From: Escherichia coli O157:H7 str. 2011EL-2287 | Lineage (GTDB): Bacteria > Pseudomonadota > Gammaproteobacteria > Enterobacterales > Enterobacteriaceae | DNA length: 64,000 nucleotides | Direction: 5' to 3' (one strand) | Assembly: GCA_000614405.2 (NCBI GenBank) | Contig: GCA_000614405.2_3612.1 | In this document: in pieces, positions 1 to 64,000 of the stretch | Layout of the letters: the number at the start of each line of letters is the position of its first letter | How positions within the stretch are numbered: position 1 is the first letter of the stretch | The notes under the pieces: model-generated | What the model saw: only the letters and a program-made list of their open reading frames with translations | Told to the model about the DNA's origin: nothing | Databases searched by the model: none | Position numbers and translations under genes: made by a program

Positions 1-13
1 GGGAAGTAAATTT

Positions 14-2077
14 ATGGCATCTGCATACAACCGTTTCGGTGAGCCAAACCCGAAAGCAACTAAGTATAAAAGTGGGGGAAGTGTGAAACGAGACTATCGT
101 GATGAAAAAGAAGTTGAAACTGTAGAGACTGTTTTAGAAAATACTAAAATTGTCCCTGTCCCACAACAAAATATCGGTCTGATGGCTGCACAATATTTTG
201 GTGTGCGATCAGCATTGTCCCAAGAAGACGGTGTGACAGTCACTGCAACATATTTCCCATATTACGACCGCTACGGAAATCTGTCTGGTTTCAAAAAGCG
301 TGACTGGACTATTCCTAAAGAGCAAAGGGGCCATTTCTCCGTTGTTGGCATCGTAAAGGCCAACTCCCAGATGTTTGGTCAAAAGCTGTGTGCATCTTCC
401 AACAACCGTAAGCAGATTAACGTTTGTGAGGGAGAAGGTGATGTTATTGCAGCATGGCAGGCTGCATATCAGATACAAGTAAAAGGGATTCTCACCAACG
501 CTAAAGCCCCGGCAAAGGTGAAGCAGTGGGCTAAAGAGGTCCAGGACGGGATCGACGCAGTTATCAACGGTGGTGATCTGGCAGGAAAACCCTGCCTGCC
601 TTTTGTTGGAATTAACTGTGGATGTGCAAACGCAGTAGATACTTTTGCAAACAATGAGAAGTTTATCCGTAGCTATGGAACAGTTGTGCTGGCAATGGAT
701 AACGATGCAGCTAACGAGGTAGAGAAGCAAAAACACGTCATTAAAGGTGTTGAGGCCACGCACAATATCGCAGCATTTTTGATGGCTGATAACGTTTACC
801 ACGTAGAATACCCTGGTGAAGTAAATGACCCTGACGGTGTAAAAGATATCCGAGACATGCTGAAGGCTAAAAAGCTGGAAGATATTGTCAACATGTTCCG
901 GCACCCTGTTAAATATGTGCCTGATGCTGTGTCGGATTTAGAAGACTTCTCTATCGAGTCTTTGCGGAAAAAGACTTCCAACGGGGTAGATATCAGTGCA
1001 GAGTTCCCAAAACTGCAAAAAATGCTAAAAGGCTTGCACAAAGGGACACTCGTAATGCTTACAGGTCCATCAGGCGGCGGTAAAACAACCGTGGCTAAAA
1101 AACTGGAACACTGTATTGCAAGATACCTAATGGACCCGACATGCCCGAAGGCCGATGACTATGAAGAGGATGATCGTCTATGCATGATCCATCTTGAGGA
1201 GGATCCAGAGGAAGCAATTAACTCCTTGTATGCAAACCAGTTAGGGTTTGATGTTAAAGAGTTTGTTGAAGATCCTAGCCAGTTTTTAACTGATCAAGAA
1301 CATGCAGAGATTCACCAATCATGGGCAAAAGCTGGAAAAATCAAAGTGTTCAAACATTTCGGGTCTATTCCAGTGGACGAGTTGATTACCAAGCTTAAGC
1401 AAATGGTCTGCCTATACCATTGTCGCTATATTGTGCTGGATCACCTGTCTATGGTAATTTCAGGGCTTAATGTTAAAGATGAGCGAAAAGAACTGGACAT
1501 GGCTATGACTCAGCTGGCTGCGTTTTGTAAGCAGTTTAACGTGTTTATCTTGGTGATCGCTCACCTCAAACGTACAGAGATTGTGCCTCCTAAGGACAAG
1601 GATGGTAACCCATTACCTTTCTGGTATCCTGTGCGAAAAGAGAATTTGCGAGGATCGGCTGGGCTTGAACAGTTGAGTTGGGTAGTCATAGGTGTCGAGG
1701 CCGAAGAAATGGTGGATCGTTCTCGTGGGCGTGTCCGTCTGGTAGGTCTTAAAAACCGTCCAGCAAAAACTTTAGGTATTGCTGACACTTTAGTTATGGA
1801 CCCACATACAGGTAAGTTCCATGATGCCAGTAATTGGTACTGGGACAAAGAAATGCAGATGTTTACAGACGGAGAAGGTGGGGAGATTGTTTGGAGACCT
1901 CAGGCCATGTTTGAGGACCAAGAGCATGCAGTTGTAGAAACACCTATGGGCAAGGTTGTAGCCGATAAGGTTGTAACTCCTACTATTAAGCCTGTTGACA
2001 CGCAGGAAGACCTCCAGTACGATGATCCATCCTCTGATCCGGTCCCCGGTTTTGAGGATGATGAAACACCTTTTTAA
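14..2077 (+). CDS. DNA primase-helicase (TOPRIM primase domain fused to DnaB/T7 gp4-like helicase); frame is open to the window edge so the N-terminus may lie upstream
   Basis: 687-aa ORF; primase motifs NVCEGEGD and VLAMDNDAAN; Walker A GPSGGGKTT; acidic C-terminal tail ending EDDETPF; GGAAG SD before ATG at 14. Confidence 0.85.
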   Translation: MASAYNRFGEPNPKATKYKSGGSVKRDYRDEKEVETVETVLENTKIVPVPQQNIGLMAAQYFGVRSALSQEDGVTVTATYFPYYDRYGNLSGFKKRDWTIPKEQRGHFSVVGIVKANSQMFGQKLCASSNNRKQINVCEGEGDVIAAWQAAYQIQVKGILTNAKAPAKVKQWAKEVQDGIDAVINGGDLAGKPCLPFVGINCGCANAVDTFANNEKFIRSYGTVVLAMDNDAANEVEKQKHVIKGVEATHNIAAFLMADNVYHVEYPGEVNDPDGVKDIRDMLKAKKLEDIVNMFRHPVKYVPDAVSDLEDFSIESLRKKTSNGVDISAEFPKLQKMLKGLHKGTLVMLTGPSGGGKTTVAKKLEHCIARYLMDPTCPKADDYEEDDRLCMIHLEEDPEEAINSLYANQLGFDVKEFVEDPSQFLTDQEHAEIHQSWAKAGKIKVFKHFGSIPVDELITKLKQMVCLYHCRYIVLDHLSMVISGLNVKDERKELDMAMTQLAAFCKQFNVFILVIAHLKRTEIVPPKDKDGNPLPFWYPVRKENLRGSAGLEQLSWVVIGVEAEEMVDRSRGRVRLVGLKNRPAKTLGIADTLVMDPHTGKFHDASNWYWDKEMQMFTDGEGGEIVWRPQAMFEDQEHAVVETPMGKVVADKVVTPTIKPVDTQEDLQYDDPSSDPVPGFEDDETPF

Positions 2078-2135
2078 TGTTTAACAAAGAGTGGGAGGGG
2101 TAGTACAACCGCCTCCCCTTTAAGGAGAACTGTAT

Positions 2136-4565
2136 ATGAGCATGTGGTCGTTCGACTTTGAGTCATCCGGTTTGCTGGAAGACCCAGATCTTTATTATCA
2201 CTGCGGCCTGTTTAAAGAGCTGAATAAGAACCGTTTTATGCTGTTCCTTCCTCTAAATGACCGCACACACTACTCCGAGGAGGATATAGAAAAGGCTAAG
2301 AACTTCATTCTGGCAAAGAAAACTCTTTATAAAGATTTTGAAGTTCGCATAGCAGATTTTTCAGAGTTGGAAGGTTGGCTTACAGGAAATTCTGACTGGT
2401 CACCAACAGCTTTGAACTGCCATAACTGCTACAGTTATGACTTTATGCTGATGGAAAGATTATCTGGTATTCATTTTGATATGTTCCGTGATCCTAAATG
2501 TATGGGGACTATCAACGATCACCAGGTTAACCTGTTTGATACGTTGGCGATGAGCCGAATCTTGTGGCCTGATCGCCCTTTACCAAAAGGTTGTCCGGAC
2601 TCTGTATTCAACCCGGTTACTAAGAAAATGCAGCCTGTTGGTCCTCACGGCCTTATGGCATGGGGCTACGCCCTTGGTAACCAGAAAGTTCAAATTGATG
2701 ACTGGCGCGATCTTCCGTTATGGAAGTATGTGGATCGTGTATTTGAGGACGTTATCATCCAGGAGCTGCTCTGGAAAGAGCTGGTAGCGGAATCAAAAGG
2801 TGTATTCTACGGCAAATCTGACATGCAGAACTTTATGTACGATCCTGCCAAAGAGAAGCCGAAAGGGTTCAAGAAGATCACCTGGAAGAACGCATTACGT
2901 CGAGGCATGTTGCAGCACTTCCTGATGGAGCTGCAGGCCCGTCAGGGTGTATACTTCGACATAGATGGAGCTATTGCTTTACGTGACCGTTGCGATGCGT
3001 GGATGAAAGAAATCGCTGATCGTGTTGAACCACAACTGCCTTTAAAAGAGCTGTTAATGTCTCAGCGGCCCAAGTTCCCTGAAAAGCCGTTTAACCAAGA
3101 TGGGACAATCTCTAATAATGGTTGGAAATGGTTAAAAGATAAGCTTGGCTATCCTGTGGACATGAGTGCTTTAGAGTTCAAAGCCCCACCTAAGCGAGCA
3201 TTTACCTCTACAGGAGATGTCAGTAAGATGGGGATAAAATGGTGTGAAGAGATGGGCTGCAAAGACCACGATAAGATGGCTGATTTCTTGAGAGGCTATA
3301 TTAAGGGCACCTCCACACCACAACCTTTACCTAAAGAGCTGATGGATCAGGCAATAAGCGATCTGCAGCAGAAGCGAATGCCTGACTGCAAGATACCTAT
3401 GAAAATCAGCAATCAGGACGATATTAAGCGATACCTGATCAGTGCTGGTTGGCTTCCGACAATGTGGAGAACTAAGGATGTAACTAAAGACAGCAAGAAG
3501 AAAGCTTTACCTGATGCAGATGTTGATGCACGAGTATATGCATATATGGACGAGCTTTTGGAGTCAGAGTATTGTGACCTAATTATCAACTTCTGGAACA
3601 AAACTGATGCTAAGTTCCAGACAACCGTGCACAAGTTCCGAAGCTTTCCTAACTCCGAAAGGATTAAAAAGGAAGTATTCGGGAAAATACGTAGAAAAGC
3701 TAGGGCACTTATTACTTCTCCGCAACTGAAAGATACGTTTGGACACCTGTGTCCGAATCTTGAAAAATTGAACGGAGAGATGGCTAAAGATATCGTCTTA
3801 TGGTTATCATTGCGAAACCGCAGATCGGTCCTTGATCCACTCAAGGAGGATAAGGTTGACACTGGTCTTCTTAATCACCCACGCTTGAAGATTGACCATA
3901 AGCTTCCTGCTAAAAGTTCTGGGCTAACAAACACTTCCAGACAGAAACACAGTATTTGTGCAAACATGCCTAAACCATCTCCTAAAGTGGTTATGGGTAA
4001 AGAGATGCGTAGTCTATGGGGTGTTCCTCCGGGATACTTTGAGATCGGTATTGACGGGTCCAACTTAGAGCAGCTTATCGGAGCTTGGGGTGCCTTTGAG
4101 TTCGACAACGGCTTGTATTATGATGTTGTAAGTAACGGGGACGCACACCAAAACAATGCTGAGGCATATACAAAAGTAGCAGGTAGAGAGGTGTCTCGTA
4201 ACGACGGTAAACCTATCACGTATGGGGTTATGTACGGGGCACAAAAAGATAAAGTTGCAGACATGCTGGATATCTCTCCAGAGTTGGGACAAAGGGTAAT
4301 CGATGCACTCTGGGATGCCAACCCTGGTCTTAAGGGGCGCAAAGAGGATCTGGAGAAATTCTGGGAAGCAACAGGTAAGAAGTTTATCTACTCTTTTGAT
4401 GGTCATGCTATCTGGACCCGATCTAAACACTCTTTACTTAATGCATACCAACAGAATGGTGGTGCATCGCTGTGTGACTTAGTTGGGATACTCATGCACC
4501 ACCAAATGGTGAAGCGTGGGTGGTACGATGAAGGTGTTCGTCGTATTATTTATTACCATAAATAA
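2136..4565 (+). CDS. DNA polymerase, family A, exon 1 (3'-5' exonuclease domain plus polymerase motifs A and B); ORF as read stops 2 codons into an intron, true exon end about 4559
   Basis: Exo I FDFESSG; motif A IGIDGSNLEQL; motif B RNDGKPITYGVMYG; ends ...RRIIYYH exactly at the His of motif C (HDE); SD AAGGAG upstream. Confidence 0.88.
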   Translation: MSMWSFDFESSGLLEDPDLYYHCGLFKELNKNRFMLFLPLNDRTHYSEEDIEKAKNFILAKKTLYKDFEVRIADFSELEGWLTGNSDWSPTALNCHNCYSYDFMLMERLSGIHFDMFRDPKCMGTINDHQVNLFDTLAMSRILWPDRPLPKGCPDSVFNPVTKKMQPVGPHGLMAWGYALGNQKVQIDDWRDLPLWKYVDRVFEDVIIQELLWKELVAESKGVFYGKSDMQNFMYDPAKEKPKGFKKITWKNALRRGMLQHFLMELQARQGVYFDIDGAIALRDRCDAWMKEIADRVEPQLPLKELLMSQRPKFPEKPFNQDGTISNNGWKWLKDKLGYPVDMSALEFKAPPKRAFTSTGDVSKMGIKWCEEMGCKDHDKMADFLRGYIKGTSTPQPLPKELMDQAISDLQQKRMPDCKIPMKISNQDDIKRYLISAGWLPTMWRTKDVTKDSKKKALPDADVDARVYAYMDELLESEYCDLIINFWNKTDAKFQTTVHKFRSFPNSERIKKEVFGKIRRKARALITSPQLKDTFGHLCPNLEKLNGEMAKDIVLWLSLRNRRSVLDPLKEDKVDTGLLNHPRLKIDHKLPAKSSGLTNTSRQKHSICANMPKPSPKVVMGKEMRSLWGVPPGYFEIGIDGSNLEQLIGAWGAFEFDNGLYYDVVSNGDAHQNNAEAYTKVAGREVSRNDGKPITYGVMYGAQKDKVADMLDISPELGQRVIDALWDANPGLKGRKEDLEKFWEATGKKFIYSFDGHAIWTRSKHSLLNAYQQNGGASLCDLVGILMHHQMVKRGWYDEGVRRIIYYHK

Positions 4566-4835
4566 CATTGTGGCTTCATAGAGTAATCTATGTCGAATAA
4601 CCTCTTTAACTGCGGGAAGCCTAAACCTTATGGCAAGGTAATCCGCAACGAAGCGCTCAAAAGAGCGAACGCTCAGAGGCCATTCCGAAAGGAAGTAGAC
4701 CAGCAAGTGCGGTCGAAATGGGAGGATTCCTGTGGTTGCTTATCATAGGAATATGAGATGGTCCGATCCTACGTGAAAACGTATGGCTATGCACGTAATG
4801 GTGCGGGGTAGCTTAACGACCTACCTGAACTATTG
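4560..4835 (+). ncRNA. putative group I self-splicing intron (no homing endonuclease ORF) interrupting the DNA polymerase gene
   Basis: 276-nt gap between pol exons; preceded by U, ends in G; contains AACUGCGGGAAG and AAUCCGCAAC resembling group I P/Q core elements; flanking exons restore YYH-DEY (motif C). Confidence 0.6.
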
Positions 4836-5189
4836 GATGAGTACCAACTTCAGGTCCCTGACACACCTAAGTATAAGACTGTGTACACCTTCGACACAAT
4901 TGAAGAACTGGAAGCATTTAAGGCAGAGCAGGAAGCCAAACTTCATGTGTTCGACGGTCATAAGTACAAAAAGGCACGCAAGGATGAAAACGGAAACGAG
5001 GTGGTTGACAGAGACGGAAACACGGTGTACGATCCTATCCTGAACGATGACGGAAAGCTTGAACTTATCTGGAGCCCTGTGGGCGAGATGGTGGTACATT
5101 GCTTCTGGCAAGCTTCTAAAATGATGGGAGTCCCGTTCCAGATCACAGGTGAATACTTGTGTGGTCGTAACTGGGGTGATTGTCACTAA
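4836..5189 (+). CDS. DNA polymerase, family A, exon 2 (motif C Asp-Glu onward to C-terminus)
   Basis: In-frame continuation DEYQL...; C-terminus GRNWGDCH matches Pol I/T7 gp5 GxNW..H terminal motif. Confidence 0.75.
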   Translation, partial: DEYQLQVPDTPKYKTVYTFDTIEELEAFKAEQEAKLHVFDGHKYKKARKDENGNEVVDRDGNTVYDPILNDDGKLELIWSPVGEMVVHCFWQASKMMGVPFQITGEYLCGRNWGDCH

Positions 5190-5238
5190 TGTAAACTATC
5201 AGCACAGGGAGGTGCTGTTGAGCAAAGAGGAGACTTTT

Positions 5239-5523
5239 ATGGTAGTAGAGCCAACAAAAACATTTACATCCATGACCATTCCTGTTATTATGCAGGTGGA
5301 GTGTGTTCAGGTATCTCAAGTGTGGCCTGGCACCAAAATCCCAACAGGGCCTGATTTCTTTCAGGTTGGGAAAGTGTACAATGTCTGGAAGGCACCAGAT
5401 TGTTACCCTTTCATTAAAGATGACCGTGGGATGCTGTGGTATCTTGGAAATGACTTGACACTGCACCTTGGGAATGCTATTATTGCAGTATTCAGACTTA
5501 ACAAGAAGGAGACCGATCAATGA
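5239..5523 (+). CDS. hypothetical protein
   Basis: ORF with SD AAGAGGAG before ATG 5239. Confidence 0.5.
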   Translation: MVVEPTKTFTSMTIPVIMQVECVQVSQVWPGTKIPTGPDFFQVGKVYNVWKAPDCYPFIKDDRGMLWYLGNDLTLHLGNAIIAVFRLNKKETDQ

Positions 5524-5747
5524 CAACTTTGGTTAAAGCTACTTTTGTAGAAGAAAAGATGACAGACCTGTCCTTCTTTAAAGAAGGAAAGACCTACGAG
5601 GTTTATTACGATAAAAATCGTGCAAACAAGATGATTAAAGACGAGGAAGGGATTGCCTGGTTTATCTCCCATCTGGCAAACGGTGAGTATCATATCTACG
5701 GAACCGCCCTGCTTGCCAAGTTTGTAGCTGTTGAAGAGGGCCTATGA
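5520..5747 (+). CDS. hypothetical protein
   Basis: ORF, ATGA overlap with upstream gene. Confidence 0.5.
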   Translation: MTTLVKATFVEEKMTDLSFFKEGKTYEVYYDKNRANKMIKDEEGIAWFISHLANGEYHIYGTALLAKFVAVEEGL

Positions 5748-5938
5748 AAGTAAAGTATCTGGCTGAGGGTATGAGTAGGTATTTCACCCTTGGTGAAGAA
5801 TATTGGCCCTTTACAAGCAACGGCGATGTCTACGTGAAAGATAATTTCGGCACGCCGTGGTTTCTGCACTCTAATGGGTTGGGATATTCCATTTACTGCG
5901 GTGCAGTGAACAACACAACTCTTGCAGAGTTCGTTTAG
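5744..5938 (+). CDS. hypothetical protein
   Basis: ORF, overlapping start/stop with neighbours. Confidence 0.45.
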   Translation: MKVKYLAEGMSRYFTLGEEYWPFTSNGDVYVKDNFGTPWFLHSNGLGYSIYCGAVNNTTLAEFV

Positions 5939-5948
5939 AGGAGGTAGG

Positions 5949-6320
5949 ATGTTAGTAAAAGGTACCCACACAGTCAAACAACGTATCGAAGTTGAGATCG
6001 ATGACTGCGAGCTGAAGCATATTTTACGGTCATGTTCTAACGTTTTGCTACTCAGTATTCTCCAGGAGCGAGCGGAGAACGAGTTCTTAAATGCATTGGC
6101 AGGCCGTCCTGGTGACTTCTGCGTGCGTAAACGTGAAGGTCATAAGTCATGGTTGTGGGAAATCGATGCCGACTGGGATTACCACAAAAATGAGGGTATA
6201 GATGAGCCTATTCGTGAACTGACGGACAAAGAGATTCAGATGTACAATGAAGTTTGTCATTGGGCAACACGCCAACAAATTTACCTCGACCCTGTGTGGC
6301 TGATTGAAAATAGCCATTGA
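5949..6320 (+). CDS. hypothetical protein
   Basis: ORF with SD AGAGGAGG before ATG 5949. Confidence 0.55.
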   Translation: MLVKGTHTVKQRIEVEIDDCELKHILRSCSNVLLLSILQERAENEFLNALAGRPGDFCVRKREGHKSWLWEIDADWDYHKNEGIDEPIRELTDKEIQMYNEVCHWATRQQIYLDPVWLIENSH

Positions 6321-6396
6321 CAAGAAGTAAGATTAGATATAAGATGCTTCACACAAACAGAGCGTTGATTTTTAAATAACTAAGGAGACTGCCAAG

Positions 6397-6651
6397 ATGA
6401 AAATTACTTTGAAGCCAGAATGCGTTGCAAATGACCGAGCTTTTAAAGATTGCACAGTCGGTGCAATTTATGAAGCAGAGTTTTGTGAGAACCCTCTGGT
6501 AAAAGCCCTTCTGGAAGAAGGGGCCCCTTTATCACAAGAAGAGATCGATGAGCTGGAAAACTCAGCACAGTGCCTTACCTTTAAAGATGATGAAGGAGAC
6601 TCTGTCTGGTGCACTGTTAATGAAGTCGTTTTTGTAAAACCTGAACATTAA
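6397..6651 (+). CDS. hypothetical protein (paralog of 6715-6987)
   Basis: ORF with SD AAGGAG; shares KP..FKDCT...KDDEGD..C motif with next gene. Confidence 0.55.
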   Translation: MKITLKPECVANDRAFKDCTVGAIYEAEFCENPLVKALLEEGAPLSQEEIDELENSAQCLTFKDDEGDSVWCTVNEVVFVKPEH

Positions 6652-6714
6652 TACTTGACAACAGCGATAGGACCTAATACAATGGTCCTATCAAAACGAA
6701 AGGGGACCACAACA

Positions 6715-6987
6715 ATGACCAAACAATACCAACGAATTAAAGCCAAGGTTAAGCCAGACTATCTGGAGAAGGACTCTGCTTTTCGGGACTGCACAGCTGA
6801 CAAAGTTTACACAGGGGCCGTCCTGTTGAACGATGAACTTGAAGTAGATATTCTTGGTAAAGAGGCCACTATTAAGGACGACCAAGGCGATTATGTTTGC
6901 TGCACCACACGGGAGCTAGAAATCTTAGAATACTTCGGTGAAATCTTCACCTCTCTTGATGATTACTTAGATGACGAGGAAGCGTAA
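6715..6987 (+). CDS. hypothetical protein (paralog of 6397-6651); start could be 6655
   Basis: ORF; SD-like AAAGGGGA before ATG 6715; paralog motifs. Confidence 0.5.
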   Translation: MTKQYQRIKAKVKPDYLEKDSAFRDCTADKVYTGAVLLNDELEVDILGKEATIKDDQGDYVCCTTRELEILEYFGEIFTSLDDYLDDEEA

Positions 6988-7376
6988 TGAAAAATATTTG
7001 GGATATTGATATCTTTGAAGCCTCTAAGCTTGACGGTGCTGATGGAGTGATTATGGTGTCTGATGGCAAGGCAACACTAACTTCCGGAGATATCATCTAT
7101 GCCTTGGACGAGCTGGCGCTTCTGAAGTCTACCGGTAACACTCTAGAGGAGCGTCTTCAAGGCTTCGCCTTCAAAGAAGGCACAAATACCGCCATGATGT
7201 GCACCACACGGACAGTTCAGGTGGGTAACGGTGTCTATATGATCATTGCTGTGTGTCCTAAATTCAGCAACGTCAACAAAGATGATACTGACGCTGTCAA
7301 CGATGTGGTTGTTCTCTTCGTTGGTGACGCTATGGCAGATCTGATGAATGCAGGAGAGGCAGCAAATGAAGACTGA
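6987..7376 (+). CDS. hypothetical protein
   Basis: ORF, coupled start. Confidence 0.5.
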   Translation: MKNIWDIDIFEASKLDGADGVIMVSDGKATLTSGDIIYALDELALLKSTGNTLEERLQGFAFKEGTNTAMMCTTRTVQVGNGVYMIIAVCPKFSNVNKDDTDAVNDVVVLFVGDAMADLMNAGEAANED

Positions 7377-7668
7377 AAACATCACCCCCGCAGGGTTCTT
7401 AAAAGTATACCGTGAACTGCTATACACTACAGAGGACAGTATTCTAGAGTATCCAGAGTATCTTTTGCTGTATAAGTATCTGCAGGAGGCTGGTGAAAAT
7501 CTGCCAGTTAGTGCAGAAGGTGGTCCGAACTGGATATACAGCGCATGGAGAAAGGTTGACATTCTCCCAGACCCAGGTAAAGATATGGTAGTTTGGCAGC
7601 TTATCAACAACATCGGGATTCCAATCTTTGATGAAGCTGTTAAAATCTATTTTGAACTTGACGATTAA
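7366..7668 (+). CDS. hypothetical protein
   Basis: ORF with SD GGAGAGG before ATG 7366. Confidence 0.5.
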   Translation: MKTENITPAGFLKVYRELLYTTEDSILEYPEYLLLYKYLQEAGENLPVSAEGGPNWIYSAWRKVDILPDPGKDMVVWQLINNIGIPIFDEAVKIYFELDD

Positions 7669-7685
7669 TATCAGGAGACCTTAAG

Positions 7686-7931
7686 ATGGCTGAAGTAGTT
7701 GCTCGCGCAGGACAGAAAGTACGTTGTGTGGAAGTAGGTTTTGGTGGCAAAGGGTGTCAAAACTTGACTCAAGGTAAGGAATACGCTGTTATTTCTGGTG
7801 GTGGCGACGAGAGTATTGTGTTCGAGGGCCACATCCTGGATGCTGAAAACTTTGAAATCTTTGACGACGATGGAGATCCGATCACCTGCCTGCTGGACGG
7901 GAATTGGGGAACTTTCGAAGTGATTGGCTAA
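7686..7931 (+). CDS. hypothetical protein
   Basis: ORF with SD AGGAGA upstream. Confidence 0.5.
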   Translation: MAEVVARAGQKVRCVEVGFGGKGCQNLTQGKEYAVISGGGDESIVFEGHILDAENFEIFDDDGDPITCLLDGNWGTFEVIG

Positions 7932-8014
7932 CAAATACCTATTGTAATTTACAGAAGGGGATGCTAAAATAGTGTCTCCTTCTATGTTGTTCAAATAAAA
8001 TCGGAGATTCCATA

Positions 8015-8380
8015 ATGGAACAAATGAACGATCAAGCGTCGGTTGCGATGAACGAGCAAGAACAACCTCAAGAATTTTTCTTAGGGTTAAGTAAAGATCA
8101 AGTGTCTCTTCTGCTAGTGCTTTCTTCTTTCATGGGAAGACTTCAGGAGCTCACACAACAGCCAGAGGCTGAACAATTATTCCAAGCTTTGCGTGAAGAA
8201 GAAAAATATCGTCGTTTGGACTATGCCTTAGGTTGGGTAGCTCAACAACGGGATATGCTGATGGCCCTCTCTGGGACCACAAGTTTTGCAATGGGCCTGT
8301 TGGCTCAAGTTCAGGACAAATTAATTCAAGCAGGGTTCGCACACACGGCAAGCACTAACGAAGAACAAGGAGACAAATAA
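8015..8380 (+). CDS. hypothetical protein
   Basis: ORF with SD GGAGA upstream. Confidence 0.5.
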   Translation: MEQMNDQASVAMNEQEQPQEFFLGLSKDQVSLLLVLSSFMGRLQELTQQPEAEQLFQALREEEKYRRLDYALGWVAQQRDMLMALSGTTSFAMGLLAQVQDKLIQAGFAHTASTNEEQGDK

Positions 8381-9606
8381 TGAGCGTTATTCAACAATTC
8401 GCTAACCCAATGAATCCGCGTGAAACTGTTTTACTAGCTCACGGCATGATTAAACGTGTTAGCATCAAGCCTATTAAAGGTGCTGATCCTACAACAGGTA
8501 TTAAAACCACTGTGTGGCAAGGTAAGAAAATTGAATCCAGCCACACCATCTCTTTACTGATTTCTGAACTGGATTCCTCTGATAACCTGCTTCAAGGTGG
8601 TGAAGAAGTCTGGATCAGCATGGGTGATAAGCTGCTTAAACCCGGTCATCAAGACTCTGTCTCTGTTAAGATTGATGACAAGTGGGAAACCGTAACGCCA
8701 GGATGGATCGTAAATATCCCTTTGAAGGCAAACGAGCATAACGGTAAGACCTATTACAAGGGCTCACTGGCTAAGATGGTTAAGCTGGGTGCAGGAGAGG
8801 CTCCAGCAGCGACTCAGCAGCAAAAACAGCAACAAGGTGCACAATCACAAGGCCAGAAGCAGAAACCTCAGCAGAATGCCAATCAGGACGTTTTACGCAT
8901 CTATGGTGATGTGACTCAGATTGTTGGCAACGTGGTTACTGTTAATGACCACAAGATTGGCGAAGGTGCTATGGTTGTAACTGATGAGCAGCTTAAAGAC
9001 CTGGTGGTAGGTGGTCGTGTTGCAGCCATTGTTGACAAAGACACCGGAAACATTATCAGTGGTTTCAAGGCCTATCCTCCTAAGGCAGAGAACGGCACTC
9101 AAGGATCTGGTGGCAAGCGTAAATCCTCTTACGACCCTATCGGTGTGGAAACGGGGCATAGCATCAATGCGTTGCAGATCATCCTGGATCGCGGGTTTAA
9201 GGTAGACGACCCACTGGGCGTGGCTAAAACACTGCACGTAGTCACCATTGAGCTTAAGAAAGAGTATGCTCAAGCCACCAACCGAACTGAAGATGAAGTA
9301 GGTGCCAGTGTCGGTAATGCGGTGTTGAACGCTTGTCGCCGTATTGACAAGAAAACGAAAGTTGATGATTTTGCAGCGGCAATTACTGCAGAAGCAAAAG
9401 ATGTCTTGACTAATCTGGCTGAACCGTTGTACGATTGGATCAAGAACGGTGCTGGGTCAACCGACCATCAAGAACCTCAGGCTGCCAAACAGGAAGCAGC
9501 TCCACAGCAAAACACTGTAGACGCTCCTCCTGTAAATGATGCGGAAGATGACCCAATGGATCAGAATCCAGCACAGTACGCCTTTGATGATGACATCCCT
9601 TTTTAA
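8380..9606 (+). CDS. ssb: single-stranded DNA-binding protein (SSB-like) with Gln-rich linker
   Basis: 408-aa ORF ending AFDDDIPF, the hallmark acidic C-terminal tail of bacterial-type SSB. Confidence 0.7.
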   Translation: MSVIQQFANPMNPRETVLLAHGMIKRVSIKPIKGADPTTGIKTTVWQGKKIESSHTISLLISELDSSDNLLQGGEEVWISMGDKLLKPGHQDSVSVKIDDKWETVTPGWIVNIPLKANEHNGKTYYKGSLAKMVKLGAGEAPAATQQQKQQQGAQSQGQKQKPQQNANQDVLRIYGDVTQIVGNVVTVNDHKIGEGAMVVTDEQLKDLVVGGRVAAIVDKDTGNIISGFKAYPPKAENGTQGSGGKRKSSYDPIGVETGHSINALQIILDRGFKVDDPLGVAKTLHVVTIELKKEYAQATNRTEDEVGASVGNAVLNACRRIDKKTKVDDFAAAITAEAKDVLTNLAEPLYDWIKNGAGSTDHQEPQAAKQEAAPQQNTVDAPPVNDAEDDPMDQNPAQYAFDDDIPF

Positions 9607-9668
9607 CAATTAGTTAACATAGCCCTGCCCGAAAGGGTGGGGCATTTTTGTATAAGGAGATCTGAAAA

Positions 9669-10085
9669 ATGACATTAGAAGATATCATTGTTAAACCTGA
9701 GAACTATGACCAATACAACCTGTCAACTCAATCTGTAGACCTCGGATGCGCCACAGTCAGTGCATGGCTGGTTAACGGAAAAGAGCTTGACGAGTGCCTG
9801 GAAGCACACATGTCGGTGAATAAATTTCTTGATGAAAATACCCACTGGATAGAGGGTGCAGGAGTATATGCTTCATGGTTGGAGAGTATGGGATTCGACT
9901 ACCAATCTGAAGAGGGGTGGTGGAGCTATTTAGCTGTCTGCCCAGAGACGCTGCAATGCTTCATGAAATATTCTGAAGATTTGGAGTACCGGGCGGTGGT
10001 TGATAGTGCCATTGCCCGTTATAGCCGTAAACCTTTTTCCCACGACATTAAAACTGTGGAAGAATTTGTTGAAGTTTTCTGTTGA
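9669..10085 (+). CDS. hypothetical protein
   Basis: ORF with SD AAGGAGA upstream. Confidence 0.5.
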   Translation: MTLEDIIVKPENYDQYNLSTQSVDLGCATVSAWLVNGKELDECLEAHMSVNKFLDENTHWIEGAGVYASWLESMGFDYQSEEGWWSYLAVCPETLQCFMKYSEDLEYRAVVDSAIARYSRKPFSHDIKTVEEFVEVFC

Positions 10086-10181
10086 CACAGGTTGAAAGGT
10101 GTGCAATTATAACTTCATATAACGGGAGGACGCGATGAACGAAGAAAACTGGGATGTATAACTAACAGGAGGCCACTGCCC

Positions 10182-10379
10182 ATGATTTATCGAATCCGTG
10201 TAAGAGAAGACGCACCAGGCTGTTACTTTGACTGGCGTGGGTGGTGGTTTCTCCACCCAATGGATGGACTCACAGATAGAATGCTGGATGCTGCCCTTTA
10301 CACAGATACCGACATAGAATATAATCTCTATCTGAAGGACGGTATAGATAACGGCCTGTTTGAAGCAATTCCTGTGTAA
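10182..10379 (+). CDS. hypothetical protein
   Basis: ORF with SD AGGAGG upstream. Confidence 0.45.
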   Translation: MIYRIRVREDAPGCYFDWRGWWFLHPMDGLTDRMLDAALYTDTDIEYNLYLKDGIDNGLFEAIPV

Positions 10380-10447
10380 GAGACTGTGATAACTATGTTT
10401 TATGATCTTCCTGTAGCGCCACCACCTGTTGAACCCGGAGAACTAAG

Positions 10448-10873
10448 ATGATCTATGAAATGCCAAAACTGATTCGTGACGATGCCCAAAACGCTCACAC
10501 CATTATTATGGGCAAACGCATGGATATTATTTGTCATAAAGATTTCTGGGAAGGAAGTTACTTCACAGAGTATTTTGGTAAACTGGACAATGGTCTGCTG
10601 ATCCAGTTCTACACCGATGCGGAAAACAATATCTGCTGGGAGTTCGAAACTGAAGATATCCATAAACTTTTCACCTTCCTCGGTATTAAGGTTGAGGCCA
10701 AGTTTGAAGAAGGTGAGTGCGACGATTGTGGATTCTACGAGGTAACAGATTTCTACCTCCCGAGCGGTGAGAACCTTTACTATGAAAGCCACTTCGGTAA
10801 CTCCAATATGCCACAGTGCTGGACTGAGTTTTTTGAAATTGCGGAAGAGGAGCTGGCATACCGTGATTATTGA
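10448..10873 (+). CDS. hypothetical protein
   Basis: ORF with SD GGAGA upstream. Confidence 0.5.
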   Translation: MIYEMPKLIRDDAQNAHTIIMGKRMDIICHKDFWEGSYFTEYFGKLDNGLLIQFYTDAENNICWEFETEDIHKLFTFLGIKVEAKFEEGECDDCGFYEVTDFYLPSGENLYYESHFGNSNMPQCWTEFFEIAEEELAYRDY

Positions 10874-11321
10874 TACTGTAGGGGGAGATCTAATCTCTCT
10901 TTTCAAGAAAGGGTCGGGCCACATGATCCACGGTTGTAACTGCTTTCACACAATGGGTGCAGGCATAGCGAAAGACATTGCCCGTGAGTTCCCTCAAGCA
11001 CTGGCAGCCGACAAAGAGACTGCTTATGGTAATCTAGACAAGCTGGGTATGTTTTCTTGTTGGGAGCATTTTGCCAAGAACAGGGCCGTATATGGAATCA
11101 ACCTGTATACCCAGTTCTACCCAGGGCCCAATGCTGAATACTTCTCAATCATGAAAGGTTTTGAGCGAGTCAACGAGGTATTCAAAGGTGTGTCATTGCC
11201 GTTCTACATTCCTAAAATCGGATGCGGTATTGGCGGTCTAAAGTGGGAACATGTAGAAGATGTAATTAATCTTGCAACCACAGATATTGATGTGGTTGTA
11301 GTAGAGTACAAAAAGTGTTGA
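10863..11321 (+). CDS. macro domain protein (ADP-ribose binding/processing), probable GTG start
   Basis: IDTVGGDLISLF...HMIHGCNCFHTMGAGIAKDIAREFP matches macro-domain core; GAGGAG SD 9 nt before GTG 10863. Confidence 0.6.
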   Translation: MIIDTVGGDLISLFKKGSGHMIHGCNCFHTMGAGIAKDIAREFPQALAADKETAYGNLDKLGMFSCWEHFAKNRAVYGINLYTQFYPGPNAEYFSIMKGFERVNEVFKGVSLPFYIPKIGCGIGGLKWEHVEDVINLATTDIDVVVVEYKKC

Positions 11322-11572
11322 CGACCATCTTCTGAGGTGATATAGTCTCCACAACAACTAAGAGAGGAGAGCACTGTGGAGACTAAAATCTTAATTCTTG
11401 CTGTGGTAGATACAACCGAAGGAGCTATATTCGAATCTGCAGGAGGGTATTTCTACCTACCATACGGAAAAAGAACTTCCGAGCCAAGTAAAGATTCAAT
11501 CCGCAAAGTGTTCCCGTGTGCTTTCTGGCTGGAGATTTTGGTATAAGATTGCAGAGGATTTGGGAGAGAATT

Positions 11573-11767
11573 ATGAGAAACAAGAAAGAGCTTTACTCTG
11601 GTGAGTGGATCAACGATCAACAGGTGGGAGAGGTAACCTGCTTCCGATGTTTTACCAGGTACAATCTTAAAACTGCACCAAAAAGTGTTCCAAAGACTGA
11701 TGGTTATTACATAAAAGAACCTTATTGCCCAAAATGTAAATGCCGATTATACTGGAGTAACCTGTAA
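11573..11767 (+). CDS. small zinc-ribbon protein
   Basis: ORF with SD GGGAGAG; two CxxC pairs (CFRC, CPKCKC). Confidence 0.5.
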   Translation: MRNKKELYSGEWINDQQVGEVTCFRCFTRYNLKTAPKSVPKTDGYYIKEPYCPKCKCRLYWSNL

Positions 11768-11830
11768 AAGATTGACATCTGAAAACTGCAGTGTATAATA
11801 TATGCATAAACTAACAGAGAGTGATGTATT

Positions 11831-12022
11831 ATGGTAATTTTTAACCGGGATGGTATCATAGTTAGACAGCACCCGTTCCTTGAATACTATCAAATTGAGC
11901 AATGGTGCTACGGGGATTGCAGTCACTCCTATGGGCAAAGTTGGGGATATCGTACAGTTTTTGAATCCACAGACCTTGACAAAGTAAGACAGAAAGTTTT
12001 AGAACTTATTAACAACAAGTGA
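11831..12022 (+). CDS. hypothetical protein
   Basis: ORF with SD GAGAG upstream. Confidence 0.4.
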   Translation: MVIFNRDGIIVRQHPFLEYYQIEQWCYGDCSHSYGQSWGYRTVFESTDLDKVRQKVLELINNK

Positions 12023-12029
12023 GTATGAT

Positions 12030-12362
12030 ATGGTAACATTAGAAAGACGTAAAGCTATCGCCGCCACACTGGCAGACATCTTTTGGGAGTGCAATTTAAA
12101 AGATACTAGATATTGTGGCGCATCTGTAGATGCATTGTTCCCACGGCCTACTATTGTTGCAATGGGCAACCTGCTCGATGTGGTATATGGAGCATGGGAC
12201 AAGGAAGGTGGATTCTATATCTGGCAACCTGACTACGGGACTTGGAAAGAGGTTAGTGGTTCTTCGGACTTCACTCCTGCAGTGGCTAAAATGGATGGCT
12301 GGAAAATCTATGTCGGTAACGACATGGAACTGAAAGGCGAAATTGTTTACTGGTTACCTTAA
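12030..12362 (+). CDS. hypothetical protein
   Basis: ORF. Confidence 0.5.
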   Translation: MVTLERRKAIAATLADIFWECNLKDTRYCGASVDALFPRPTIVAMGNLLDVVYGAWDKEGGFYIWQPDYGTWKEVSGSSDFTPAVAKMDGWKIYVGNDMELKGEIVYWLP

Positions 12363-12383
12363 GAAAGTCCAGGAGATAAAGTT

Positions 12384-12629
12384 ATGAACAAAGGGTGGAC
12401 ATTTGTAGACGGCGTTAAAAACATGCCTCTAGGAAAGTATATTGTAGCCATGGCAGATGAGAATGGCAATGTGGATTTCGGAGCTTGCGAGGTTGTTCTT
12501 GCAGGATCTGGTAACTATGTGGACAAAACCGGGATAATTAACGGTCAGTTCTACTTTGATCACAACCCTGTTGTAGCGTATATGGCTATGCCAGAGTTCA
12601 AGTTCCCAAAGGAGGGTGCAGATGTTTAA
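12384..12629 (+). CDS. hypothetical protein
   Basis: ORF with SD AGGAGA upstream. Confidence 0.5.
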   Translation: MNKGWTFVDGVKNMPLGKYIVAMADENGNVDFGACEVVLAGSGNYVDKTGIINGQFYFDHNPVVAYMAMPEFKFPKEGADV

Positions 12630-12819
12630 GCTTAAATCTGCATGGAACATCGCTGTGGGGGACGAGATCCGTATCCCAGGTGGAAAGACCATTATGAAGA
12701 TATCTCGTATCGAGTACGAAGGTGATCGTGTATTTCATATCTTTGCAGAGGATGGTCGAGAAATTTATATACAGGCAGGCTCTCACATCTATATTCGTAA
12801 GAAAGGGGACGACAAATGA
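12616..12819 (+). CDS. hypothetical protein
   Basis: ORF with SD AAGGAGGG upstream. Confidence 0.5.
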   Translation: MQMFKLKSAWNIAVGDEIRIPGGKTIMKISRIEYEGDRVFHIFAEDGREIYIQAGSHIYIRKKGDDK

Positions 12820-13145
12820 CAGAGATCATCATTTCAACTGCAGGGTATGTGTTCCTGACAATCATTGCACTGACCATTCTGGTGGTGGTATATGGAATTG
12901 TTATTCTCCCTATTCTTGAGACAATTAGTTTGTGTCGGTGTTGGAGAAAGGCTTACGGTCCACAGCCGTGGAAGGACTGGCCCCACCTGGTGCACATAGC
13001 GTTCTCTTATGCTTATGATCACGCCAGCAGTGCATGCATAACCGGGTATCACGCCCACAACTGGAGCTGGGAAGGGTTGAGGAAATGGAATGTTACAAAG
13101 ACCATACCTCTGCGCATGTACAAACCTAAAAACAAAGACAGCTGA
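12816..13145 (+). CDS. hypothetical membrane protein
   Basis: ORF; hydrophobic N-terminal segment LTIIALTILVVVYGIVILPIL. Confidence 0.5.
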   Translation: MTEIIISTAGYVFLTIIALTILVVVYGIVILPILETISLCRCWRKAYGPQPWKDWPHLVHIAFSYAYDHASSACITGYHAHNWSWEGLRKWNVTKTIPLRMYKPKNKDS

Positions 13146-13740
13146 TACTTGAAAATTCCTGGCATATCAAGTATAAGGGGGATTTCTAAAATGGATTTCC
13201 TCCTTTTGATATTTCACCGGGCCGGATATTTTAAAATTCTTAGAAAATCAGAAAATGGATCGAAAACTAAAATGGATTTTTCAGAGTAGGCGCGACAAGC
13301 TGAATAACTCATCCTATCGTTTGCACCATATTCCAGACCACCATTATAGATTTCCCGCACATGCTTACATCTCGCTACTAGAACTTCCTCCACTTACCCT
13401 TGACCTTTTATAGCAATAATCCAACCACTATCTTGAAGTTGCGGTGCAGCTTTCCAGGTACTCGATCTGTTTTTCGTTTCAAAGATTGAATTTTCTGAAA
13501 ATTTTTCTCGATAAATTTCTCAGTACTCGATCTGTTTTTCGTTTTCTGAATCGGATTTTCTGGAAATCGCTCCGGCTCTTGGCCTAAACTTTTTGGGGAC
13601 GAAATCGATTTTTCGTTTTCAGAAATGGATTTTTAAAATTTCTATATGGGAATATTTTAGTGGATACTATTTTATAGGAAATTGTTACGGAGGGTAATTA
13701 GCGTGCTAATTAAATTTATTAAATGCGAGGAGTTCTCATT
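13146..13740. repeat. ORF-free AT-rich region with iteron-like direct repeats (candidate replication origin or control region)
   Basis: AAAATGGAT(T) motif at least 4 times; 22-bp direct repeat GTACTCGATCTGTTTTTCGTTT twice (about 13459 and 13523); GATTTTCTGGAAA-type repeats; no ORF with SD. Confidence 0.5.
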
Positions 13741-13748
13741 TAGAATTT

Positions 13749-13766
13749 TGAATGATAATCATTCTC
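13749..13766 (+). promoter_or_regulatory. Fur-box-like operator 1
   Basis: TGAATGATAATCATTCTC, about 15/19 match to GATAATGATAATCATTATC consensus. Confidence 0.4.
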
Positions 13767-13865
13767 GTTTGCAGAATAACGGGCAGGCCCGGTGATTGTC
13801 TCCCGGCCCCTACTGCCCCGGCTTGTTATTATAGTAACACACAGGACAAAGAAAGCAAGAAGTTT

Positions 13866-13902
13866 TTGCATAAATTTTTAGACGATAATGATAATCGTTC
13901 TC
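13866..13902 (+). promoter_or_regulatory. sigma70-like promoter (TTGCAT-N18-GATAAT) overlapped by Fur-box-like operator 2
   Basis: GATAATGATAATCGTTCTC is 17/19 to Fur consensus and overlaps the -10 hexamer, the classic Fur-repressed architecture. Confidence 0.45.
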
Positions 13903-14164
13903 ATTTCATGCAGCGCCCATCCCCGGTGGTTGTCTCCCCCGTCACCGGTGCCTGCCGTCCTTTCGATAGGTATATTTTGCCACCTGGCGGGGCCGCTGTC
14001 AACACTTTTCAAAAAAAAAAATTTCTAACCTGATGCGCTGACCGCTGCAACCTGGCGGGGCCAGCCTGGCAGGGCCTAACTGACCAGGTAGGAGAGAATG
14101 AAGGCTTGCAAACCTGGTGGGCCTATGCTATAGGATAGGTAACAATTGAAGAGGAGGTACAAAA

Positions 14165-14341
14165 ATGGAAGGTAATATGATCCCCCTGGAAAATGTAGCT
14201 ATTAATGACGCTGAGGCTATCGCCCTGGTTGAAAAGGCTATGGCGGGAGCGTTGGAACATAAAGAAGAGTACGAAAAAATGATGGTTAACCTGGCAGGGG
14301 CGGCGGCTGGAGAATTCTACCCAAAAAATAATTTTAACTAA
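14165..14341 (+). CDS. hypothetical small protein (58 aa)
   Basis: ORF below track cutoff; strong SD GAAGAGGAGG 7 nt before ATG. Confidence 0.5.
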   Translation: MEGNMIPLENVAINDAEAIALVEKAMAGALEHKEEYEKMMVNLAGAAAGEFYPKNNFN

Positions 14342-14344
14342 TGG

Positions 14345-14373
14345 TTGACAGCTCGGACAGTTCTTGTTATTCT
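14345..14373 (+). promoter_or_regulatory. sigma70-like promoter
   Basis: TTGACA-N17-TATTCT upstream of gene at 14429. Confidence 0.5.
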
Positions 14374-14428
14374 TATCCTCGCAAGGTGAACAACACCACA
14401 CCAATTAACAGAGAGGATAAAAAAAATC

Positions 14429-14626
14429 ATGAACGCCTACGGAATTAAAGTACGTCGCAACACTCGCCAGGTGGTCACCAATCAAGTGATTTGCCGGGTG
14501 GATGTAACCATCAACAACGGGCAAGGCCTTTATAAATTTCGTCGCGGTCATAGCTATACCCTGCAACAGCTTAACCGTTGCGCCCTGACAAAAGGTCAGA
14601 TCAACCACTGGTTTAATAAAAAATAA
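14429..14626 (+). CDS. hypothetical protein
   Basis: ORF with SD GAGAGGA and own promoter. Confidence 0.55.
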   Translation: MNAYGIKVRRNTRQVVTNQVICRVDVTINNGQGLYKFRRGHSYTLQQLNRCALTKGQINHWFNKK

Positions 14627-14628
14627 TG

Positions 14629-14657
14629 TTGACATATGGTCTGACACAAAATACACT
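14629..14657 (+). promoter_or_regulatory. sigma70-like promoter
   Basis: TTGACA-N17-TACACT upstream of gene at 14690. Confidence 0.5.
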
Positions 14658-14689
14658 GAAATCGCAAAAGACACTAAGAGGATAAAATC

Positions 14690-15088
14690 ATGAAAACCAC
14701 TACCTTTAATTTTGATAATGCGGACTTTTCTTTTTCTGATGTCAAGAACTGCCGCCGTGATCGTGGATTTTACAAGGCTTATAATCTGGTGGGCCTGGAC
14801 GATGACAATAATTTGCACGAAGTAGCTGAGATCCGGTATTATGCCGCCGCCAGTGGTAACACTCACTACTGCGTGTTTTGGATTCACGACAACAAGAACA
14901 ATAAGTACGGTTATACTGGCGGCAAGGCGAGCGGTCACGGTTACGATAAAGCTAACGCAGCACTTGAGAGTGCATTAAATGCTATGGGGATCACTGCCGA
15001 CGGCTGGATCTACGAAGAAGAGTTTTTGTCGGCACTTGCTGACCACCTGGGCTATAAAAAGCACATTGTGACATGCGCCCACGAATAA
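14690..15088 (+). CDS. hypothetical protein
   Basis: ORF with SD AAGAGGA. Confidence 0.55.
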   Translation: MKTTTFNFDNADFSFSDVKNCRRDRGFYKAYNLVGLDDDNNLHEVAEIRYYAAASGNTHYCVFWIHDNKNNKYGYTGGKASGHGYDKANAALESALNAMGITADGWIYEEEFLSALADHLGYKKHIVTCAHE

Positions 15089-15094
15089 AAATCA

Positions 15095-15151
15095 TTGACA
15101 CGCTGCAAAATTTAAGTAAACTAGACACAAAAGGCGGGAATGTTTCCCGCC
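15095..15151 (+). promoter_or_regulatory. sigma70-like promoter followed by leader stem-loop GGCGGGAATGTTTCCCGCC
   Basis: TTGACA-N16-TAAACT; 7-bp GC stem in leader; not followed by a U tract. Confidence 0.5.
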
Positions 15152-15170
15152 AGCACAAAGGAAAAAGATC

Positions 15171-15575
15171 ATGAATAAGAACGTACGCCGCATCATGAAC
15201 GAACTGGCAAACGATGAAAAAATTATTGACATGCACTTAGTGAACATTTGCCGCCGTTGTGTAACCTATAACAACCGCGCCGCAAAAGCGCGTGAGATGA
15301 ACGCAAAAGGCACCTTAAAGCCCTTCCAGGTGGTGGTAAAGGCCATTAAAGATGTAGCTAATACGGCAAACCAGGTACAGGGGAACACCAACGAGAGTAC
15401 CAATATTGATCCGGCTTACATCATGAAACGGATCCGGACCTGCAAGAACAAAGAGCAAGTGTATAACGTCATAGACTGGTTGGATTCCATGGGCGACGTG
15501 GTTTATAATAGGTTTTCTGCAGCCATTGAGATCCAGCTAGACAGGTTGGACGGGAAAGTACTAAAAACTTATTGA
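15171..15575 (+). CDS. hypothetical protein
   Basis: ORF with SD AAAGGAAAAAG. Confidence 0.55.
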   Translation: MNKNVRRIMNELANDEKIIDMHLVNICRRCVTYNNRAAKAREMNAKGTLKPFQVVVKAIKDVANTANQVQGNTNESTNIDPAYIMKRIRTCKNKEQVYNVIDWLDSMGDVVYNRFSAAIEIQLDRLDGKVLKTY

Positions 15576-15577
15576 GT

Positions 15578-15622
15578 TTATTTTTAGATGGCCTTGACTC
15601 CAGGGCCATCGATAAAGTAAAC
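15578..15622 (+). repeat. about 45-bp intergenic repeat element, copy 1 (TTATTTTTAGATGGCCTTGACTCCAGGGCCATCxATAAAGTAAA)
   Basis: Near-identical copies at about 16197, 19942 and a divergent one at 16533; each directly follows a stop codon; contains imperfect hairpin and TTGACT hexamer. Confidence 0.6.
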
Positions 15623-15655
15623 TAATCTCAGTTAAGCGAAAAAGGGGGCTTTAAG

Positions 15656-15775
15656 ATGGGCACTACACGCCAATACACAAAGGTAACTATTATCGTCTGC
15701 GTTGTCGGTTACATCCTGGCGCAAATGTTAATGAGTAGCGCTAACAGTTTTGCAAAATTTTTCTTAAATTTTTAA
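15656..15775 (+). CDS. hypothetical small hydrophobic peptide (39 aa)
   Basis: ORF below cutoff; SD AAAGGGGG; hydrophobic core VTIIVCVVGYILAQML. Confidence 0.35.
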   Translation: MGTTRQYTKVTIIVCVVGYILAQMLMSSANSFAKFFLNF

Positions 15776-15854
15776 TTGACAAGCTAACTTAGATCGGTAT
15801 ACTTAAACCCGTAAACGGGAAAACTTCCCAGAACACACAAAAGGAGAAAACACC

Positions 15855-16196
15855 ATGACCACTATGACCGCCGCAGAAAAAGCTATTCAGGTTGCCGCAC
15901 TGAAAAAACAGATCGCAGACCTTGAGAACAAGATCGATACCTTTGAAATCGACGAGGACAAGTACGACGAAAACTATGATGAATGGTTAGACGAGATCTA
16001 CGGAGAAATCATGATCGGAAACATTTCTTTTCTTCCGTCGCGTATCCTCAAGGAGCTAGATCCTATCGCTTACCGCTGCGGATTTAGCGACTACATCGAC
16101 AGCCTGGATATTGAGGACGATGAAGAATACCAGGAATTACAGACAGAGTTAGAAGAAGCAAAAGAAGAGCTTGCGGAGCTGGAAGAAAACGAGTAA
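15855..16196 (+). CDS. hypothetical acidic protein
   Basis: ORF with SD AAGGAGAAAA and upstream TTGACA promoter plus hairpin. Confidence 0.55.
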   Translation: MTTMTAAEKAIQVAALKKQIADLENKIDTFEIDEDKYDENYDEWLDEIYGEIMIGNISFLPSRILKELDPIAYRCGFSDYIDSLDIEDDEEYQELQTELEEAKEELAELEENE

Positions 16197-16244
16197 GATT
16201 ATTTTTAGATGGCCTTGACTCCAGGGCCATCAATAAAGTAAACT
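16197..16244 (+). repeat. about 45-bp intergenic repeat element, copy 2
   Basis: See copy 1. Confidence 0.6.
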
Positions 16245-16285
16245 TTATACTGTTAACACTGAACTAATGCATAGGAGTTAAAACC

Positions 16286-16531
16286 ATGGCAGCACTAATC
16301 ACCAAATATTATGCCCCTACCAACACCAAAAGCGCCCGTATCATGGTAAAAGGCTTCGGACGTAAAAAGGTTTACACCTGGGATTATGCCTTAGACACGG
16401 AAGACAACTACACCAACGCGATGACAGATTTTATTAATGAGCTGAACACGCGGATCTTGACAAATTATAAAATTACCGATATTGCCTATATAGGGGAAGG
16501 CGGGATCTGTTTTGTCGGTATCGTCAAATAA
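16286..16531 (+). CDS. hypothetical protein
   Basis: ORF with SD AGGAG. Confidence 0.55.
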   Translation: MAALITKYYAPTNTKSARIMVKGFGRKKVYTWDYALDTEDNYTNAMTDFINELNTRILTNYKITDIAYIGEGGICFVGIVK

Positions 16532-16532
16532 G

Positions 16533-16580
16533 CTGTTTTTTCGGTGGTCCTGGTAGCAGGGCCATCTATAAAGATAGTTT
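16533..16580 (+). repeat. intergenic repeat element, divergent copy 3
   Basis: GGTGGTCCTGGTAGCAGGGCCATCTATAAAGATAG resembles copies 1, 2 and 4. Confidence 0.4.
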
Positions 16581-16606
16581 ATCAACACAATGAAAGGAGA
16601 AAGTAC

Positions 16607-16960
16607 ATGATCAGCGGGGCAAGTTTTATTATTGGCGCTATTGCTACGGCTTTAATTGTAAACAAGATCCAATCTAAAAACGAAAAAGAGAGCAACGCGC
16701 TCACAGAATACCCATTTTGGGTATTCAACGACAATGAAGACTACATTATCAAGTACAAGAATGAGAAGGGCGACCAGGTAACACCGCGACCGATCCCGGC
16801 TTACAAGATGCAAGAAACACTATACCGCCTAAAGGCTGGAGGCGCAAAAATCGTAGACTTTTGGGGATATGATTGCAAGGATCAGGAGGTTATAAAGCGC
16901 CGTATCCGGGCTATTCAGGCCAATATTGAAGTTAGCAAGGGGGGAATATATGAAGATTAA
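16607..16960 (+). CDS. hypothetical membrane-anchored protein
   Basis: ORF with SD AAAGGAGAAAG; N-terminal hydrophobic segment. Confidence 0.55.
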   Translation: MISGASFIIGAIATALIVNKIQSKNEKESNALTEYPFWVFNDNEDYIIKYKNEKGDQVTPRPIPAYKMQETLYRLKAGGAKIVDFWGYDCKDQEVIKRRIRAIQANIEVSKGGIYED

Positions 16961-17147
16961 TTTTGAGAAGATTGTAAAGCGATCTCATGATTCCGAAGAG
17001 CTGCCGGAACGACGCCAGCGTAACAATAAACTGAATAAGCCGAAAAGATTTGGGAAGATCTGGCGAAATCACTATGATCGCAAATTACCCAGCCTGCTTT
17101 TGGAACGTGAACGACAAGCGGAACGATACCGCCACAAAGACAAATAG
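16950..17147 (+). CDS. hypothetical basic protein
   Basis: ORF with SD AAGGGGGG. Confidence 0.45.
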   Translation: MKINFEKIVKRSHDSEELPERRQRNNKLNKPKRFGKIWRNHYDRKLPSLLLERERQAERYRHKDK

Positions 17148-17155
17148 CAACCAAC

Positions 17156-17182
17156 GCCCCGCCATTGTGCGGGGTTTTTTAT
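17156..17182 (+). terminator. rho-independent terminator
   Basis: GCCCCGC-loop-GCGGGG hairpin followed by TTTTTTAT. Confidence 0.7.
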
Positions 17183-17393
17183 TTCTATCCTACGAATAGC
17201 GCCCCTGGTTGGCCCCACAAACGCCACAAAAGCCCCTACCTATGCAATCCCCTTTATTAACCTGAAAACATCACCCAGGGCCGTTTTATGGTGTTAAAAA
17301 ATATCATTGACAGTGATTTTATTTAAAGCTTGACACCTTGGAATAGTCCGGATATACTAACCACATCAAAGCAAGAAGGAAGGAGTAAACGCC

Positions 17394-17654
17394 ATGCGTA
17401 AATTAAAAAATTTTGATAAAGTTGATGTTGTCCTGAATAATTTTTACTACTGCAATAACAAGGCCATTTGGTGGCGTGATAGTTCCACCGATAAAGTCAA
17501 GGCGCGCTTTCTCCAGGGGCACTGGCAAGGCCGTCCAGTGATTAAAATCATGGGGCAATTGGTAGCGTTTAAAAATTGCCGCCGTGTTGATGACGTTGAA
17601 GAGATTTTAAGCATTTTGCGCCACAATAATTTAAAAAATAGTGTTGACAAGTAA
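17394..17654 (+). CDS. hypothetical protein
   Basis: ORF with SD GAAGGAAGGAG; upstream TTGACA-N17-TATACT promoter. Confidence 0.55.
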   Translation: MRKLKNFDKVDVVLNNFYYCNNKAIWWRDSSTDKVKARFLQGHWQGRPVIKIMGQLVAFKNCRRVDDVEEILSILRHNNLKNSVDK

Positions 17655-17700
17655 ATCTCGATAAGTATACTTAAACACACAGGCGGGAAAACTTCCCGCC
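17644..17700 (+). promoter_or_regulatory. sigma70-like promoter followed by leader stem-loop GGCGGGAAAACTTCCCGCC
   Basis: TTGACA-N16-TATACT; GC hairpin near predicted transcript start. Confidence 0.55.
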
Positions 17701-17728
17701 ACTAACAAAGAAAATAGGAGAAAATATC

Positions 17729-18352
17729 ATGACCACCGTTAACATTACCACAGGTTACAATTTATCTTTCGACGTGCTGACCGATGAACAAAAAGAAAAA
17801 GCTATTGAAATGGTCCGCGAAAGAGAAGAACACAGCGGGGATAACTTTTTTGCAGAAAGTGTAATTGAAGACTATAAAGAACATATCTTTCCAGAGTATG
17901 GCCTTGAAGATACCAAGGTACATTGGTCCGGCTTTTGGTGCCAGGGCGACGGCGCGTCAATCAGTGCGGAAAACGTGGATTTAGAAAAATTCTTGCGTAA
18001 AGTCAAGTCTCTGACTAAATTCCGCTCAATTCGTCACTTGTTCGGCACAATGCACGATGGCGAGCTATCCGCAAGTGTTGAGCGTGATCCATATAGCCGC
18101 TATAGTCACGAAAATACTGTGAGCGGGTACATCGATACTACATGGCTAGACCTGACAGCCAAGCAAGAAAGTAAGGTTGAAGAGCTGGAAGAGTTGATCA
18201 CCGAGAACGTACGGGAACTATCCCGCAAGGTTTACGTAGACCTGGAGCAAGCTTATCTTGAACAATTTACTACCGAAAACCTGATCGGCCTTATCGAGGC
18301 CAATGATTGGCGGTTTGATGTGGATGAATATGGAGAGATGAGTTTTTCATAA
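17729..18352 (+). CDS. hypothetical protein
   Basis: 207-aa ORF with SD ATAGGAGAAAA. Confidence 0.6.
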   Translation: MTTVNITTGYNLSFDVLTDEQKEKAIEMVREREEHSGDNFFAESVIEDYKEHIFPEYGLEDTKVHWSGFWCQGDGASISAENVDLEKFLRKVKSLTKFRSIRHLFGTMHDGELSASVERDPYSRYSHENTVSGYIDTTWLDLTAKQESKVEELEELITENVRELSRKVYVDLEQAYLEQFTTENLIGLIEANDWRFDVDEYGEMSFS

Positions 18353-18442
18353 ATAAAGTGTTGCAATAATCTAAAAACCTGCTATATTAAAACTCAAGGG
18401 GCAAGACGTTTGCCCCCCACACAAAACAAAGAGGAAAACATC

Positions 18443-18823
18443 ATGAAAAACACTACTAAAGCTATTGACACCGTCATGTTTAACCTGGTTACCTTTCGCG
18501 AGGATATGAAAGATCTTCCACGTGAAACAGTGTGCGATCACATTGAAAACTATCGCAAACTAATCAAAGAGTTGCCTTTAAAACGTGATCAGTATGCGGC
18601 TAACGCCATGCTTAATGCCATGATCAAAAAGATGATCCAGTGTGATTTAACTCTGGCCTATGACTATGCGGGTGGTCGTTTTGCAGTATACAATCAGCCC
18701 GTGCCCGGTATGGGCACCACCGAAGAATTGCACGCGTTAAATCTGAAGCAAGATGTATGGGATAACATGCCCCGCGTGGTGGTGTGGGCAGAAAGCGGAA
18801 AGATTTACGGCGATAATTTTTAA
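18443..18823 (+). CDS. hypothetical protein
   Basis: ORF with SD AAGAGGAAAA. Confidence 0.55.
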   Translation: MKNTTKAIDTVMFNLVTFREDMKDLPRETVCDHIENYRKLIKELPLKRDQYAANAMLNAMIKKMIQCDLTLAYDYAGGRFAVYNQPVPGMGTTEELHALNLKQDVWDNMPRVVVWAESGKIYGDNF

Positions 18824-18887
18824 TCAGGTAACAGGCGGCATATTTGCCGCCTTATTGTTAAACAGAGTTGCAAAAGAGGTACATAGA

Positions 18888-19259
18888 ATGGAATTTATTA
18901 TTTTGGCTGTAGTAGTTGCCTTGTTCAACGCCTGGATAGCTGGCAAAATAGGTAGATCCGCTTTTCTATGGTTTGTTATATCTATTTTCCTGGGAGTGGT
19001 TGCAACCATTGTACTAGTTATCCTTGCAATTGTTGACAAGGATAATAATAAGAAGGGTAAAGTATTTTCCGACCTGTATGACGCCCAAACTTTTGTTAAC
19101 GCCTATTATAGTGATCTTCCGGTCTCCTTGCGCTGCAGCCTGGCGCAACAAGTTTTTGATGAGGCTAAAACCAGAGATCAAGCCCATGAGATATGTTTAA
19201 CTGAGGCGGATCGCCTATTTGAGAGGAATAGAAAATATGTGGGCCAGCCGTTTAAATAA
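18888..19259 (+). CDS. hypothetical membrane protein (two predicted TM helices)
   Basis: ORF with SD AAAGAGG; hydrophobic N-terminal half. Confidence 0.55.
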   Translation: MEFIILAVVVALFNAWIAGKIGRSAFLWFVISIFLGVVATIVLVILAIVDKDNNKKGKVFSDLYDAQTFVNAYYSDLPVSLRCSLAQQVFDEAKTRDQAHEICLTEADRLFERNRKYVGQPFK

Positions 19260-19482
19260 TACCACGTTAATTAATCCCTTTAATGAAGATTTGAAGCCAG
19301 CCGCCTGGCGTGATGGATTCAATAACGAACGCTTTATTTTCAGGCCTGATCTTGAGGAATTTTATAACAATGGATCGAACAACGACAGAGATAATTTTTC
19401 TTGTGATGTGCGTGGTGATGGTACTCCTGGGGGACATTGTAAACCACGTCACTACTACCAGGAGGAAAGGGGGAGACGATGA
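19237..19482 (+). CDS. hypothetical protein
   Basis: ORF with SD GAGAGGAA. Confidence 0.45.
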   Translation: MWASRLNNTTLINPFNEDLKPAAWRDGFNNERFIFRPDLEEFYNNGSNNDRDNFSCDVRGDGTPGGHCKPRHYYQEERGRR

Positions 19483-19598
19483 CAACCAAGGATAAGCCCC
19501 GCACCGATAAGGTGCGCCAGGTTATGGTATGGCTTGAGATCATCGCCCTTGAAATATTGTTAGGGGTAGGAATGTACTTTATTGCTATAAGTAACTGA
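19479..19598 (+). CDS. hypothetical small membrane peptide (39 aa)
   Basis: ORF below cutoff; SD GGAGGAAAGGGGGAG; ATGA overlap with upstream stop; hydrophobic C-terminal half. Confidence 0.4.
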   Translation: MTTKDKPRTDKVRQVMVWLEIIALEILLGVGMYFIAISN

Positions 19599-19602
19599 TA
19601 AC

Positions 19603-19630
19603 GCCCCCGATCATGGGGGCTTAACTTTTT
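19603..19630 (+). terminator. rho-independent terminator
   Basis: GCCCCCGA-loop-GGGGGC hairpin followed by T-rich tract. Confidence 0.6.
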
Positions 19631-19737
19631 CAAAAAATTTTTCTTCCAGGGTGTTGCAATCTGGTCCGCAATATGGATAATAACAATCAACGGGGAAACA
19701 TCCCCACCAACACAAAAACCAGAAAGGAGAAACAAAA

Positions 19738-19938
19738 ATGAGCAACAATATCCGCGTTATTAACTTCAAAAAAGAAGAAAAAATTGCCGTGCTGATTGAC
19801 GGTCAAGAAATCTTCAAGGGCGACTATGAAGATCATCAAACGGCGATTAGTATCACTCGCGTGATTGGTTACCATAATTTTTACCCCCAAGGCGCTGAGG
19901 CGGCGGTTAAACGAATCAAAGAGATTGTAGGCCTGTAA
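19738..19938 (+). CDS. hypothetical protein
   Basis: ORF with SD AAAGGAGAAA; upstream TTGCAA-N16-GATAAT promoter and GGGGAAACATCCCC hairpin. Confidence 0.55.
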   Translation: MSNNIRVINFKKEEKIAVLIDGQEIFKGDYEDHQTAISITRVIGYHNFYPQGAEAAVKRIKEIVGL

Positions 19939-19941
19939 AAT

Positions 19942-19988
19942 TTATTTTTAGATGGCCTTGACTCTAGGGCCATCAATAAAGTAAATTT
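19942..19988 (+). repeat. about 45-bp intergenic repeat element, copy 4
   Basis: See copy 1. Confidence 0.6.
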
Positions 19989-20031
19989 AAACCCTGTTAA
20001 AATACCACGCAGTTAACAAGGAGTGATAGAC

Positions 20032-20331
20032 ATGTTTATCCAGGCTAATAATCTTTATTTCTTTGATGGTCAGATCGTAGATGGTGTGGAAGTGGAGATC
20101 ACTGGGTGCCCTGGTGGTCAGGCTATGACTTTTCGGAATAATGCCTTTGATGATTCTCATATCGTTATGAGAATGGAAGTTACAAAGCTGGACGACAAGA
20201 AAACGCTCATTGACTATTCCGTGAAAGATCATCCAGACTACCACATGATCTATGGTGATTTGTGCATTGTTGACCGTGACAAGGTGGGCGGCATTGTGAT
20301 CGCTATTGTGAACGATGTTTTCTCTGTATAG
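20032..20331 (+). CDS. hypothetical protein
   Basis: ORF with SD AAGGAG before ATG 20032 (GTG 20023 alternative). Confidence 0.5.
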   Translation: MFIQANNLYFFDGQIVDGVEVEITGCPGGQAMTFRNNAFDDSHIVMRMEVTKLDDKKTLIDYSVKDHPDYHMIYGDLCIVDRDKVGGIVIAIVNDVFSV

Positions 20332-20389
20332 TTCCGGCAAATGATGCAAAATAAGGCCCCTAGCAGGGCCTGCAGCGATATAATCACAT

Positions 20390-20423
20390 AAAGGCCATGC
20401 GGTTGCATGGCCTTTATTATTTT
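20390..20423 (+). terminator. rho-independent terminator
   Basis: AAAGGCCATGC-GGTT-GCATGGCCTTT hairpin followed by ATTATTTT. Confidence 0.7.
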
Positions 20424-20552
20424 GGCGTTACAACGGCCTCCAAGGCGCTTAAAAATTTTTTAAAGAAGTACTTGCATCAAGCCCTACAATATGGATAATA
20501 GTACGTGTCAGGGGGCGGCCCCCAATCATTAACAGAAACAGGAGTTAAAACT

Positions 20553-20837
20553 ATGGCTATTGTTACCGCTGGCGATGTAGTAGAAATGGAAGCAAAATAC
20601 TTAAAAGCGGGTATGCATATCCTGCGCAACGATCTTGAACTGGTCTTGACAATGGTTGACTATAACCCAGGGCAAGATTATCCAAGTGTTGACTACTTTT
20701 TTGAGTATGTTGATGAAGAGTTGAAAGAGGATGAGGCCTATTGCGGTGAGTTCTGCAACTTCTTTTGTCCTGATGAGGTTGTAAAGGTTATCTATCAACC
20801 TGGCGTAGCTTTCCCGCTGCACGCTATCAATAAATAA
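20553..20837 (+). CDS. hypothetical protein
   Basis: ORF with SD ACAGGAG; upstream TTGCAT-N16-GATAAT promoter and GGGGGCGGCCCCC hairpin. Confidence 0.55.
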   Translation: MAIVTAGDVVEMEAKYLKAGMHILRNDLELVLTMVDYNPGQDYPSVDYFFEYVDEELKEDEAYCGEFCNFFCPDEVVKVIYQPGVAFPLHAINK

Positions 20838-20899
20838 ACCTGGCGGGGCCGAAAAGGCCTCCGCCTGAAATTATGAAAAATAAAAAGAGGCAAACTATC

Positions 20900-21130
20900 A
20901 TGATGGAACAAATTAAACGCGCTGAGGCTATTAATGGCAATGTGATCTATTTTGTCAGCAATAACGAAAAAGGCGTACCATATGCGGCGGTAATAGTACA
21001 GCCTGACGGCGATTATTGGTTTACTGTGTACGGCGCTTACTCTTTTGGGCGTCCAGTGCATGATAAAATTTTGAAAGTAGCGAACCCTACCGGGAAGAAT
21101 ATCACAGCAGAAAAATTTTTTGAAAAATAG
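20900..21130 (+). CDS. hypothetical protein
   Basis: ORF with SD AAAGAGG. Confidence 0.5.
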   Translation: MMEQIKRAEAINGNVIYFVSNNEKGVPYAAVIVQPDGDYWFTVYGAYSFGRPVHDKILKVANPTGKNITAEKFFEK

Positions 21131-21185
21131 TTGACATGGCCTTATAAGACTGTAGAATATAAATCAAAGGGGGCAACAAGCCCCA
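21131..21185 (+). promoter_or_regulatory. sigma70-like promoter followed by leader stem-loop
   Basis: TTGACA-N16-TAGAAT, then GGGGGCAACAAGCCCC hairpin and CACAAAGAGGA leader. Confidence 0.55.
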
Positions 21186-21210
21186 CCAACCACAAAGAGG
21201 ATAAAAAATC

Positions 21211-21390
21211 ATGGCTATTATTGCAAAGACTGAGATCGTAGGCTTAGATTCTATTCTCCTCGCATATGAGGAAGCTATAGAAATGTATGTGGTTTCCTAT
21301 GGTGAATATATCCGTGAATATAAATCTATTGATCTGGCTTTTGAATGTTATATTCGCCAGGTTAATAAAGCGTACGATGATTATCGTTAA
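21211..21390 (+). CDS. hypothetical protein (59 aa)
   Basis: ORF below cutoff; SD AAAGAGGATAAAA; own promoter. Confidence 0.5.
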   Translation: MAIIAKTEIVGLDSILLAYEEAIEMYVVSYGEYIREYKSIDLAFECYIRQVNKAYDDYR

Positions 21391-21480
21391 AATAGCTTGA
21401 CAACAAACAACCATCTAACAAAGCATAATACATAAGGCGGTGGAATGGTCCGCCACCTGGAACAAGAAGAGGAAAACAAG

Positions 21481-21585
21481 ATGAAACAGAAATTAATTGA
21501 TGCGGTGATCCTGGTTATTGCCCTGGGTATTGGCCTGATTGCAACCATGTCTAATATGATCTTGTCTTCCAACGGTATCGGGTGA
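21481..21585 (+). CDS. hypothetical small membrane peptide (34 aa)
   Basis: ORF below cutoff; SD AAGAGGAAAA; hydrophobic. Confidence 0.4.
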   Translation: MKQKLIDAVILVIALGIGLIATMSNMILSSNGIG

Positions 21586-21594
21586 GGTTGGCAA

Positions 21595-21810
21595 ATGATC
21601 ACTAACAAAACAGGCAAAACAGAATTTTTACGCAACTTACAGATCGGCAAGCCTGAGATCTGGTATTGCACTAAAACACCACGTGACGAAATGAAAGACT
21701 TCACCGCCACGCTGCAACGGGTAAAGATATCCATCACGCAGAAAAAGGCCTTATTAGTGGTGGAAGGTGAGATCCCCCAAACCGTTGTTATAGTTGAGCG
21801 TACAGCATAG
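21595..21810 (+). CDS. hypothetical protein
   Basis: ORF with SD GAGG upstream. Confidence 0.5.
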   Translation: MITNKTGKTEFLRNLQIGKPEIWYCTKTPRDEMKDFTATLQRVKISITQKKALLVVEGEIPQTVVIVERTA

Positions 21811-21901
21811 TTTAATTTATACCGATACCCGAAAATTAACCAACAAAGCATAAACAGGCGGTTACCGCCGCCTTAAACGTAGCAGAAAGAGGATAGACAC
21901 A

Positions 21902-22186
21902 ATGAAAAAGATGATCGCAGCGGTTGCCCTGGTTGTTGGACTTAATGCGCCTGTAATGGCTAAAGAGCTGGCAAAAGAGGTTAATCTAACGGATATTCAT
22001 GCCGTCAATCAAATCGGGGTTACTTATCGCTTATGCCTTGCCGCTAAAACTTTCCAGGACGGCACGACAGAGTACTACGGATTCGAGGGTATCCGGTGCG
22101 GTGAGCTTGCTCGCGACCTTAAGGAAGATCCAGACCTGGAAGATCTGCCCATCACCGTAAACGGTAAAGCTTACGTAAACCGTTAA
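21902..22186 (+). CDS. hypothetical secreted or periplasmic protein
   Basis: ORF with SD AAAGAGGA; N-terminal signal-peptide-like MKKMIAAVALVVGLNAPVMA. Confidence 0.55.
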   Translation: MKKMIAAVALVVGLNAPVMAKELAKEVNLTDIHAVNQIGVTYRLCLAAKTFQDGTTEYYGFEGIRCGELARDLKEDPDLEDLPITVNGKAYVNR

Positions 22187-22188
22187 CC

Positions 22189-22323
22189 ATGAGAAAGATA
22201 ATCATCACCTTGGGGATTGTGGCGGGATCGCTGGCGCTCTTTCCCATTATGGTTAGGTATGTGCTGATCAGTATTGTCCTGGTAGTCAGTGATCTATTGG
22301 AAACGGTTGGCACCTTGTTTTAA
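22189..22323 (+). CDS. hypothetical small membrane peptide (44 aa)
   Basis: ORF below cutoff immediately after upstream stop; hydrophobic; weak SD. Confidence 0.3.
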   Translation: MRKIIITLGIVAGSLALFPIMVRYVLISIVLVVSDLLETVGTLF

Positions 22324-22342
22324 AGAGCGATAAAAAAAAAAA

Positions 22343-22534
22343 ATGAATGTCGAACAAGTTAGAAAGGTATTGGCGGTACTGCGTTATCATAATCATAGAA
22401 AGGTCATAGACGATCCTGATTATGTCGATTCAAACCTGGAAGAGGATACACTACAAGCCATAAGTAACATGCAAGAATTGCTAAAGCGCATGACAGAGAA
22501 AAACCGACCGGACTACATAGGCGAAAAAATATAA
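22343..22534 (+). CDS. hypothetical protein
   Basis: ORF. Confidence 0.45.
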   Translation: MNVEQVRKVLAVLRYHNHRKVIDDPDYVDSNLEEDTLQAISNMQELLKRMTEKNRPDYIGEKI

Positions 22535-22549
22535 TATTTATAAACTACA

Positions 22550-22580
22550 AAACAGGGCTTGCAATGGTCCTGTTTTTTGT
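22550..22580 (+). terminator. rho-independent terminator
   Basis: CAGGGC-loop-GTCCTG hairpin followed by TTTTTTGTT. Confidence 0.65.
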
Positions 22581-22744
22581 TATACTTATTCCACGGCAGG
22601 CACCTGGCGACGGGGGAGACAATCACCGGGCCTGCCTGTCATATAAGAACTATAAAAACCGTTGACATCTGCCATGGGGTGGGGTAACATTTATCTTGAA
22701 GGGGCAAAAGTGCCCACACAACACCCAGGAGAGAGGAAAACATT

Positions 22745-23017
22745 ATGTCAAGCTGGATTAATCAAGAAGTCGAATCACGTTTTAATGCTATATGGGATCT
22801 CATCGAAAAAGAGGACGGAACATCAAGCCCCTACCTCAACAATTTGGAATTCCATTTTGTGGAAGCGATGAACGCAGAACATGATCACGAAGGTGGCGCA
22901 GATGAGTTCGCTAAAGGTTATGGCTTTAACAATGCCAACGAAATGATCGAGGCGGTAGTACTCCAGGCTGAGGAAGATTATCAATTAAAAACGCTTGAAT
23001 TCTGCCGCCGTAAGTAA
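22745..23017 (+). CDS. hypothetical protein
   Basis: ORF with SD AGGAGAGAGGAAAA; upstream TTGACA promoter and hairpin. Confidence 0.55.
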   Translation: MSSWINQEVESRFNAIWDLIEKEDGTSSPYLNNLEFHFVEAMNAEHDHEGGADEFAKGYGFNNANEMIEAVVLQAEEDYQLKTLEFCRRK

Positions 23018-23077
23018 TAAGATAATGACACGGGCCAAAAGGCCCACTAATCAGAACCACACAAAGAGAGAAAGAAA

Positions 23078-23296
23078 ATGACAACCCGTAAAATTAAAGT
23101 TGTTTGCATTGAATCGACTGGGGGCGCTTTTGTAGTTGGTCAGGAATATAATGCGGTTTTAATGGGTACGGATTGGAAGGTTAAAGGCCTTAATGGTTAC
23201 GAGTACGGCACTACTTGCGGCTTGCGTGGTCGAATCGGATACGTGAGTTTAGACAATAAAGAAAAATTTGTTTTCGACACCCTTGTGAGTAAATAG
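23078..23296 (+). CDS. hypothetical protein
   Basis: ORF with SD AAAGAGAGAAAG; GGGCCAAAAGGCCC hairpin in leader. Confidence 0.5.
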   Translation: MTTRKIKVVCIESTGGAFVVGQEYNAVLMGTDWKVKGLNGYEYGTTCGLRGRIGYVSLDNKEKFVFDTLVSK

Positions 23297-23373
23297 CATG
23301 AATTGCTAAAAACTGATCTGCGAACTGCTGTATTATCAACTAATCAAAACGAACCACATAAAGAGGAAACATC

Positions 23374-23637
23374 ATGAAACGTCTGGATCAGCTTAAACTA
23401 GTTCAGTACATGGCCTACAAAGTTCTTGAAGTCCAAAAAGGTAGCAAAAAAGAGGTTTGCGAGAAAGCTTATAAGATCTTTACCCGCAAAAAAGATGACT
23501 GGATGCTACGCCAGACCAAAAAGGCTGACATCTTGGGGTACCTGGAAGAAGAGATCCGCCTTGAAGAGCAAGAAGAGATCCGCCGCAGTGAAGCAGATTA
23601 TCAGGCAGCCTGGGAAAACTGGATGAATAACAAATAA
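23374..23637 (+). CDS. hypothetical protein
   Basis: ORF with SD AAAGAGGAAA. Confidence 0.5.
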   Translation: MKRLDQLKLVQYMAYKVLEVQKGSKKEVCEKAYKIFTRKKDDWMLRQTKKADILGYLEEEIRLEEQEEIRRSEADYQAAWENWMNNK

Positions 23638-23782
23638 TACAACAAGTTACATGGTCAGGGGGGCAATAAAGCCCCTTGATCACATAAAAATTATGCTATC
23701 CTTATTGACAAGGATCGGCAGTTTTGCTATATTCTTTTTTAAAGGGAAGTTGTAAGAAAATTAACTAAGAGGTAAAAACACC

Positions 23783-24202
23783 ATGAACATTAAATCTAAT
23801 AATCCGGCATATAGCTTTGATAACGCTTTTTGTCACGGTCCGGCGGCGAAAGGATTCGAAATCGATGGTAAACTAATTATTGTCAATGTTGACGGGGAAG
23901 AGGTTGCAGTATATCCGGTGGCAGACGTAAAAAGCCGTTTACAATGCCGCATTGATGTTACCGCCTATCAGCTTGATCCGGTCCGCATAGTTGCCCTGGT
24001 CCTGGAAGAAGAAATTAAAGCCATGCACCATAGCAACAGGTTTATTGGTGACGCTCAGGATAATATGAAGGTGTGCCGCCATAAAGTTAATGAAGTGCTT
24101 AAAGAGTACGGCTATAAAGATCTTATGATCAAACGTGATGAAAAATTCCGGTACCGTAACGACCTGGCAAATCGGATTTTTGAAATATACGAATCATTAT
24201 AA
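23783..24202 (+). CDS. hypothetical protein
   Basis: ORF with SD AAGAGG; upstream TTGACA-N17-TATATT promoter. Confidence 0.55.
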   Translation: MNIKSNNPAYSFDNAFCHGPAAKGFEIDGKLIIVNVDGEEVAVYPVADVKSRLQCRIDVTAYQLDPVRIVALVLEEEIKAMHHSNRFIGDAQDNMKVCRHKVNEVLKEYGYKDLMIKRDEKFRYRNDLANRIFEIYESL

Positions 24203-24220
24203 TTTTTTAACTGAATTATC

Positions 24221-24246
24221 AAGGGGCTTAGGCCCCTTTCTTTTTG
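24221..24246 (+). terminator. rho-independent terminator ending the plus-strand gene array
   Basis: AGGGGC-TTAG-GCCCCT hairpin followed by TTCTTTTTG. Confidence 0.7.
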
Positions 24247-25156
24247 TCTGATCTTCCCCCTACCATAAACGGCCCTACCTGGCAAGTGGAATAATTGACG
24301 AGCCATCAACCCCACACACTGTACAAATATACATGGAAAATAACTATTGCATAATTTTTCATTGTGTGGTAGCAAGTCCATTTTTACCCGTTTTCTCTCC
24401 CAAAAGTGCACGTAATGCCGCTATTGCACAAATTTTAACCTGATGCACATCTCCAATATCTTGTCAACAACTAAAAATCTTTATAAGTCATACACTTACA
24501 CAGCATCGAAAGCGTGTTCTACGCGAAAAATCGAGTATAACTATAGCCGCCAGATCTCAGAATTCACGTACGCACGCCATTCTATAGCCTGCAAAGTATT
24601 TATTCCAACCACAGAATAACGGAATAGTCAATACCTGCATAAAATAATTATTCGTGTAAACTGCATAACATAAATCAGCTCAGGTGTCAACATTTTTCGT
24701 AAACAGTCCGAAATTATCACGATGAGTTATCATAAACAGAGAAATCTTTAGTCGTCTAATGTTTACTGTACATTACTATATTGACTGGAATCATTAGATG
24801 ACTAATAGAAAGATAAGAAATAATTAACAATACAATTATTTTATCTGTAACAATAAGGCAACTATGCAAACGAATGGCATGGCGCGACGGAGTCGCGACA
24901 TAATATAAAAGCAGTAACCATCACCCCCGTGATAGTTTGTCTGCAATCTATTAATCAGATCATAGTTGCCTTGTATTTAGTTAATCATGACATAACAAGC
25001 AAGGCAACTATAGATCTGCTAATAGTTGCCCTGCTTTTATATTATGTCATAGAAACACCCGAAGGGGTGACCAAAGGTCACCTGGCATAGCCAGTGAAAT
25101 ATTGTAAACAAGTTAATTATTGTCATGCAAACGAATGGCATGGCTTATCATCTCTG

Positions 25157-25350
25157 TGTAAACAGTTTGTTTGTAAACAGTTTATACGTGAACAGTTAAC
25201 TATGTAAACTATTGAGAATGTAAACAGTAAAGGAAGTGAATAGTAAGCGAGTGAATATTAATAGCGTGAATAGTGACAGCGTAAACAGTCAGGCATGTCA
25301 ATTAAGTCTAAAGTGTCAAAGGTGTCATATTATGTCACCATTATGTCAGA
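25157..25350. repeat. array of short degenerate tandem direct repeats (GTAAACAGT / GTGAATAGT units, then TGTCA units)
   Basis: About 9 units of GT(A/G)AA(C/T)AGT at 12-17 bp spacing, then about 6 TGTCA repeats; no coding potential. Confidence 0.6.
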
Positions 25351-25609
25351 CAAGTTTTTCTCCTCTTTGTCAAGTGCTGCATGAAAATTTACAATCTGGT
25401 ATGGTAGCATTTTTGCGGCCCTGTTTACATTCAGTTGTGTATGTATAAGCCTTGTTGTGTGGGCGTTTAGACGTCTAGACGGTTGGAAGTCTACAGGTCA
25501 ATATCTAATCTATTGGTTGCTAACTATATCCCACACAAATAGTAAGAAATATAATTGTTATGTGTGTAAACTGTAACTCATGTTATCAATCCCTGTATGG
25601 ATCGCCAGT

Positions 25610-25637
25610 GGTGCGCATAATGGGTATTATGTTAAAT
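25610..25637 (+). other. dif: dif-like XerC/XerD site-specific recombination site
   Basis: GGTGCGCATAA-TGGGTA-TTATGTTAAAT: both 11-bp arms identical to E. coli dif as recalled, 2 differences in the 6-bp central region. Confidence 0.7.
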
Positions 25638-26765
25638 TGCCCGTAATGATAACAGTTCTCACAATGATAGGTATTCTCATTCACCCCACAAGATAGGTTG
25701 CAAATGTTGTGCCACTGTGTGAACGGCCTCACCTATTAATTTGCCTCACTGCCTCGATATTTGAGAATTATTATAAGAATGAGAAGTATTCCCATTCCGT
25801 CCGCCTGGCAGCACTCCTGTCGGTCAGGTCAAAATCGTGGTAGAATTGGGCCTATTCAGATATTTCTGGCTGACTCTTCAGGTCTGTGTGGGAAAAGCCA
25901 ACCTCTCCGGCGGGGCAGGGGGAGGTCAATTAAAAAATTTACGTGGTGTATGAAGCGCTCTTCAGGTAAGGCAGGTATTATGGGATGAAACCCTCTTCAG
26001 GCAATGATATTTGTGGGTGTGATATTTGCTGGAAAGCCAGATATGACGGGACTCCCGGCGGGGCAGGGGTAGTACAGACAGGGAAAATATGGGGATGTAG
26101 TTGGGTGAATTGATCGGGCAGGTAGAGTATGGAATATGTTACAAGTATGTTAAATATGGAGGTTGAATATCTGTAGGATTTGTGTGTAAAATCAAAGACT
26201 TAAGGGGTGTTGTGGTATTTTCTATAAATAATTCAAGTTTAATAGGCAATATTTGTCTCTATCCGCTTTGTGTGGTAAACAGATTCAGATTAGATTGGTT
26301 TACAAGTGTATACATAATATACAAATTAAAGATACAAGAAACCCCCCTCCCCCCTTCGGCTACCATTCACCTTTTCCTCTGACTGGTACTTAAACACTTA
26401 TTCAGACTCTTCAGGTTATCACCCATATATCATATGGCAGTGACTGGTGTCCTCCGGCCCCTCTTTCGTCACCCGTCCGCTTCGCCATGCTAATGCCATA
26501 GCTAATGGTTCGGTTGTTCACCCTGTTCACTCAGGTGTATCTCTATACCCCTTCAAACCGAAGAGAACAGAAAACCCGAATTACTCGGTAAAAGAAAAGA
26601 GAAGAACTTAATTTTATCAGGATAGGCAAGAATGTCAAGGCATGACTGCTCACTAAACAAGCAAACAGTCATGTGTGGGAGGTAAGTGATTGTGGTGGTA
26701 GGAAATTTAGTTGAAAGATGTGTTATAGGTGCTTCCAGCACTTTAGCCGGGCAGCTAATTGTGTG

Positions 26766-26981
26766 TCAGTCCAGCGGTTCATCCTCTACTTCACTGAAAT
26801 CAATGTTCATGGTCTCTTCCCAACCATCGATCTCAGCACAAGAGTGGAGTTCTTTAGGGTTTACTCCCAAAGCCTCAGCAACAGAGTCTATATTTAACAC
26901 CTCTGGCAGGTATGATTCATCGAATTCAAGGTAAATCAGGCCACGAGTGTTGTCAGCTCCACCAAATATTTCTATCTTCAT
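26766..26981 (-). CDS. hypothetical acidic protein
   Basis: ORF; last gene of the minus-strand transcription unit. Confidence 0.5.
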   Translation of the reverse strand: MKIEIFGGADNTRGLIYLEFDESYLPEVLNIDSVAEALGVNPKELHSCAEIDGWEETMNIDFSEVEDEPLD

Positions 26982-27102
26982 AAAATCTCCTCTGGGAATG
27001 AAAGTGTGAACAGGGTTTTATACGTTCTAATGCACAGGAATTATACACGTTTGCCTCTTCAGGCCATGCTTTAGCATGAGGAACCTGTGTGGGCTCGGTG
27101 CT

Positions 27103-27516
27103 TCATAGTCTACCACCTCTGAACTCTTCGTGCTCAGGCATAATAGAGAACCAGATATCTACGATGTCCTCCCACGTCAGGTCATCAGCCTCAGGATCTG
27201 TCTGGGACGAAGATGAAGAGTCCTCAGAATCTAAGTTTTCCTCTTTAACTGGCTCATCCAAGGGACATATGGTCACTCCTTCGGATGTCTCTTCAGATGC
27301 ATGTGTGTTGATCATGTTCCACCCGTGAGTATTCCGGCAACAGCCGCTATGGAAGTAATGATCATCAGGATCACCACTAAAACTTCGGACAATGTTCTCA
27401 TTGTGTATTCCATATTCTCCAAATGATGTGTGGATATTATCACTGGAGCGGCAATGTGTCAACAGAAACGCCGCGAGGGTTTGGTTAAAATCCGAGCGTA
27501 TGGTGATTTGGGTCAA
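27103..27516 (-). CDS. hypothetical acidic protein (start uncertain; internal ATG at 27315 has better SD)
   Basis: ORF; Ser/Asp/Glu-rich. Confidence 0.4.
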   Translation of the reverse strand: MTQITIRSDFNQTLAAFLLTHCRSSDNIHTSFGEYGIHNENIVRSFSGDPDDHYFHSGCCRNTHGWNMINTHASEETSEGVTICPLDEPVKEENLDSEDSSSSSQTDPEADDLTWEDIVDIWFSIMPEHEEFRGGRL

Positions 27517-27675
27517 AACGGACGTGCGTTCTCGCTACGCTCGAAAAAGAGAGTTGTTTGTAGGAAGCTCTTAAACGCTCTGTAAGGAGATTATCTGTCC
27601 AAGGTATGCAATCGTGCACCAGATAAAGAAAAGGACGCCACAGAGCGTCCTAGGTGTCTTAAATTTGATATTTTG

Positions 27676-27987
27676 CTATACCCATGAGGGCTTATCAAGG
27701 TTGGAGTAGCTAAAAGGTGTCAAAAGGTGACTGTCAAAATCTCTCAAACTATCCAAATCTTTTTCCTCGTCCTGACACCATCTGTGCCTACATTTATTGT
27801 TGTAGTGCATAGAATGCATAGCGTTCTGCAACTTAACAGGCACAATTGATTCAGGAGTAGTTAGTATTGTTGGGTATGCCAGAACCACCTCAAACAGTGG
27901 AAACACATCGAAACTAAAATCTACCTCTGCAGAGGTTGATGGCATGTAGGAGTATTTAGCCGTCTTTGTAGACATAATCCACCTCAC
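27676..27987 (-). CDS. hypothetical protein
   Basis: ORF, coupled to upstream gene. Confidence 0.5.
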   Translation of the reverse strand: MRWIMSTKTAKYSYMPSTSAEVDFSFDVFPLFEVVLAYPTILTTPESIVPVKLQNAMHSMHYNNKCRHRWCQDEEKDLDSLRDFDSHLLTPFSYSNLDKPSWV

Positions 27988-28310
27988 ACAGGTTTGATAA
28001 TACCTTCACCGAATAACTCTTCATATCTAATCTTATCCGGATCCCACTCCTGGATAATTTCGAAGACAATATCCAACCCTGGGATAATCACTTCTCCAGT
28101 GTCAAGTTTGGCAAGAACAAAACCAGAAGGCTGAATGGTTTCCCAGTTGCGACGATTGGAATAGAAGACCTCGAAAATATCACCGACCTTGATCTGTTGA
28201 TCAAGATGTTCAAGGTTCTCTTTCATGTAGACGCAGCGTATTTTTCGTGCAGGCCATAGACCACCTGCATCGCGTTCATTCAATTCTTTTACAGTGATCG
28301 GTATACTCAT
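27984..28310 (-). CDS. hypothetical protein
   Basis: ORF with SD GGAGA. Confidence 0.55.
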   Translation of the reverse strand: MSIPITVKELNERDAGGLWPARKIRCVYMKENLEHLDQQIKVGDIFEVFYSNRRNWETIQPSGFVLAKLDTGEVIIPGLDIVFEIIQEWDPDKIRYEELFGEGIIKPV

Positions 28311-28330
28311 CTCAAATCTCCTTCATAGAT

Positions 28331-28362
28331 AGTAAAAAGAGGGGCCCAAGCCCCTCTCTTTG
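28331..28362 (-). terminator. rho-independent terminator-like hairpin (minus strand)
   Basis: AGAGGGGC-TTGG-GCCCCTCT followed by TTTTTAC on minus strand. Confidence 0.5.
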
Positions 28363-28365
28363 TCA

Positions 28366-28671
28366 TTATTCTACAGAGCGTTTGAACAGAATGTCTGCCT
28401 CGGACATGTGCTCAACCTCTTCTTCGATTTTAGCTCGACGTTTTTCAGCCTCATATCGAATATCGAACTCGGTAGCCACCAGAGATTTGATGAATTTAGG
28501 AGAATACAGATGATCCTGCTTCTCAACAAGAATGATATCCTTGATGGCATCTTTCAGATCTTTAATCTGAAGTTGGAGTTCCACCAGTTCTTCGATTGTT
28601 TTGCGAAGGCGATCACGCTCTGCAGTGTCAGAAGGAAGAGAGGTGAACAGTTCAACTTTAGATTTAGCCAT
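28366..28671 (-). CDS. hypothetical protein
   Basis: ORF with SD AGGAGAC. Confidence 0.55.
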   Translation of the reverse strand: MAKSKVELFTSLPSDTAERDRLRKTIEELVELQLQIKDLKDAIKDIILVEKQDHLYSPKFIKSLVATEFDIRYEAEKRRAKIEEEVEHMSEADILFKRSVE

Positions 28672-28699
28672 AGTAAGAGTCTCCTTATGTTGTTTTAAA

Positions 28700-28951
28700 T
28701 TAACGTTCTACAAAAATACCGTTCAGTTCAATAACCAGGAATTTCTGGTCTTCACTATCGTCTCGTGCCAGCACCTCACAGACGTATCGGTCATCCCCAT
28801 CATCATCGCAGTCAAATACAAGACTGAGGACTTTATCATGATAAACCTTCGCCACTACCGCCTCGTAAGTATTGCCGATTGTGAATCCAAGATAATCTCC
28901 GATGCATTTGACAACAACATGGTCGCCAGCATTCAAGTCAATCTTCGTCAT
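28700..28951 (-). CDS. hypothetical protein (ORF extends to 29017; ATG 28951 has SD AGGAG)
   Basis: ORF. Confidence 0.5.
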   Translation of the reverse strand: MTKIDLNAGDHVVVKCIGDYLGFTIGNTYEAVVAKVYHDKVLSLVFDCDDDGDDRYVCEVLARDDSEDQKFLVIELNGIFVER

Positions 28952-29106
28952 TACTGCGCTCCTTGGGTAATAATACTGTATGTAAAACTTTAACCAGAGA
29001 TGTGAATAACGCCCCAAAACACACCGATAGCGCTAAAACAGACAAGGCCATCATTAAAGCTTCAGTAAAATCTGTCATTCCTCACCTCTTGTTAGTCACT
29101 ATACTA

Positions 29107-29370
29107 TCATTTATCCTTACCGTCAAGAACTTTTTTAAATCTTTCAGGGATATCTCCCGTTCTTAGATAGTTCATGACCTCACAAGGTTCCCACTTGAAT
29201 TTCTTACAAAGCAGGGCGGCTGATATTGTCTCATTGCGAAAAGAAAGGATATTAATATCCCATTCTGAGAACCCCAACTTCCGAAGGGTAGCTACAGAAA
29301 TCCTCACCGCAACCCAGCAGCAAAAACATGCAACAAACGCCACTGCTATAACCCACATCAGGATGTTCAT
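29107..29370 (-). CDS. hypothetical membrane protein
   Basis: ORF; N-terminal TM segment ILMWVIAVAFVACFCCWVAV. Confidence 0.5.
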   Translation of the reverse strand: MNILMWVIAVAFVACFCCWVAVRISVATLRKLGFSEWDINILSFRNETISAALLCKKFKWEPCEVMNYLRTGDIPERFKKVLDGKDK

Positions 29371-29459
29371 ACAAGCACCTCACTGAAATACAAGACACAG
29401 TGTTAAGGTTACTGACCAGCAAATAATTAACAGTGCCGTTGCAACCTTGGCAAGATTTA

Positions 29460-29747
29460 TCATAGTGCCTCTAAGATTTCATATCCTTCGGGTCGGAATA
29501 CAAGCCACTCCGTGGCTCCGTTTGGTCGATACGCTTTATACAGAACAACCTGATCTCGGCACATGCACATAGCTACATAGTTTTCATCCACACCTGCAGC
29601 CTGCATTGCAGCTTCTTCTCCGGCAACTGCTTTGCTTACAACCTCCTTGGTAGGCAGGTGTGCGATCAGCTCGTCACCATCATTAATTCCAAAATGGCTG
29701 AGCTCTCCATTGGTATCTTTAATCTTAATCTTAACCAGATCTTTCAT
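29460..29747 (-). CDS. hypothetical small acidic protein
   Basis: ORF in tightly coupled operon. Confidence 0.5.
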   Translation of the reverse strand: MKDLVKIKIKDTNGELSHFGINDGDELIAHLPTKEVVSKAVAGEEAAMQAAGVDENYVAMCMCRDQVVLYKAYRPNGATEWLVFRPEGYEILEAL

Positions 29748-30076
29748 TAGTCTTCCTCCAGGTTCAAAGGCCCTAAGATTTCATATGCCAGATTAGAAGT
29801 TACCAGAGGGTCTTCTGCATCTTTAGTATTATACCACCCGTGAATAACCAGAGTCCCACTCTGTTTCATATCCAACTGGAACTGTTCTGCAGTTTCCTCA
29901 TCCATCTCTAAGATCTCCATGAGGTATTTGATGTTAGGAAGGTATGCAGCTGTTACAGTTCCCTCCACCAAACCTTCGGGCCAACCTACATCTGGATGAC
30001 AAGTAGGAACCAGGTTGGTCAGCTTAATGGTGTACGCTTTTTCTGCACGAGCCTTCAGTAACGGGTCAATCTTCAT
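29747..30076 (-). CDS. hypothetical small acidic protein
   Basis: ORF; start/stop overlap with neighbours. Confidence 0.5.
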   Translation of the reverse strand: MKIDPLLKARAEKAYTIKLTNLVPTCHPDVGWPEGLVEGTVTAAYLPNIKYLMEILEMDEETAEQFQLDMKQSGTLVIHGWYNTKDAEDPLVTSNLAYEILGPLNLEED

Positions 30077-30426
30077 TATTCGTCCTCCTCTTCGGTGCCT
30101 GCTTCCAGTAATAAGTTAAGAATATCTTCTGCACAAGGCTCATAGAACTCTTGGCCTTCATTATCGATGATTTTGTAGTCATCTCCACGAATAATCAGAG
30201 GATCACTCTCAAAATTATCGAGACCTTTAACAACGACAACACGATCGATTGCCATCATTGTAAGAACTTTATCAACATCTTCCTCTGCTACACCATACTG
30301 CAGCAGAATGTCTTTGGTAGGAGGAACAGCATCCACCACAACACCGTTACCAAAACCTTCCGGCAATTTAGATAAAATATCTTCCGGAACCGCATTCACA
30401 TCAAAACCGGTAATTTCTACTTTCAT
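30076..30426 (-). CDS. hypothetical small acidic protein
   Basis: ORF; start/stop overlap. Confidence 0.5.
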   Translation of the reverse strand: MKVEITGFDVNAVPEDILSKLPEGFGNGVVVDAVPPTKDILLQYGVAEEDVDKVLTMMAIDRVVVVKGLDNFESDPLIIRGDDYKIIDNEGQEFYEPCAEDILNLLLEAGTEEEDE

Positions 30427-30687
30427 TTACAGCACCTCTTCGTCGACTACTTCATAAAAATGGCTTGGGATTGCAATAGCGTTCTCACCTTCACCTACAA
30501 ACACAGTTCCGTCAAGAATCAACATCATAAGAATTTCTGGAATATCCTCTTCCGGAACGTTGCCAAAACCTTTAATCAGCGTGTAGGTTGGAAGATTTAC
30601 CTCTAAGATGTCACCATCTTTAGAACGGAAATCTACACCGTCCTGAATCTCTGCCGTTTCAAGGTTTTTCAATTTAATCTTCATCAA
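30427..30687 (-). CDS. hypothetical small acidic protein (MKIKL family)
   Basis: ORF with SD CAGGAGAC; minus-strand TTGACA-N17-AATAAT promoter upstream. Confidence 0.55.
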   Translation of the reverse strand: MMKIKLKNLETAEIQDGVDFRSKDGDILEVNLPTYTLIKGFGNVPEEDIPEILMMLILDGTVFVGEGENAIAIPSHFYEVVDEEVL

Positions 30688-30763
30688 TCGGTCTCCTGTC
30701 TTGTTAAGATGAAGGTATTATTTCACACAGGGTTGGCGTTGTCAACACCTGTGTGCAAGAAAA

Positions 30764-31159
30764 TTACTGAAACAGTGCGGATAAATTACCTTCTGGTGGA
30801 AACTTATCTGCCAAAAACGGTGTTAGCACAGTAGCCTTCTGAAGATCTGGGGTCCACTCGTTGTTCAGAACATCCCAGTAGTACGCAATGTTGCTGTGTG
30901 GGTGCCGCATTACGAACTTTTTCCCTTCGTAGTCATCTGAAACCTCTACAGAAGAAATAACAACAGAATCTTCAAGGGTTTCTTCATAGAAAGATCCACC
31001 TTCAAATTTCCAACGAGATGCAAGAGCCCCTGCCTTGAACGCTGCAGATAACGGACTGTCGGCAAGAACATACATTTCTTGCACTCTGTCGCTGCGATCT
31101 TTGCTTCTTACGTTGTATACAGTATCTGAGCTATACTCAACACGGTATAGTCTTACCAT
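30764..31159 (-). CDS. hypothetical protein (paralog of 32970-33368)
   Basis: ORF; shares H(P)..YW....W(T)P motif with 32970-33368. Confidence 0.55.
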   Translation of the reverse strand: MVRLYRVEYSSDTVYNVRSKDRSDRVQEMYVLADSPLSAAFKAGALASRWKFEGGSFYEETLEDSVVISSVEVSDDYEGKKFVMRHPHSNIAYYWDVLNNEWTPDLQKATVLTPFLADKFPPEGNLSALFQ

Positions 31160-31491
31160 TACCGCACCTCCTCAATAACTTCCACATCTGAACCTACCAC
31201 AAATGCAAAAGGACAGGTTTCATGAAAGACATCCGGATCGCCGCCAAGCTTGCTAACAATTTCTCCACCACTAATAAACACAAGCTCACCGATATTCATC
31301 AGATTGCTGAAATAGTATCCATAATGATTAAAGAATGCAGCAGGGTCAGGTAAACTAGTAGCCTCAAGTTCTACATCGTTTGAGATTACTTTCTTATCAT
31401 AACCTCTCGCCTTCTGAGATGCAAGATCTGCAGAATCTTCAGGCGACCGGAGATGCACAGGAATTGTTTCACCAATAAATCGTACTTTCAT
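31159..31491 (-). CDS. hypothetical small acidic protein (MKV family; ORF extends to 31518)
   Basis: ORF; SD GGGTGAG before ATG 31491. Confidence 0.5.
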   Translation of the reverse strand: MKVRFIGETIPVHLRSPEDSADLASQKARGYDKKVISNDVELEATSLPDPAAFFNHYGYYFSNLMNIGELVFISGGEIVSKLGGDPDVFHETCPFAFVVGSDVEVIEEVR

Positions 31492-31495
31492 ATTC

Positions 31496-31759
31496 TCACC
31501 CAACAACCATAGCTTCAAAAGGAGTCATGAACGAATAAACGGCATCATCATCTGCTTCAGGGAATGCTCCCAAAGACTTCATGTCTGAGCCCTTGACAAA
31601 TACAAGGTTTTGATCAAAAGCTTCTTGGGGATCAATCCGATACATATCTCGTAGAATATCGCTTACCTCCTCATCAAGAGGTGAGTATGCTGTGCACGTT
31701 TTTCCGATCAAGCTTTGAGAATCAGGGTATCCACCTGAAGTTTTAAAATAAACAATCAT
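31496..31759 (-). CDS. hypothetical small acidic protein (paralog family, KGSDMKSLGA motif)
   Basis: ORF. Confidence 0.5.
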   Translation of the reverse strand: MIVYFKTSGGYPDSQSLIGKTCTAYSPLDEEVSDILRDMYRIDPQEAFDQNLVFVKGSDMKSLGAFPEADDDAVYSFMTPFEAMVVG

Positions 31760-31854
31760 ATAGTATCACCTCTGGCAAGAGATGGGGATTCCTTTCCCAC
31801 AAATAATTACAAACTTTTCTTTTTATTGAGAGAAGTATGCTAATCCAAGCAGGA

Positions 31855-32124
31855 TTACTCTTCTACAATCTCATACACATCAGGAGTTACAATCAACTCT
31901 TCTCCGTTACCCGGTGCAACAAACACCACCAAGCCTTCAGGTGTGTGCTTTTTAGCCATCTCGATAACATCTTCCCGCAGAGCTGGCTCCATCAGATCAA
32001 AACCTTCACCCAGGGCATCACGAACCACCTTCATATAGTCCACTGGTTGTGCTTCAACAATCATGCCTTCAACCAGTCCACAGTTTTTGTCTGCCAGCTC
32101 AGTTTTGAATAATTTAATTTTCAT
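31855..32124 (-). CDS. hypothetical small acidic protein (MKIKL family)
   Basis: ORF with SD GAGGAGAC. Confidence 0.55.
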   Translation of the reverse strand: MKIKLFKTELADKNCGLVEGMIVEAQPVDYMKVVRDALGEGFDLMEPALREDVIEMAKKHTPEGLVVFVAPGNGEELIVTPDVYEIVEE

Positions 32125-32150
32125 TTAGAGGTCTCCTCAATTATTTGATA

Positions 32151-32252
32151 TTAATAGCCGTAACCTAACACATTAACTACAATTGCGATTGCAAACATAA
32201 TTTCAAAGCATGCAATCTCTACATTTGGGACTAATTTCTTAATCACACCCAT
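32151..32252 (-). CDS. hypothetical small hydrophobic peptide (33 aa)
   Basis: ORF below cutoff; SD GAGGTG 7 nt upstream. Confidence 0.3.
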   Translation of the reverse strand: MGVIKKLVPNVEIACFEIMFAIAIVVNVLGYGY

Positions 32253-32261
32253 TGTAGCACC

Positions 32262-32579
32262 TCATTCTCCAAAGTCAATCTTTACTTTGCCTTTCCCCTT
32301 ACCTTTCTTTCCACCACATTTAGCCAGCTGACGTGCTGCAACATCTACCATACGGTCAGTTGCCTCGTAAGCATCACTGCCTTTAGCTTTGGCAATAACT
32401 TCTTTTCCAGAATTGTCAAAAATGAACGCCATAACTTCCTGGTGATCATTTTCAACTTTTACACTCACACGTGCATAGTTGGCAGAGGGGTGCAAACGCT
32501 CCAGCTTAGACATTTTGTGGGAAATGAAAGACACCATACCTTCAGTGATTTCTACGTTGCCAGTGATTTCAATTTGCAT
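32262..32579 (-). CDS. hpf: ribosome hibernation promoting factor homolog (HPF/YfiA/RaiA family)
   Basis: MQIEITGNVEITEGMVSFISHKMSKLERL...VSVKVE...DAYEATDRMVDVAARQLAK aligns along its length with E. coli HPF (MQLNITGNNVEITEALREFV...KLARQLTK); SD AAGGAAC. Confidence 0.75.
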   Translation of the reverse strand: MQIEITGNVEITEGMVSFISHKMSKLERLHPSANYARVSVKVENDHQEVMAFIFDNSGKEVIAKAKGSDAYEATDRMVDVAARQLAKCGGKKGKGKGKVKIDFGE

Positions 32580-32626
32580 AACGTGTTCCTTTTAAAGAAG
32601 AGGGAATAACTCTCTCTTTGAAAACA

Positions 32627-32655
32627 ATAATACTATAGCTGAAGCGTTGTGTCAA
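32627..32655 (-). promoter_or_regulatory. sigma70-like promoter for the HPF homolog (minus strand)
   Basis: TTGACA-N17-TATTAT on minus strand about 50 nt upstream of the hpf start. Confidence 0.5.
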
Positions 32656-32661
32656 CAGTTT

Positions 32662-32952
32662 TTACAGATTGTTGTCGATAGTATTTAAAATATCCACAGC
32701 AAGATCTGCCATTTTTCGAACATACTCTGCAAACTCAACAGAATCCTTGATCAAAGAATTTACAGGGTCGTACCCTAGAGCGTTCAAAATGGCTGCAGCA
32801 TCTACAACCTTTTCATCATTTGCAAAGATCTCTCCGTCAAACTTATAGGTCCATTTTGAGTCAATCTTGGCAGGGCATGGCTGGTCCATGCTTGTTACAC
32901 CATCGTCTTTAACCTCTCCTGCGTTATCAATATTCAGAACTAAATCCATCAT
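32662..32952 (-). CDS. hypothetical protein
   Basis: ORF. Confidence 0.5.
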   Translation of the reverse strand: MMDLVLNIDNAGEVKDDGVTSMDQPCPAKIDSKWTYKFDGEIFANDEKVVDAAAILNALGYDPVNSLIKDSVEFAEYVRKMADLAVDILNTIDNNL

Positions 32953-32969
32953 AGTGGCACCTCACTGTT

Positions 32970-33368
32970 TCAGTTTAGCTTTTCTTCAACAACCCCATAG
33001 CTCGGGGCAGAGTCAAGAGCTTTTTGGTTTAAAAGTGGTGTAGCAGAATCTGCAAACGGTGTCCAAGTTTTTGTTCTGGCATTCCAGTAATGCTTCACTC
33101 TGGAATCTGGATGCACTATAACAAAAACTTTTTCACTTGTCAACACATTAATTTCTTCTACACCCTTGCTGATAATTTCTCCGTCATAGCCCCCAGTCTG
33201 GTATCCTTCGTACCAGGTTCTTGCATAGGCATAGCCAGCCTGCCAGCATGCAGCCTCCTCCGAGGTGGAGACTACGTAGAAGTCTTTCTCAAATTCTGGA
33301 ATACGCCCTTGCTTTACGCTCCAAGCTCCGCGAATTTTCATTGTAACTTTAAACAGTTTATTTTTCAC
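32970..33368 (-). CDS. hypothetical protein (paralog of 30764-31159)
   Basis: ORF; VIVHPDSRVKHYWNARTKTWTP versus VMRHPHSNIAYYWDVLNNEWTP. Confidence 0.55.
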   Translation of the reverse strand: MKNKLFKVTMKIRGAWSVKQGRIPEFEKDFYVVSTSEEAACWQAGYAYARTWYEGYQTGGYDGEIISKGVEEINVLTSEKVFVIVHPDSRVKHYWNARTKTWTPFADSATPLLNQKALDSAPSYGVVEEKLN

Positions 33369-33380
33369 AACGGTTACCCA

Positions 33381-33635
33381 TCACAGCTCTACAATATCTG
33401 CATCTGACCCTACCCCAAAGGCATAATAGGACTCTTCCCCGAAATAATATTCAGGTGCACCAGCGGTGATCAGGTCTGATCCCAAGATAAACACCACGTT
33501 GTGGCCTACATAACTGTGATGTTGCCGCACAGGATCATCCCACGGCAACCCTTCAAAGTATACCGCAGGAACGACCTTTCCATTCAGGAAGGATTGTCCC
33601 AAGTAGACGTTAGAATCAAGAATTTTAACCTTCAT
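33381..33635 (-). CDS. hypothetical small acidic protein (MKVK family)
   Basis: ORF; MKVKILDSNVYLGQ...SDLITAGA. Confidence 0.55.
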   Translation of the reverse strand: MKVKILDSNVYLGQSFLNGKVVPAVYFEGLPWDDPVRQHHSYVGHNVVFILGSDLITAGAPEYYFGEESYYAFGVGSDADIVEL

Positions 33636-33852
33636 GATCGTCCTCCACTACCTCTACATCCTCACCTAGGGCAAAGTTGTAGGTCCACTGACTGTCAAAG
33701 CATTCCTGAGATGCACCAGCGGCAATAAGATCTGCTCCTTTTATTTTTAAAAGGTCAGGGTAATCTTCGTTAGGGACAGCAGTAAACACTTTTCCTACTA
33801 AAGGCTCCTGACCAATATAGAAGCTTGAATCTAAAACTTTAACTTTCATCAA
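33625..33852 (-). CDS. hypothetical small acidic protein (MKVK family)
   Basis: ORF; MMKVKVLDSSFYIGQ...ADLIAAGA. Confidence 0.55.
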   Translation of the reverse strand: MMKVKVLDSSFYIGQEPLVGKVFTAVPNEDYPDLLKIKGADLIAAGASQECFDSQWTYNFALGEDVEVVEDDHEG

Positions 33853-34136
33853 CGGTCTCCATCAGGTGGTTGTGGGACGTAAACACTGTTACGAATATCG
33901 TCCGCAGTATAGTAATAAGTGTCTCCAACCCTATCTCTGGCTGCAATGTACTCTGCTATACCAATAAGTGCCATTGATTTGGTGGCGTATCTTCCCCACT
34001 CGTTAGCTCCCCAGTAGAATTTAGACCAATAGGGAATAAGACCGAACAAATATACCTTTTGACGAACTTCCCAGTAAGTGCCTTTCCCGACAAGTTTAAA
34101 CTCAACTTCACCACTGTTAATCTTTTTCATTATCAA
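33849..34136 (-). CDS. hypothetical protein
   Basis: ORF, ATGA-type coupling. Confidence 0.5.
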   Translation of the reverse strand: MIMKKINSGEVEFKLVGKGTYWEVRQKVYLFGLIPYWSKFYWGANEWGRYATKSMALIGIAEYIAARDRVGDTYYYTADDIRNSVYVPQPPDGDR

Positions 34137-34429
34137 TCTCCCTCTACCGTGGTCGGATTGTCAGTAATAAATTGAGCATTAGCTGGAGGTACGCCTGACA
34201 TTTTCCACACGACCATAAGTTTGTAACCAGGCACTCTATTAAGCGCAGATCGAGTAGAGTTTGTGCACGTATACTTTCGCTTTCCAAACCCGTTCTCCAT
34301 CATAATCCAGTACCCAGTATCTTTGTCACCAGGTATTGGTAGACCACCTTCATCAACCCACTGAATGGACCACGGCACGATGGCTACAGCTTTATATTTA
34401 AACTTTTTAAACCACTCAAAAAGTTTCAT
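34133..34429 (-). CDS. hypothetical protein
   Basis: ORF. Confidence 0.5.
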   Translation of the reverse strand: MKLFEWFKKFKYKAVAIVPWSIQWVDEGGLPIPGDKDTGYWIMMENGFGKRKYTCTNSTRSALNRVPGYKLMVVWKMSGVPPANAQFITDNPTTVEGD

Positions 34430-34524
34430 AATTCAGCCTCGCATAGACATAATCACTATAAACAGGCAAACAATGAATCCGAATGCCACGCCACCCATAA
34501 ACGTTAATATTGATGCAATCATAG

Positions 34525-34710
34525 TCAATCAGCCTCGCTTGGCAACTCTTCCACCTTAACATGCCGAAAAGTGTTACCGTAATGGTTGATCCATGACATC
34601 AGCTCACTTTCTTGCTCTTCCTCTGGAATGAACTCTCGAATACTGACAAGTTTTAAGAAAACCCAATCACAATCTGCACCCATTCTACCAGACAGACAAT
34701 AGTGCTTCAT
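34525..34710 (-). CDS. hypothetical protein
   Basis: ORF. Confidence 0.4.
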   Translation of the reverse strand: MKHYCLSGRMGADCDWVFLKLVSIREFIPEEEQESELMSWINHYGNTFRHVKVEELPSEAD

Positions 34711-34729
34711 AAAAACCCTCCATCCTGGT

Positions 34730-34930
34730 TTAGAATACTGCCTCTTTTAATGATCCAAGGCGCAGCAGGTGTGAAATCTGATCCACATTCATGGTAGATT
34801 CAATCTCCTCTCCTTTGAAAGGTTCTCGGCAAAACAGTACTACATTCGGGTTTTCGCTACGCACTATATAATACAGATCGTTCAAATCATTCTCATAGTA
34901 GGTATTAAATTTAAGAATTTTGTCACTCAT
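34730..34930 (-). CDS. hypothetical protein
   Basis: ORF. Confidence 0.45.
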   Translation of the reverse strand: MSDKILKFNTYYENDLNDLYYIVRSENPNVVLFCREPFKGEEIESTMNVDQISHLLRLGSLKEAVF

Positions 34931-35184
34931 TTTCTACTCCTCTTCTTAGATTTTTGGGGAGAAACGCTTTCTGCAATACGAGACAAACGTTCTTCTGAAG
35001 CCTTGCCTATTCCAGGTTTTTTGAGTGGATTATCTTTATGACCACAATCCAATTGGATATCGGATACCTCTCCAACCTTGTAAGTCAATTCTAGCAAAAG
35101 GTTGTCGTCCTTGTCAAATGTTCTTACGATAAATTTTTTATCGTTCTCCTGAACTTCATATCTGGTACCTGCAGTATACAGCAT
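34927..35184 (-). CDS. hypothetical protein
   Basis: ORF. Confidence 0.45.
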   Translation of the reverse strand: MLYTAGTRYEVQENDKKFIVRTFDKDDNLLLELTYKVGEVSDIQLDCGHKDNPLKKPGIGKASEERLSRIAESVSPQKSKKRSRK

Positions 35185-35199
35185 GGTGCGATATCCAGA

Positions 35200-35547
35200 T
35201 CATTGAGCCTCCTTCTGCTGCAACAGCATTAACTCTTTGTTAGAGATCTTTACTGCTGTTTTTATTGTTCCATCTTTACGGAACCACGACCAGAACTCTA
35301 CAGTGTCTCCACTATCAAGCAAAGCATGCCCATGGTAGAAGTCTTTGTCCTTGGACAGTTTCTCATCTATGTCTGCATCGACACATTCGTGATCCATAGC
35401 ATTTTGCCTGAATGCATCGGTTATGCCAATGCACGCCTTGCTCTCAAGACTGGCATATCCGATATCTTTTAATTCAGTTTCCCAAACCCAGAACCCTATA
35501 AAAGCCACAACAGCTACCCACATTAATATCGATTTAATCTTTGACAT
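35200..35547 (-). CDS. hypothetical membrane-anchored protein
   Basis: ORF; N-terminal TM segment ILMWVAVVAFIGFWVW. Confidence 0.5.
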   Translation of the reverse strand: MSKIKSILMWVAVVAFIGFWVWETELKDIGYASLESKACIGITDAFRQNAMDHECVDADIDEKLSKDKDFYHGHALLDSGDTVEFWSWFRKDGTIKTAVKISNKELMLLQQKEAQ

Positions 35548-35607
35548 TCTCTCTACCTCTTTCTTAATTTGTTTAATTATGGCACATCCTTTGTGCCTTG
35601 TTGCACA

Positions 35608-36069
35608 CTACTTAGACAACAGTTCAAAATAGTGCAAAATTAACAGAAGTTGAATTACGCCTAGCACAACGGCAAGTATGTTAATCTTAGAATCAAAAAA
35701 CTTCTTAACTTTTACCCTAAAAGGCTCCTTGATGTCCTTTACGATCCTATTTATAGATGATTTCATATCCCTGATTACCATCCTAAACATTAGAGACGGA
35801 TCTTCCTTCTCTGTAACAGAATCGAAAACATACTCTCTTCGGTCATAAGGACCTCCAGATCTGCGTATTAACCTCTCCACAGAGACCTCGTACGACACAC
35901 CTGTAACGTAATCATCTATGATAAGTAGTGACGGGTCTTTATCGTCCAAGGGTATTAAAGTTATCTTTCCAGATTTTGTTAAAATTTCTCCTTTTTCAAG
36001 CAAGGTGTACCAATGCTCTCTACCAAGATTGTTGAGGCACGTTTTTACATATTTAACAAACATCGTCAC
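35608..36069 (-). CDS. hypothetical protein
   Basis: ORF. Confidence 0.5.
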   Translation of the reverse strand: MTMFVKYVKTCLNNLGREHWYTLLEKGEILTKSGKITLIPLDDKDPSLLIIDDYVTGVSYEVSVERLIRRSGGPYDRREYVFDSVTEKEDPSLMFRMVIRDMKSSINRIVKDIKEPFRVKVKKFFDSKINILAVVLGVIQLLLILHYFELLSK

Positions 36070-36269
36070 CCCTCATCGCACGTCTGATATAACCACTCTA
36101 TGAAATCTTGATACCATTCGCCCTCTGAGCGCTCCGTAGGCCAATAATCTTCACCCTCTCGTGCATTAAAATCTGAGTATTCAACTTTCCACTCCTTTAC
36201 CAGCTCGTGGAGAAGGTTTTCAGCCTGCTCTAAAGATTTATTTTTTGCCATTGCTGTCTCCTTTTTCAA
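36066..36269 (-). CDS. hypothetical protein
   Basis: ORF with SD AGGAGAC. Confidence 0.45.
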   Translation of the reverse strand: MKKETAMAKNKSLEQAENLLHELVKEWKVEYSDFNAREGEDYWPTERSEGEWYQDFIEWLYQTCDEG

Positions 36270-36470
36270 GATAGTTATACATCAGAACTGCACCACCTAA
36301 AATGGCTACCAGTAACAATACCCCAGATAGCATCTCAATAAACATGGCTTGAAACACTGGAAGGTCTCCCTAAATTAACGCACCATTTTAAATACATGCT
36401 CTTTTCCCATAAAGGTGCCTGGCTAAGATCTGCGTAGAACGCAATCTCTTTAAGAACAGTATAAACAGTT

Positions 36471-36707
36471 TTAGGTGCGGTCTCCATCCCTACTCTCCTT
36501 TTTCTCCTTACGGATATTCTTGTAGTAATCAACTAGGCACATTATTACAATGAAGATAACAATAGGCCAAAAAGGTGCAGCAGTGATGATGGTGATAAAA
36601 TCATCAAACTTCACCTTTCGTCTAGCTACGATGCATACACCTGTCAAGAATACCGCTGTTATAACGGCTATTACCAGGTAACCTATTAGCACAGCATTTA
36701 TACTCAT
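36471..36707 (-). CDS. hypothetical membrane protein
   Basis: ORF; two hydrophobic segments. Confidence 0.5.
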   Translation of the reverse strand: MSINAVLIGYLVIAVITAVFLTGVCIVARRKVKFDDFITIITAAPFWPIVIFIVIMCLVDYYKNIRKEKKESRDGDRT

Positions 36708-36738
36708 TAGTCCTCCCTTTTGTAGGTTAAATTATATA

Positions 36739-37272
36739 CTACAGATGGTTGCTTATGGTGTCAAGAAAATTATCTCGTTCTTTCTCGGAGTTTTCACGGG
36801 TGTAGCTGAAAAACATATCTAGAATAACCTTATTGATATATTCCAGCTCCTCTGTGTTCAGGTACTTAGCAGGATCTACAATGACATCCCAAATATCATA
36901 CAGACCACACTCATGATATCCATAACGCCACTCAATTGTCAAGCTGAGCGGCAAATCTTTACCGTCACAAACAACCTTCCATCTACATATGTTGGTATCT
37001 GGGCGTATCTGTGCACGGTATACCTGTACAAAATCCAATTTGAATTTGAGGTATTCGTCATGCAATTTAAGCACAAAGCTCTCGATTTGTGGAGACACTT
37101 TTGCAGCAAACTGTGCGTATTTGTATTTGCACTGGATGATCTTTCTGCGTTTTGCAGTTAAATTTTTTGCCGCCAGTTGTTCTTCAGTGTATCTCCACCT
37201 ACGATCAACAAACGCAACAGGGTCTTTGTCCCCATAGAGGTCTTCCCAGTTAATCAGAAGCATACCTGTCAC
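36739..37272 (-). CDS. hypothetical protein
   Basis: 177-aa ORF. Confidence 0.5.
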   Translation of the reverse strand: MTGMLLINWEDLYGDKDPVAFVDRRWRYTEEQLAAKNLTAKRRKIIQCKYKYAQFAAKVSPQIESFVLKLHDEYLKFKLDFVQVYRAQIRPDTNICRWKVVCDGKDLPLSLTIEWRYGYHECGLYDIWDVIVDPAKYLNTEELEYINKVILDMFFSYTRENSEKERDNFLDTISNHL

Positions 37273-37502
37273 TCCTCCACAACTTCAAGGCCTTTACCGC
37301 CTCGCTCTGGCAGATTACTTAAAGATAGGTAATACATATAATCAGGAGAGATCCTGCCAGACTCTGCACCTGCAGATAGTAAATCTTTTCCCTTAACCAT
37401 GACAACATTATCGTTTGCAGATAGTCGTTTTGCTTCCACAATTTTACCAACGCAGTCAACCAAGGAAGGGTACCCTAAATCTGTAAGAAATTTAACTTTC
37501 AT
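37269..37502 (-). CDS. hypothetical small acidic protein (MKVK family)
   Basis: ORF; MKVKFL...GKDLLSAGA...EVVEE. Confidence 0.55.
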   Translation of the reverse strand: MKVKFLTDLGYPSLVDCVGKIVEAKRLSANDNVVMVKGKDLLSAGAESGRISPDYMYYLSLSNLPERGGKGLEVVEE

Positions 37503-37541
37503 GCTACCTCCTACTTCTACCGTCCCTGGTAAGATAAATTA

Positions 37542-37940
37542 TTACTGAACAAAGCGCGGAGCTGGGAAGGATAACTCTTCTAAAGAGAAGATTTCATTCC
37601 CCACAATCCATGTTGCAGGATCATCTGGGTTGACTGGATAGATAATCATCACCTCGTCAGTGTTACATACCCGCTTTTTACCTGTGGAGTCATCAGCAAC
37701 CAGCATGCGCGGTTCTTCAGAAATGCACAGGTAGCCTCCTCGGCCCACTGTTCCTTCCACAGGGTCTTGCCCTTTGATCACGATGATTATCTTCTCTCCT
37801 GAGGCGATATTACCTTGCACACTCACCGTTTGACCAACCTTGGATGTGCCAATCTTAGTGACTTCGAACATTACATCCCGAATTACTGTTGCATAATCGC
37901 CAGACACTTTCTTACCTTCTTTAGTGATCTCAATCTTCAT
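37542..37940 (-). CDS. hypothetical protein
   Basis: ORF. Confidence 0.5.
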   Translation of the reverse strand: MKIEITKEGKKVSGDYATVIRDVMFEVTKIGTSKVGQTVSVQGNIASGEKIIIVIKGQDPVEGTVGRGGYLCISEEPRMLVADDSTGKKRVCNTDEVMIIYPVNPDDPATWIVGNEIFSLEELSFPAPRFVQ

Positions 37941-38209
37941 ACACTGGGCTCCTTAAATGAATCTATGTAATCAATTAAATCCCAAGCATCCCTATGACCT
38001 GTCAGAGGGTATACTTCTCCAAGAGGGATCATAGCAATAAGTCTATCAAAAACCCAATCTGGACGCAACATTTTATGGTGATACTCCCACTCACCTTCTA
38101 CAGACTTTTTCTGAGTGATCAGGATCTCTGTGTAGTGTTTCGCCTGTCTTGAGTAGATTGAGAATGACTTGTACATAAATGGCCCCCTCTTGTTGAAAAC
38201 AAAATACAC
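37937..38209 (-). CDS. hypothetical protein
   Basis: ORF. Confidence 0.5.
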   Translation of the reverse strand: MYFVFNKRGPFMYKSFSIYSRQAKHYTEILITQKKSVEGEWEYHHKMLRPDWVFDRLIAMIPLGEVYPLTGHRDAWDLIDYIDSFKEPSV

Positions 38210-38211
38210 TA

Positions 38212-38526
38212 CTACCAGGTCACTGTCAAGTAGGCAACCGTGTTATTTTTCTCTGGAGAGATGCCAACAACATCTACCTGTAGACCTCCTGCCCTCAAAT
38301 CCCCAACAATATGCGGGAAGTAATCTGAGAGATGCGAGGGTAGATTTATCGAAAATCCGCATCCCAGAAAGCCTGCTAACGCTTTATTTTGTATCTCCCC
38401 TACAATCGCATCATAAATGGAGTTAAGCTCGTCAGGGAGCGTTACAGGACGTTTTAGCGCTAACTGGTGTAATTTGTCCTTAGCACTCATTTTCATTTCA
38501 GGTCTACCTCTGGTGGTGCCAACCAC
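38212..38526 (-). CDS. hypothetical protein
   Basis: ORF overlapping the end of the upstream methyltransferase gene. Confidence 0.45.
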   Translation of the reverse strand: MVGTTRGRPEMKMSAKDKLHQLALKRPVTLPDELNSIYDAIVGEIQNKALAGFLGCGFSINLPSHLSDYFPHIVGDLRAGGLQVDVVGISPEKNNTVAYLTVTW

Positions 38527-39026
38527 ATAAATGGCGGCAAGCCTAAACGGTTTTTCTTATCCCACACAAAATATGCATATGCTTGCCCGTCAGTTCTGCC
38601 ATTTGATTGAAATGACGGACGCTTAGATATTGTGATCACAGTGGTAGGTGCATTATCAAGCCACCATTCAAATCTGGCTTTGCTTTCCAGAAAATTAAGA
38701 CGTAAAAGCATAATAACTACGTCAGCATCTTTCAACGCCTTGTCTACAAACTCACGAGCCAAGCTGTATGGTGGGTTGGTGATAATACAGTCAACATGGT
38801 TGTATTCTGTATTCAGATAGTCAACACCTTCTTGGATTTCTCCCCATGCAGATCCTAACGGCATACGGGAGTAGAACACACCTGAGGCACTATTCCTGCA
38901 AGGCTCTAAGTAGGTCCAGTCTTCTGGGAACGGAATAAGGTCATACAGCCCTTCTGCACACCACTCCGGTGTCACATACTCATCGTAGGCGTTACGTTGT
39001 TCATCAGGTTTTCTAGCACAAGTCAT
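38493..39026 (-). CDS. DNA methyltransferase (N6-adenine or N4-cytosine class)
   Basis: Catalytic motif IV ITNPPY. Confidence 0.7.
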   Translation of the reverse strand: MTCARKPDEQRNAYDEYVTPEWCAEGLYDLIPFPEDWTYLEPCRNSASGVFYSRMPLGSAWGEIQEGVDYLNTEYNHVDCIITNPPYSLAREFVDKALKDADVVIMLLRLNFLESKARFEWWLDNAPTTVITISKRPSFQSNGRTDGQAYAYFVWDKKNRLGLPPFMWLAPPEVDLK

Positions 39027-39047
39027 GCAAATCTCCAGATCATAAAA

Positions 39048-39067
39048 GCCCTCCGAAGAGGGCTTTA
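39048..39067 (-). terminator. terminator-like hairpin after the ClpP-like gene (minus strand)
   Basis: AAGCCCTC-TTCG-GAGGGCTT followed by TTATGATC on minus strand. Confidence 0.4.
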
Positions 39068-39077
39068 GAATTAATGT

Positions 39078-40127
39078 TTAAACTTCTTCGACAATTCCTG
39101 CACCCAGGATTTTTTCATTGAGCTCTTTTGCTGTTTTAATAATATTATCTACCAGACGCTTGCGAGTCTTATCTTTCACCTTAACCTCTTCACCGCCGTT
39201 CAGAGTAGTCTTCAATTGAGACAGAATATCCTGAAGTTCAACGACAGAGAATCTCTGCAGATCTTCTGAAGTAATCTCACCCAGGGCAATTCGGACGGTC
39301 TCGCCACTTTCCATCTGCAGATTCAGGAACACAGTGTGAACATCACCTTTCGAACCACCCGCTTTTGCAGATTCAACAGCATGAACTAACTCATCTAAAG
39401 ATGTGCACTGGTGAATCTCCGGAAGACCTGCTTCACCTAACACGCCTTCTTCATCACCTTTTGCCAGAAGCTTTTTCGGTTTTTGTCCGTTCTGGATGCG
39501 TTGTATGTTGCCTTCATCCAGAATAATAGCTCCAGTGCGTGCTGCCAGCTCTTCTCCGTCCAACCACACTTCGCCACCAGCTGTGATGGATGCGATCTCA
39601 TCTTCTGTCAGCACCCCACCGTAGTATTTTTCGATTAAGCGTTCGAAACGTTTTTTCCAGTAGCTGACCTGAGTATTCATGTTCACACCGTTACCATAAG
39701 TGCCACCTTGGTAGTAGTGGAACATAAACTCTGTGTCCGGAGCCACAGTGCGTTCTTTGCAACCCAGCCATAAGATTGTTCCCGCAGAGCAGCACATCCC
39801 TTCAGCATGTGCAACAACGCTTGCCTGAGACTCGCGGAATGCCTGCAGATAAGCCATTGCAATGTGCACGCAACCCCCAGGACTATTGATGATCACCCGA
39901 ATGCTTTCTTCCGGCTGAGCCATACGGATCGTCTGCAGACGAGACATATGATCTTGTAAGTCTTCCAAATCGTCGATATAAAGAACGTGGTCAACAACTG
40001 GTGTTGGGTAGCTGTATGTTTCCATAATACCACCCGGCATACCGAACATTTTATTACTCATAGGTTCGAAACCGTTCTGTTTTTCTTTCATGCCGTGTAC
40101 CATGGTGCTACGAGGTGTTAAATTCAT
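39078..40127 (-). CDS. ClpP-family serine protease homolog with about 150-aa C-terminal extension
   Basis: INSPGGCVH motif and ClpP-like Ser (CCSAGT) context; 349 aa. Confidence 0.65.
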   Translation of the reverse strand: MNLTPRSTMVHGMKEKQNGFEPMSNKMFGMPGGIMETYSYPTPVVDHVLYIDDLEDLQDHMSRLQTIRMAQPEESIRVIINSPGGCVHIAMAYLQAFRESQASVVAHAEGMCCSAGTILWLGCKERTVAPDTEFMFHYYQGGTYGNGVNMNTQVSYWKKRFERLIEKYYGGVLTEDEIASITAGGEVWLDGEELAARTGAIILDEGNIQRIQNGQKPKKLLAKGDEEGVLGEAGLPEIHQCTSLDELVHAVESAKAGGSKGDVHTVFLNLQMESGETVRIALGEITSEDLQRFSVVELQDILSQLKTTLNGGEEVKVKDKTRKRLVDNIIKTAKELNEKILGAGIVEEV

Positions 40128-40187
40128 GAGAAATCCTTAATATTGGAAGTTGAAAGCTATTTATTTAAACCTGATTCACATTTACCT

Positions 40188-40499
40188 TTATTTAGCAATC
40201 ACTATAGAGTACTTACGATTGTCAGAAGCATCGCAGCTCAATGATTGCCAGTCTACCACATACCACGTATCATTGTCAACAATCACTTTATCGCCTGTTC
40301 TGTAGCAGGTGCTGCTTTCAATAATCCGAGACTCGATAAAGAATCTGTGTCGGCGCTCACGTAGCAACGCTAAGTTGATTATATTGCCACCACTGTCCTT
40401 GATCCATACATTCTTGGATCCTTTATATGCCAGAATTGTCTCGCCGTTATAGACAAACAGGCAGTATATTTTATTTAGTTTCTCTTGTATTGTGGCCAT
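40188..40499 (-). CDS. hypothetical protein
   Basis: ORF. Confidence 0.5.
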   Translation of the reverse strand: MATIQEKLNKIYCLFVYNGETILAYKGSKNVWIKDSGGNIINLALLRERRHRFFIESRIIESSTCYRTGDKVIVDNDTWYVVDWQSLSCDASDNRKYSIVIAK

Positions 40500-40602
40500 A
40501 CTATCTCCTTCTCCTTGTCTTGTCCGATAATAATATCTAAAGCTTACCTGTTTGTCAACAACTGTTTTAGATATTTAAGGGTGGAATAACCACCCTTCTG
40601 TA

Positions 40603-41391
40603 TTACTCGGAAACAGGGGTCCAAATATGATTTGCACGATCCTCTATAAGATTGAGAGCAATCTGACGACCCAACCCGGAACGAACGACATCGTCTGGAC
40701 TATCAAAGCTGATCATTCCAACCTCGGGATCTGGATGACGAGTAAAGAAATCCGTCACCCATGCAAGGCCAGATTTACCAGGGATGTCACGTTGACTATT
40801 ATCGCCCATAATTACAAGGGTGGCCTGATCAGAGATCCTTGTAATAATTGACAACATTTCTTCAGGGTTAGTTTGCTGTGCCTCGTCAATCAGGACAAAG
40901 CATCGCTCATCGAAACTACGACCACGAATGCTTTCAACTTCACAAATCTCGATACGGCTGTTCTGACCATCTCCCAGCATTGCGGCAAAAGCACCTTTGC
41001 CAACACGACGACAAATAGTGTCCATCATGCTTCGAAGATAGGGCCACAGTTTTTGCATTGCATTCCCTGGTTTAAATCCTGAAGTCTTTCCTGTCTGAAC
41101 GTAAGGACGTGCAACAATGATCTTATCAATCTCGTTCTTACGCAGAAGATCACCTGCATATGCAGATGCCATGAATGTCTTACCGGATCCAAACACACCG
41201 TTTACAATAATAATCTTACGTGACCCTAGATAATCAAGATACTTTTGCTGCTTCTTATTCATTGGTCGGAGAGCTGGAGCAGTGTGCTCTCTTTCGTCAG
41301 CAAATTTCTCAGCAGCCTTACGCAGGCGATCAGATTTGCGAGCCTCTCTAGCTTCATCACGCATGCGTTTTGTTTCTTTAGCTCGACCCAT
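40603..41391 (-). CDS. phoH: PhoH-like ATPase
   Basis: Walker A GVFGSGKTFMA; Walker B-like VLIDEAQ; 262 aa. Confidence 0.75.
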   Translation of the reverse strand: MGRAKETKRMRDEAREARKSDRLRKAAEKFADEREHTAPALRPMNKKQQKYLDYLGSRKIIIVNGVFGSGKTFMASAYAGDLLRKNEIDKIIVARPYVQTGKTSGFKPGNAMQKLWPYLRSMMDTICRRVGKGAFAAMLGDGQNSRIEICEVESIRGRSFDERCFVLIDEAQQTNPEEMLSIITRISDQATLVIMGDNSQRDIPGKSGLAWVTDFFTRHPDPEVGMISFDSPDDVVRSGLGRQIALNLIEDRANHIWTPVSE

Positions 41392-41429
41392 GTTGGGACT
41401 CCTTTCAGATTGAGATGTGCCAAGTACTT

Positions 41430-41780
41430 TTACTGCAACAGTTTTTCAATAGCCGCTTCCATGCTGCTTGCAACAGCCTGAACTCGGATATTCATCTCTT
41501 CTTGGTGGATCAGCTCCTTAAGCTCTTTAATGGTAAATTCTTTAGAGAAACCTTCCACCATAATCTTGTGTAAGGCTTCTTGCGTGTCTACTTGCAAGAA
41601 CTTTTCCAGTTTGTTGGCAGAGGCTTCTAAATCAGCCCGAATGCGAGGGTCATCTGTGCGATTCAGCATTAGGCGTAAGCCATCAAGATTAGTAGAAATA
41701 GCGTCTGCATGTTGAGTAACTAACCGTGGCAAAATGAGATCTACAAACTTATTAGCCAAATCGATACGTTCTTGTGTCAC
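41430..41780 (-). CDS. hypothetical protein
   Basis: ORF. Confidence 0.5.
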   Translation of the reverse strand: MTQERIDLANKFVDLILPRLVTQHADAISTNLDGLRLMLNRTDDPRIRADLEASANKLEKFLQVDTQEALHKIMVEGFSKEFTIKELKELIHQEEMNIRVQAVASSMEAAIEKLLQ

Positions 41781-41954
41781 TGTTGCACCCCCTCTTCATC
41801 CTCATGATGTTTCTTTTCACGCTTGTGTTTTTTCTTGAGCTCAAGCGCAATTTCTTTTTTGTACGCCTTCTTCAAGGCTTTTTTAGCCATTTGGCACCTC
41901 CTCTGCTTTCATTTTACGATAATTATACCTATCTAAACAAAGCTTTGTCAACAG

Positions 41955-42428
41955 CTAGTCTACCTGGACCCAACCGCCTGATACTTTTTTAAACATTCTT
42001 TGGTTATCACTGCCTCGGAACGGTTTCTTGGTTGGTAAATCTTTTACATACTTACCGTCAATGATGATATCAGCCAGTTTAAGAACATCACTAGAGATAT
42101 GGTCAAATGTGAACCCAGTATATACAAGAATAGTTTTCTTGTCACCAAATTTTTCCTTAATTTTCTCCATCAGGCTAATAATATCTGGCTCATTATAGTA
42201 TGCTAAGGGTTCTCCACCCAGCAGAGAGATACCGCACACAGACGGGTTATCTAAATCTGACAAGATTTTTTGCAAGTCTTCTTCAGTAAACTCTCTTCCC
42301 TTATCTTTTGACCAAAATGCCTGATTAAAGCAACCAGGGCAAGCGTGTGGGCACCCAGATACCCACAAGGCAGTTCTAATACCTGGCCCTTCGGTGTAAG
42401 ATATTTCTGTGTATCCGGCAATATTCAT
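41955..42428 (-). CDS. nrdG: anaerobic ribonucleotide reductase activating protein (radical SAM)
   Basis: CPHACPGC radical-SAM cysteine motif; 157 aa; adjacent to nrdD. Confidence 0.8.
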   Translation of the reverse strand: MNIAGYTEISYTEGPGIRTALWVSGCPHACPGCFNQAFWSKDKGREFTEEDLQKILSDLDNPSVCGISLLGGEPLAYYNEPDIISLMEKIKEKFGDKKTILVYTGFTFDHISSDVLKLADIIIDGKYVKDLPTKKPFRGSDNQRMFKKVSGGWVQVD

Positions 42429-42541
42429 AGATACTCCGCATCACATTTAGGGCAATGCCAAATAAAATCGTCCAGTGCCTTGCACCAACGAAGATTGCAA
42501 CGACAACCACACTTGCAAATTTTATAAATACCTGTAGACAT
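42425..42541 (-). CDS. small cysteine-rich protein (38 aa, 8 Cys) translationally coupled to nrdG
   Basis: ORF below cutoff; strong SD AGGAGG 6 nt before ATG; stop overlaps nrdG start (ATGA); CKCGCRC...C...CPKC. Confidence 0.5.
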   Translation of the reverse strand: MSTGIYKICKCGCRCNLRWCKALDDFIWHCPKCDAEYL

Positions 42542-42604
42542 ACTGTACCTCCTAGCTCACTGTGTGTCAATAATATGCCACATCCTTGTGGCTTTTGTCA
42601 AGTA

Positions 42605-43867
42605 TCAGCAACCACAACTTCCGTAGTGCTTAACCCGTTCTATAACTTCCGCTTGCTTACCTTTATTGTAAGGACGGGAGTTTGGACTAGACAGGTACCC
42701 GGATACACGTCTGATCACACTGATCGTTCCCTCTTCATGGTTTCCACACTCTGGGCATACGAATCCCTTAGCTGTTGCACTGAACTCACCAGAGAAACCA
42801 CACTTAAGACATTTATCCACAGGCTGGTTGATACCAAAATACATAATGTGTTTATATCCAAAATCAACAAGAGCTTCCAAAGCATCTAAGTTGTTTTTCA
42901 GATTTGGTGTCTCTACGTATCCGATGTTGCCACCAGAGGAGATCATAGCAAAACCTTCCTCATACGCCCACTTATCAAAAGGAGAGCTATTGATCCATAC
43001 TGGCTGATGGAAACTGTTGGTGAGATATTCATGCTCGTGCTTCAACACTTCAGGATATTCACGATCCAGACAGGTTGCAGCTTTATAGCATAGACTCTCA
43101 GAAGGGGTGCCGTACAAGCTAAACGCTAGTCTACTTTCCTTCTTGTATCGCTCACAAGCATCTCTCATGTGCTGAAGTATTCCAAGAGCTAAAGCCTTGT
43201 CACCCTCCCTGCCCAAAATCTGACAGGTTTCATACACACCAATATACCCAATACTGATGGAAGCGTACCCGTCATAGAAGAGTTTATCAATACTCTCTTC
43301 AGGATCCAGGCGAGCAAGAGCGCCTTCACACCACATGATAGGGTTCTGCCCTGCCTTTGTTCCTTTTAGACGGTTAACCCTTACAAGGTGAGCCTCGTAT
43401 GCAAGATCCAGGTATTCGTCAAGAACTGCAAAGAAATCAACACCTTCCGTTTTAGCTTTTGCCGCAATCATTGGCAGGTTAAGGCTAACAACGCCTAAGT
43501 TAAATCTGCCAAGGTATTTCTCCTCGCCTGTTTCCAAGTCATTATATTTGCTAAGAAAACTCCGGCAACCCATGCTCGTTACTTTACCATCTGTCGAGCC
43601 TGTCACTTTACGATTTAGTGGAACAGAAACAAAGTCAGGATAAATCCGCTCTGCAGAGCATTCCAGAGCTAATCGTTTCAAATCATAGTTAGGATCTCCA
43701 GGGTTCATGTTGACACCCTCTTCTAGGAAGAACAGCACTTTAGGGAACACAGGTGTGATACGTTCTTCACCAAGACCCATTTTGTGGACTTTCAAGTAAT
43801 TTTTGGTAATCATTCTACCAAAGACCGAGGTATCCAGTCCTAAACTTAATGTGATAAAAGGGGTTTG
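42605..43867 (-). CDS. nrdD: anaerobic ribonucleoside-triphosphate reductase, exon 2 (C-terminal part with glycyl-radical and Zn-ribbon motifs)
   Basis: Frame open upstream of first ATG (43813) back to 43867, encoding QTPFITLSLGLDTS; glycyl radical motif RRVSGYL; CxxC...CxxC ribbon. Confidence 0.8.
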   Translation of the reverse strand, partial: QTPFITLSLGLDTSVFGRMITKNYLKVHKMGLGEERITPVFPKVLFFLEEGVNMNPGDPNYDLKRLALECSAERIYPDFVSVPLNRKVTGSTDGKVTSMGCRSFLSKYNDLETGEEKYLGRFNLGVVSLNLPMIAAKAKTEGVDFFAVLDEYLDLAYEAHLVRVNRLKGTKAGQNPIMWCEGALARLDPEESIDKLFYDGYASISIGYIGVYETCQILGREGDKALALGILQHMRDACERYKKESRLAFSLYGTPSESLCYKAATCLDREYPEVLKHEHEYLTNSFHQPVWINSSPFDKWAYEEGFAMISSGGNIGYVETPNLKNNLDALEALVDFGYKHIMYFGINQPVDKCLKCGFSGEFSATAKGFVCPECGNHEEGTISVIRRVSGYLSSPNSRPYNKGKQAEVIERVKHYGSCGC

Positions 43868-44124
43868 CGGTCCCCACCCTTATGTTTCCACAAGGCCAGA
43901 CTATCTCTTGCCTGAAATCACACCGTGTGATTCTTAATCAGACCTCTGCGTTTCGGAATCTTCCATAATCCCTACACCAAAAGGTTAGTCGTTACAACCG
44001 CCTCACTCCTTGTGAAGCTAGTCACGGGATTGGCATAGCTTGAGCCTTAGCGTTCCCCGTTAGCCAGCGATCAGCTGACCCCTCATACTGAGGTTAGCAG
44101 AGTTTTAAAACGGCCAGTTTGTTA
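43868..44124 (-). ncRNA. putative group I intron interrupting nrdD
   Basis: 257-nt gap between nrdD halves; follows U of GGU, ends in G; minus-strand segments resemble group I core elements (AAGAGAUAGUCUGG, AACGACUAACC). Confidence 0.55.
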
Positions 44125-44985
44125 ACCGTTGACAGAAGTTAACGTATTGATTTGATAGAGCAAAGTCTGCATGCTGTCAAATACGTCTTTATCTGTCATT
44201 TGCATTGCAACAGTCTCAGCATCTGGCAACCAATGTTCTTGGCAAAATTTAAGGTTCTTCTCATAGGTCGCTTCAGCATACTGTGCCAGATAATGATCAA
44301 TATGGCTCATAGTCTGACCCCCATATTGAGCACTAGCTACTGCACTAGAGATTTGGCTAAGGATTGTTGTTGCAACCCCTATTGACTTCGGCTTACTGAC
44401 ATGGGCGTTACCAATGTTGAATCCGTTTTCCAACATATCTGGATAATTTACCAAACAACAGTTTGTTAACGGACTGATCAAGTAGTCAAGATCATGCACA
44501 TGGATGAAGCCTTTATTGTGCTCTTCTGAGACACGGTCTGGCAGGATCTGTGTTGATGCAAGGTGTTTGCTAAGGATGCCTGCAAGCAGGTCACGATGAG
44601 TGTGTACATGATTGGTAGGCTTATTTGCGTTTTCTTTTGTAAATTCATCACAAGTGCGATCCAAGAAGCCACTAATATCTGCAAGCAGTTTTCCACCTGC
44701 CTCTCTGTTATTATCTCTTGTCTGCCTATACTGGATGTATTCTCTGGCTGCACATTTTAAACCCATATCCATAAGAGCGTCTTCAACAAGGATATGGATA
44801 TTTTTTACAGAGATCGTGCACTGGTCGATTGGTAGATTGTTAGCAACAACTTCATTAACCGCGCAGGCGATCCGGTAAGCTTCTTCTTCAGTATGTCCAG
44901 ACTCAAGTAAGGCGGACTCTGCCGCCTTGATCACCTTAATTCCGTTATAGAACTCTTCTCTACCGTCCCGTTTTACAACTTTCAC
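44122..44985 (-). CDS. nrdD: anaerobic ribonucleoside-triphosphate reductase, exon 1 (N-terminal part; ORF as read includes intron-encoded stop, exon end about 44125)
   Basis: 287-aa ORF ending ...YQINTLTSVNG, a conserved NrdD motif that continues as QTPF in exon 2. Confidence 0.8.
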   Translation of the reverse strand: MKVVKRDGREEFYNGIKVIKAAESALLESGHTEEEAYRIACAVNEVVANNLPIDQCTISVKNIHILVEDALMDMGLKCAAREYIQYRQTRDNNREAGGKLLADISGFLDRTCDEFTKENANKPTNHVHTHRDLLAGILSKHLASTQILPDRVSEEHNKGFIHVHDLDYLISPLTNCCLVNYPDMLENGFNIGNAHVSKPKSIGVATTILSQISSAVASAQYGGQTMSHIDHYLAQYAEATYEKNLKFCQEHWLPDAETVAMQMTDKDVFDSMQTLLYQINTLTSVNG

Positions 44986-45260
44986 TTTTTCTCTCCAAAA
45001 CCATTCTTAACAAAAGAGATGAAATCGTCAGCACCGCCTATATGGACACTGTCAAGATCGCTCTCTAAGAAGATCTGCGGCAACGTTCTAGGGACGATTG
45101 GACTACACTTCTCAATAAGCTCTTCTTTTGTATAGCCCTCGCCAAGTGTCTTATATACAAAAGGCAGATCTTTGCTGACTGCAAATTCTTTTGCTCTTAC
45201 ACAATGTGGGCAGTTATCTTTACCGTAAATGATAAAGAAAAAAGATTTTTCACAGCTCAT
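44982..45260 (-). CDS. glutaredoxin/NrdH-like redoxin
   Basis: CPHC active-site motif; 92 aa; adjacent to nrd genes. Confidence 0.7.
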   Translation of the reverse strand: MSCEKSFFFIIYGKDNCPHCVRAKEFAVSKDLPFVYKTLGEGYTKEELIEKCSPIVPRTLPQIFLESDLDSVHIGGADDFISFVKNGFGEKK

Positions 45261-45263
45261 ATA

Positions 45264-46352
45264 TTAAAACTCCCAAATTTCTTCTTCAGCGTCGTTAACA
45301 GTTGTGTTGACGCGGTAGTCGGTGTTCGACATTTCCTGGTTAGCCGTCTGTTGCAATGAAGGTTTCATCCACACCTGCATAAACGGTAGCGGGTCCTTTG
45401 TTGGCGGCACAAAGTCTTTGTCAATGCCGTAGTAATCATAAATCGGTGAGCAGTTATAGTCAACCCATTCTTTAAGCAACGGTGAGTTAAGACCTATAAT
45501 CGCTCTTCCTTCGCTGAAAATATAGTCACTCCAACCGTACTCTTTGGTTCGTACTTCATCAAGAATCTCTTTTAACTCCCCTTTTATCTCAAGGAAGCTT
45601 TTCTCCCATGCTGGATCATTAAGCAGGATATCAATGATGGCAAAATCACCTTTCGAGTGTAGCATTTCGTCAAGCATGATTTTTTGAACAAGCTGCGCCA
45701 CCTGAACAAAAATACCCTGTTCAGCTACTGCGAAAGTGCATGCAAAACTTGCAATAAACTCAATACTTTCCAGGGCTAAAAGTGCAAAAAGCGCTCTAAG
45801 AATGCATTTCCGCACAATATCTTCTTCAACACTAGAAGGATCCAGTCGGTATTTTGCACCAATAACCTCAAGCTCTTGCATGTATTTGACAATAACGCCA
45901 GATCTGCTCAGAACGTTTTGGTTTTCCTGAATCTCTTCTATAATCTCACGGGCATTGGGGAGGCATTGTCTAACAATCTCTGAGTAAGTTAGTGCGTGAA
46001 GAACTTCAATCTCTGACTGTTTCATCAATAGAGTGAAAAGCTCACTATTAGTGATGAATGGTGAAAAGAGGCAGATGATTGATCTTGCCGCAACGCTATC
46101 AGCTTCCCATTGCCACATCAAGGTCTGCACCATCACATCATAAGTTGACTTGGAGCATGTTACAAAATCTGAAATAGATTGCGACAAATCCACTTCATCC
46201 TCTGCCCAGTCTTGTTCTTTTTGTTTTTTGTACAGTTCGAACAGTTGTGGATATTTTTTGTTGATAGAGTCGTACATACCCATTTGCTGTCCCAGAAACA
46301 GTGGATAGTCACCAGTTTTATGAGCGGTGTTCTCAGCATTAAATACAGCCAT
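45264..46352 (-). CDS. nrdB: ribonucleoside-diphosphate reductase beta subunit
   Basis: 362-aa ORF adjacent to nrdA; acidic C-terminal tail ending EEIWEF. Confidence 0.8.
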   Translation of the reverse strand: MAVFNAENTAHKTGDYPLFLGQQMGMYDSINKKYPQLFELYKKQKEQDWAEDEVDLSQSISDFVTCSKSTYDVMVQTLMWQWEADSVAARSIICLFSPFITNSELFTLLMKQSEIEVLHALTYSEIVRQCLPNAREIIEEIQENQNVLSRSGVIVKYMQELEVIGAKYRLDPSSVEEDIVRKCILRALFALLALESIEFIASFACTFAVAEQGIFVQVAQLVQKIMLDEMLHSKGDFAIIDILLNDPAWEKSFLEIKGELKEILDEVRTKEYGWSDYIFSEGRAIIGLNSPLLKEWVDYNCSPIYDYYGIDKDFVPPTKDPLPFMQVWMKPSLQQTANQEMSNTDYRVNTTVNDAEEEIWEF

Positions 46353-46391
46353 TATTCTAACCTCTAAAATGGGGCCGAAGCCCCTTTAAAA

Positions 46392-48707
46392 TTATAGTGC
46401 ACAGCTTTCGCAATACGGATCTTCAACTGAACTATCTGCAATCAAAGGATAGTTCTTTCTGGTTTCATCTTCAGCCTGTTTCTTGGCATGAAGTTCCTCT
46501 GCCAAGGAGTCACCAGCACCAACCCTAGAGTTTAAATAATACCATGTCTTCATCCCGAATTTAGTGGCACGGATAAGGTACCCTAGCTGCTCCTTCATTG
46601 AAATTTTACCATCTTTCAACTTGGTGTAGTCTATGTATAAATCCGCGCTGATTGCCTGACCTGTGAATTTTTGAATCACAGCATACATATCGATCATGTC
46701 GTTAGTATCAACGTCCCAAGCCGAGGTGTAATACTCTTTCAACTCATCATAGTCAGGAACGATAAACAGCACCTGCCCTTGTGGCGATTTTTTAAAGATA
46801 ATGTGCTCACGGACAGGATAAACCCCATTAGTGGTGTTTGTTGCCAGCGAAGAGCTTTCATTAGGCATATATGCTTCAAGAACGCTATTACGTAGCCCAC
46901 CATTTTCAATGATTTCTTTACGTAACCCTTCCCAATCCTGTTTAAGAGAAGGATCTTTCACCACACTATCGACCTCTTTGTTATAAGTGTCGATTGGTAA
47001 CCAACCTTCTGGATATTTTGTTTTATACATCCACTCGCAGACACCACGCTCTTTTGCCAACCGTAAACTTGCCTTATGCAAGCTGTAGCTGTGAAGTTCT
47101 GCAAGATCGTGAACAAGCTGTTTACTTTCAGGGGATCCGTAAGTAACCTTGTGGCTGGCAATAAAATGTGCAACATTGGTAAGGCCAACCCCGATGGATC
47201 TGCGTTTTTTAACAGTGCTCTCCATATTTTCATACGGATATGTCATGATTTCCATAACATTGTCAATCATAAGCACCGTGTAATATGCAACATCCTCATA
47301 CTCCTCTGGGGTAACCCTTCCAGCTACAAGGGATGACAGGAAGCACAATGCAACTTCGCCATCATCAACATCGTGCTTGAAGATATTACGCATATCTGAA
47401 TAGCCTTTTGTCGGGAGGGCTATTTCTGCACACAGGTTACTTGAATAGATCACATCTTTAAAAGGTGTATGTCTATTCATCTCGTCTGTCCAGTATACGA
47501 ACAGCCTTCCAACCTCAGTACGCTGCGTGAGCAGTTCAACAGCAAGATCTCTAGCTCGGATCCATGTTTTAGGAATACTGTCATCTTTAGCGATACGATC
47601 AACCTCTGCATCAAACTCCTCCATAGACATGGTGAAGATACCTTCATGCAGTTGAGGCGCGTGCTTATAAGAAACAAGCATCCAATCTAAATTCTTAGCC
47701 ACACGGTTGATAAACGACCTATTAATACCTATAGAGTAGTCCATGGTGTTGATTCTTTTTGAAGCAACAGTCATAGGGTTTCTCAAACGGATTAGCTCAT
47801 CAATCTGCGGGTCTAGTGCAAGGAATGATACTGTTGCAGAACCGCCACGTGATTGTTGTCTGTTCTCCTTAACCCCAGCATCAATACCTCGATAATATGG
47901 AATCTTACCCATGTGTTTAATAGTGTTACCACGAACACCATCGCCTGCAGATCTTGATGATAAATAGTAGCCGATACCTGCTTGGTTAACCGTCATTGTG
48001 TACGCAACTTCACGTGCCACACCAATAGATTTTGCTGTATCATCAGCTTTTATTACACAACAAGATGCATACCCTGTCTTACCTGTGCGCAGCCCGTTTA
48101 AGTACGGTGTCGGGGCATTGATCTTTAAGTCGGATAGATAAGTGTATAATTTTACAACATCGTTGATACGACGTTCTTTCGGCATATTCTTCATGACAGC
48201 CATTGCTATTCCCATAAACATCATCTGGGGAGATTCAAACAAGGTGTCTTTAAGAGTATCCTTGATCCCGTATTTGTCGCGAAACTGTTTAAGGACTGCA
48301 TAGCCATAACCGAGATCTTTACTGTGGTCAATAACAGCGTCTAAAGTGTTTAGCTCGGTAAAGCTATAGCCCATATCCTCCCAATACCCTTTCTCAACCA
48401 TGGTATTGTAAAATGATGGTAAGGAAGGGATCTTTGTAAACCCCCCAAAAGCCTCTTTATAAATCTGACCAATAAGAACACGACCAGCCATACGGGAATG
48501 TGCTTCGTCTTTACGGCTAACACAGGAGTCTATGATAGCTTGGTTAACTTCTTTGGTTGTACATCCATCATACAGTCGTTTGTATGCATCCAGTGCAATG
48601 TGTGACCAATTGCCGTTACCGTCGTCACCGAAAATAGCGGCCTTATTTAAACGTTCTGGATCGAATGCCACTTCACATCCGTTGCTTTTAATTACCTTGG
48701 TGATCAA
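46392..48707 (-). CDS. nrdA: ribonucleoside-diphosphate reductase alpha subunit
   Basis: 771-aa ORF (E. coli NrdA is about 760 aa); C-terminal Cys pair (YCESCAL). Confidence 0.85.
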   Translation of the reverse strand: MITKVIKSNGCEVAFDPERLNKAAIFGDDGNGNWSHIALDAYKRLYDGCTTKEVNQAIIDSCVSRKDEAHSRMAGRVLIGQIYKEAFGGFTKIPSLPSFYNTMVEKGYWEDMGYSFTELNTLDAVIDHSKDLGYGYAVLKQFRDKYGIKDTLKDTLFESPQMMFMGIAMAVMKNMPKERRINDVVKLYTYLSDLKINAPTPYLNGLRTGKTGYASCCVIKADDTAKSIGVAREVAYTMTVNQAGIGYYLSSRSAGDGVRGNTIKHMGKIPYYRGIDAGVKENRQQSRGGSATVSFLALDPQIDELIRLRNPMTVASKRINTMDYSIGINRSFINRVAKNLDWMLVSYKHAPQLHEGIFTMSMEEFDAEVDRIAKDDSIPKTWIRARDLAVELLTQRTEVGRLFVYWTDEMNRHTPFKDVIYSSNLCAEIALPTKGYSDMRNIFKHDVDDGEVALCFLSSLVAGRVTPEEYEDVAYYTVLMIDNVMEIMTYPYENMESTVKKRRSIGVGLTNVAHFIASHKVTYGSPESKQLVHDLAELHSYSLHKASLRLAKERGVCEWMYKTKYPEGWLPIDTYNKEVDSVVKDPSLKQDWEGLRKEIIENGGLRNSVLEAYMPNESSSLATNTTNGVYPVREHIIFKKSPQGQVLFIVPDYDELKEYYTSAWDVDTNDMIDMYAVIQKFTGQAISADLYIDYTKLKDGKISMKEQLGYLIRATKFGMKTWYYLNSRVGAGDSLAEELHAKKQAEDETRKNYPLIADSSVEDPYCESCAL

Positions 48708-48934
48708 TTTGCTTCCTCCACTTCACTAACGTATTTATCAAGGCAGGTATCAGTATCTTGCTGGATAAAAGTATCCTCTTCTACAGAGATATTTATAATT
48801 TTACCTGTATACTCGTCATAATAAACATCATCATACATTTTAATATCGTTTGTCAGGCCGTTGAACCAAAGCCAACCAACATATTCTGCCCGACTTGCAA
48901 AACCAAGATCCTTCCACTTGGAGTTATGGCTCAT
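48704..48934 (-). CDS. hypothetical protein (ORF extends to 49012; ATG 48934 has SD AAGGTGGTG)
   Basis: ORF. Confidence 0.45.
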   Translation of the reverse strand: MSHNSKWKDLGFASRAEYVGWLWFNGLTNDIKMYDDVYYDEYTGKIINISVEEDTFIQQDTDTCLDKYVSEVEEAN

Positions 48935-48944
48935 CTTCACCACC

Positions 48945-49445
48945 TTAGCTTTCAATACCGAATAATTTTTCCAGGCGATGCAGATCTTCAAAATTGAAAG
49001 GTTCATCAACAATATGAATATCTTCAGCCTTTTCAGATTGTTTTGTATACTTTCTTACATTAACACGATCCTCTACGGGGATATCATACGGGAGATCTTG
49101 AACAAGCATTGCCTCACCAGGTGCTTTATCCACATCTAAAATATCTACACCGTTATACATTTGCGGGTATCTAAAGTCTGCACGCATAACACCAGCAAAT
49201 ACATCTGCCTTTCGATAATGTGTTGGCTTATTTTTGCATCGAACGTTTTTTCCACGAAGAACATCAATACTTTTTAAATCAAACCCTACGGCAAAGAGTG
49301 CAGCTCGGAGACCGTTTCGTGTGCGAACGTTAAACCCGGGAACGGTAGATAGGAAATCTAAAGTAACTGAAATAAATGTCTTTTTAGGAATCATAACATT
49401 ACTCATATCTGTCTCCATTTCTGGCTCACTAACAAAGTGAGCCAT
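48945..49445 (-). CDS. hypothetical protein
   Basis: 166-aa ORF. Confidence 0.55.
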   Translation of the reverse strand: MAHFVSEPEMETDMSNVMIPKKTFISVTLDFLSTVPGFNVRTRNGLRAALFAVGFDLKSIDVLRGKNVRCKNKPTHYRKADVFAGVMRADFRYPQMYNGVDILDVDKAPGEAMLVQDLPYDIPVEDRVNVRKYTKQSEKAEDIHIVDEPFNFEDLHRLEKLFGIES

Positions 49446-49504
49446 TATTATAGATTATCTAATACTATTAGTCAACACAAAAATTACCTATCGCTGTGAT
49501 AGGA

Positions 49505-50488
49505 TTAACCTTTCACGAAGTGGTTATTAAGCAGTTGTCTGTGCTGAACCCACCCACAAAAGTTGGCAGACCAGAATTTACCATCACGATCTTGATGGGT
49601 TACACCTTCCTGCCAAGTACTGATGTCTTGTGTGATTTCACATGAAGACAGGTAGTAGTTTAAACGTTCCATTGCGTTATCGTGATCCATAGGTGTTGCC
49701 TGGTGCTCGTAAGGGCTTGCATGAATACGATCCCCACCAATCAATTTTTTAGCCACACTGTCTGCCTTTTCAAACGTGCTGTCAATATTTCGATAAGATA
49801 CTTGTGCACAGCAACTAGCACTGATAGACAGAGCTTCTTTAGTATCGAGGATGCAGAGCTTTCCTTCTGTGTCACGTACAGCGTAGTTAAACTCTCCGTC
49901 CAAATAAACGTGCTCTACATATGGGGTGTGCCATTGACCCGGTTTAAGGATCTCAGGGGTGCTATTCACAAGAGCTTCCCACATGCAATTAGCCAACATC
50001 TGAATCGTAGGATCCGCATCGTGCCAGCAACGGAGGTGGAAAAAATTATTCCACTCGGTGCTTGTTACAACTGTTTTCATGCGTTGAAAAGGCTCCACTA
50101 AGCGGTTACATACTTGCTTATGGTAACCAGCAAGGGCGAACTTCTCTGCATGCCAAGCGGCGTTTTTTGCAGCTTCTTTCCAAAATTCTTCAGGAGTTAA
50201 CTCCATGTCAGTGTACTCTACACGGATCTTTTGATCGTGTTCTCCACCATCTTCCATCCCTCGCTTATTTACACCGAAGCGAACTGGCATTGCCGGATTC
50301 TCCACAATCTGTTGCAGCATCTTGCCGACAGGCACTGCACGGGAAGACATGGCGTTTCGGCTGAACACTCGATGTGTCATAAGCTCTGAGTGAATAATTC
50401 GAGGATACTCTAGCTCAAAAGTGGTGATACGCTTACCTTTCTCGGAAATGCTGTCAGCAATGATCTTTGCAGTGCACAGTTTTAGCAT
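49505..50488 (-). CDS. thyX: ThyX-family protein (flavin-dependent thymidylate synthase-like)
   Basis: THRVFSRNAMSSRA matches ThyX signature RHRxxSxNxxSxR; 327 aa is longer than canonical ThyX. Confidence 0.6.
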   Translation of the reverse strand: MLKLCTAKIIADSISEKGKRITTFELEYPRIIHSELMTHRVFSRNAMSSRAVPVGKMLQQIVENPAMPVRFGVNKRGMEDGGEHDQKIRVEYTDMELTPEEFWKEAAKNAAWHAEKFALAGYHKQVCNRLVEPFQRMKTVVTSTEWNNFFHLRCWHDADPTIQMLANCMWEALVNSTPEILKPGQWHTPYVEHVYLDGEFNYAVRDTEGKLCILDTKEALSISASCCAQVSYRNIDSTFEKADSVAKKLIGGDRIHASPYEHQATPMDHDNAMERLNYYLSSCEITQDISTWQEGVTHQDRDGKFWSANFCGWVQHRQLLNNHFVKG

Positions 50489-50688
50489 TATTTAGCTCTC
50501 CTTGTTTTAATTTTGGAAATTTCGTCTGGGTTTATGTTAGCCTTAAATGCAAGGTATCTGTTGAACATATCGGAGCACATGTCTTGGGTGATCCTGGAGG
50601 CATACACCAGCTTGCCACCCAGATCATATACCTCCAGCCAGTCACCGTATCTGACTACAGGATCGCCACCTTTAGAACATCTGCCCAT
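50488..50688 (-). CDS. hypothetical protein
   Basis: ORF. Confidence 0.45.
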   Translation of the reverse strand: MGRCSKGGDPVVRYGDWLEVYDLGGKLVYASRITQDMCSDMFNRYLAFKANINPDEISKIKTRRAK

Positions 50689-50689
50689 T

Positions 50690-51283
50690 TCAAATACCTT
50701 CTAAAAACTTTCCTATTTTATACCAGCTATTAGTGGTATAGTCAACACTGACCTTTAACTCCTCGAATTGCTCATAAGGTGTGTCTTTTAGGATTTTAAT
50801 AACTTCAGGTCGTGAAGCGAATTGGTTCAGGTATTCATGCCTGTCGTCAATTATAACATCTACAGCCACATTACCTTTGAAATGTGTGGCGTAGAAGCCG
50901 TGACCCTGGGTGTGATCATCCAGATCCATAAAATCACTGGTCCAACGCTTTAAGAACCTTGATTTAGATGCAAGGTGACCTTTCTTGCATACCGAGATAA
51001 ATGCGAGCTTGTGACCGCGAGCCACCAAATCTTTCATAACCTCAATAGCCCCCTCTTCAGGCTTAAGGAAGTCGTAGAGGAACGGATCACTCCAGAAATC
51101 AAAAGGTCCTATGATGTTTTCTTTGGGGCGATCAGGCCAATACTTTGACAGATCGTAATACATCAGCCCATTAGAAGGTTTAACGACTGTCTTACTGGCT
51201 GGACCATACAAACGCTCCAACCACTCCCACCATGCTGTTCCTGAATCTACCAGTGTCAAATCTACATCAATTCCGATTAACAT
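50690..51283 (-). CDS. HAD-superfamily phosphatase (putative 5' nucleotidase)
   Basis: N-terminal HAD motif I IGIDVDLTLVD. Confidence 0.55.
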   Translation of the reverse strand: MLIGIDVDLTLVDSGTAWWEWLERLYGPASKTVVKPSNGLMYYDLSKYWPDRPKENIIGPFDFWSDPFLYDFLKPEEGAIEVMKDLVARGHKLAFISVCKKGHLASKSRFLKRWTSDFMDLDDHTQGHGFYATHFKGNVAVDVIIDDRHEYLNQFASRPEVIKILKDTPYEQFEELKVSVDYTTNSWYKIGKFLEGI

Positions 51284-51891
51284 TCTTCTTGGGCCTCTTT
51301 AGCATCAATATACTTGCACACAATCTCCGATGCACATTCCCAAGGTGCACCTTCAGGATTTACAACATCGAACTCAATCCCTTTTATTCCGTTCTTTTCC
51401 AGACTTAGATAGGTTCTGGAATCATTTCCCCAGTCATATCCGACACGGTGAATACGGAACAACAACAGATCTCCACCTGTGCTGTATGCGTACTCACTAA
51501 GGCATGCCAGCTCCTCTTTGAATCCACCATCGGAGTAAACAACAACCCCTTTACCTTTAGGGAAATCTTTCTTCAAGGATGTGACTGCGGCCTTACCGAA
51601 AGCATCTTCACCAAAGATAGGTTTAATCAGATTTTCACTACAATGGATCATCCACTCTCGCGGAGAAACATGCTTACCGTCTATCATTAAGAAAGGGCAA
51701 GGCTCTTCTTTGTAGTGGCGGTCATAAAGTGCATTCCAGAGTTGAGGAGTTACACCAGCTGCCTTAATTGCCACGCTGAAGAGCATCTCCTTAACCTCAC
51801 GATGGTGTGAGTTAGGAATAGCTTCCAACAAGAGATCTGCAATGTGATCCTTACCACTGCTGGGTGGGGCGTTAAGAACAATAATATCCAT
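51277..51891 (-). CDS. putative deoxynucleoside monophosphate kinase (P-loop kinase)
   Basis: N-terminal P-loop LNAPPSSGKD; nucleotide-metabolism neighbourhood. Confidence 0.5.
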   Translation of the reverse strand: MDIIVLNAPPSSGKDHIADLLLEAIPNSHHREVKEMLFSVAIKAAGVTPQLWNALYDRHYKEEPCPFLMIDGKHVSPREWMIHCSENLIKPIFGEDAFGKAAVTSLKKDFPKGKGVVVYSDGGFKEELACLSEYAYSTGGDLLLFRIHRVGYDWGNDSRTYLSLEKNGIKGIEFDVVNPEGAPWECASEIVCKYIDAKEAQEEC

Positions 51892-52094
51892 TAAAAACCT
51901 CCGTGGTATTCTTCAACTGCATCAATAATACTTTTACACTTATCTACCAGCTCGTTAGCCACTACAGCATCGTCTTCCCAAACAGCCTCCTCAATCTGAT
52001 CAAGCAATGATCGCATCTTACTCATCATTTCTGGGATAAAGTTTTCTGAAAAGCTGTCTGGAATTGTTAACTCTAGTGTCATTTCGGTCTCCAA
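51891..52094 (-). CDS. hypothetical protein
   Basis: ORF. Confidence 0.45.
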   Translation of the reverse strand: METEMTLELTIPDSFSENFIPEMMSKMRSLLDQIEEAVWEDDAVVANELVDKCKSIIDAVEEYHGGF

Positions 52095-52109
52095 TCATAC
52101 TATGCGTTA

Positions 52110-52568
52110 TTAGAAGTTTGTTTTTACACGTCCCTTCTCATCAACCTCGTTGTTAGCTAAAAGCGTTACAAAGTCTGTGAAACGAACATGAAGAACCCTT
52201 TTCTTATCAAGGTATCCTAAAGCCACCCCTGAGAAATTTAGCATCAAAGGGGCTAAAGAAGCTCTGGCACTGAAATGCTGTTGTTCTACCCTTCCAACAC
52301 CCTTAGTGTAGGATGGGTTAAGATTGTAAGTTCTGAATCCCAGTTTTGTTGGAGCTTTAGAATTAAAAACGACTTTATAGCGTTTCTTACTCAACTTATG
52401 CTCCAGGATAAGCATTCCCTTATCACCTTTGATAAGTTGAAAATCTGTAAAGTGCTCTTTTAAGACGAAAGGTAGTGCCAGTCCCATCGCCTGTCCTCTT
52501 TGTACCGCTGTCTCACCAAAAGCTTTTGCATCAGTAAGTTCTTTGGTCAAGTCTATGCTTTTGATCAT
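52110..52568 (-). CDS. hypothetical protein
   Basis: ORF. Confidence 0.5.
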   Translation of the reverse strand: MIKSIDLTKELTDAKAFGETAVQRGQAMGLALPFVLKEHFTDFQLIKGDKGMLILEHKLSKKRYKVVFNSKAPTKLGFRTYNLNPSYTKGVGRVEQQHFSARASLAPLMLNFSGVALGYLDKKRVLHVRFTDFVTLLANNEVDEKGRVKTNF

Positions 52569-53379
52569 ACCTGGTCTCCAAAATGTATTGTAGTTCTTTC
52601 TTACCTATACTCTTCATTCCAGCAGTCTTACCTGCTTCTTCTTGAAAAGAAGAATAGCATTCAGCAAACACTCTGTCAACACCGTTAACTAAAGATTTTA
52701 TGAAATATGTTGATTCTTCAGATTTTGGGTCATCATCCCCCAATACTTTTCCAGCATTATACCCAACACGTCTTACACAGAAGTCGTAGTCATCTGGTGT
52801 GCTAAAAGAAAATAACTTATTCTCTCCAATCTCTACAGGATCCCTATTGCACGCCTTTTTCTCCCAAATTTGGAAAACACATGGCACGTCATAAGGTTTG
52901 CCATTAAGTAAAAACGAATTCTTAGGGCACCTTTCGCTGTAGACAAGGTGCATCGACATGTCCAGTTTGTTTGCAAAAAATATTTTTTCAAATGTCCGTG
53001 GCAAGATGAAGGCTATAGCCCCTCCAAGCTCTAGCAATGATGCACAATGGTTAAAGAATTTGCAAGCTAAGGATGAATTCTTGCCAAATGGTGGGTTACC
53101 TATGAAGACATCTGCCTTGGGATGCACCTCCAAGAAGTTTGCCTGAATGCACGGTGTTGGTCCTTCAAATTCAGGATCTGGTACTAAATCGTACGACAGT
53201 ATCTCTGAAAATAGTTTTGAAAAAGAACCCCTTCCAGCAGAAGGCTCAACGTATGCACAATTCCCATACTTATCTTTTACTTTACCAACAAGATATTCTG
53301 CATACTCAGGGTTTGTGTAGTATTTGTCGTTGGACTCTTTCTTGCTCAAAGTGCCTCCAAAAGGAAAAGGGAGGCGCAA
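52531..53379 (-). CDS. DNA N6-adenine methyltransferase
   Basis: SAM motif VEPSAGRGSF and catalytic motif IGNPPFG. Confidence 0.7.
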   Translation of the reverse strand: MRLPFPFGGTLSKKESNDKYYTNPEYAEYLVGKVKDKYGNCAYVEPSAGRGSFSKLFSEILSYDLVPDPEFEGPTPCIQANFLEVHPKADVFIGNPPFGKNSSLACKFFNHCASLLELGGAIAFILPRTFEKIFFANKLDMSMHLVYSERCPKNSFLLNGKPYDVPCVFQIWEKKACNRDPVEIGENKLFSFSTPDDYDFCVRRVGYNAGKVLGDDDPKSEESTYFIKSLVNGVDRVFAECYSSFQEEAGKTAGMKSIGKKELQYILETRYDQKHRLDQRTY

Positions 53380-53394
53380 GCCTCCCTATAATTG

Positions 53395-54378
53395 TTAGAT
53401 TATCTGAATCAGGGTATTTTTCATTTCTTCTCTGGTGCGGATGTTGTTACGGTCACGAACAACAGATCCACAACCTTCGCAGCGGTATGTTTTAAATGCA
53501 CTCAGTTGAGTATACGCCAAAGCTTCTTCCTCGTGAAGGTGTTCTCCACCACAGCGTGGGCAACGAACTTTTGGCTCCTCATCCTGGTAGTACAATGACA
53601 TGTTGGGGTGCTGCTTAGCAAACGGGCGAGCCAGCAAATACAGGCCTTCCAGAGATAGGATATCGCCAACATTGTACTCCCGCATCTGTTTAAACGCCTC
53701 AAGATCACCGTGAACACACTTGATCCACATTTCAAATGTGTGGTCAATCAGTTTCTGTCGGGCAAGTTGGAAGTATTTGCATGCATACTCCAAAGTGTTT
53801 GCATTCAAACGGAATGCCTTCTTGATCATTTTAAGGGTGTCAACCTCTTTGTAGGGGCTTGTTGGAGGCAATCCGTGAAATGCAAATCGTTGGTTGGCCC
53901 ACCCACAGTCAAAACCTGAATTGTGGGCTACTGCGACATCACATTTATCCAGATAATACCACAAATCCTGAATCAATTCGAGATCATTGTGAATATCCTC
54001 ATCCCACATTTTGTAATCAGGAAGAGCGCAGTCAACCACACTAGGACTGTCTAACCACTTACCTGCGAAAGTTAGCATGTAGGGCATAATTTCAATACCG
54101 CAGGTTTGAATGTTGGTCTTATAGTGCCCAAAGAACCAGCCGTTTGTTGGAGATGTCTCTGTATCATACACCCAAACTTTAGCACCTTTGTGCTCTTCAA
54201 GGAAGCGCTCCGTTGCTTCTCCTACAATCTCTGACATATTCTCTTGTGCACGTTTAAGCTGTAGTCGGATCCAGCTCTCACGTGACTCACGGCCTAAAAA
54301 TTCACGAGCAATTTGTCTATTAGTGTATCCCTGTTGCTTTAGTGTTAAAATTTGCTCAAGAGTTAACTTTGTCATCAT
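53395..54378 (-). CDS. DEDD-family 3'-5' exonuclease with N-terminal HTH and C-terminal zinc ribbon
   Basis: Exo motifs VYDTETS and AHNSGFD; CPRCGG...CEGCG. Confidence 0.65.
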   Translation of the reverse strand: MMTKLTLEQILTLKQQGYTNRQIAREFLGRESRESWIRLQLKRAQENMSEIVGEATERFLEEHKGAKVWVYDTETSPTNGWFFGHYKTNIQTCGIEIMPYMLTFAGKWLDSPSVVDCALPDYKMWDEDIHNDLELIQDLWYYLDKCDVAVAHNSGFDCGWANQRFAFHGLPPTSPYKEVDTLKMIKKAFRLNANTLEYACKYFQLARQKLIDHTFEMWIKCVHGDLEAFKQMREYNVGDILSLEGLYLLARPFAKQHPNMSLYYQDEEPKVRCPRCGGEHLHEEEALAYTQLSAFKTYRCEGCGSVVRDRNNIRTREEMKNTLIQII

Positions 54379-54390
54379 CGTTAAGATTCC

Positions 54391-54612
54391 TTAGTAAAAC
54401 TGAAGAATGTCTTTTAAAGCGAAGTCACGATATTCGCCCTTGTCTACATCGAAGGCACGCATCAACCACTGCTCTTCTTTATGATACTCTGTAGAGCCAA
54501 ACCATAAATTAGGCTCAGTAACGCAGCGATCTGCAACAACACCTTTCCAGTTACGGTATTTCATCCTGATCAGAACTGAATCGCAAGGATTGAATACCTT
54601 TTTCATCCCCAT
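54391..54612 (-). CDS. hypothetical protein
   Basis: ORF. Confidence 0.45.
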   Translation of the reverse strand: MGMKKVFNPCDSVLIRMKYRNWKGVVADRCVTEPNLWFGSTEYHKEEQWLMRAFDVDKGEYRDFALKDILQFY

Positions 54613-55156
54613 AGAAATCTCTCTCCTCAGTTTTCTTTATAAACTCCTGCATGTAGAACTCAATAGCCTCATGCTTGGTGCACTCCGGATTAATGACAAG
54701 ATTGAGATCTGATTCTGCTCGTGCAATGATCGTAGCTTTAGAGCATCTCCTCAAGAACTTTGTCATATCATCTCTGTAGTTTTTGTGGAGCGGGAAGTCG
54801 CTGTAGTCTTTCTCCAAATAGTCAGCCATCCGGCGCAACGCCTCTGATAAACTGCAATCTGTATACTCGTTACAGTATTTCATCCAGTATTTAAGCACAT
54901 ACCCCTCAAAGGTATTAGTGCATTGGGACAAAACACCCCTGCAACGACCAGTCAGATGGTCATGATCCAAACAAGGCTTACGAAGTGGCTCGCACAAGAT
55001 AGGATCAAGACCATCCTGCTCCTCTGACAATTCTTTTCGAAAGTTGGCTATGTCCTTAGAATCTTTTAACCACCCGTTATGAACGGGGGCTTTGACAGCT
55101 TTCTTTCTTATTTTACGCTTTGCGATAATCCCTCCAGATGCGCCCTGCCTATCCAA
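54551..55156 (-). CDS. HNH-motif nuclease-like protein
   Basis: CEPLRKPCLDHDHLTGRCRGVLSQCTN resembles HNH core. Confidence 0.5.
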   Translation of the reverse strand: MDRQGASGGIIAKRKIRKKAVKAPVHNGWLKDSKDIANFRKELSEEQDGLDPILCEPLRKPCLDHDHLTGRCRGVLSQCTNTFEGYVLKYWMKYCNEYTDCSLSEALRRMADYLEKDYSDFPLHKNYRDDMTKFLRRCSKATIIARAESDLNLVINPECTKHEAIEFYMQEFIKKTEERDFYGDEKGIQSLRFSSDQDEIP

Positions 55157-55737
55157 TAAGCATCTGCGAGATCGGCCTTACCTTGTACCAAATTGATCCC
55201 ATCTAGGAACCCAGGTTCAGATACTTCGCAGGCCTTAACCATCAACTTTTTATCCATCGTAACAGGTTTCTTCACAGTATGCTCTTTACCTGTCTTTTTG
55301 TCAAGCTTTTTCTTCTCCTCGAAAGCAAGTTCCTCAGGAAGATGACCACGAGCAAACTTTTTGGCAGTTGTTGGTGTCACTGTGTGGACCTTAAACAGGC
55401 CGTCATTTTCACAATCAGCTAAGGCATCCCAAAGCATAACTTCAAGACCGTAAAACAACCCAGCCAGTTCACGTGTGGCATCCCCGCGTGATCCAAAGGA
55501 AAGCCCTTCCATAACTACAGTGTCAACGCCGTGCGTGTGGATATAATATCTGACCTGTTTGCAGATCCAGTCAATACGCTCAGCAGCTGTTGCAAAAGAA
55601 ACCGTCCCTGGTTTCTTCTCTTTTGCAGATGAGCTTTGAGTTCGTAACACAACCTTATGAACAGGCTTTCCATCGTCCCATACAACGCAAGCTGTGTGTG
55701 TCAACGACTGGTCTATGGATAATAGACGCTCTCTCAT
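55108..55737 (-). CDS. RuvC-like Holliday junction resolvase
   Basis: LSIDQSLTHTACVV (RuvC motif I-like), VVMEG, ADLADAYWIGRAH (catalytic Asp/His region). Confidence 0.6.
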   Translation of the reverse strand: MRERLLSIDQSLTHTACVVWDDGKPVHKVVLRTQSSSAKEKKPGTVSFATAAERIDWICKQVRYYIHTHGVDTVVMEGLSFGSRGDATRELAGLFYGLEVMLWDALADCENDGLFKVHTVTPTTAKKFARGHLPEELAFEEKKKLDKKTGKEHTVKKPVTMDKKLMVKACEVSEPGFLDGINLVQGKADLADAYWIGRAHLEGLSQSVK

Positions 55738-56069
55738 GCTTCCTCATCCTCCTCTCCTTCATCAGGAGCATAAGCCTTATCTTTGAACAGGACGAGAGAG
55801 CAAAGCTTAACATCTGTTTCCACACTGGTGAACATGCATAACCGCTCTCCCTCAATCAGCTCACAATCCTCTTTTAAAACAGCAGACCATACACGGTCAT
55901 CTGCGTAATCATCCGTGTACAGGATATATGAAATGGTGTCATCTTCATACAACCGCCACATACCTGTGGCAACAATAAATGTATTTTTTGTTTTAATGGT
56001 CCCTGTTGTATGATCATCCTCAAAAACAGCTTCCATAATTGCATTATCTACAGAATTTTTAGTCATCAA
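55734..56069 (-). CDS. hypothetical protein
   Basis: ORF. Confidence 0.5.
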   Translation of the reverse strand: MMTKNSVDNAIMEAVFEDDHTTGTIKTKNTFIVATGMWRLYEDDTISYILYTDDYADDRVWSAVLKEDCELIEGERLCMFTSVETDVKLCSLVLFKDKAYAPDEGEEDEEA

Positions 56070-57205
56070 ATTGCTCCAACATTTCTAAGAACGTTAACAA
56101 GTTTTGTTTGATCATTGAATGTTCGCTTCATATACAAACAGTCAAAAATTATACTCATCCATTGACCTACGGAGATTCTACGATCAATACCATTGAAGTC
56201 AGTATACTTAACAACACCTTTCGGGAACCACTTCTTGTACTGATCAATAATAGCCACCCACATCTCCTTTGGAGTGCTGCACTGAGACAGTAGGTAGAAT
56301 GCTGAGGCATCTCCGAACTTACCCTTACCGATAAGTCCTTGATACGGCTTGATGTTGTCAGCAGAGTCACCACACAGCATTTGGTATCCGAAGAACAGCA
56401 TTCCGTAACCACCAACCTCTCCATTAGGCTTCATGAAGATGTTCCCCATACCGTTATCGATCAGCATAGGGGTTTCCCTTACAAAATCTCCCTTATCGTT
56501 TCGCATGGGATCGAACACAAGCCCCGGTAGTGTTCTTTGGTCCTTATCAATAGAGATAATAAACTTGTTGAACTTACCTGTTTTTTGGTAGTGGTTCCAA
56601 CCTTCAAATTGCTGGATAGCTAACCAGTCATCAGCCTCGATACCGTTGATCACTTGAGCATTATACTGCTTTTGGAGATACTGTCTTGCATCTCCAAGCA
56701 GCAGTGGTCGAAGAGTATTGTTACGGTTGGCTTTGTATCTTTCCGGCATTGGAAGATCTAGTCTGAAGTTACCTGTGCCTCCCAACACCCCGACACATCG
56801 CTCTTCCGGAATACCAAGATAGTTAAGAACTGCATTTGCCTTACATTTTATTGTGTGCAAGCAGTTCTCTACAGGGTCAGGTGTTTGGATATCCAAGACA
56901 TCAAAATCTTCACGTGTCCACGGAATAAACTCCTTACCAGACTTTTTACATGCGGCTTCACGGTTGGTATTCTCAGCTTTTAGCCAACCACCAACGGTGT
57001 TCTTCTGCCGCCCCCAGAACTCTGTTCGTGTTTTAAACATCTTCTTACGTCCGGAGGCTTTGTGTGTTACCTCAATTGTCCTTTTTTCACAACTTGCTGC
57101 AGCTTGATATGCAACCTGATCGAAGTCATAATAAACTATAGCGTCAGGTTCAAGAAGATCAGCCAGACAATCTATGGACTCAATAAGTGGATATTCTCTA
57201 CTCAA
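56066..57205 (-). CDS. 5'-3' exonuclease / flap endonuclease (T4 RNase H / T5 D15 family)
   Basis: GIEADDWLA and LCGDSADNI motifs typical of FEN-family nucleases. Confidence 0.75.
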   Translation of the reverse strand: MSREYPLIESIDCLADLLEPDAIVYYDFDQVAYQAAASCEKRTIEVTHKASGRKKMFKTRTEFWGRQKNTVGGWLKAENTNREAACKKSGKEFIPWTREDFDVLDIQTPDPVENCLHTIKCKANAVLNYLGIPEERCVGVLGGTGNFRLDLPMPERYKANRNNTLRPLLLGDARQYLQKQYNAQVINGIEADDWLAIQQFEGWNHYQKTGKFNKFIISIDKDQRTLPGLVFDPMRNDKGDFVRETPMLIDNGMGNIFMKPNGEVGGYGMLFFGYQMLCGDSADNIKPYQGLIGKGKFGDASAFYLLSQCSTPKEMWVAIIDQYKKWFPKGVVKYTDFNGIDRRISVGQWMSIIFDCLYMKRTFNDQTKLVNVLRNVGAI

Positions 57206-57506
57206 AGACCCTCCTGTTAGTTATTCTGCAAGATGGTTGGATGCTGTAATGGAATGCATCATCACTCTCTGCAATAAGTGACTCAACATCCCAATACTTT
57301 TCAAAAAGGAACGGATTAGACCCCCAGTGGTGGGTTATTTTCATCAAGGAGTCTGGTATCATATAACCACAGAGCTTAATTACATCGCCAGGTTGAATTG
57401 TGTTTTCATGAAGGTTGCTTGCCTTCTTCAGAATCATACCTTTATGATTCTCGTTTGCATACAACTGGACAATATCTTTATCTTCAACAATAAAAATTTT
57501 AAGCAT
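57198..57506 (-). CDS. hypothetical protein
   Basis: ORF. Confidence 0.5.
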   Translation of the reverse strand: MLKIFIVEDKDIVQLYANENHKGMILKKASNLHENTIQPGDVIKLCGYMIPDSLMKITHHWGSNPFLFEKYWDVESLIAESDDAFHYSIQPSCRITNRRVFE

Positions 57507-57565
57507 ACCTAGTTCTCCTAGTTTATAGATATCTGACCGATAATATCAGATTAATAACACTTTTG

Positions 57566-57859
57566 TCAAGACTTTTTAGTCTTTCTTGGAGAGCTTTTTG
57601 TTGATCTTTTCCTTTTGTGGTAGATTCCAAGTGCAGCGTTTTCTTGGGCGCACGTTTTAACAGTTCTCAGACAAGAGCTTTCAGCTTTAGGCAGGTTTAA
57701 CTCCCACCAACCAAGCCAGTAAAGTTCTGATTCAGACAACTGCTCAGATTCAGCCTTCCGATACAAGGCTTGCATACCCCTGATGATATCGTCCAGAGGT
57801 GTATCGAATACAAAAGCTGTCTTATCGAATTTCTCTTTTACAGATCTCTTAGCCATCAA
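57566..57859 (-). CDS. hypothetical basic protein
   Basis: ORF. Confidence 0.5.
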   Translation of the reverse strand: MMAKRSVKEKFDKTAFVFDTPLDDIIRGMQALYRKAESEQLSESELYWLGWWELNLPKAESSCLRTVKTCAQENAALGIYHKRKRSTKSSPRKTKKS

Positions 57860-58313
57860 GGTAACCCTCTATCCACGAAAAGTCAGTCTTCCATTCTGGA
57901 ACTTTACTAAGCTCACGCCACTCTGCAAAGCAGTCTCGGTAATACGCCTCTGCCATACCTTTGGTGATCTTATTCACCTTAGCCAACTGATTAACTGCCT
58001 GAGCATACTTTCCACGGATATTTGCTAACCCAGGATGCACCGATGTGTGACAATCTGGGCACAACGCTATCAGTCCGACAAGCCGGATCACTCCCTCTTC
58101 GAAAGTGTAAAGTTCATGACACTCCACTGGATGTTTGCTGCCTTTACCGCCGCACACCTCGCAAGTGTAGTTTGCCTCTCTGTAGCACTTCTTACGGATC
58201 TTATCCCACTCACTCTTCTTCACAGCGTTTCGGAGGTTATTATACCAAGCTGTTTCTGGGATCAGTTGCACAATAAGCCTGCGTTCAGACCTCATTAAAC
58301 GTCCGTCTTCCAC
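57849..58313 (-). CDS. HNH endonuclease
   Basis: CEVCGG...H..ECHEL...ALCPDCH HNH zinc-finger nuclease motif. Confidence 0.65.
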   Translation of the reverse strand: MEDGRLMRSERRLIVQLIPETAWYNNLRNAVKKSEWDKIRKKCYREANYTCEVCGGKGSKHPVECHELYTFEEGVIRLVGLIALCPDCHTSVHPGLANIRGKYAQAVNQLAKVNKITKGMAEAYYRDCFAEWRELSKVPEWKTDFSWIEGYLDG

Positions 58314-58322
58314 GTATCCCCC

Positions 58323-58544
58323 TTATTCAAAGAAATGGGTGCGAGGGCAGGAACCTGCCTCGCCTTGTTTCACAAGCTCGTAGAGCTCACCTTGGCTTGT
58401 CTCATAAAGGCAAATACGTTTACCATTGTCCCGATACACATCGACAAGATACGCTGTTTCACCCGCAAACACGACACCACAGGCCAGACATGCTGCCATG
58501 AACAAAATTGCCAACAGAAAATCTTTCATGGTTAAACACTCCAT
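58323..58544 (-). CDS. small secreted or lipoprotein-like protein downstream of the endolysin
   Basis: Signal-peptide-like N-terminus MKDFLLAILFMAACLAC with Cys after hydrophobic core. Confidence 0.5.
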   Translation of the reverse strand: MECLTMKDFLLAILFMAACLACGVVFAGETAYLVDVYRDNGKRICLYETSQGELYELVKQGEAGSCPRTHFFE

Positions 58545-58592
58545 AACATTTTATGAGGTAACAATACCACGTCCGTGTGGTTATGTCAATGA

Positions 58593-59063
58593 TCAATCCA
58601 GGACAACACCGCCTGCCTTTTTAAACACCTCGATCAACTTCTCGATCTTCTGTTCATGCTGACCATATCCAGCGCCGGGTAACGAAGCCCAGCGGGAACG
58701 GCATTTGCGGATAGCTTCGTGGATACGCCCTTCGTCAATGTCGGCGAGAGCCTTGCACTCACGGATCAGTTGCAACGCAATCTTGTCCTGACTGGCAGGG
58801 CCAAAATCTGGTAATCCTAACTGTTTCATGTAGTGTTTAGCAAACTTCTCCAAAACCTGGTAACGCCCAGCAGCGGAGGAGGTAAGTTTAGCATTTAGCT
58901 TAACGTAAACACCCGGATGCTTGCTGTAATCGCTGAACAGCTTGCCGCCGACTATGACATCGTACCCCCGATCCTTGGTAGGTTGTCTACCATTATCTGT
59001 TCCTTCCGAATATGCGATCATATCCAAGAAAGCTTTTCGTTGAACATTTTTATCAAGTTTCAT
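58593..59063 (-). CDS. endolysin, lambda R-like lytic transglycosylase
   Basis: QRKAFLDMIAYSEGTDNGRQPTKDRGYDVIVGG...GRYQ...WASLPGAGYGQHE closely matches phage lambda R as recalled. Confidence 0.85.
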   Translation of the reverse strand: MKLDKNVQRKAFLDMIAYSEGTDNGRQPTKDRGYDVIVGGKLFSDYSKHPGVYVKLNAKLTSSAAGRYQVLEKFAKHYMKQLGLPDFGPASQDKIALQLIRECKALADIDEGRIHEAIRKCRSRWASLPGAGYGQHEQKIEKLIEVFKKAGGVVLD

Positions 59064-59187
59064 TTTTCATACTCTCCAGTTTACTCATAACTAACCCGAT
59101 CAACAACACTGCATAGTGTGGTTATGTAGGTGCCAATTGAAAAACCATCATTCAATTGGCTACCGTTACCTACTAAACCATCCTACA

Positions 59188-60471
59188 TCATTCCAGAACC
59201 TCCCAAGTGTCTGGGTTAACATTTCGGACGCAGATACCGACAGGGAATTGGTAGTTGTTGTCTTCTGTCCTTGCTTGATATTTGAAGGTGACAAACTTGC
59301 CGATCATTTCCTGCATCCTGTCATAGCTACGCTCCTCGTGCGTGCCTTTCATCTTCATTTTAACAACAACACCTTCCTTGTCAACACAGATAAGAACACC
59401 TTCATCATTCTTATCTTTCTCAACGTCAATAACTTTCACCTCTGCGTCGTTGAACTTTTTCCATTTCAATGCTTCAGATGTTCGCTGACCATACTCATAT
59501 TTACCACAGAAGTTACGCATAATGGTACCTTCATATCCCTCAGACATAAATATACCAACAGACTCTTCGCACCGATCAACTGTGTATGCAATCTCTGCAT
59601 CAACAACCTTAATATGATCAAGCATCAAAGAAGCAATAGCACCATTTGCCTCCATAAGATCCTTACAGCGTCCAGACTCTGTTTCAGGATCCCACCACAC
59701 CTTATCGCTAGGAATATCGAAAATATGATACTCTAAGTCGTAGCTGCAGTACCCTCCGTAACGCAAATCATCACGAACAGGCTCAACATCAACAGGAATG
59801 TCCATCTTGTTGAAGTTTTTGTATGTTGCTAAACCTGCTTTAATCGCAGCCTGACGGCGTTTTTTATCTGCCTTGTAGTCTTTATCGATCTCGGCCTGAA
59901 TTTCTTCCTGTGTGCGCCACCGTTTAGCAAGAGACACTATTTTCTGCAGAGGCAGACCATGAATATAGAGCTCTCCGTCGAGCTGTTTAATCCCGGTGGT
60001 TAGGTGGAAAGAGCGAAGTTGCTCCAGAAGCTTCCCTTGAATAGGGTAGGACTTATTACCACGGGAAATAAATTTAGGCTCACCATTCTGGAAAACAACA
60101 AGTAGACGAAGGCCATCTAACTTACGCAAGATCCAGCAAGGTAATTTAAGTGCCTTGCCACGCTTCAGGTAGTCATGCACCAACATGGGTAAAAGATCAA
60201 CACCTTGCTCACAATCTTCCATACTCTCCACGTACCCGAGTCGGACCTGTTTTTCCCACTTACTGATCGCTTCCAGCTCGGCCTGTTGCTCAGCTGTAGT
60301 TTCATTAGCGCGACCCACGTTCTTAGGTGTGCAGATCGTCTCTTTGTATTGCAGTTTACCATCAAGCTTGCCAAACTCTACGATAACCTTATCACCATCC
60401 GTGAATACTTTCCACTGTTGGTAGCTGCCATCTTTGTTCAGTGCGTACAGTGTTGTTTTGATCTGATGCAT
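59188..60471 (-). CDS. ATP-dependent DNA ligase
   Basis: Nucleotidyltransferase motif I KLDGLR, motif IV EGTIMR, motif V KWKKF; 427 aa. Confidence 0.7.
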   Translation of the reverse strand: MHQIKTTLYALNKDGSYQQWKVFTDGDKVIVEFGKLDGKLQYKETICTPKNVGRANETTAEQQAELEAISKWEKQVRLGYVESMEDCEQGVDLLPMLVHDYLKRGKALKLPCWILRKLDGLRLLVVFQNGEPKFISRGNKSYPIQGKLLEQLRSFHLTTGIKQLDGELYIHGLPLQKIVSLAKRWRTQEEIQAEIDKDYKADKKRRQAAIKAGLATYKNFNKMDIPVDVEPVRDDLRYGGYCSYDLEYHIFDIPSDKVWWDPETESGRCKDLMEANGAIASLMLDHIKVVDAEIAYTVDRCEESVGIFMSEGYEGTIMRNFCGKYEYGQRTSEALKWKKFNDAEVKVIDVEKDKNDEGVLICVDKEGVVVKMKMKGTHEERSYDRMQEMIGKFVTFKYQARTEDNNYQFPVGICVRNVNPDTWEVLE

Positions 60472-60740
60472 TACTCGGCCTCTTCCTTAAAAATGTTAAA
60501 CATCTCTTCTTTACTCATTACCAGCCAGTCCCCCATAAAATCAACAAGCCAATCACCCTGGTACAAGACTAGGTTACCAAACGGCTCTACAAGCTCACAC
60601 ATGCGACGAAGATCTCTGGTCCGAACAGGTGACGATGTAAACACACCTGTATCAATCCACCGTTGCAGATCAGATACTGATGAAGAGCTTCCGTCAAACT
60701 GGTGTGCTTCTACAGGTTTAGCAAGATTAAATAATGGCAT
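60471..60740 (-). CDS. hypothetical protein
   Basis: ORF. Confidence 0.5.
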   Translation of the reverse strand: MPLFNLAKPVEAHQFDGSSSSVSDLQRWIDTGVFTSSPVRTRDLRRMCELVEPFGNLVLYQGDWLVDFMGDWLVMSKEEMFNIFKEEAE

Positions 60741-61035
60741 TGCAGTCCTCCTTATCTAATAGGTCTTTTATCGGGTAAACAAGCAGGTGTGGATCGTAAT
60801 AATTTATAGTTTTATTCTGCCACACTATGAACTTAATTACAACTAAATTTACCACATCTTTATCTCCATGTAGTCCAACACACAGATTTGTCCATATTTT
60901 GTGGTTGAATACTTTGCTGTCGATGTAGATTTTAGTGTCAAACTTATCCTCTATCCTGCCTATGAGTTTAACCAACTCTTTCATCTGATCCCCAAACACA
61001 GCATCGTTTTCAAGATCTCTAGAGTGCTTGTACAT
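60727..61035 (-). CDS. hypothetical protein
   Basis: ORF. Confidence 0.5.
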   Translation of the reverse strand: MYKHSRDLENDAVFGDQMKELVKLIGRIEDKFDTKIYIDSKVFNHKIWTNLCVGLHGDKDVVNLVVIKFIVWQNKTINYYDPHLLVYPIKDLLDKEDCNAII

Positions 61036-61097
61036 AACTAACTACCTCACTGCATACTTTCCATAATAAGTAAAGCCGGGTAATCCCGGCTATGTTG

Positions 61098-61811
61098 TTA
61101 AATATACTCTGTTACATCCTTGAAGCTCGAAGGCTTCATGATCTTACCTTTACTGTCAAGGAATATGATAACTTTATTACCGTTGTAGAATTCTTCCTTG
61201 GCAACAAAACCTTCATATCGACCATCAAAGCGTCGTTCAAGATCTTTAATCTCCAACTCGATTAGTTGTTCAGCAGGCATATCTGCACTGGCACCGTGTG
61301 AATACCGTAGATGGTTGACCCGTGCAAACTTGCTGTCATTCGATTTGAGAACCTTACGCATCATCCCGCACACATCGCCGCGAAGCTGGAACAGTAAAGC
61401 TGTTGACAACTCCGCTAAGCGGTAAGCTGACGCTCTTTGCTTAGATGTGTTTTTAGCAGCGATCAGTGTATCATAGAACTCACCGATCTTGAACTTAAGA
61501 CCTCGTGGATTATCAAACAGGTTTGACCACTTTTCGTGATTGTCATTAACAAGATAAGCGGCATAACTTGTGACAACGTGAAGATCGCAGGCCTCTTTTA
61601 GCAGGTGATCTCCACCATCACCTTTCTCCAGCTCTTCCAAAACTTCATTGAACTCTTCCTCAATGAAGCTAAGCTGTAATTCGAACGGTGTGTATGATTT
61701 TTTCACTTTAGCTGCCACACGGTTCCAGTTTTCCACCCAGTTGGCAGACCAAAGGTAGTTTTCAGGTTGGGACAGTTTTTCCAGGTTGTCAATTAATTTG
61801 GTATTCAGCAT
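61098..61811 (-). CDS. hypothetical protein (possible MazG-like NTP pyrophosphohydrolase)
   Basis: Glu-rich SFIEEEFNEVLEELEKGD segment weakly resembling MazG/HisE metal-binding helix. Confidence 0.4.
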   Translation of the reverse strand: MLNTKLIDNLEKLSQPENYLWSANWVENWNRVAAKVKKSYTPFELQLSFIEEEFNEVLEELEKGDGGDHLLKEACDLHVVTSYAAYLVNDNHEKWSNLFDNPRGLKFKIGEFYDTLIAAKNTSKQRASAYRLAELSTALLFQLRGDVCGMMRKVLKSNDSKFARVNHLRYSHGASADMPAEQLIELEIKDLERRFDGRYEGFVAKEEFYNGNKVIIFLDSKGKIMKPSSFKDVTEYI

Positions 61812-61824
61812 TAAAGGTCTCCTT

Positions 61825-62586
61825 TTAAAGTTCCATAAAGTTTTCTACGGTCTCAATGAATGTTTTATCAGAGAAAGCGTCAACCGCCCCGTTAAACCAA
61901 ACTGGGATGCCGCGATCCTCATACTGGTAAATATCACTACGTGAAATGCCATTCTCCTCTAGATGCTGTGAGTCGTATTTGTTAACGATCAGCAGTTTGG
62001 TTCCCTTATTGCAGGCAGGGAATAGTTCCCAGTTAAAATTGATAACTGTGTTGGAACAACCTACAAGGATAACCATATCATTGCTAGTGAGAGAAGTCAA
62101 CAGGTCATACATGTCTGTATACTTCGGAGCTACTTCTCCGAAGAACACCACATTAGGCTTAACCCAGATATACTTTCCTGCATCTACCTCAGAGTATCCA
62201 ATGTCCCTAATGACGTTACTTCCTTCATCGTCCTCATAGACTATTTCTGGCAAATACCCGTGGACATGTAGAATATCTTCATGTTTTACACCAGCACGCT
62301 CCAGCAAATCATCTACATTGGTGGTAAGATTGATCACACGGCCAGGCCAGCGGGAATACCACTCAGCGATCCGGAGATGCGCAAGGTTAGGATCAACACT
62401 GCCCAGAGCTACACGGCGTGCATTGTAAAAGTCATGCACCTTATAGTAGTTCTTGGCAAAGGTGTGGATGTTGCACACCTCATCGATGCTGAAATTCTCC
62501 CACATTGCAGTGCTACCAGATCGGAAAGTGGGAATACCAGATTCAGCGCTCAAACCAGCACCGGAGATAATAATCAGTCGTCGCAT
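61825..62586 (-). CDS. Sir2 (sirtuin) family NAD-dependent protein
   Basis: GAGLSAESGIPTFRS, TTNVDDL and HG motifs of the sirtuin Rossmann fold; no obvious zinc-ribbon Cys pairs. Confidence 0.75.
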   Translation of the reverse strand: MRRLIIISGAGLSAESGIPTFRSGSTAMWENFSIDEVCNIHTFAKNYYKVHDFYNARRVALGSVDPNLAHLRIAEWYSRWPGRVINLTTNVDDLLERAGVKHEDILHVHGYLPEIVYEDDEGSNVIRDIGYSEVDAGKYIWVKPNVVFFGEVAPKYTDMYDLLTSLTSNDMVILVGCSNTVINFNWELFPACNKGTKLLIVNKYDSQHLEENGISRSDIYQYEDRGIPVWFNGAVDAFSDKTFIETVENFMEL

Positions 62587-62594
62587 AAGTGTCC

Positions 62595-62975
62595 TCAGTA
62601 GATGTTTTGTTTAATCTCTATTCCAAACTTTTTAAACGAGTCAGCTGCAAGCATGAATTTACGAGCCGCTGATGGATTAGAAGTATGCACGAAAATCTTC
62701 ACGTTGTCAACTACAGGAGGCTTACCAAATACAAATTTTTCCTCTAACATGCAGAAACAGTCGTACCCTTCGAAGACTTCTCCTAAATCGCTGTCAAAAT
62801 GCCACTCAGAAACGCGCCTGTAGAGCTTTCTATTATCGTTAATAAAATCCATGAACTCAGAAGAGTTCTTCAGCCAAAGAGCATCTTGGATTCCGTAATT
62901 TGACGGATCTCTCAAGTCATCCAGCCACACAATCAACTTCTTCATTGCATATAGTCCTCGTTGTGAAAATAGCAA
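62595..62975 (-). CDS. hypothetical protein
   Basis: ORF. Confidence 0.5.
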   Translation of the reverse strand: MLFSQRGLYAMKKLIVWLDDLRDPSNYGIQDALWLKNSSEFMDFINDNRKLYRRVSEWHFDSDLGEVFEGYDCFCMLEEKFVFGKPPVVDNVKIFVHTSNPSAARKFMLAADSFKKFGIEIKQNIY

Positions 62976-63877
62976 TCAAGTATCTCACGGCGTTCCTGCT
63001 CCAGGAGGCAGTTCCACACATCTTCTGTGTAATTGCTACGAATGAAGTTTACCATTCCGTAAAACTCTTCGTCAATACGTTTAAAGATATCATCATCCCA
63101 AATCTTCCAAGCTTTACCCCTCATTACGGCCTTCCGTGCCAAATAGTATGGAGACTTGATCTTCAGCTGCAGGTCATAAGGGTAGTAAGGCTTACGGATC
63201 ATATACCCTTCGCCCATTGTTTCTGCAGCTAATTCTTTTGCATAGCTGAACGGGATTTCACGCACAGTGTGAGGACGTTTTGCACCAAGGTATTTGGCAA
63301 TCCCATCTAAAGCTGCTTCTGGTAGCATTATTCCAGAATCATTATATCTGCAACCTATCAAATATGCGCCATGGTCTTCTTGAACAATATGCGGATCTGA
63401 AGGGTGACAAATTTCAAACATGAATGTCATGTTTTCATTGCCCATAACCTTCTTGATAAGATCTAAATTACCACATTGCTCTTGGATGGTTTCCTTTGCA
63501 AGGTTACAATATGGAGAATCAAGAGACCCGGTTGTTGAGAACAATAGGTCACCTTTATGAGATGATACCACACCAAGGAATCCGTTCTTTTTCTCTACCG
63601 CCGTCACAAGCTTATTGTCAGGCAGGTTGGTGGAGTTTTCTCCCAAGTTAAACACTTTTGTGAAGGGCCATGCCACAACATTCCCTTCATTACCTACAAC
63701 AATGCCTCGGCACTCCAGCAAACGAGGAGACAAATGCCATAAATTGTTGTAAAATACTTTTCTGGCATATTTATAGATCTTTAATCCAAGATCTGGGTAA
63801 TATCTGCTGGTTACAAGACCTTTGTCAACTAGGTCGTCTGCATTAAAATACTTCATCATGCGTTCCTCATTTGTCAT
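62942..63877 (-). CDS. RNA ligase-like nucleotidyltransferase (Rnl family)
   Basis: Motif I EKKNGF, motif IV EGYMIRK, motif V LKIKSPYY. Confidence 0.55.
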   Translation of the reverse strand: MTNEERMMKYFNADDLVDKGLVTSRYYPDLGLKIYKYARKVFYNNLWHLSPRLLECRGIVVGNEGNVVAWPFTKVFNLGENSTNLPDNKLVTAVEKKNGFLGVVSSHKGDLLFSTTGSLDSPYCNLAKETIQEQCGNLDLIKKVMGNENMTFMFEICHPSDPHIVQEDHGAYLIGCRYNDSGIMLPEAALDGIAKYLGAKRPHTVREIPFSYAKELAAETMGEGYMIRKPYYPYDLQLKIKSPYYLARKAVMRGKAWKIWDDDIFKRIDEEFYGMVNFIRSNYTEDVWNCLLEQERREILDCYFHNEDYMQ

Positions 63878-63920
63878 TTTGTCAGTCTATCCTGCCACAC
63901 AAATAACCTGGTGTCAACAC

Positions 63921-63949
63921 TTGAAATTAACAAAACAGTTGGGTATACT
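63921..63949 (+). promoter_or_regulatory. sigma70-like promoter (divergent from minus-strand operon)
   Basis: TTGAAA-N17-TATACT upstream of ATG 63978. Confidence 0.4.
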
Positions 63950-63977
63950 ATCGTTGAAATTAAAACGGAGGATTACT

Positions 63978-64000
63978 ATGTCTAAAATGCTATATATCGT
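63978..64000 (+). CDS. hypothetical protein, 5' fragment (continues beyond window)
   Basis: ATG preceded by SD ACGGAGGA; truncated by window end. Confidence 0.4.

Follow-up and report, generated by a model that had tools for sequence, protein, structure and literature searches.

The window analysed here, a stretch of 64 kb of DNA, comes from a Vequintavirus, an rV5-like coliphage. The interval 24203-26765 of this window separates the end of a plus-strand ORF (24202) from the end of a minus-strand ORF (26766). It contains only ORFs of 75 amino acids or fewer, none of them a credible gene, in agreement with the earlier note on this DNA, which had described 2.5 kb free of ORFs. The same note had placed the interval where transcription converges; indeed, the genes to its left lie on the plus strand and those to its right on the minus strand, and the cumulative GC skew over the window reverses at this place. 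The interval is likewise gene-free in 122 vequintavirus records, the annotations of which differ only in scattered ORFs of at most 130 amino acids. Most homologous records carry zero or very few genes here, and the small ORFs that were called are inconsistent from one record to another. The sole real gene found within the interval of any relative encodes an HNH homing endonuclease and is an insertion in the divergent relative L004. Intact homologous genes across the interval, which would have indicated decay in the present phage, are otherwise lacking in these records, and thus the gene-free reading stands. In the vequintavirus comparison the interval is conserved to the same degree as its flanking genes, and parts of it are invariant. 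It corresponds to the box marked "non-coding" in the rV5 genome paper (2013). A transposon screen of phage Bas54 (2025) recovered no insertions in an intergenic region of about 2 kb, the role of which was left open. This region is very probably the counterpart of the interval; the gap in insertions may be partly technical, as the text of the screen is silent on whether the selectable anti-CRISPR gene had a promoter of its own.

Comparison with close relatives showed the interval to contain a segment that is repeated at the two genome ends. Phage EdH4 begins and ends with the same 459 nt, which correspond to positions 25805-25349 of the window; over the interval, EdH4 shares 93.6-96% identity with the window. 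Terminal redundancies of 458 bp in two vequintaviruses had been mentioned in one sentence of a survey (Korf 2019), the contigs of which, EdH4 included, were linearised at the point where most sequences ended abruptly. Besides EdH4, at least four independent submissions have their exact start at these coordinates: YN3, Gotham, Pr121LW and four bov records all begin with the segment. Gotham and YN3 hold it twice, as EdH4 does, and Gotham annotates it as a repeat_region. Erwinia phage Hena1, which belongs to a different genus and whose DNA is otherwise unalignable, has an annotated direct terminal repeat (DTR) of 519 bp, both boundaries of which align column for column with those of EdH4. For Klebsiella phage KPP-1, of the same subfamily, a DTR of 514 bp has been reported, with doubled coverage and a PhageTerm assignment to T7-type packaging. 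The DTR and its boundaries are thus documented in close relatives. From these relatives, which are 93-97% identical to the present phage, we infer that its own genome ends lie at 25349 and 25805 and enclose a repeat of 457 bp (left end 5'-GACAAGTTTTTCTCC, right end ...CATTCCGTCCGCC-3'). The end motifs are conserved across the window, L004, Av-05 and Hena1; the predicted cuts would fall at TGYYA|RACA on the left and at CGTCCGYC|TRRCAG on the right.

Several elements were found within the repeat. Between 14 and 46 nt from the left end lies a sequence (CTCTTTGTCAAG..., 25363-25395, plus strand) without a single variable column among 17 vequintaviruses. It matched a sigma-70-like promoter in our scan (TTGTCA-17-TACAAT); however, its TGTCAAG is kept in L004 and Hena1 and the -10 hexamer is not, so that an element for recognition of the end is more likely than a promoter. 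A repeat scan identified a palindrome, CGTTTAGACGTCTAGACG, at 25464-25481, at the relative position of which L004 has an unrelated palindrome of 24 nt. Directly to the right of the dif-like site described below, three boxes of the ATGATA(A/G) type can be read from the sequence (25644-25700, plus strand), about where the navn record carries an annotated repeat_region of 36 nt.

The DNA on either side of the DTR is rich in repeats, and those listed in the earlier note were all present. To the left, AAGGCAACTAT occurs in four copies of alternating orientation (24855, 24961, 25000 and 25022), and the palindromes CGCGACGGAGTCGCG and GGTGACCAAAGGTCACC lie at about 24884 and 25066. The 20-mer ATGCAAACGAATGGCATGGC is duplicated at 24864 and 25125; the identical direct repeats 24864-24883 and 25125-25144 bound a module (24864-25144) that comprises a perfect inverted repeat of 18 nt (24897-24914 and 25031-25048) and an inner hairpin with a CCCCC loop (24916-24937). 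A perfect inverted repeat of 17-22 nt with arms 82-204 nt apart is also present at the equivalent place in each of L004, Av-05 and Hena1; the arm sequences differ among the four phages and therefore covary. L004 also has bounding direct repeats of its own (ATGCAACGATAACATGGCGC, at about 7099 and 7341). Next to the module, repeat scans revealed an iteron-like array of about nine units (GTAAACAG / GTGAACAG / GTGAATAG) with a 15-bp period (25158-25290, plus strand). The motif GT[AG]AA[CT]AG has 11 of its 16 window copies inside the interval, where 0.6 would be expected, and eight of them are in one phased array. Among vequintaviruses, no other part of the interval is as poorly conserved or as prone to indels as this zone. 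Five TGTCA repeats follow (25296-25348, plus strand), the last of which ends at 25348, directly at the left cut; L004 has four copies of GTATGCCT in this position. The array and the TGTCA run, like an invariant block at 26320-26610 considered below, are additional to the features of the earlier note.

Only three stretches of the interval can still be aligned to L004. The first, at 24441-24550 (plus strand), is unique DNA adjoining the right genome end. It includes a promoter-like sequence, TTGTCA-N15-TATAAG (about 24461-24488, plus strand), which is directed at the junction and was read directly from the sequences; as the consensus scan did not extend to spacers of 15 nt, the promoter function is a putative one. 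The second stretch, just beyond the right cut, consists of sub-terminal repeats identified by repeat scan (25874-26110, plus strand). Here CCGGCGGGGCAGGGG occurs twice (25907 and 26055), alongside a conserved motif, TGATATTTGTG, and CTCTTCAGG is found at 25874, 25958 and 25993, as well as further on at 26407 and 27055. The window contains seven copies of CTCTTCAGG against 0.5 expected, all on the plus strand; five are within 25874-27063 and the remaining two inside coding genes. In L004, Av-05 and Hena1, too, the right cut is followed by repeats of the CTTCAG type. The window and these three phages have one architecture around the DTR in common, built from diverged sequences. The third alignable stretch is the invariant block.

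The dif-like site reported in the earlier note lies inside the DTR at 25610-25637 (plus strand), 261 nt from the left end of the repeat and 168 nt from its right end. A search for GGTGCGCATAA-N6-TTATGTTAAAT returned this position with no mismatch and gave no match in 100 shuffled sequences. The site, GGTGCGCATAA-TGGGTA-TTATGTTAAAT, has the layout of a XerCD site: its 11-bp arms agree with the dif of the E. coli UTI89 chromosome in all 22 positions, and its central region differs from the host's TGTATA at two positions out of six. A 40-mer of the phage matches 5419 of 5426 complete E. coli genomes, typically at one place each (median 1, highest 2). All 16 vequintavirus loci keep the arms, with one mismatch in one locus, and have either TGGGTA or TAGGTA as the centre; the flanks agree with those of the UTI89 dif at four of five nucleotides on the left and six of seven on the right. 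Hena1 and Av-05 have the same arms in the same orientation and at the same offset (+209 to +288 nt from the left end), yet other centres. L004 is without dif and carries three DnaA boxes (TGTGGATAACT) at the offset that dif occupies in the window. In a scan of IMG/VR, 36 of 50 sites had the host centre TGTATA, about half of them with one recurring host-type flank, and all sites on contigs above 120 kb had a non-host centre. Within vequintaviruses the 28-mer is not exceptionally conserved, 12% of the 28-nt windows of the interval varying as little; the case for selection therefore rests on the comparison across genera. A copy of the host dif with perfect arms inside a DTR does not seem to have been reported in the literature.

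Recombination by XerCD requires identical centres. The two terminal copies of the site are identical by definition of the DTR, whereas phage and host centres differ. At the dif core, the reaction normally also requires septal FtsK to activate XerD. Neither a phage-encoded XerD activator nor an FtsK-gamma-like domain was detected when six neighbouring ORFs were scanned against Pfam, and a neighbouring protein labelled 'FtsK translocase' is devoid of the FtsK-gamma domain. While the identity of the site and its conservation are plain, the action of XerCD on it is a prediction from the sequence.

Together, these features suggested to us, with a probability of roughly 70%, that the interval comprises the ends of a linear, non-permuted genome, along with candidate packaging signals and a candidate site for joining and resolution by XerCD. 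In a replicating concatemer or circle, both physical genome ends would meet within 24203-26765. Virion DNA would start at 25349 and end at 25805, sharing 457 bp at both ends, in the manner of T7-type packaging. Since both gene arms read outward to the ends, the junction would appear as a convergent, gene-free region on a circular or concatemeric map. The unique flanking DNA would provide the cis-acting apparatus for recognising the junction, making the two cuts and regenerating the second copy of the repeat. The repeat arrays abutting each cut are candidate terminase-recognition boxes, and the long, perfect inverted repeat that precedes the left cut by a few hundred bp is a candidate hairpin primer for duplication of the DTR, along the lines proposed for T7. 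Because dif sits inside the DTR, each injected genome would carry two directly repeated copies. Host XerCD might join them to form a circle independently of RecA, as Cre does with loxP in P1, and later resolve genome multimers; the altered centre would disfavour exchange with the host's own dif. The role assigned to each repeat class, like that assigned to XerCD, is a presumptive one. For a phage packaging its DNA from concatemers, circles or monomers bring no obvious advantage. The interval may additionally house a replication origin and a short RNA. The earlier note had proposed a cis-acting control hub for partition, incompatibility, packaging or the genome terminus. The DTR and the presence of both cuts in relatives bear out the terminus and packaging part; partition and incompatibility found no support, because the Pfam scan of six neighbouring ORFs detected no Par or Rep signature and because the phage is a virulent one.

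The closest known arrangement is the T7-type junction. T7 reportedly has a DTR of 160 bp, for the duplication of which hairpin priming was proposed. The resemblance extends to a short exact DTR (457-519 bp here) with fixed cuts, short-repeat arrays that adjoin it left and right, an inverted repeat located in unique DNA ahead of the junction and promoters directed at the junction, in line with the class to which KPP-1 was assigned. Unlike T7, the present phage is a myovirus with a genome of 137 kb, promoters for host RNA polymerase and both terminal arms reading outward; its non-coding zone, about 2.5 kb, is far larger and includes a site for a host recombinase, and no sequence similarity was seen between the two. 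The untranslated injection-stop region in the terminal repeat of T5 is likewise non-coding and packed with repeats and palindromes; as here, it is placed at the terminal repeat and conserved in order. The T5 repeat has DnaA boxes and, in some members, a gene for an HNH endonuclease between repeat blocks; L004 combines such boxes with an HNH insertion. However, the T5 repeat is about 10 kb long and contains pre-early genes, whereas that of our phage has 457 bp, no gene and no DnaA boxes, paired or single. The text on the T5 terminal repeat makes no mention of Xer.

In P1, loxP lies in terminally repeated DNA, and Cre closes the circle with no need for homologous recombination; dimers, too, are later resolved at loxP. 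The predicted function of dif would be alike in relying on two direct copies per injected molecule. P1 differs in having a recombinase of its own instead of borrowing XerCD from the host, in being temperate and headful-packaged and in carrying loxP twice in only some particles; a fixed DTR would place two dif copies in every one. As regards the site itself, the 11-bp XerC and XerD arms around a 6-bp centre are those of dif, cer and psi, with arms identical to E. coli dif, and non-chromosomal replicons are known to borrow XerCD for the resolution of dimers. What sets the present site apart is its non-host centre and its location in the terminal repeat of a virulent phage.

A replication origin of the iteron type within the interval, or coextensive with it, is possible but doubtful, and would be compatible with the genome-termini explanation. 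A phage or host initiator bound to the 15-bp array would open the adjacent AT-rich DNA (GC content 0.31-0.35 at 24600-24999), and priming would involve DnaA, an R-loop derived from a promoter on the G-rich stretch, or both. The concentration of GT[AG]AA[CT]AG copies in phase is consistent with such an origin, as are the inverted iteron copies on the other side of the DTR; phased direct repeats beside AT-rich DNA, with a GC-rich flank, are also the arrangement of RK2 oriV and P1 oriR, and in relatives (L004 and L025) the homologous offset holds three to five perfect DnaA boxes. Between 25900 and 26300 the top strand is markedly rich in G and poor in C (GC skew +0.36 to +0.56), which favours stable RNA-DNA hybrids. 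The terminal untranslated region of T5 holds an oriC-like set of DnaA boxes, and the insertion gap of the transposon screen would fit an origin as well. However, the DTR of this phage has zero DnaA-consensus boxes and the whole interval one weak box, and none of the six neighbouring ORFs scanned encodes a Rep-like Pfam domain that might identify an initiator. The polarity of the GC skew is that of a terminus and not of an origin, although it tracks the direction of transcription. Moreover, the period of 15 bp is short for iterons, the array is the most variable part of the interval, and both T7 and T5 have similar arrays next to their terminal repeats that are not the primary origin.

A second alternative, which we consider rather unlikely, is that the essential product of the interval is one or more non-coding RNAs; the proposal concerns the invariant block (26320-26610, minus strand). 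Among 17 vequintaviruses this block shows 0-4 variable columns per 20-nt bin, and 0-1 in most. It contains two inverted iteron copies (GTGAACAG GGTGAACAA in the minus-strand reading). Relative to L004 it has indels of 2, 1, 5 and 1 nt that break every reading frame, which argues against a protein product. The block is preceded by a sigma-70 promoter with an extended -10 (TTGACA-16-TGaTAAAAT, 26611-26638, minus strand) that has 11 of 12 matches plus the TG and is directed at the left end of the genome; the aligned columns of L004 read TTGCAA-17-TGcTATAAT, with a better -10. Within the block, a hairpin followed by a U-tract (26588-26576, minus strand) has its pairing kept through a compensatory change, the stem being CCGA/TCGG in the window and CCAGAA/TTCTGG in L004. 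The clearest candidate would be an RNA with a CU-rich 5' end about 7 nt past the -10 (near 26604, minus strand) and a stop at this hairpin; alternatively, a longer read-through RNA might span the block. The conserved promoter, the maintained pairing and the near-invariance of about 290 nt downstream speak for transcription of this DNA. On the other hand, the predicted fold of the 307-nt candidate does not surpass that of shuffled sequences (z = -0.99), and the covariance-model scan called for in the earlier note found nothing in Rfam 15 at the gathering threshold and, under relaxed conditions, only two chance-level matches at E ~5. The invariance itself deprives covariation of material on which it could be assessed. 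A BLAST search for a counterpart in Av-05 and Hena1 was negative. Since repeats resembling protein-binding sites are present, a constraint at the DNA level explains the block equally well. Thus, of the structured RNAs that the earlier note had envisaged, the conserved promoter and the compensatory hairpin with its U-tract are what remains, without backing from Rfam or from folding.

It is improbable that the genome is circularly permuted and packaged by headful, with record ends set by assembly convention and the interval acting as a zone of bidirectional termination that buffers against collisions. rV5 was originally described as circularly permuted, and PhageTerm called permutation or headful packaging for the bov phages and BpE1AUH. 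A buffer would accord with the strong intrinsic terminator that closes the plus-strand gene arm (AAGGGGCTTAGGCCCCTT followed by a T-run, 24221-24238, plus strand), with hairpins resembling terminators on the minus strand and with the C-rich, G-poor composition of that strand at 25900-26300, as expected for a site of Rho utilisation. A terminator is annotated at the homologous place in Murica and EdH4, and L004 has a different hairpin and T-run there. Permutation would not, however, account for the same two end nucleotides in several submissions by different groups, nor for the coincidence of the Hena1 boundaries across genera, and later versions of the bov records begin exactly at the DTR despite the published call. 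A mere buffer leaves unexplained the conserved perfect inverted repeats with covarying arms, the fixed offset of dif and the intolerance to insertions.

Least probable of all is that dif serves as an attachment site for XerCD-mediated integration at the host dif, in a hidden lysogeny like that of the IMEX phages (CTXphi, VGJphi, TLCphi): the perfect arms, the UTI89-like flanks, which hint at past exchange with a chromosome, and the frequency of Vequintavirinae in isolate assemblies are outweighed by the lack of any match to interval or vequintavirus DNA in 5426 complete E. coli genomes, by the absence of the XerD arm-phage flank junction from 185,579 species-representative genomes and by centres that differ from the host's and vary between phages. 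The sole isolate-borne copy is a separate circular replicon, a vequintavirus genome of 137.6 kb deposited as a 'plasmid' of a cattle E. coli isolate. IMEX phages likewise exploit XerCD through dif-like sites, with centre differences controlling productive strand exchange. They are small, the present genome being about 20 times the typical IMEX, and their sites usually have one degenerate arm where both are perfect here. Membership in this group was examined through copies integrated at the host dif, and neither collection searched contained one or any host-dif-phage junction.

If the genome-termini explanation is correct, it joins three published strands: the rV5 box (2013), the 458-bp redundancy (2019) and the insertion-free region (2025). 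The identity of the ends corrects the label 'circularly permuted' that is commonly given to these candidates for therapy, with consequences for how genomes are oriented, compared and engineered; for phage engineers, the interval is DNA not to be disturbed. The dif site is a new element. Should XerCD act there, the host's machinery for chromosome dimers would serve a virulent tailed phage, and a testable mechanism for RecA-independent circularisation would be at hand. Xer use had previously been tied to plasmids and to small integrating filamentous and other non-tailed phages. Such action might also account for persistence in a carrier state, Vequintavirinae being over-represented as the largest cluster of 'persistent virulent phages' in E. 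coli isolate assemblies. The perfect arms with non-host centres across genera, and DnaA boxes in the same slot, suggest a general design rule for the DTR of large phages. We tentatively propose that large virulent phages reserve a slot in the DTR, about 200-300 bp from its left end, for chromosome-maintenance proteins of the host, with XerCD as a Cre/lox-like circulariser and keeper of monomers. This would explain both the 'dark' region intolerant to transposons and the persistence of Vequintavirinae in E. coli isolates without genes for lysogeny or plasmid maintenance. The slot is occupied by dif arms with a private centre in Vequintavirus, Henunavirus and Avunavirus, by DnaA boxes in L004 and by both in L025, an unrelated metagenomic phage contig of 155 kb. 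In a further contig, L033 (262 kb), a module of DnaA box and dif is found at an internal position.

Searching with the gene-free interval (24203-26765) retrieved 122 phage records that are 88-97% identical to it, and all 122 are vequintaviruses (rV5-like coliphages of ~137 kb). Nineteen records labelled 'Campylobacter phage' (accessions MG0656xx) are vequintavirus sequences, 92-97% identical to the window phage, and are probably mislabelled or contaminated. In rV5 the interval occupies positions 103,979-106,620, between ORF163 and ORF164. The paper describing that phage represented the interval by a grey box "labeled non-coding [that] contained no ORFs", placed a change of GC skew there and assigned it no function; bidirectional terminators were expected between genes 163 and 164 and not found. 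The earlier note had described the stretch as ORF-free, repeat-dense and convergent: its longest ORF is indeed no longer than 75 aa, the gene arms do converge on it, and every listed repeat was found at the position assigned to it.

Some GenBank records begin or end inside the interval. The first 459 nt of EdH4, a close relative, are identical to its last 459 nt, and the segment maps to window 25805-25349. Korf et al. reported terminal redundancies of 458 bp for two vequintaviruses. The records of YN3, Gotham, Pr121LW and four bov phages begin exactly with this terminal segment, which is present twice in YN3 and in Gotham, where it is annotated as a repeat_region. Klebsiella phage KPP-1, of the same subfamily, has a 514-bp direct terminal repeat (DTR), as indicated by doubled coverage and a PhageTerm assignment to T7-type packaging. 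In Erwinia phage Hena1, a 519-bp "direct terminal repeat 1" is annotated. The only DNA that BLAST detected in common between Hena1 and the window is a dif site; even so, both annotated Hena1 boundaries share their alignment columns with those derived from EdH4. The left boundary in this alignment reads TG(Y)(Y)A/RACA...TTTTCT...TGTCAAGT and the right one ...CGTCCG(Y)C/T(R)(R)CAG, the slash marking the cut. From these sequence comparisons we conclude that the virion DNA probably begins at 25349 and, after covering the entire genome, finishes at 25805, with the 457 bp between these two points forming the DTR. The gene-free convergent zone then comprises the concatemer junction and the non-coding DNA that adjoins each end and, on the linear map, both gene arms read outward, toward the genome ends. 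Circular permutation or headful packaging has been published for some vequintaviruses, in conflict with fixed DTR ends; these accounts counted for less in our assessment, since the ends coincide to the exact nucleotide in several independent submissions. The repeat-dense region is a known kind of element, a T5/T7-like DTR junction. Among the functions proposed in the earlier note, that of genome terminus or packaging site was the right one, on the basis of the DTR boundaries in relatives. This identification ties together three disconnected items in the literature. No Chi sites protecting the ends were found in the interval.

A blastn search with the interval found no DNA homology outside the genus; wider comparison therefore rested on architecture and on three phages: L004, a divergent 140.6-kb relative from IMG/VR, and Av-05 and Hena1, from other genera. 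Despite similarity to the window in only three short islands (24441-24550, 25985-26083 and 26509-26622), L004 presents the parts in the same order: a terminator, an identical 20-mer pair enclosing a perfect inverted repeat, inside which is a C-loop hairpin, repeat arrays up to the left cut, the end motif, a palindrome, a host-factor site, the right-cut motif, CTCTTCAGG repeats with a G-rich stretch, and a minus-strand promoter. A perfect inverted repeat of 17-22 nt, its arms 82-204 nt apart, precedes the left cut, within unique DNA, in all four lineages. The arm is GACATAATATAAAAGCAG in the window, GACATAATAACGCTGAG in L004, GACACAATAACGCAGTAG in Av-05 and AGCCACCTATAAACGCTGATAG in Hena1; the pairing survives the sequence changes, a pattern typical of a functional hairpin or cruciform. 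CTTCAG-type repeats follow the right cut, each lineage having its own version. The motif GT[AG]AA[CT]AG is 18-fold enriched in the interval of the window phage, forming an array with a 15-bp period to the left of the DTR and inverted copies to the right. In T7, short-repeat arrays lie beside the terminal repeat, and repeat duplication involves a hairpin intermediate. By analogy, the repeat arrays and the inverted repeat would provide signals for terminase recognition and repeat regeneration. Among large phages, the closest counterpart so far described is the set of untranslated repeat regions of the T5 terminal repeat, which extends for more than 1 kb without genes and contains nested repeats, inverted repeats, palindromes, a nine-copy direct repeat and eight DnaA boxes. 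Some members of the T5 group have an HNH endonuclease gene inserted there. L004 likewise carries such a gene in its non-coding junction region (8776-9486, plus strand; Pfam HNH_3, E = 1e-18).

The interval was conserved about as well as the flanking genes among 17 vequintaviruses; these statistics leave out L004 and L006 (a 153-kb contig) because the two are not alignable. Positions 25000-25400 form a variable, indel-rich zone, and 26320-26610 an almost invariant block. The HNH gene of L004 sits between the G-rich repeats and the counterpart of this block, marking a spot that tolerates an insertion of ~750 bp. A 2025 preprint reports transposon-insertion sequencing of the vequintavirus Bas54, and by gene numbering and layout its insertion-free intergenic region is very probably the interval. 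The text of the preprint leaves it unsaid whether a dedicated promoter drives the anti-CRISPR marker, so the gap could be partly technical.

The dif site inside the DTR (25610-25637) reads GGTGCGCATAA-TGGGTA-TTATGTTAAAT. A 40-mer around it matched 5419 of 5426 complete E. coli genomes, at a median of one and at most two places per genome. In strain UTI89 the matched place reads GGTGCGCATAA-TGTATA-TTATGTTAAAT; phage site and chromosomal dif therefore have the same two 11-bp arms, with two mismatches in the 6-bp centre. The match to UTI89 continues past the 28-bp core (window 25605-25644), taking in 4 of the 5 nt to its left and 6 of the 7 to its right, which hints that vequintaviruses acquired the site from an E. 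coli chromosome or at some time exchanged it with one. These host-like flanks are not shared by Hena1 or Av-05. The arms are kept in all 16 vequintavirus loci, with one mismatch in one locus, and the centre is TGGGTA or TAGGTA. Scanning IMG/VR for exact arms yielded 50 loci, 36 with the host centre TGTATA, about half of these 36 having in common a single host-type flank that keeps recurring. On contigs above 120 kb the centre is never that of the host: it is TGGGTA in Vequintavirus, GGTGTA in Hena1 (at both contig ends), CGTGTA in Av-05, and GACATA and TGTGTA in two metagenomic phage contigs of 155 kb (L025) and 262 kb (L033). The distance between the left end and the site is 261 nt in the window, 288 nt in Hena1 and 209 nt in Av-05, and in each case the XerC arm faces that end. 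Within the vequintaviruses alone its conservation is not exceptional; the argument for selection is that it recurs in several genera although their terminal repeats cannot otherwise be aligned. We regard both the existence of the site and selection on it as solid. We found no literature linking Xer or dif to Vequintavirinae or to terminal repeats. The novelty lies in dif: in at least three genera the terminal repeat contains, at a fixed offset, a site for the host XerCD whose centre is private. In Escherichia phage I29 two dif copies (4360-4387 and 4954-4981) lie 594 bp apart, and 1052 bp match the 457-bp query, indicating tandem duplication of the DTR region, either real or an assembly artefact of the terminal repeat.

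In relatives the slot held by dif is shared with, or taken over by, DnaA boxes. L004 has no dif and carries three perfect DnaA boxes in its place, at +271 to +302. L025 has five, spanning +183 to +233, and its dif comes next, at +275; in L033 DnaA boxes flank two dif-like sites on both sides. These two contigs, which come from the same sample and had no match in the phage collection, share a module (L025 1-600, L033 900-1700) comprising several perfect DnaA boxes (TGTGGATAACTTTTGCGAG), a perfect-armed dif and, ~100-120 nt further on, a second, degenerate dif-like site. L033 has in addition an inverted partial dif copy between both sites and further DnaA boxes beyond.

A dif inside the DTR means that every genome enters the cell with the site in two direct copies. 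If these recombined, the genome would be circularised and a fragment as long as the repeat set free. The private centre would permit exchange between phages while hindering exchange with the host dif. In P1, Cre/loxP cyclises the DNA by recombination between direct copies. The same system later resolves dimers, and dif in the DTR follows this logic. Cyclisation or resolution is a plausible role, to which we give somewhat less than even odds. In assemblies of E. coli isolates, Vequintavirinae make up the most numerous cluster (N = 68) of the "persistent virulent phages", a set in which plasmid replication or partition genes were not found. A complete vequintavirus genome from a cattle E. coli isolate is deposited as 'plasmid' pRHB39-C03_2 (PLSDB CP057073.1), circular, non-mobilizable and 137,565 bp long, with the junction internal and the DTR present once. 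A role of dif in monomer maintenance would fit both this record and the persistence. Counting against dif function, dif cores normally require activation of XerD by FtsK, and against cyclisation, circles are not obviously useful to a phage that packages concatemers. No phage-encoded XerD activator was found in the adjacent ORFs. An 87-aa neighbour (23374-23637, plus strand) is labelled 'DNA translocase FtsK' in navn, nimi and B9-1; it was discarded as an activator, having neither FtsK-gamma nor any significant Pfam domain, and the label looks like annotation drift. The FtsK-orienting KOPS-like motif GGGNAGGG occurs 8 times in 64 kb against 4.2 expected, too few for inference. Three copies lie less than 750 bp from dif (25913-25920 and 26061-26068, plus strand; 26345-26352, minus strand); the nearest pair is oriented away from it and, counts being low, guidance toward dif was rejected. 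Integration at the host dif was likewise rejected: none of the 5426 complete E. coli genomes contained vequintavirus DNA, and the phage-side junction had no match in the species-representative genomes searched.

An origin of replication may also reside in the interval, possibly coexisting with the termini. Iterons, AT-rich DNA and a G-rich strand in the interval, together with the DnaA boxes of relatives, speak for it; against it, the DTR of the window phage lacks DnaA boxes, no initiator gene was found among the six neighbouring ORFs scanned, and the skew has the polarity of a terminus. A short minus-strand RNA is possible as well. The promoter at 26638-26611 (TTGACA-16-TGaTAAAAT; TTGCAA-17-TGcTATAAT in L004) is followed by a CU-rich leader, then a hairpin and U-tract, and the stem differs in sequence between window and L004 with pairing kept. 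A larger structured RNA was rejected: a 307-nt minus-strand candidate gave z = -0.99 against shuffles and had no Rfam match. The covariance-model check for known ncRNAs proposed in the earlier note returned no Rfam family at the gathering threshold in the interval, where a permissive scan gave two chance-level hits only. The sole gathering-threshold match in the window lies outside the interval, in the plus-strand gene arm: a group I catalytic intron (4550-4785, plus strand; RF00028, 64.7 bits, E = 4e-14). In the rV5 paper the terminase gene is the only one said to have introns; by coordinate mapping that gene should fall outside the window, so this intron may mark a second intron-bearing gene.

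Hidden protein genes were rejected on three grounds: frames broken between window and L004 by indels of 2, 1, 5 and 1 nt, annotation so inconsistent that records carry 0 to 9 small ORFs, and not the same ones, according to the annotator, and sharing that tracks DNA conservation. When ORFs of at least 35 aa were clustered across 17 genomes, those common to several occurred where the DNA itself is strongly conserved, and the single one found in 17/17 sits in the invariant block. The last plus-strand gene before the junction (23783-24202) encodes 139 aa with no Pfam domain. It is absent from FV3, nimi and EdH4, whose non-coding zone therefore begins one gene earlier, and a homologue of its product is also encoded in L006, where the downstream layout is different.

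Follow-up and report, generated by a model that had tools for sequence, protein, structure and literature searches.

The 64-kb window (the whole stretch of DNA that was analysed, 64,000 nucleotides) is DNA of a lytic Vequintavirus, i.e. an rV5-like myovirus of 136-138 kb, and not of a plasmid. For the region under study, matches were obtained to 121 phage records, with identities of 80-99% (at least 90% for 117 of them); all are Vequintavirus, including rV5, Murica, FV3, FFH2, and others. Nineteen of the matching records are titled 'Campylobacter phage'; the one of these that was opened, C15, is marked UNVERIFIED and is classified as a Vequintavirus. The repeat array that is our subject is located in a gene-free stretch, ~1.6 kb long in the window and 2.6 kb by the annotation of rV5, toward which blocks of small genes without assigned function are transcribed convergently from both sides, and it lies at an inflection of GC skew. 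The stretch contains, in order, a conserved 20-mer, nine GTRAAYAGT units, five TGTCA units, and a sequence homologous to the direct terminal repeat (DTR) of vequintaviruses, within which are a promoter-like element and a dif-like site. Uncommented 'repeat_region' features are present in or near this non-coding region in the GenBank records isim and navn; a description of the array was not found in the searchable literature.

The ten open reading frames flanking the array yield no Pfam match above the family cut-off and fall into PHROGs of unknown function, with the exception of one transcriptional regulator 3 kb away. The adjacent gene (23783-24202), considered as a possible source of the binding protein, encodes a protein of 139 residues with homologues in vequintaviruses only, for which an AlphaFold model was mediocre (pLDDT 69, pTM 0.49) and gave nothing at E <0.1 in a Foldseek search of the PDB. 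An 87-residue neighbour (23374-23637), labelled 'DNA translocase FtsK' in the GenBank records isim and APCEc02, was considered as a translocase for the dif-like site; it has no Pfam FtsK_gamma match and belongs to a PHROG without function, and the label is taken to be spurious. With respect to packaging genes, a small terminase, which the original prediction had proposed to look for, is not annotated beside the rV5 large terminase, TerL gp065, where spanin genes are located instead. The rV5 gp075, a winged-helix 'replication initiation protein' of 116 residues, is encoded ~40 kb from the array.

A role in plasmid maintenance had been favoured on first inspection of the DNA, with ParA/ParB genes as the partners to be sought. 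No ParA, ParB, ParR, or Rep match was found in the ten flanking reading frames (Pfam above the family cut-off, and PHROGs), the terms ParB, partition, lysogeny, and integrase are absent from the text of the rV5 genome paper, and a search of 5,426 complete E. coli genomes gave no match to the array segment; in a lytic Vequintavirus, the plasmid proposal is thus not supported. The unidirectional short repeats are of a kind that might be expected of a partition centromere (parS/parC/sopC-like), acting in a plasmid or pseudolysogenic state, and there is one match among the plasmids of PLSDB, although this sole match (CP057073.1, 137.5 kb, 95.6% identity) is as large as a whole vequintavirus genome. 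We nevertheless regard a centromere as extremely improbable, given that no partition genes were found among the ten flanking reading frames, no partition functions in the rV5 paper, and no matches in the E. coli genomes, the absence of the array from phage navn and of a canonical chain of units from phage V18 (see below), and that it leaves unexplained the coincidence of the array with the DTR boundary.

Two sets of short direct repeats

The first set comprises nine GTRAAYAGT units (25158-25289, + strand) in a single orientation, with a period of 15-16 bp. Their GT[AG]AA[CT] cores, all on the + strand, start at 25158, 25173, 25188, 25204, 25220, 25236, 25251, 25266, and 25281, i.e. with start-to-start spacings of 15, 15, 16, 16, 16, 15, 15, and 15 bp. 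The full motif, GT[AG]AA[CT]AGT, is exact in seven of the nine units and occurs nine times in all on the two strands of the window, one occurrence being at 24699, 460 bp upstream of the array. Against a baseline of 200 first-order Markov sequences, each of 64 kb, the densest 135-nt cluster of GT[AG]AA[CT] holds nine copies, compared with a random mean of 2.8 and a maximum of 4; two period-15 arrays are called in the region by Tandem Repeats Finder.

The second set comprises five TGTCA units (25296-25348, + strand), starting at 25296, 25314, 25323, 25333, and 25344, with spacings of 18, 9, 10, and 11 bp, the last of which ends at the boundary of the terminal repeat. Five units in 55 nt compare with a mean of 2.25 and a maximum of 4 in the same Markov baseline. 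Both clusters thus exceed those in any of the random 64-kb sequences, and the array of nine GTRAAYAGT units plus TGTCA units is real, as originally predicted. Some details require amendment. About six TGTCA units had been counted, of which five are within the interval given and the sixth, at 25368, is beyond its end and inside the DTR. The suggestion of roughly helical periodicity is correct for the TGTCA units (9-11 bp), but not for the GTRAAYAGT units, because a period of 15-16 bp corresponds to ~1.5 helical turns.

Conservation within the first set is concentrated in the motif. The 9-nt core has a mean pairwise identity of 0.81 across the nine units, with five invariant positions, whereas the spacers have an identity of 0.30, compared with a random expectation of 0.29, though some spacer letters are common to the neighbouring units 6-8. 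The difference between core and spacer is the signature of selected binding sites, and not that of a recently duplicated neutral satellite. To the left, the array is bordered by the conserved 20-mer ATGCAAACGAATGGCATGGC (25125-25144, + strand), which has an exact second copy at 24864-24883. This 20-mer, which served as the left anchor in comparisons between phages, was found at every locus compared (in V18, the first copy only) and forms the fixed left border of what is a variable array.

There is no sign that the array is coding or acts as a structured RNA. No Rfam match was obtained in 23500-27500 at E values up to 1, and the possibility of an RNA or hairpin element was rejected, since the array folds without single-strand structure (z = +0.9). 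The differences in array length between phages come in unit steps of 15-16 nt and do not preserve a reading frame. The absence of a fold and of an Rfam match, together with these frame-breaking steps, indicates that the array is an element of duplex DNA. A likeness to Tus/Ter, OmpR, or ArgR sites, weighed by eye, was set aside, their spacing or core being unsuited, and Chi and matS sites are absent near the array.

The edge of the terminal repeat

The TGTCA units are followed immediately by the DTR-homologous sequence (25349-25805), which is present as a single copy in the window; the vequintavirus DTR is 457-460 bp in length. The DTR of Gotham (1-459 of its record) maps to 25349-25805 with 95% identity, and the GenBank records for Gotham, Pr121LW, and ECP2303 all start at GACAAGTTTTTCTCC, which is position 25349 of the window. 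The DTR of LL12 (104,966-105,424), which is PhageTerm-derived, has both boundaries at the same places as that of Gotham, i.e. 25348/25349 and 25805/25806. Since the boundaries of Gotham and LL12 coincide, the array and the DTR abut with no nucleotide between them, and the junction reads ...ATTATGTCA^GACAAG..., the caret marking the boundary. By homology with these two phages, the virion termini of the window phage would be located at the edges of its DTR.

Independent read-based analyses of Gotham, LL12, and EdH4/HdK5 have given a non-permuted DTR of 458-459 bp, including the 458-bp redundancies reported for the vequintaviruses EdH4/HdK5 by Korf et al.; for KPP-1, of the sister genus Mydovirus, the published DTR is 514 bp. 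Circular permutation has been claimed for vequintaviruses in some announcements, contrary to the DTR reports. Several GenBank records break within the segment used as the query, and an exact-match scan of IMG/VR for the DTR start returned one contig only.

The predicted cut site, TGTCA^GACAAG (25344-25354, + strand; cut between 25348 and 25349), is a near-palindrome, TGTC-A-GACA. The other boundary, when read from outside to inside, is TGCCA^GGCGGAC (25799-25810, - strand), an inverted and imperfect copy of the left motif; this sequence is shared by 14 of the 15 vequintavirus loci compared, the exception being rV5, with TGCCT. Read in this direction, both vequintavirus boundaries conform to TG(T/C)CA^G(A/G)C; those of KPP-1 are TGCTA^AACAC and TGCTA^GACGG, i.e. 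with TGCTA^ at both. As the boundary motifs match when read inward, the DTR has a short cut motif at each end, in inverted orientation. To judge from the sequence, the units of the TGTCA array repeat the outer half of this putative cut motif in the same orientation. A TGTCA adjoins the DTR start in all 16 loci for which the upstream flank is available, and likewise in LL12, C15, and an IMG/VR contig (L072). The coincidence with the DTR edge, and the location of the last TGTCA in the predicted cut site, bear on the alternatives offered at the outset, i.e. a centromere, Rep-binding iterons, or a site for terminase: the last of these has gained in support, whereas a centromere and an origin are poorly supported.

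A candidate sigma-70-like promoter, TTGTCA-17-TACAAT (25367-25395, + strand), is the best match in the region (10 of the 12 consensus positions). It is predicted to start 19 nt inside the DTR and to read inward, and its -35 hexamer includes the sixth TGTCA; by our own reading, on the basis of consensus matching, the DTR edge of KPP-1 has a comparable promoter-like element (TTGTCA, ~18 nt, TACAAA). Pho boxes are TGTCA-type direct repeats of 7 bp with an 11-bp period, which overlap the -35 region ~10 bp upstream of the -10 element. It may be asked whether the array consists of sites for a transcription factor, either of the phage or of the host PhoB/OmpR type, which act on this promoter once the genome ends are joined. 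The TGTCA repeats are ~20-70 bp upstream of the -35 hexamer TTGTCA, and an exact TGTCA-N6-TGTCA, the sole one in the window, is located at 25333. However, the spacing of the TGTCA units, which is 8-11 bp within and between phages, and their degeneracy in C15 would seem ill-suited to PhoB, and a distance of 24 bp puts the last unit out of phase with the -35-like TTGTCA. Further, the genes downstream of the promoter are on the minus strand, with no convincing one on the + strand, and a regulatory role would not account for the array ending exactly at the cut site, such that regulation of this promoter is, in our view, distinctly unlikely.

The dif-like core (25610-25637) is inside the DTR and is conserved in 18 of 18 loci; both of its 11-bp arms are, we take it, identical to those of E. 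coli dif. A dif-like site is also present in KPP-1 and in IMG/VR contigs of 93-149 kb. This site, the proximity of which had been cited in favour of a plasmid, is thus real and conserved, but, being within the terminal repeat of a virulent phage, it provides no argument for a plasmid. Its presence in the DTR, maintained across the subfamily, is more surprising than the array itself; no published account of a dif site in the terminal repeat of a lytic phage was found in a literature search.

The conservation of the dif-like core raises the question of whether the array provides accessory or architectural DNA for XerCD recombination there, in the manner of cer/psi. The accessory sequences of cer/psi are ~180 bp in length and directly adjoin the XerC arm. 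By contrast, 262 bp separate the end of the array from the XerC-type arm (25610), with the terminal cut site between them, some genera retain the dif-like site without the array, and no ArgR- or ArcA-like boxes were recognised by eye; we consider an accessory role highly improbable. A broader possibility, which is also very unlikely, is that the array and the dif-bearing DTR constitute a single module by which a virulent phage uses the chromosome-terminus machinery of its host. Were this so, XerCD might recombine the two terminal dif-like sites, so circularising the linear genome after its injection or resolving replication products, and the array might be an architectural or directionality element, or a polar barrier, instead of or in addition to being a site for terminase recognition.

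Variation among relatives

Among 14 genomes, the DTR is conserved at 92-99%, whereas the array segment (25049-25348) has identities of 0.32-0.76, with many gaps, and the conservation profile of these genomes steps from 0.63 to 0.99 exactly at 25348/25349. The non-coding flanks (24629-25048 and 25349-26128) are at 0.89-1.00, except for two 30-nt bins at 0.81 and 0.88, so that the array segment is the sole hypervariable part of a 1.5-kb non-coding region. The number of GTRAAYAGT units ranges from none to ~10 among phages that are otherwise 90-99% identical: there are none in navn, two in MaxTheCat and FFH2, three in LL12, nine in the window and in rV5, and ~10 in JES2013. In V18, the whole segment after the first 20-mer is missing and there is no canonical 15-16-bp chain. 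Given such instability of copy number, and the absence of units from navn, the GTRAAYAGT sub-array is probably dispensable. The spacing of these units is, by contrast, well preserved, with 72 of the 78 neighbour spacings in 19 vequintavirus loci being 15 or 16 bp and the rest 30 or 32 bp.

The TGTCA units number from one to seven per phage; 28 of the 48 spacings in vequintavirus loci are 8-11 bp and nine are 18-20 bp. In C15, the inner units are degenerate (TGTGT/TGTTG/TGTTT), yet the 9-11-bp phase is kept.

The array is a single-copy feature. One such cluster is present in the complete 135-kb genome of C15, in which TGTCAGACAAG is found once, and no further cluster was found in rV5 30-69 kb or elsewhere in the 64-kb window. 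A scan of the window to the right of 25805 revealed no GTRAAY or TGTCA/TGCCA cluster, the flank on that side bearing other repeats (CTCTTCAGG, three copies, and CCGGCGGGGCAGGGG, two copies). In other Vequintavirinae (KPP-1 and the IMG/VR contigs of 93-149 kb), a homologous DTR with its boundary motif and dif-like site is present, but a comparable array is not; at most, there is one extra TGCTC ~20 bp from the cut. Since these sister genera retain the DTR and boundary motif without the array, the array is a genus-specific elaboration.

Such hypervariability, in the form of repeats that number from none to ~10, are lost in V18, and are absent from other genera, is what might be expected of a functionless minisatellite, prone to slippage or unequal crossover, beside a recombinogenic genome end; the spacer letters shared by units 6-8 are also suggestive of recent duplication. 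Neutral decay, however, should affect cores and spacers alike, contrary to the difference in their conservation, and it does not lead one to expect that orientation would be uniform and a period of 15-16 bp kept over 19 phages, or that a TGTCA would be found beside the cut site in every genome compared. A minisatellite without function is, therefore, unlikely.

A further alternative is that the array is a replication origin of the iteron type, at which a phage initiator bound to GTRAAYAGT iterons would open nearby DNA. The layout is iteron-like and occurs once per genome, the array is at the inflection of GC skew, and rV5 has an annotated initiator in gp075. The authors of the rV5 genome paper, who did not describe the repeats, examined a skew change at the equivalent position as a possible origin and ascribed it to the switch in the direction of transcription. 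There is, moreover, no AT-rich unwinding element within ~300 bp of the array, the closest stretch in which 40-nt windows reach 80% AT being at 24790-24859; no DnaA box is present in 24400-26180, the nearest being at 26183 (minus strand), and a single IHF match was found, at 26190, with none beside the array. No rep gene is adjacent, gp075 being ~40 kb distant, and neither the variation in the number of the supposed iterons, down to zero in navn and no canonical chain in V18, nor the existence of sister genera having a homologous DTR without the array, is readily reconciled with an origin, to which we assign little probability.

A possible role in end recognition and likeness to known systems

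To our knowledge, the formation of vequintavirus genome ends is undescribed, and we know of no small terminase in these phages. The explanation that we prefer is that the array is a predicted protein-binding site at the DTR edge, through which ends would be recognised and concatemers processed in the course of packaging, a proposal that we consider to have about an even chance of being correct. Its two parts merit different degrees of confidence. Recognition of the cut site is a probable role for the TGTCA units, whereas for the GTRAAYAGT units a role accessory to this recognition is tentative, and we lean slightly against it.

The proposal can be set out as a scheme of putative protein binding, with a candidate binder, a supposed polarity of nicking, and a supposed role in packaging. 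A phage protein, perhaps the large terminase or a recognition factor akin to a small terminase, would bind to the TGTCA repeats in replicating (concatemeric or circular) DNA; being approximately one helical turn apart, the repeats would present the same face of the DNA. A nuclease positioned by the bound protein would cut after the last unit (TGTCA^GAC), with a second cut, in the opposite strand, at the inverted motif TGCCA^GGC, which lies on that strand at a distance of 459 bp. The two cuts being staggered, the intervening 459 bp could then be copied by fill-in or strand displacement, which would generate the DTR at both packaged ends, as in Watson/T7-type models for the formation of terminal-repeat ends. 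The nine outer GTRAAYAGT units may form an accessory array onto which this protein, or a second one, is loaded; their cores would be under selection, but the units would be free to drift in number without loss of viability. A passage of one report on T3/T7 (PMC3276506, citing Yamagishi 1985) places the determinants of packaging specificity within 5% of the genome termini. The weak points of the proposed packaging role are that neither the annotation beside rV5 TerL nor the genes flanking the array offer a convincing binder, that the array is one-sided and of unstable copy number, that no array is present in sister genera, and that permutation has been reported.

Phage cocktails for therapy or biocontrol directed at E. 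coli commonly include vequintaviruses. The junction TGTCA^GACAAG, the inverted motif that lies 459 bp from it, and the one-sided phased array are targets with which a recognition protein might be found, and could also be of use in the engineering of packaging signals. The range from none to ~10 units among near-identical phages amounts to a natural deletion series, relevant to the role of terminus-flanking arrays. For those annotating such genomes, the region is to be viewed as a genome terminus and not as a plasmid-like locus.

The arrays with which the present one may best be compared are SRL and SRR of phage T7, short-repeat arrays reportedly described by Dunn and Studier in 1983 as lying beside the 160-bp terminal repetition. 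In the T7 sequence, ~12 CCTAAAG-type units are present at a spacing of 12-13 bp from 175 to 338, starting 15 bp past the 160-bp terminal repeat, together with a looser set of approximately six units 38-172 bp before the right-end copy of the repeat, and isolated copies inside the repeat. Both phages are lytic, with a short, non-permuted direct terminal repeat (here by homology), and both have a unidirectional core of 7-9 bp, CCTAAAG in T7 and GTRAAYAGT here. In each case, the arrays start in unique, non-coding DNA within a few bp of the repeat, and isolated copies of the motif occur inside the repeat. There are, however, differences. The two have no sequence similarity, T7 is a podovirus and the window phage a myovirus, and the period of the left T7 array is 12-13 bp compared with 15-16 bp; T7 has arrays on both inner sides, whereas here there is one on one side only; and the second, helically phased motif, TGTCA, doubling as the outer half of the predicted cut site, and the highly variable copy number are peculiar to the present array in this comparison. 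So far as we are aware, a function has yet to be firmly assigned to the T7 arrays.

Sites of the pac and cos types provide a second point of comparison. In P1 pac, TGATCA/G hexamers flank the cut, lambda cosB has R sites for gpNu1, and SPP1 has pacL and pacR. The likeness is in the reiteration of short motifs right beside a terminase cut, at a cis-acting site that is unique in the genome, and in a helical phasing that would be suited to cooperative binding. By contrast with the present case, the ends of P1, lambda, and SPP1 are cohesive or headful-permuted and are not exact direct terminal repeats, and the binding proteins, PacA, gpNu1, and G1P, respectively, are known, whereas the binder here is putative; as with T7, the sequences are not similar.

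Plasmid centromeres and origins (R1 parC, F sopC, P1 parS, and the RepA/pi iterons) also have short direct repeats, all in one direction, in which the cores are conserved and the spacers vary freely. In the present case, however, there are no ParA/B, ParM/R, or Rep genes nearby and no DUE or DnaA boxes, and the repeats are in a virulent phage, with unstable copy number and a position that is locked to the genome terminus. Overall, to judge by its anatomy, the array resembles T7 SRL/SRR and the pac/cosB sites in the way it would work, but it is homologous to none of them; it differs from them in that it is one-sided, combines two motifs with different phasing, and is hypervariable in copy number.

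A dif-like site within the terminal repeat

The direct terminal repeat (DTR) segment, located at 25349-25805, contains a dif-like site, GGTGCGCATAATGGGTATTATGTTAAAT, at 25610-25637, i.e. at an offset of ~263 within the repeat. Both 11-bp arms of this site are identical to those of E. coli dif (GGTGCGCATAA-TGTATA-TTATGTTAAAT), the 6-bp centre being the sole difference between the two. The site is retained at a constant DTR offset in all 18 of the vequintavirus loci compared, with a centre of either TGGGTA or TAGGTA, and is also present in IMG/VR contigs of 93-149 kb that have homologous DTR edges, as well as in the DTR of the Klebsiella phage KPP-1. It is the sole site of its kind in the complete genome of the vequintavirus C15. 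A linear genome with two copies might be circularised by XerCD. A literature search found no paper on a dif-like site in terminal repeats of such phages.

Two further IMG/VR contigs, L026 (154,976 bp) and L050 (261,806 bp), each have two dif-like sites in inverted orientation, standing amid tandem DnaA-box-like repeats (TGTGGATAA). These contigs are apparently unrelated to the Vequintavirus of the window; they may derive from jumbo phages, from phage-plasmids or from pieces of a chromosome.

Right-flank repeats and the FtsK annotation

The right flank of the DTR (25859-26130) has repeats of its own, including two copies of CCGGCGGGGCAGGGG located 148 bp apart (at 25907 and 26055) and three of CTCTTCAGG (near 25876, 25958 and 25993). 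Both copies of CCGGCGGGGCAGGGG contain GGGCAGGG, which fits the consensus for FtsK-orienting KOPS motifs, GGGNAGGG; across the C15 genome, KOPS displayed no obvious polarity. In the records of phages isim and APCEc02, the homologues of an 87-residue + strand ORF at 23374-23637 are named 'DNA translocase FtsK'. Pfam gives no FtsK or FtsK_gamma hit for this ORF, which falls in a PHROG of unknown function, and the name appears to be an error of annotation.

Database records matching the terminus

A PLSDB record, CP057073.1 (137,565 bp), has 95.6% identity to the query, with the match at 5363-6101. It was deposited as an E. coli plasmid, with pooled cattle faeces as the source, and is of vequintavirus-genome size; it represents either a co-assembled phage or a sign of a carrier state. 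In the phage collection search, 19 'Campylobacter phage' records match the terminus region with vequintavirus-level identity. The one inspected, C15 (MG065654), is flagged UNVERIFIED and is classified as Vequintavirus FFH2; it is doubtful that Campylobacter is the host for these records.

Conserved non-coding DNA around the terminus

The regions at 24629-25048 and 25806-26128 are without a convincing ORF, as part of ~1.5 kb of such DNA, the conservation of which at least equals that of the coding genome (identity 0.81-1.00 in 30-nt bins). Such conservation suggests that the terminus is surrounded by a number of additional cis elements or small RNAs; a search of Rfam with these regions gave no matches. 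To the left of the repeat array, the segment at 24840-25095, which is 89-98% conserved across phages, folds as a long imperfect, highly stable hairpin (-96.9 kcal/mol, z = -9.9), built from an 18-bp perfect inverted repeat (24897-24914/25031-25048) together with AAGGCAACTAT, which is present four times, its orientation alternating from copy to copy. It is followed at 25057-25090 by a pair of small GC hairpins, at about the position where, by coordinate offset, the Murica phage record has an annotated terminator (locus 4401-4436).

The best sigma-70-like promoter match in the region, at 25367-25395, is located 19 nt inside the DTR and points inward; no clear + strand gene was found downstream of it. 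As read by eye, a comparable promoter-like element is present at the DTR edge of KPP-1.

Follow-up and report, generated by a model that had tools for sequence, protein, structure and literature searches.

A dif-like XerC/XerD site conserved in the terminal repeats of Vequintavirinae phages and its possible role in genome end joining

Vequintavirinae genomes carry a dif-like site within their direct terminal repeat that may be acted on by the XerC/XerD recombinases of the host. We found such a site in every Vequintavirinae lineage sampled, and in all three genera with independently mapped genome ends it is located near the middle of the direct terminal repeat (DTR). The element is of a known kind; what is new is that it occurs within a terminal repeat in virulent tailed phages, and the use that this location implies. 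Our preferred reading, to which we assign a probability of roughly 0.45, is that the whole subfamily, whose hosts include Escherichia, Klebsiella, Salmonella, Cronobacter, Erwinia, Serratia, Pectobacterium and Pantoea, uses host XerC/XerD at a private DTR dif to circularise or concatenate the incoming genome.

The site was identified in a 64,000-nucleotide stretch of DNA (the window) and combines both recombinase arms of E. coli dif with a different centre. The 28-mer at 25610-25637 (+ strand), GGTGCGCATAATGGGTATTATGTTAAAT, reads GGTGCGCATAA-TGGGTA-TTATGTTAAAT and differs from E. coli dif (GGTGCGCATAATGTATATTATGTTAAAT) at two positions, both in the central hexamer (TGGGTA instead of TGTATA), while each of the two 11-bp arms is identical to its E. 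coli counterpart at 11 of 11 positions. Exact comparison thus agrees with an earlier reading of the window made from the sequence alone, which had described a 28-bp match to dif with two central differences. The 28-mer represents the sole match in a window-wide scan for dif allowing up to 3 mismatches, the XerC and XerD arms occur in one copy each, and none of 100 dinucleotide shuffles of the window yields a dif match. For an exact XerD arm and a XerC arm with at most 2 mismatches at the right spacing, the chance expectation is ~2e-5 per 140-kb genome. All components of a XerC/XerD core site are present, namely a XerC arm, a XerD arm and a spacer of 6 bp, within the 6-8 bp that this class allows. 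Database records leave the dif-like site unannotated. The surrounding ~2.5 kb had been described as free of ORFs and flanked by convergent transcription units, and this is borne out by the ORF list and by the equivalent region of the curated Bas58 annotation, which is empty. Positions of the main features are given in Table 1.

Table 1. Features of the dif-like site and of the ORF-free region around it, in window coordinates.
Feature	Position	Strand	Basis or remark
ORF-free region holding the DTR, convergent gene blocks on either side	24203..26765		ORF list; no CDS in Bas58 92153-94648
Terminator-like hairpin closing the left gene block	24221-24238	+	
About 10 short direct repeats (GTAAACAGT / GTGAATAGT, 15-nt period)	25157..25285	+	Just outside the left DTR boundary; families D1, D3, D14, D16
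DTR-homologous region	25349..25805		Gotham 459-bp repeat aligned at 95.2% identity; boundaries placed by homology
Longest invariant DTR run	25362..25395	+	13-genome alignment; overlaps sigma-70-like promoter
XerC-binding arm (predicted), GGTGCGCATAA	25610..25620	+	Identical to the XerC arm of E. coli dif
Central strand-exchange hexamer, TGGGTA	25621..25626	+	Positions 3 and 4 differ from host TGTATA
XerD-binding arm (predicted), TTATGTTAAAT	25627..25637	+	Identical to E. coli dif

We assign the replicon to the rV5-like Vequintavirus phages, which are virulent myoviruses; it is not a phage-plasmid and not an element that integrates. The 2.6-kb region shows 90-99% identity to 122 phage records, nearly all of which are Escherichia Vequintavirus (rV5-like). 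Window positions 40001 and 50001, the two that were checked, are colinear with the BASEL phage Bas58 (MZ501073.1), and placement from these two positions aligns the window with approximately 67.8-131.8 kb of that genome. Bas58 encodes a DNA polymerase, a primase/helicase, a ligase, nucleotide reductases, rIIA/B, an EndoVII-type nuclease and six tRNAs. The curated annotation of this complete 137-kb relative contains neither an integrase or Xer homologue nor Rep, ParAB or a repressor, in line with the initial observation that the window lacks a visible integrase or recombinase gene. A Pfam scan of 123 small or hypothetical Bas58 ORFs returned no Phage_integrase, ParA/ParB, Rep, FtsK_gamma or DUF3653/XafT domain, and neither annotation nor Pfam thus revealed a rep or par gene in the rest of the replicon. 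Since no integrase, Xer homologue, Rep or Par was found, any recombination at the site must use host enzymes. Bas58 also lacks an annotated recombinase of the UvsX, Erf or Red-beta type and has exonucleases and the EndoVII-type nuclease only, and one of its hypothetical ORFs matches Pfam HTH_36 at 2.3e-5.

Searches of host and plasmid sequences argue against both lifestyles that the sequence-only reading had proposed, dimer resolution as an extrachromosomal phage-plasmid and IMEX-like integration through Xer. A search of 5,426 complete E. coli genomes with the 2.6-kb region gave no match, and only one of the 72,556 plasmid records in PLSDB is a genome of this type. Combined with the lack of Rep, Par and repressor genes, these counts speak against a regular phage-plasmid lifestyle, and the absence of the region from the E. 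coli genomes speaks against integration. The more general proposal that the phage exploits host XerCD fares better: the site is real and beyond chance, and for a phage without a recombinase of its own the use of host XerC/XerD is the natural reading. The single plasmid record, CP057073.1 (pRHB39-C03_2), is deposited as a circular 'plasmid' of 137,565 bp but consists of a complete Vequintavirus genome, which carries the same dif-like site. Its source is E. coli isolate RHB39-C03 from cattle faeces, and the record suggests phage carriage or contamination of that culture. Host labels are also at odds with sequence in the INPHARED MG0656xx records ('Campylobacter phage C15, A12a, A142 ...'), where ~18-22 phages assigned to 'Campylobacter jejuni' are 93-99% identical to E. 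coli Vequintavirus and carry E. coli-type dif arms; probably the Campylobacter host label is wrong or the preparations contained coliphages.

The dif-like site is conserved within Vequintavirus and across the subfamily. In Vequintavirus, 113 records contain an identical 36-mer (the site plus 4 bp on each side) and 7 contain it with one base changed, while the surrounding 451 bp are just 90-97% identical; we estimate that a uniform divergence of ~5% would leave ~16% of records with an identical 36-mer. Among the variants, rV5 and ECP32 have the centre TAGGTA, and JLBYU08 has T instead of C at position 7 of the XerC arm. A short dif query also matches large myoviruses of other Enterobacterales, and site-bearing loci are found in Henunavirus (Hena1), Seunavirus (GAP31, GEC_vB_MG), Avunavirus (18-1-2), Certrevirus (CR9, P7_Pc, F5M2A) and Mydovirus (BIS47, KP12, KPP-1) as well as in the unclassified phages ChuuTotoro, W70 and LTH01. 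The XerD arm TTATGTTAAAT is invariant in all Vequintavirinae sites examined by locus, the XerC arm follows the consensus RGTGCGYATAA and the spacer measures exactly 6 bp in all lineages. Within 1 kb on either side, the site represents the only in-register conserved block, and the flanks cannot be aligned between genera. No neighbouring gene is common to all lineages, the widest gene family spanning 4 related lineages. Relative to the flanking convergent gene blocks, the orientation of the site is the same in most loci, which points to inheritance from a common ancestor.

This pattern bears on the possibility that the site has no function and is a chance match or recently captured host DNA, to which we give next to no weight. 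The identity of the arms to the host sequence is all that speaks for such a reading, and the conservation of the site across genera effectively refutes it: the site is found in all lineages between unalignable flanks, with its orientation kept in most loci, the identical 36-mer recurs in the 113 Vequintavirus records, and the chance expectation per genome is low (~2e-5). The comparisons instead support a site that lies far beyond chance and is under purifying selection.

Record counts are consistent with near-universality of the site in the subfamily, as the number of sites is close to the number of capsid genes. The dif query and the capsid search each returned 15 records for Cronobacter and 10 for Pectobacterium, and for Vequintavirus ~120 site records compare with 118 found by capsid. 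Phages of the sister group (capsid identity ~42%) are not among the dif-query matches. A scan of IMG/VR with the pattern GTGCGYATAA-N6-TTATGTTAAAT added 12 contigs of at least 95 kb, all with non-host centres; because the pattern required an exact XerD arm, these contigs provide no independent test of arm invariance. One IMG/VR contig of 155 kb has a new centre, GACATA, which equals that of the host in its XerD-side half. Smaller contigs behave differently in the same scan. Below 12 kb, 23 of 32 contigs have the centre CACCCA and presumably represent gokushovirus or inovirus IMEX elements, and 17 of 35 mid-size contigs have the host centre TGTATA and may be prophage-host junctions. A weaker dif-like sequence, ATAACTCATAA-TCTATA-TTATGTTAAAT, is present at 2495-2522 of Rheinheimera phage Barba3A (MK719705.1), in a 1.27-kb ORF-free gap flanked by convergent genes. 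Barba3A belongs to Barbavirus, an unrelated genus of 81-kb myoviruses with 19 records matching the dif query.

The arms of the phage sites match chromosomal dif sites of Enterobacterales and the centres do not. According to the supplement of Kono et al. 2011, the XerC arm is GGTGCGCATAA in Cronobacter and Serratia, AGTGCGCATAA in Klebsiella, AGTGCGTATAA in Salmonella arizonae, GGTGCGTATAA in Erwinia and GGTTCGCATAA in Pectobacterium, and all listed hosts share the centre TGTATA and the XerD arm TTATGTTAAAT. Each of the three XerC-arm variants of the phages is also found in a working chromosomal dif of this order. The centres of the other phage genera are GGTGTA, CGTGTA, CGTGTT and GTTGTA, and neither these nor the TGGGTA and TAGGTA of Vequintavirus ever equal the host TGTATA; in the cultured lineages, the mismatches affect both the XerC-side and the XerD-side half of the centre.

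We consider it very improbable that the site serves as an attP for IMEX-like integration into host dif. Integrase-less phages with dif-like sites do integrate via XerCD, as exemplified by CTXphi, UPphi and enterobacterial gokushoviruses, but the 5,426 complete E. coli genomes contain no integrated or other copy, the genes present are those of a virulent phage and the substrate would be a linear 137-kb genome with terminal repeats. The XerD arm, degenerate in gokushovirus sites, is invariant here, and the centres of the cultured lineages differ from TGTATA in both halves. We had also considered that a non-host centre insulates the phage from dif and so prevents integration; this argument is weakened by the gokushoviruses, which integrate despite divergent spacers, so that spacer differences alone are no bar. 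The case against integration therefore rests mainly on the absent integrated copies and on gene content.

The dif-like site is located inside the direct terminal repeat and is consequently present at both ends of the packaged genome. In the alignment with the 459-bp repeat of Gotham, the site occupies DTR position 263-290 of 459 (window orientation). Gotham has a DTR of 459 bp and a fixed packaging start (PMC7471380), and its record contains two annotated 459-bp terminal repeats that are mutually identical. Terminal repeats of 458 bp were reported for EdH4 and HdK5 (PMC6563267). Several complete records begin or finish in this region and match it twice, and in seven records that start at the DTR the 36-mer is found at one shared offset, 166-201 (- strand). 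Records with two repeats and the site in each are those of Gotham, EdH4, HdK5, ECP2309, YN3 and Hena1. The same arrangement extends to other genera. In Henunavirus Hena1 the annotated DTR spans 1-519 and the site lies at 289-316, with both copies of the repeat containing it, while the DTR of Mydovirus KPP-1 was mapped by PhageTerm to 116316-116829 (514 bp; PMC9862379) and encloses the site at 116529-116556. Fixed, exact-repeat ends of the T7 type are thus found in the close relatives Gotham, EdH4 and HdK5 and also in KPP-1, and the boundaries in the window follow from 95% identity. A site within the DTR is packaged twice: every linear virion genome carries two identical copies in direct orientation, ~170 bp and ~260 bp from the respective ends.

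We propose, at slightly less than even odds, that host XerCD recombines the two DTR sites and thereby circularises or concatenates the phage genome in a manner resembling Cre-lox of phage P1. In this model, the 28-bp element would be a functional XerC/XerD core site held inside the DTR and so present at both ends, and host XerC and XerD would bind both sites, pair them and exchange strands. Intramolecular exchange would convert the linear genome into a circle and a short linear by-product, and intermolecular exchange would link separate genomes end to start, leading to a head-to-tail concatemer with one repeat per junction. The circle or concatemer could then act as substrate for replication and packaging independently of homologous recombination over the ~460-bp repeat. 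XerD might be activated by host FtsK, or a Holliday junction made by XerC might be resolved by the EndoVII-like nuclease of the phage or by replication.

Several features of the sites are in keeping with XerCD end joining. Protein binding in the XerCD-dif system is determined by the arms, and XerC and XerD of the host are therefore expected to bind the phage site. Natural Xer resolution sites combine an invariant XerD arm with a tolerant XerC arm and a free centre, and the phage sites follow this pattern, with an invariant XerD arm, a XerC arm that varies at two tolerated positions and a free centre. Partner sites with matching centres in direct repeat are available, both DTR copies being identical. 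As the two copies are always identical, partner centres always match, which would explain how centres could drift between lineages. We infer XerCD binding from the identity of the arms to dif and likewise infer catalysis and biological purpose.

Other considerations weigh against end joining. Recombination at dif-type sites, which have a 6-bp centre and lack accessory sequences, normally depends on septal FtsK, and we found neither a phage FtsK-gamma or XafT-like activator nor KOPS polarity. T7 and other phages whose terminal repeats are short replicate without a circular stage, and circularisation is therefore not obligatory for such genomes. Xer activity on concatemers could also excise monomer circles and so hamper packaging.

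Analysis of polarity, accessory and activator sequences returned no conserved partner for the dif-like site. KOPS motifs (GGGNAGGG) are evenly distributed in the complete Bas58 genome, with 8 pointing toward the site and 8 away from it, and control G-rich motifs behave similarly. With up to 4 mismatches allowed, no ArgR, ArcA or IHF box was found to keep its distance to the site across 10 lineages (PepA offering no usable consensus), and other DTR motifs have no fixed spacing relative to the site. An 87-aa ORF at 23374-23637 (+) has a homologue in phage navn labelled 'DNA translocase FtsK', citing phage APCEc02. We considered this ORF as a phage-encoded XerD activator and rejected it: it contains no Pfam FtsK_gamma domain, falls into a PHROG without known function and, in a PDB sequence search, shows no similarity to any solved structure, FtsK-gamma included. 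The 'FtsK' label looks like a propagated misannotation.

The distribution of KOPS is also relevant to an alternative in which XerCD and FtsK resolve dimers of circular replicative or carrier-state forms, each circle containing one dif. Multimer resolution of this kind is the classical task of dif, cer and psi sites, and both arms of the phage site are intact as they are in resolution sites. The position of the site where convergent gene blocks meet and GC skew switches resembles a chromosome terminus, and the circular 137,565-bp record carries the same site. A phage with terminal repeats assembles as a circle anyway, however, so that the plasmid record is no proof, and neither the gene content (no Rep, Par or repressor) nor the database counts (a single plasmid record in 72,556 and no hit among 5,426 complete E. 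coli genomes) fit a maintained circular form. KOPS point equally in both directions, a lytic phage packaging from concatemers would gain little of obvious value from dimer resolution, and the constant location of the site in the DTR is left unexplained. We therefore regard multimer resolution as unlikely, though as the strongest of the alternatives to end joining.

The ORF-free region contains further sequence elements, some of which may be packaging signals. A non-coding RNA was considered and discarded, as no Rfam family matches the region at E<=1. The short direct repeats to the left of the DTR resemble iterons or terminase-binding repeats and are a possible packaging or replication signal. 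Just inside the DTR boundary, a sigma-70-like promoter (TTGTCA-17 nt-TACAAT, scan score 10/12) reads toward the dif-like site, and the heptamer TTGACAA/TTGTCAA recurs in DTR-sized segments of 7 of 8 lineages. The motif GATATTT, located at 25858-25864 in the window, is present in all 8 lineages, and shuffled sequences never exceed 6. It lies ~52 bp beyond the XerD-side DTR boundary both here and in Mydovirus BIS47, where the boundary is taken from KPP-1, and may be part of the end-cutting signal.

These neighbouring elements are relevant to the reading that XerC and XerD bind the site without recombining it. The proteins could have an architectural or protective role, for example as a terminase mark, in pairing or protecting the ends or as an FtsK stop, or the many phage copies of the site could be a decoy for XerCD that disturbs segregation of the host chromosome. 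The site does lie amid probable packaging signals (the short direct repeats, the invariant block and GATATTT), and conserved arms around a free centre are what binding requires. Catalysis requires both complete arms as well, however, and the exact 6-bp spacing kept in all lineages and the variable distance to other DTR motifs speak against binding alone. We know of no precedent for XerCD as a packaging cofactor. Binding without recombination thus seems improbable, somewhat more so than multimer resolution.

Additional repeats and palindromes are found around the DTR. A pair of Fur-box-like palindromes (...GAATGAnAATCATTC..., 13-16 of 19 positions matching GATAATGATAATCATTATC) is located at 25642-25680, inside the DTR, and corresponds to a 'repeat_region' in the annotation of phage navn. 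Similar palindromes occur within the terminal repeat near the site in most genera (GAP31, GEC_vB_MG, CR9, P7_Pc, KPP-1, ChuuTotoro), at variable distance and on either side. To the right of the DTR, CCGGCGGGGCAGGGG is found twice (25907-25924 and 26055-26072), each copy containing the KOPS-like GGGCAGGG, and copies of the motif CTCTTCAGG are located at 25872, 25956, 25991 and 26405; this motif recurs in GAP31 and CR9. The left side contains a perfect 20-nt direct repeat, ATGCAAACGAATGGCATGGC, at 24864-24883 and 25125-25144 (261 bp apart) and a perfect 18-nt inverted repeat at 24897-24914 and 25031-25048 with 116 nt between the arms.

XerCD end joining in the Vequintavirinae would extend the known range of Xer exploitation. 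In the openly accessible full-text literature, we found no report that connects dif or Xer with rV5, Vequintavirinae or phage terminal repeats; exploitation of Xer by phages is described there for filamentous phages, gokushoviruses and non-tailed temperate vibriophages. Exploitation of Xer has so far involved plasmids, which use it for dimer resolution, and small integrating IMEX (filamentous phages, gokushoviruses and genomic islands). A conserved, intact Xer site in large virulent myoviruses would add lytic tailed phages and, if our proposal is correct, a third route for mobile DNA to exploit Xer that is neither integrative nor plasmid-based. It would address how ends are joined after injection in phages with very short terminal repeats, and, should infection depend on them, xerC and xerD would be new host factors for Vequintavirinae and a possible route to resistance. 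Phages of the rV5 type are widely used in phage-therapy and biocontrol cocktails against E. coli, Salmonella and Klebsiella, and recombination of the phage site with chromosomal dif, should it occur, would be a safety-relevant property.

The phage site shares features with related recombination systems and differs from each in some respects. Like chromosomal dif, it has an 11-6-11 architecture, with arms that in the window equal those of E. coli dif, but its centre is not TGTATA and KOPS polarity is absent. Chromosomal dif is found once, at the replication terminus, in contrast to the phage site, which is doubled at the ends of a linear DNA. The cer site of ColE1 and the psi site of pSC101 are similar in that an extrachromosomal replicon relies on host XerCD and has its own site with a private centre, and in these sites conservation decreases from the XerD arm through the XerC arm to the central region. 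They belong to plasmids and need ~180 bp of accessory DNA on the XerC side (for PepA and ArgR or ArcA), whereas no conserved ArgR/ArcA box or in-register block was found next to the sites of these lytic phages. IMEX phages (CTXphi, VGJphi, TLCphi, UPphi and enterobacterial gokushoviruses) likewise combine a dif-like attP with the lack of an integrase. They are small ssDNA phages (~4-10 kb) that are found inserted into host dif and in which the XerD arm or the spacer is often degenerate, in contrast to the Vequintavirinae, which are tailed, virulent and 120-155 kb in size, have an invariant XerD arm and a site in the terminal repeat, and do not appear at host dif in the 5,426 E. coli genomes. 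A functional parallel may be Cre-loxP of phage P1, which serves in cyclisation of the virion DNA and in dimer resolution; as in our proposal, a tyrosine-recombinase site within the terminal redundancy lets the injected linear DNA circularise without host homologous recombination. P1 differs in encoding its own recombinase and in being temperate and maintained as a plasmid. Its headful redundancy places two lox sites in some virions only, whereas the fixed repeat of the Vequintavirinae provides two sites in every virion.
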